Origin: Craspedostauros australis
Lineage: Eukaryota
Assembly: GCA_030167865.1 (NCBI GenBank)
Contig: JALAGF010005628.1
Coordinates: forward strand, 59,173-79,172
Length of the DNA stretch: 20,000 bases
Reading direction: 5' to 3'
Shown: one piece after another, positions 1 to 20,000 of the stretch
Layout: every line of letters begins with the position of its first letter
Numbering within the stretch: position 1 is the first letter of the stretch
The notes under the pieces: generated by a model
Databases searched by the model: none
The model's input: the letters and a program-made list of their open reading frames with translations, nothing else
Told to the model about the DNA's origin: nothing
Made by a program: the position numbers and the translations under genes

Positions 1-3000
1 TGCCTCTGCCGTCACAGGAGGCATCGATAGTGACGGATTGGACGACGTTGGCAGCGGTGCCGATTGAAGTCTCCACGACCAACGAAGATGGGAGGCACTC
101 ATTGCCGGAGGCCTTCACGACGACATCAGCGTTGCCGTTTCTCGATGCAGCGGAAGTCTGGAAGAATGGGTCGCTGCTGTCGCTGCTGAACGCACGAATG
201 ATGACGTCATCAGGGAGAGGTGAGAGGTTGGTGTCAACACATCCTGCGAGGTTTTCACATTTGTTGCCGGTGTAGCGGAGGATGAGTTGGTTGGCGCAGT
301 TGCTGTCGCACATGCATTCCACCTCAGTCTCTCCAAGAAGATCATCGCATGGGATGCTGGTTGCTCCTGTCAATGGGTTTGCGATGACTGCGCAGTCCAA
401 GTCCAGATCGATGGCACAAGTGACGTCAACTTGGAACTCGTACTCATCCTCATCTTGGCACATGTCACCATTCGGTGGATCGGCCTCGACCACAGTCGAC
501 ACCTTGTACACGCCAGGGATGCACACATCCAGAAGCACAACCTCCATGGCTGTGGTGGATTCGCCCGGTGACAGCTCTCTGTCTTCCACGCGGTCAAGGA
601 GGTCGCGGATCACACTGTCTGCCGTCACGTTCAACGCTGTCACGTTCATATCGTCGGTCCCCACATTGCGGAGATCGTACACGTAGGTGATGTCGAGGAA
701 GCAATCCTGGGTATCTCCGTTCACGTCGGAGCAAGCTTCGAGCTCCATGGATCCGAACTTGTCCTTGAGGTTGAGCTCGGAGGATCCGGATGGATCGAAG
801 GTGAGCACCTGGAGGGGCTGGCTTCCCGTGGAAGAANNNNNNNNNNNNNNNNNNNNNNNNNNNNNNNNNNNNNNNNNNNNNNNNNNCTGGAGGGGCTGGC
901 TTCCCGTGGAAGAAAGAGTGCAAGTGACGCTGCTTGGAAGCTGGATGTTGGGCATGGAGGATGAGACGATGAACGTCTCTCCTGCGCCGATCGGTCCGCT
1001 GGTGGTTGTGAGGGGCATCTGGTTGCTTGCATCGACACAGCTCACCACCATCTCACTGACGGTGGTGATGTCGCCTGGCTCGCTGCACACGGATGGCGGC
1101 ATGGGTTGGGTGTTGACGCTGTCGCCGCATGGTGATGGAACGAACTTGAAGCGAGTCTCGGAGATGCTGTCGCCGTCGGAGCACTGGGCAGGGGCCTCAG
1201 TGATCTCCATGCAGTCGCGACCGTTCTCGTCGGTGCATGTGATGTCGACATCGACGCGACATGCCACAGCAATGTCGAAGGTGAATGTTTCGTCATCCTG
1301 GCATGTCGGGCCGAACGGTGGGTCGGCTTCGACACGGACGTTGGTTGTGTATGTGGCGCCCATGCACACGTCCACCACATCGGGTTCGTTGATCTGTACT
1401 TGGTCTCTCACTCCGATGGTCTTGTTTTGGATCAATCCGAAGAGGCTCTCTTCAGCACCGCCGCGCTCGCGGAAGAACAGCGTGACCTCCATGGGAACTT
1501 CGCCGATGTTTCTCAAGAAGTACGAGTAGCTGATGTCGACGAGGCAGTTTCTCTCATCGCCACCGACATCACATGATTCCAGCTGCAGCATTCCGTACTT
1601 GTCCTTGAGGTAGAGATCCATGTTGCCGCTTGTGTCGATGGAGAAGTTCTGGATTTCGTCCCCTCCGCTTGTCACTTCGCAGATGGTTGCAGTTGGCAAA
1701 ACGGTCACGCCATCTCCAATGGTGATGCGATCTCCCACGACGACATTTGTTGCAGGCAGGATCGTGGTTGTGGATGAATCGAAGCAGGTGATGGTCATGG
1801 TGGTTCCTGGTTGTGGCATCGTTCCGGTGTCCTCGCAGAAGGCATCGAGGGGTGTCATTCCGTCGTTGGCAAACATGTACTGAGTGTTGAGACTGTCGTT
1901 GCATGTTCCGCCTGTGACGACGAAGGAGAGTTCGGTGATTGGCTGTCCGGTTGAGCATTGTCCGTCTGGTGATTGCAGGTCTTCGCATGGGATTCCGCCG
2001 GCTGCGTTGCAATCAATGATTGCCTGGTGTGCGCGAATGTGCATGTTCCATTTCGATGAGAATCACGCGTTTGACAGATCACGGGAATGTAAAAACAAAA
2101 GGGTCAGTCGGTTTGCTCTCCTCCAACAATTGTGCGCCTGCTGTGTTGGTGTGGTGATGCCTCTTCAATCTTGTACCATACATGCATCGAGTTGCAGGGA
2201 CGCAGTGAGAGCAAGAACTTACCTCCACAAGGCATTCACCGGGCTCGGTTGGTGTTTGCGAGGGCATCACGGATGGAAGGCTGGATGGGCGTGCGGAGGG
2301 GTTGCTCGATGGATTTTCAGAGGGAGTTGTTGATGGGGTTGGTGACGGTTGGTCGCTTGGCGTGGCACTTGGAGGAGTGCTGGGGGTGCTGGAAGGCGGT
2401 TCACTCGGAGTGACTGACGGGGTTTTCGAGGGAGTTGCCGAAGGCGTGGCCGATGGCGGCACGCTTGGTAGGCTCGAAGGATCCACTGAAGGTGTCGCCG
2501 ATGGTGTTGTTGATGGTGTTGTTGACGGTGTCGCCGATGGTGTTGTTGATGGTGTTGTTGACGGTGTTGTTGACGGTGTTGTTGACGGTGTTGTTGACGG
2601 TGTCGTTGACGGTGTCGTTGATGGTGTCGTTGATGGTGTCGTTGATGGTGTCGCCGAAGGTGTTTTTGAGGGTGTCTCCGAAGGAGTGGCCGATGGTGGC
2701 ACACTTGGATTGCTCGAAGGTTTGACTGAAGGCGTCGATGACGGCGGTTCACTCGGGGTGTCGGACGGTTTCGTTGAAGGTCTTGCCGACGGAACGGGTG
2801 ATGGCATATCCGAAGGTTTGGTAGACGGCCTTGCAGAAGGCGTCGCAGATGGCGGAACCGACGGCTCCTCGGAAACGATGACGCTCTCACCGACTTCCTC
2901 CATTAGCCTTGCGTAAAACTCTTCATCCTCGACGTCGACACCAAGGTTGTCTCCAACATCGCCACGAGGCTGCGCGACCACTGTCAGAATATCAGTTCTG

Positions 3001-3062
3001 CAACAAGACAGCACGACTGTCGTGACGAGGAAGGGAACGAGGCCCTGTGTGCGCAACCTCAT
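1..3062 (-). CDS. Large secreted Cys-rich/PST-repeat (mucin-like) protein, paralogue A; exons 3062..2223 and 2023..<1, 3' end outside window
   Basis: Exon 1 (280 codons) encodes a hydrophobic signal peptide (MRLRTQGLVPFLVTTVVLSCC...), an acidic segment and a PS(A/T)T stalk, ending ...EPGECLVE|GTAAGT. Exon 2 begins after ...CACCAG with AIIDCNAAGGIPCEDLQSPDGQCSTGQP... and is near-identical to paralogue B from position ~1991 down to 1. The ORF track misses exon 2 because it runs off the window without a stop. Confidence 0.88.
837..886. other. Assembly gap (50 N) flanked by a duplicated 28-bp overlap
   Basis: CTGGAGGGGCTGGCTTCCCGTGGAAGAA occurs at 809-836 and again at 887-914. Paralogue B has this stretch once with nothing inserted. 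Confidence 0.92.
2024..2222 (-). other. Spliceosomal intron (199 nt, phase 0) of paralogue A
   Basis: Minus strand GAG|GTAAGT donor at 2222 and CAG|GCA acceptor at 2024. Same codon position (after CLVE) as the intron in paralogue B, and splicing gives a continuous reading frame. Confidence 0.88.
2260..2865 (-). repeat. Coding tetrapeptide repeat (PS-x-T) stalk in exon 1 of paralogue A, including a 12-nt tandem array at ~2503-2650 encoding (PSTT)n
   Basis: + strand GGTG(T)(T/C)GTTGA(T/C) 12-mers in tandem; translation PSTTPSTTPSATPS... Confidence 0.9.
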
Positions 3063-4530
3063 GGTGATGCTTCGATCGGCAGCTCTTGTCGGATGCCTCG
3101 ATGCTATAGTAGTATGCTGGCACGTTGTCTCCGTTCAATGTTGTCTCCTGACTGATCTTGTATTCTCGTTGAGTTCCAGGATCCGCAAATGGGTGAGGAA
3201 GGAAACGAGATTGTTTTGTGACGGAAAAACAAAACATGCTTTGCGGATTGATTGCTTCTCTGCGTTGTGAGTGGTGCTTCATATGCATGTATTCATGTAC
3301 GTATACTGTTGATATATTGTTGTTTAATTGCAGCGTTAGTTGCGTCGTGTCATCAGCGATTTTTCGAGGACTGAGTTCATCTAACACTATTACGCTGGTA
3401 CTGTTTGAAGGTCATGTGATTCAACGCTTTCCGTTAAAAATGTTCATACTACACTATCATGTGACACGATTAAAGCATCGTTACTATCGCAATACTGCTG
3501 GAAAGTACGACACATGCCGCATCACTCCCTGATTTGCGACAACAATCGGCTCTTCCACACACAAGATACCAAAGGCGCAAACAAGCACTCCCTTTTTCTG
3601 TGGTGTTCTCGGACGAACGAAATAGGTCGTCGGACTGCACGAGCAGGGCATACAGCGGAAGTCTCTATTGGTACCTATTCTGCTTTCCCTCTCTCTCTAT
3701 TTCTGGAGAGAGAGTGTGTGTGTGTACTTATGGAGCATTGCGAGAGCCGTGTGCTTGCTCGCATCGCAGAGTAAACGTGACCATCTTCTTGATGGTCGCA
3801 ATTCGGACAAGAAGTCAAGAACGCTTGGTGGAGTCCAATTAGAGTCCGAATAGAAGTACACGCAGCGGACATATTGTACGTACAATGACTGTTCGCGAAC
3901 AATACGGACTGGCTGAAACGTGGATGAATCAATGGTTGGGGAAGGTACTCAGTAAATGTCTTTTTAGAACACCGGCATTCATTCTATTCTTTGTCATACG
4001 TCGATATTGTTAGGGTGTCTCTTTGTCGTTGCCAACACGAGGCGGTATCCGAATCAGATGGTCCCTTATGAGTCGTTTTGAGTGTTCCCGATAAGTCCCG
4101 CAAACTGTAGAGAGGATCTTGTTCACGAATGATGCAGTTCAGAACACGGATACTAGTAAGTCCCGTGTGTTTCCACGATGAACGAGGGGTGTTGTGTGGT
4201 GTTGTGTGGTGGTGTGAGTTGGTGGTGCCAAAACAGGCACGCAACAGAGAAGGAAGACAAGAGATGAGGCAATCGAGCAGATCATCATTGTCATTCATCC
4301 GTCGCCAGCATCGTTGCAATCATCTGTGTGATCGTCAACGAGATCAGTGCGGGAGACTGAGGAAGCATAGTCCAATTTCCGAGCAGCCTGCTCTCCAAAC
4401 CTTAGCGGTCGCAAGCGCACTGACGAACGCGCTGACAAACGCACTCACGAGCCAAGTCGTCTGCTCCTGAGGAAGGAAGAGCGTCCAGTTTGGCACAGCA
4501 GACCACCTGCCACAGAGCATCGCCGCGATC
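3063..4530. promoter_or_regulatory. Divergent (head-to-head) intergenic region carrying the promoters/5' UTRs of paralogue A and the kinase
   Basis: Inferred from gene orientation. The region is AT-richer and lacks a convincing ORF; no specific element identified. Confidence 0.45.
3688..3725 (+). repeat. Compound (CT)n/(GA)n/(GT)n microsatellite in the divergent intergenic region
   Basis: cctctctctctatttctggagagagagtgtgtgtgtgt. Confidence 0.6.
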
Positions 4531-6600
4531 ATGCAACCGATCCGAAGCAAAGACGCGCAGCCAAAAGATGTTCAGCACAGGGTGTCGTTGGGCGCGTACA
4601 AGACGGTGAAGAGCCAGGGCGAGTTTCCTTCCATCGGGTCGACGTTGGGGCAGTTCTTCTCGGTTGGCAGGCTGGGAAAGGGGACCTTCTGCAGCATCCA
4701 TCGCTGCATCAATCTCAACCACTTCCACTCGCAGGACCAGCGCCGAAGTGAGAATGATGGCGCCAGCAGCAACGACAGCAACGACAGCAACACCGGCAGC
4801 CATGGTGATGGCTCCAGCAGCAAACGAGTGGTCGCAGCCAAGCTGGAAATCGGGGAGTTCCAAAACTCCGGTGTCCTGGCTGGCGAGGCCGCGATGCTGG
4901 AGTTCTTGGACATGTCGCTGCCAAAAGAAACGGTCCCCTTGTACATGGGGCATCTGCACGAAACAACCAGCAAGGTCGCTGCCATCATCATGGAGTACCT
5001 TCCTGGCAGAGACATGCATCAGATCAGGGACGCCACCACTCGTGGTCGAACACGCCGGCTGACGGTGGAGAATTCTGTGTACCTGACAGCCGACGTCATG
5101 CTGCCGCTGCTGCGTTGTATGCACGAGGTCGGAATCGTCCACCGAGACGTCAAGCCTTCCAACTGCGTCAAGCGGAACGGGAGGCAGTTTGCCATGGTGG
5201 ACTTCGGCCTCTCGAAATCCATCGTCGTGCCCAACGATTCCGCTCTGTCCGATCCCAACCGACCTTGGAAAGGCAAGGATTGGATGAAGCCGGCGAACTG
5301 CGAAGCCGCTGGCCATTACCGCGTGGAGCGCACGAATGCAGATTTCCGCGGGACGAGCATGTACGCATCGCTTCGCATCCATCAATCCAAAGACTACTGT
5401 CCGCGCGACGATCTGTGGAGCCTTCTGTACGTCTTCTGTGATCTGATCGGCGGCGGCCTGCCGTGGATGTCCTACGCAGCCAGCAAGGAGCGCGCTGTGT
5501 GCCACAGCATGAAGGAACGCATCCATGGAGAAATGCCCGGTCAGCCTGATGCCACCCACGAACTGTTGCAAGGATACGAATACCACATCGCCAAAGCGAG
5601 GCTGCAACGTCGCGATGAGAACAACATGCCGCAACAGCTAGAACATGAAGCCAAGGAGTCCCTGCCCGCTCCTCTCAAGATGTCCGAAACTCCCGAGCTT
5701 GTCGGGCTGCTGCGCAAGGCGTTCCAGCACCTGCAAACGCTGGACTTCTGCGACATGCCCGATTATGACCTCGTTCAAAATTGCCTCCGTGGCTTTCTCA
5801 GCGCCCACCACCAGCGCAGCATCGACCACGACGGGAATGGCAAGGTCGTTCCGATCATGTGGGAGAAGAAGCAAGATTCCGCCAAGCCGAATGTGTCAGG
5901 TCTCCCTGCGGCGACTGAAGGCACCAAAATCCCGTACTGGAGGTTGGCGGGGCACGAAGATGACATGCTCACTTCGCAGCAATTCGTCCGCGCTGAAATC
6001 GTCGCAAAGACGGAACAGCCCGCCGATGAGGCCAAGAAGGCCGATGCAAACACCGATGCGTCAGCTGTCAAGAAACTGCCATTGGAACTGCAGTTCCGTC
6101 TCGCTCAGATGGAACACAATGCCAAACATCACACATCGATACCGCACCACATAGCCTTACATGATTGGATGCAAGCAGCGTCGCTCGTCCTGTACATGAA
6201 ATGGGACTCAAAGGCATTTGAAAAAGGTGGCCACCGCAACAACATGGACGGATACCGGAGGGAGAACTTCCTCAGATGCGTCAATCGGTGCTTGAAAGGG
6301 GCAGAGCGGTTTGGATACTTCAAGAACAGAAGCGCGTTGTACAAATCGTCGTCGGCATCAGAAGCGAAAACAAAGACCGAAGGAGACGGATCAAGCGTAG
6401 CACCGGTTGGCTCTCAGACTGCGCACATCAGACACGCCATCGAAACATCTCCGCTTCATAACCAGGACGGTGACGGGCCCAAACCAGCTGTGGACTTGGT
6501 GATGATATCTCGGTTTCTGTTCGGTCTGCGCAAAGCGAAACGAAGGGAAGAGGGGAAGACTTTTGCACCGCCACCAGTTCTGTCGTTCGGAAGTGGATAA
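4531..6600 (+). CDS. Ser/Thr protein kinase, casein kinase 1 group, tau-tubulin kinase (TTBK)-like, 689 aa, apparently intronless
   Basis: Gly-loop LGKGTFCSIH, VAAKLE (catalytic Lys), HRDVKPSN, DFGLSK, FRGTSMYASLRIH (no APE motif, as in CK1), PRDDLWSLLY and LPW. The FRGT..YAS and RDDLWSL.Y signatures fit the TTBK branch. Long non-kinase C-terminal extension. Confidence 0.9.
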   Translation: MQPIRSKDAQPKDVQHRVSLGAYKTVKSQGEFPSIGSTLGQFFSVGRLGKGTFCSIHRCINLNHFHSQDQRRSENDGASSNDSNDSNTGSHGDGSSSKRVVAAKLEIGEFQNSGVLAGEAAMLEFLDMSLPKETVPLYMGHLHETTSKVAAIIMEYLPGRDMHQIRDATTRGRTRRLTVENSVYLTADVMLPLLRCMHEVGIVHRDVKPSNCVKRNGRQFAMVDFGLSKSIVVPNDSALSDPNRPWKGKDWMKPANCEAAGHYRVERTNADFRGTSMYASLRIHQSKDYCPRDDLWSLLYVFCDLIGGGLPWMSYAASKERAVCHSMKERIHGEMPGQPDATHELLQGYEYHIAKARLQRRDENNMPQQLEHEAKESLPAPLKMSETPELVGLLRKAFQHLQTLDFCDMPDYDLVQNCLRGFLSAHHQRSIDHDGNGKVVPIMWEKKQDSAKPNVSGLPAATEGTKIPYWRLAGHEDDMLTSQQFVRAEIVAKTEQPADEAKKADANTDASAVKKLPLELQFRLAQMEHNAKHHTSIPHHIALHDWMQAASLVLYMKWDSKAFEKGGHRNNMDGYRRENFLRCVNRCLKGAERFGYFKNRSALYKSSSASEAKTKTEGDGSSVAPVGSQTAHIRHAIETSPLHNQDGDGPKPAVDLVMISRFLFGLRKAKRREEGKTFAPPPVLSFGSG

Positions 6601-7521
6601 AGATGAGGACGAAGACGAAGACGAGGATGCTATCCTTTTCTACTTCTTGGAACAGAAGCATTGCTCTCGCGCATGCATACCGCATCAACACATTGAGTAG
6701 ATGAAAAGTGGAATCCCGTTGTAGTTGCAGGAGCATCACGTTGTTTCCGACGAACACAATTCTGTCAGAAAACAACACCCCTTCACCAGGAAGGTTCAAT
6801 CATCTTGATCTTGTTCCTCGCACTCATGTCCATACGCGCAGGTACCGCAACACTGCAGGAATGCTTGTGCTCCGCTGGCACTTCCATGAGAATTGAAATT
6901 GGCTTCCAACTTGTCATCTCGGAAGAAACTGTGTTCCAGCATCATCCTCTTTGCTGTGATGATGGGATGTTCGAGAAAGCAGAGTGTGTGCGTAATCCGC
7001 GAGTACACAAGAGCGCCACAATTTGCGCGTTGTGAGTGGTTCAAGTTACTCTGTTATATAATGTTATCCGATTATATGTAGTACTCTAAGGAGACTGCAC
7101 GCCAAGACAGTAATCCAATCCAATTTCTGTCAGGAAGGTCTTGTCGTGATGGTGCGGATTCTGAATTGTTACATGTGGCTATTTTTTGAGTTATGACGTT
7201 GTTGTCAGAGCTGCCAATTTCGAACCTCCCTCACCCGCGGAATCATTCCTTTGGGTGTCTGTTGGTGGTTGGTGCGATGGGTGTGGGAGGCATCTGACAC
7301 AGAGTTATGATTCCTCGTTTGTTCGTGTTTTGTTCGTTGTTAATTCGGTGAAGACAAATGCGCGGAAAGTGAGAGGGAACATGCCACAGACACAACTCTC
7401 TGCGCGAGCCTGTGACGGGTGCGCAAGGTTGGCCGTTCTTCCCGTTCCTCTGCACGTCGCATTTGTCTTCCATTCGGTACGAGGGTGGGGTGATGCGTTG
7501 ATCGTCTACAGTGCATGTGCA

Positions 7522-10500
7522 TTAAGCCACGGAAACGACCAGGATGGCTCTGTCGCGGCATTCGAGGCCGCTGATGGTCGAATTGGCGACAGCTGCGAGC
7601 GCCGCGGAGACACTTCGTCCCTGCGACTCCAACAAGTTGATGGTGAATCTTTCACTTGAGCGGAACTCATCATCGCGGAAGAGGCTGACCGGGGTGTCGA
7701 CCAATTGAACTGGTGGTTGGCTGTTCGCGGCTGTGAGTGCACGAAGACCGCTGAAGAGGGTCGCCTCGAGGGTGATCGGGTTGCGGATGATGTACGTGAA
7801 CTCGATCACCTCCTTGATGAAAGCGAATTCGTCACCTGCCTCGTATCCGAGAAGTTGGAGAGATCCGAACGTGTCCAGAAGCCGGAGCCCGTCTTGGTTA
7901 CGACAGAGGGTGGAGACGCCGGTGAGTTCCTGGATCACATTCCCGCCCTCTTCGTCAAGGATAGTGATGTCGATGGTCTCGACGCCATCTGGAATGGGGA
8001 TGTCGAAGATGTCACCCTCCACCGCGAGTCCGGAGAAGAAAAGAGTGCCGTCACTACCCGCCTCAATGAAGGCATCGTCAGGCTTGGGTATGACGTCGCT
8101 GCCGCACGAGAAGCCGACCATGGTGTTGTTCTGATTGCCACAATTGAGAAGAGGACTGTATGTAAATCCAAGGCGAACGGCCTGAGTGTCGTCGATGATA
8201 CATTGGCTGTTTCGAGGTGCCTCCAGACCTGCGCAGTCGGCTCCTGTGCGGACAAGTATGCATGTGATCTCAGCCTCCAACGCGCATGCGGTTGTGAGAG
8301 GGTCCGGAGTTGGGAAGAGGGATTCGGTCGGCGTCATCGTTGGTTGAAGCGTCTCGAAGATGGCTGGAGGGCGGTTGCCTGCGACGAATTCGAAACGATC
8401 GAATCCGAAGCATCGGCTGCCGTCTTCTGTCCGACCGGTCAAAGTAGTGATGATCACGTAGTTCTGGCGCACAGTCAGGTCCAACTCAAGCACCCCAGAC
8501 GCTTCGATAGGCGGGGAAGTTGAAGTCAGCACCTGGTCGCGCACCTGGTCGGACAGATCTTGAGACTCATCGTTGGTGCTCAAGAACAGGGTCTCAAGGA
8601 TGACGTCGGTGTCAGAGTCGACGTTGATGGGGAAGCTGAGGTCGAAGAAGATCTGCGTGCTGGCGAAGCACGAGACCAGACCCTGTTGCTGATTCTCGAA
8701 GGAGACCAGCTGCACGGCGCCGAAGCGGTCCTTCAGGTACAAGTTCTCAGAGCACGAGCTGTGGTACTTGACGGTCTGGAGACGGTTCTCGGGAGTCACG
8801 ATGGCGTCACGATCAGTCACGTTAGCTGGAATATCGTAGATGGTGATGTTCATATTAGCCGTGAATCTGTTGCTGGCCTGTGTGAGGAAGACGTCTCCAA
8901 CTGTGACGGGTTTGTCATGATACACCTCTCCGCCTCCGAGGGCAAATGCGACGATCCACGATTGTCGTCCTGAGGCTTCGAATGGCGGACCACCGTTGAA
9001 GTCATCGCAAGCAAAGTCTTCGTTGTCTTGGATGTTGAAAGAACCATCACACCCTCCTCCATTGTAGCGGAATTCCATATTGAATGCACGCTGTTCACAT
9101 ATGGGGCGGAACTGCGGGATGTCATCGCAAGAAGGCGCCTGCACACCGCCGATGACGGGCGGCTGGCATTCAACAACGAGCTCGATCTCACACACGTCAG
9201 TGGGCTGTGGACTTGGGACGTCACTGGGCTGATTGGTTGGGTTGGCTGATGGGCTGGGGGACGGCACAGCGGACGGAGTTGCGCTTGGGACTGGCGATGG
9301 CATCGCGCTTGGAGATGCTGATGGTGTGACGCTTGGTGTGGCGCTGGGAGATACCGATGGTGTGGCGCTTGGTGTGACGCTTGGTAATTTTGACGGCGTG
9401 ACACTTGGCGACGCAGAGGGTGGAGTGGAGGGCGAAGTGCTTAAGTCAGTCGATGGCATGGCGCTTGGCGGAGTGGACGGCGTGGCGCTAGGCGACGCAG
9501 AAGGCACGGTGCTTGGTGGAGTACTTGGAGTTCTCGATGGGGATGCGGATGGCGTCGCACTTGGTGATGCTGACGGCGTGGTGCTTGGAGATACTGACGG
9601 TGTGGCACTTGGAGATGCCGATGGTGTAACACTTGGTGATGCCGACGGCGTCGCACTTGGTGATGCTGACGGCGTGGTGCTTGGAGATACTGACGGCATG
9701 GCACTTGGAGTTGCCGATGGTGTAACACTTGGTGATGCGGACGGCGTGGCACTTGGAGATGCGGACGGTGTGGCACTTGGAGATGCGGATGGTGTTGCAC
9801 TCGGTGAGGCAGACGGCGTAGCACTCGGTGTTGCACTCGGAGATGCCGACGGTGTTGCGCTTGGAGATGCGGATGGTGTTGCACTCGGTGTGGCAGACGG
9901 CGTAGCACTCGGTGTGGCACTCGGAGATGCCGACGGTGTTGCACTTGGAGATGCTGACGGCGTGGCGCTTGGAGATGCCGAAGGTGTTGCGCTTGGAGAT
10001 GCGGATGGTGAGGCGGATGGCATGCCGCTCGGCGGTGCACTTGGGGAGGCTGATGGCACACCTGAGGGTGGTGAACTTGGAGCGGGACTTGGGAAAGGAG
10101 TTCCGACCGTCACATCGAAGTTGTACACATCGTTGTCCTCGCAGATGAAGCCATTCACATCCGTCTCAGCGATCACAGAAGCTTCCGCATTGTACCGCTT
10201 CGAAATGCACAGGTCAATCTCGGTCACATCGAAAATGCTCACGGAATCGGCTGGATTGAGCATGGTGCTGCTGAGGTTGGGGAGCAGGTCGGTTGTCATG
10301 CCGTTCAACGAGGTTGACAACGTGGTGATCGTCAAGCCCGTTTCTCCCACATTGCTCACGTCGAACGTGTAGTTGGCGTTGACGAAGCAGTTGTGTGGCT
10401 CCTCGCTCACTCCAGCGCAGGTGTATCCGACGAAGTCGACTGCGCCGAAGGCATCCAGCAAGGTGATGCCTCTGCCGTCACAGGAGGCATCGATGGTGAC

Positions 10501-20000: not shown

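Follow-up and report, generated by a model that had tools for sequence, protein, structure and literature searches.

The 20-kb stretch of DNA analysed here (hereafter, the window) contains all or part of three paralogous genes, A, B and C, whose middles are 92–98% identical to one another, while the last module of each, module 5, has diverged nearly to saturation at silent sites. The comparison of the three copies provides good support for the view that they are old tandem paralogues whose interiors have been homogenised by ectopic gene conversion, a process that the end of module 5, among other stretches, would have escaped.

The window is the right end of its contig (C5628), which has nothing beyond window position 20000, and the three genes lie head-to-tail in it, all on the minus strand. 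Gene B is complete (12891–7522, with its stop at 7522–7524). Gene A is represented by its 5′ part (1–3062; exon 1 at 3062–2223, an intron at 2222–2024, and modules 1–3) and goes on leftward out of the window to a stop at contig position 53903 (window position −5269), 5.3 kb to the left. Gene C has its stop at 15529–15531, and its upstream end is cut off by the contig end, its stalk (17200–18780) and modules 2–3 (17200–20000 with the stalk) running up to this point. When the genome was searched with the DNA of the core, the DNA of module 1 and the protein sequence of the tip, each query had exactly three matches. The third module-1 match is at the end of another contig (C438, 130370–131844, plus strand), where a member of the family is represented by its exon 1, its intron and its module 1, in an orientation compatible with gene C and ~410 nt short of the end of C5628. 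This sequence is probably the 5′ part of gene C and, if so, it would join C438 to C5628. A protein kinase gene (4531–6600, plus strand; Pkinase E 2e-13), which we take to be casein-kinase-1/tau-tubulin-kinase-like in look, lies between A and B and converges on the 3′ end of gene B. The two 50-N gaps of the window (837–886 and 18947–18996) are bordered by duplicated sequence, i.e., they are unmerged contig overlaps and not true gaps.

The predicted product of gene B has 1744 aa and is encoded by two exons separated by a single GT-AG intron. Exon 1 (12547–12891, minus strand, as are all the features of this gene) codes for a signal-peptide-like hydrophobic start, an acidic stretch and a short PTS run, and it is divergent among A, B and C; it is followed by the predicted intron (12412–12546, 135 nt), by modules 1–3 (10099–12379), by a Pro/Thr/Ser-rich repeat stalk (9193–10098, 302 aa, 74% P+T+S) and by modules 4–5. 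Residues 6–36 are the only hydrophobic window found by hydropathy, no membrane anchor was seen, and the protein has 56 Cys in total. All five module positions are above the Pfam cut-off for DUF7467 (PF24269), with scores for modules 4–5 of 112 bits in B and 126 bits in C (cut-off 27 bits), and 14 of the 14 DUF7467 matches scored in the genome are over this cut-off, 12 of them within the A/B/C cluster. Contig C3465 (10698–11108, plus strand) codes for a small protein that begins like a signal peptide and matches DUF7467 once, apparently without Ig-like partner or stalk. The structure models are confident (pLDDT 90.7 and 93.7), and these, together with the fold search, suggest that the modules are Ig-like sandwiches, each with a DUF7467 domain inserted after the first strand. 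For module 5, the ~100 aligned residues of the fold search extend across the whole module (best Foldseek TMq 0.29; best VIA Z 9.6 over ~103 residues), although a Foldseek search with the two-module model gave only matches of TM 0.08–0.14; the ESM Atlas, where the best score was 0.84, pointed to DUF7507/CARDB/DUF11 clusters, which we take only as a lead. The folds matched are generic Ig-like sandwiches (RbmA, ApaG, CARDB) and indicate no function. The architecture of the protein suggests that it may be secreted and glycosylated, with a role at the surface or in the matrix.

From 9216/17223 down to the stop, B and C can be aligned without gaps at a constant offset of 8007 nt, and it is within this alignment that the similarity changes abruptly. 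In module 4 and the linker (9210–8263 in B; 16268–17217 in C), 49/948 nt and 19/316 aa differ (pS 0.13, dS 0.147, dN 0.027), the same stretch of B differing from A at 75/948 nt. In the tip (8262–7525), the differences amount to 234/738 nt and 80/246 aa (pS 0.68, dS ~1.8, which is near saturation, and dN 0.236), there are no indels, and 7/7 Cys are common to both genes. The tip comprises module 5 past its first β-strand, i.e., the DUF7467 insert and the Ig-like domain, and occupies 7525–8260 in B, where it is defined by the B/C differences, the DUF7467 match and the model of pLDDT 93.7, and 15532–16267 in C. The identity ends at base 8261/16268, closing a run of 71 nt that is identical in B and C (8261–8331; linker end and first strand of module 5) and that was recognised by MaxChi and in the list of identical tracts; the first mismatch (8260/16267) is the silent third base of a Cys codon. 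MaxChi places the B/C break at 8261, with a chi2 of 209 against a maximum of 14 over 200 permutations. The original prediction, which was made by eye, had counted about 18 changes in some 310 aa before the junction and about 80 in some 245 aa after it, with heavy synonymous divergence, neither indels nor lost Cys in the tip, and the switch at 8261 in B and 16268 in C, and all of this is borne out by the measurements. A uniform dS along the gene, which had been named as the result that would speak against such a reading, is not what is found.

The prediction was less accurate in describing the genes as a duplicated pair for, although the duplication itself stands, A is a third paralogue that steps at almost the same place. 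The breaks are at 8261 for B/C and A/C and at 8233 for A/B, and the breakpoints are significant in all pairs (MaxChi 114–209 against permutation maxima of 14–18). The DNA identity among the three tips is 66–77%. When only those codons that encode the same residue in A, B and C are considered, silent variation affects 42/286 in the core and 87/138 in the tip (Fisher p 2e-23). Constraint on the protein as the cause of the core identity can consequently be ruled out, as silent sites, and even an intron (see below), are homogenised too. GC3 is not raised in the core (0.66–0.68, vs 0.63–0.68 in the tip); the signature of GC-biased conversion, which is common in converted regions but not required, is thus absent, and this was counted against the conversion explanation. 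The identical tracts reach 197 nt between the B and C cores and 260 nt in the cluster. The homogenisation of modules with one another inside a single gene was also considered and ruled out, since B's own modules are only 25–33% identical to one another.

Traces of the older divergence can be found along the genes. The core, which had been described as homogenised, is indeed nearly identical, but it is patchy rather than uniform, as an island in the Ig-like part of module 4 (8526–8422) differs at 34/105 nt (32%) between A and B, compared with 41/843 in the rest of the core and 33% in the tip; no codon permutation out of 5000 was as extreme, and p is at most 0.0002 in the three pairs. The patchwise overwriting of a core that had long been divergent would leave just such an island, with a divergence similar to that of the tip. 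The residue changes in the island are mostly specific to A. Moreover, the copy that is the most divergent of the three switches along the core, and there is a low-divergence A/C patch inside the tip (8133–7984; p 0.008 with 50-codon windows, in one of six pair/window tests) that is probably an older conversion.

Similar observations can be made in the 5′ half of the genes. Modules 1–3 are ~97% identical among the three copies, with 19–23/702 nt and 15–21/754 nt differing in pairwise comparisons. The intron of A and that at the end of C438 are identical at 197/200 positions, though the signal peptides differ, while the intron of B does not align with that of A, and B enters the common sequence 33 nt into exon 2, its first codons in this exon (12380–12411) being already divergent from A and C. 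The stalk is 302 aa in B, 527 aa in C and ~1000 aa in A (where there is an assembly gap), and the distal stalk repeats of gene A carry their own Ile-Met-containing variant; this variant and the roughly threefold spread in length indicate that the stalk is only partly homogenised. The flanks of the three genes cannot be aligned and the intergenic DNA is unrepeated, from which we infer that the duplications are old and that simple unequal crossover is less likely. The proposal of an old duplication with a homogenised interior is thus upheld by the step at silent sites, the near-identical intron of A and C438, the unalignable flanks and the remnant island.

According to the explanation that we favour, A, B and C would be head-to-tail paralogues of old origin, coding for a secreted diatom protein that consists of a signal peptide, modules 1–3 of the DUF7467/Ig-like type, a mucin-like Pro/Thr/Ser stalk and modules 4–5. 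The middles of the genes would be held at 92–98% identity by non-crossover (ectopic) gene conversion acting repeatedly. As conversion is expected to require a near-perfect matching run, those stretches that had drifted beyond the tolerated mismatch would drop out and diverge freely, and these would be one internal island and the ends located beside the non-homologous flanks (exon 1, B's intron and module 5). As a block, module 5 would have been lost to conversion, most likely as a consequence of its terminal position and of being the faster-evolving module family-wide, and such a terminal, faster module would place the border at its first strand. All three tips would still be under purifying selection as folded domains, so that their differences need not mean different ligands.

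The outside homologues are informative in this respect. HMMER found 701 representative proteins that match modules 4–5 at E values up to 0.001, many of them ending in the same two modules, but the closest outside relatives are only 42–49% identical, so that the three-gene cluster appears to be lineage-specific among the sequences searched. One of the DUF7467 proteins is Sro4_g003610 of Seminavis robusta; this homologue and the presence of introns in the genes point to a diatom as the source. Module 5 is more divergent than module 4 in 47/47 of the outside homologues that cover both (39.6% vs 28.4%). The ratio between the protein distances of modules 4 and 5, which also speaks for conversion in the core, is 0.15 for B/C, below all of 984 outside pairs (minimum 0.27, median 0.64). 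A search for module 5 among longer proteins, in which 0/7042 candidates passed, is weak, since HMMER found 701. Among 28 metagenome loci, many of them short or redundant, neither a second copy in tandem nor a near-identical core joined to a divergent tip was observed; the failure to find an orthologous cluster of a sister species among these loci was counted against the conversion explanation. By eye, about two modules of the 2486-aa homologue P0006 are duplicated almost exactly within the protein, unlike in B.

Why the tip escaped is a separate question from how the core was homogenised, and here we regard passive escape as probable, though far from certain. The idea that the tip escapes homogenisation holds in the sense that the tip is divergent, but the escape is not unique to it, as the signal-peptide end and the 105-nt island escaped as well. 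To evaluate its feasibility, a toy model was used in which conversion is limited by mismatches and there is no selection against it; the model has free parameters, so that only feasibility can be judged from it. In a first trial with seven settings, terminal escape was observed in 5/84 runs, and with uniform constraint the pattern was obtained in 10/1050 runs over 35 settings, in a narrow band of conversion rates. At rates picked near the threshold, the pattern appeared in 9/240, 33/240 and 58/240 runs for tip replacement rates of 0.15 (uniform constraint), 0.23 (a 1.5-fold faster tip) and 0.30, respectively, with the break at most 60 nt from the module start in 1, 10 and 18 of these runs. The simulations suggest that a step at the module border can be produced with no selection against conversion. 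Two observations were counted against passive escape, namely the position of the border, which in two pairs is within 10 codons of the module start (~18 codons in the remaining pair), and the length of the escaped zone, which is 739 nt at the 3′ end compared with 33 nt beside B's intron, as selection against conversion predicts the same.

This leads to the main alternative, in which the core would be converted in the same manner but module 5 would be kept apart by selection, each tip having its own partner or specificity and incoming conversion tracts being purged. Selection-protected domains have been argued for protocadherin EC2-EC3 and for opsin exon 5. In the present case, the break falls within the first strand of module 5 in all three pairs (module 5 starts at 8286, and the breakpoint corresponds to a strand formed by residues 312–319 of the model), and the escaped zone is long, indel-free and still 66–77% identical in DNA. 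Moreover, the tip is located distally to the mucin-like stalk, its Ig-like fold is of a kind that is common in adhesins, 27/80 of the B/C changes score negative in BLOSUM62, and the faster evolution of the last module across the family could itself reflect a role in specificity. The changes, however, are evenly distributed. No hypervariable patch was found in the tip, where the changes affect 40/126 residues (32%) of the DUF7467 insert and 31/101 (31%) of the Ig-like part, and they avoid the columns that are conserved in the family (rho −0.18, p 0.006). The original prediction had suggested calculating dN/dS on module 5, and no excess of replacement changes was found there, the values being 0.08–0.27 in the tip (unreliable, as dS is near saturation, but far below 1) and 0.17–0.21 in the core, with three sequences giving little power for site tests. 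A low dN/dS is nonetheless compatible with protection, as silent changes also accumulate near protected sites. The escape of the 5′ end and of the internal island, the probable older A/C conversion patch inside the tip and the capacity of the neutral toy model to pin the border at the same place also argue against a protected tip. Consequently, the reading of a constant scaffold with a variable binding tip has no positive support, and protection by selection seems to us unlikely, although it is the most probable of the alternatives. The island (8422–8526; 16429–16533 in C) is flanked on both sides by DNA that would have been converted, as could be anticipated for a site under the protection of selection.

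A second alternative is that the cores were homogenised not by non-crossover conversion but by cycles of unequal crossover, through the expansion and contraction of the array and the formation of chimeric genes. The head-to-tail arrangement, the threefold differences in stalk length and the intron that A shares with the probable 5′ end of C, in spite of their different signal peptides, could all be explained in this way, and, in the part of the source available, unequal crossover is documented for tandem diatom genes, those for alginate lyases (10.1101/2024.08.28.610029). By contrast, crossover would duplicate or delete the DNA between the copies, and in the 50 kb compared there is no repeat of at least 250 nt outside the three genes and the kinase gene located between A and B is present once; in addition, the 5′ and 3′ ends are particular to each gene. 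Thus, of the two processes that the original prediction had named, gene conversion fits the data better than simple crossover, since the intergenic DNA is not duplicated; we consider homogenisation by crossover very unlikely.

Finally, that the near-identical cores are an assembly artefact, produced by the collapse of reads or by a chimeric consensus, is hardly credible, as the cores differ at 49–75/948 sites with an excess of silent changes and sequences as divergent as the tips (23–33% different) would not collapse, even if the assembly is fragmented (65.9 Mb in 6734 contigs), A and C have N gaps, C is at a contig end and some identical tracts, of up to 260 nt, might be long enough for a short-read assembler to confuse the phases. 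A phase swap across identical tracts or N gaps could blur the pairing between 5′ halves and tips, but it would not create the step. The possibility of collapse had been raised from the start, and a separate assembly (X1), which may derive from the same strain or sample and is not an independent organism, did not refute the core identity. Its contig 2 bridges the C junction, carrying 108 nt of core (8261–8368) and the C tip, and past the junction it has diverged sequence of the same length, which agrees with gene C in its loose end and in its mismatch counts (5, 9 and 1, the same as the B/C differences). Contig 1 matches B at 7037–8143 with zero differences but ends short of the B junction, which is not bridged by X1; the regions 8144–8260 and 8369–9260 are covered by neither contig, and for them X1 proves nothing. 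The ends of both contigs are 475–485 nt beyond the stops, as could be the case for transcripts, but X1 is RNA only by guess and does not serve as evidence that the genes are expressed.

In animals and other groups, regional conversion from which a domain has escaped is well known, and in diatoms it looks thinly documented. Fawcett and Innan are said to have reviewed divergence peaks and the ending of concerted evolution in duplicated genes. According to the available part of a review on the subject (PMC3924837), conversion ends when pairing is disrupted by substitutions or indels, or else a region is protected by selection while conversion goes on; the latter is recognised by a peak of divergence that has converted DNA to its left and right. 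Here, the far side of the tip is a non-homologous flank, and only the small island at 8526–8422 has such a shape. Escape from conversion assisted by selection has been argued for CEACAM32, as far as the portion consulted goes (PMC7042247). For diatoms, the accessible text of a 2018 paper states that non-crossover conversion was not found in their genomes (PMC6114903), and a later one, in its available part, describes high mitotic recombination between homologues (10.1101/2020.11.08.373134).

The closest parallel is that of the clustered protocadherins of fugu, since Pcdh2 is described, in the part of the report available, as undergoing regional gene conversion with a discrete border (PMC1852091). 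Both cases involve tandem paralogues that code for modular extracellular β-sandwich proteins, with homogenised and divergent regions and homogenisation of silent sites. However, the converted part of Pcdh2 is >99% identical, its GC3 is raised and EC2-EC3 are reported, in the same portion, to be under diversifying selection, whereas A, B and C are only three copies, with a core identity of 92–98%, a flat GC3, escape at both ends and no positive selection detected. In layout, B is similar to the diatom mucin-like secreted proteins, with an N-terminal signal peptide (by hydropathy only), a PTS stalk and Cys-rich modules. For instance, CaFAP1, CaTrailin4 and Ca5609, in the section of the source consulted (10.1101/2023.03.06.531300), also have a signal peptide, a long PTS-rich region, Cys-containing folded modules and no membrane anchor seen. 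The likeness is one of layout. CAA (PF20597) gave no match in five Pfam scans and the GDPH motif is absent from B. Our literature search, outside which most subscription papers fell, found no paper on DUF7467 and none describing such a cluster of secreted diatom proteins.

A, B and C would consequently be an instance of a known process in an uncharacterised family of secreted diatom proteins, and a clean one, given the three copies, the shared intron and the remnant island. For practical purposes, any dating or read mapping based on the core would misjudge these genes. It is conceivable, although quite unlikely and argued by analogy, that the cluster is a diatom counterpart of the clustered protocadherins, with a converted scaffold, a glycosylated stalk and three protected terminal modules of different specificities for substrates or cell recognition; if this were true, DUF7467 would acquire its first function and the three genes would amount to a natural series of tip swaps, ready for use. 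In any case, one uncharacterised module is available in the cluster in three natural variants, which could be used in functional tests.
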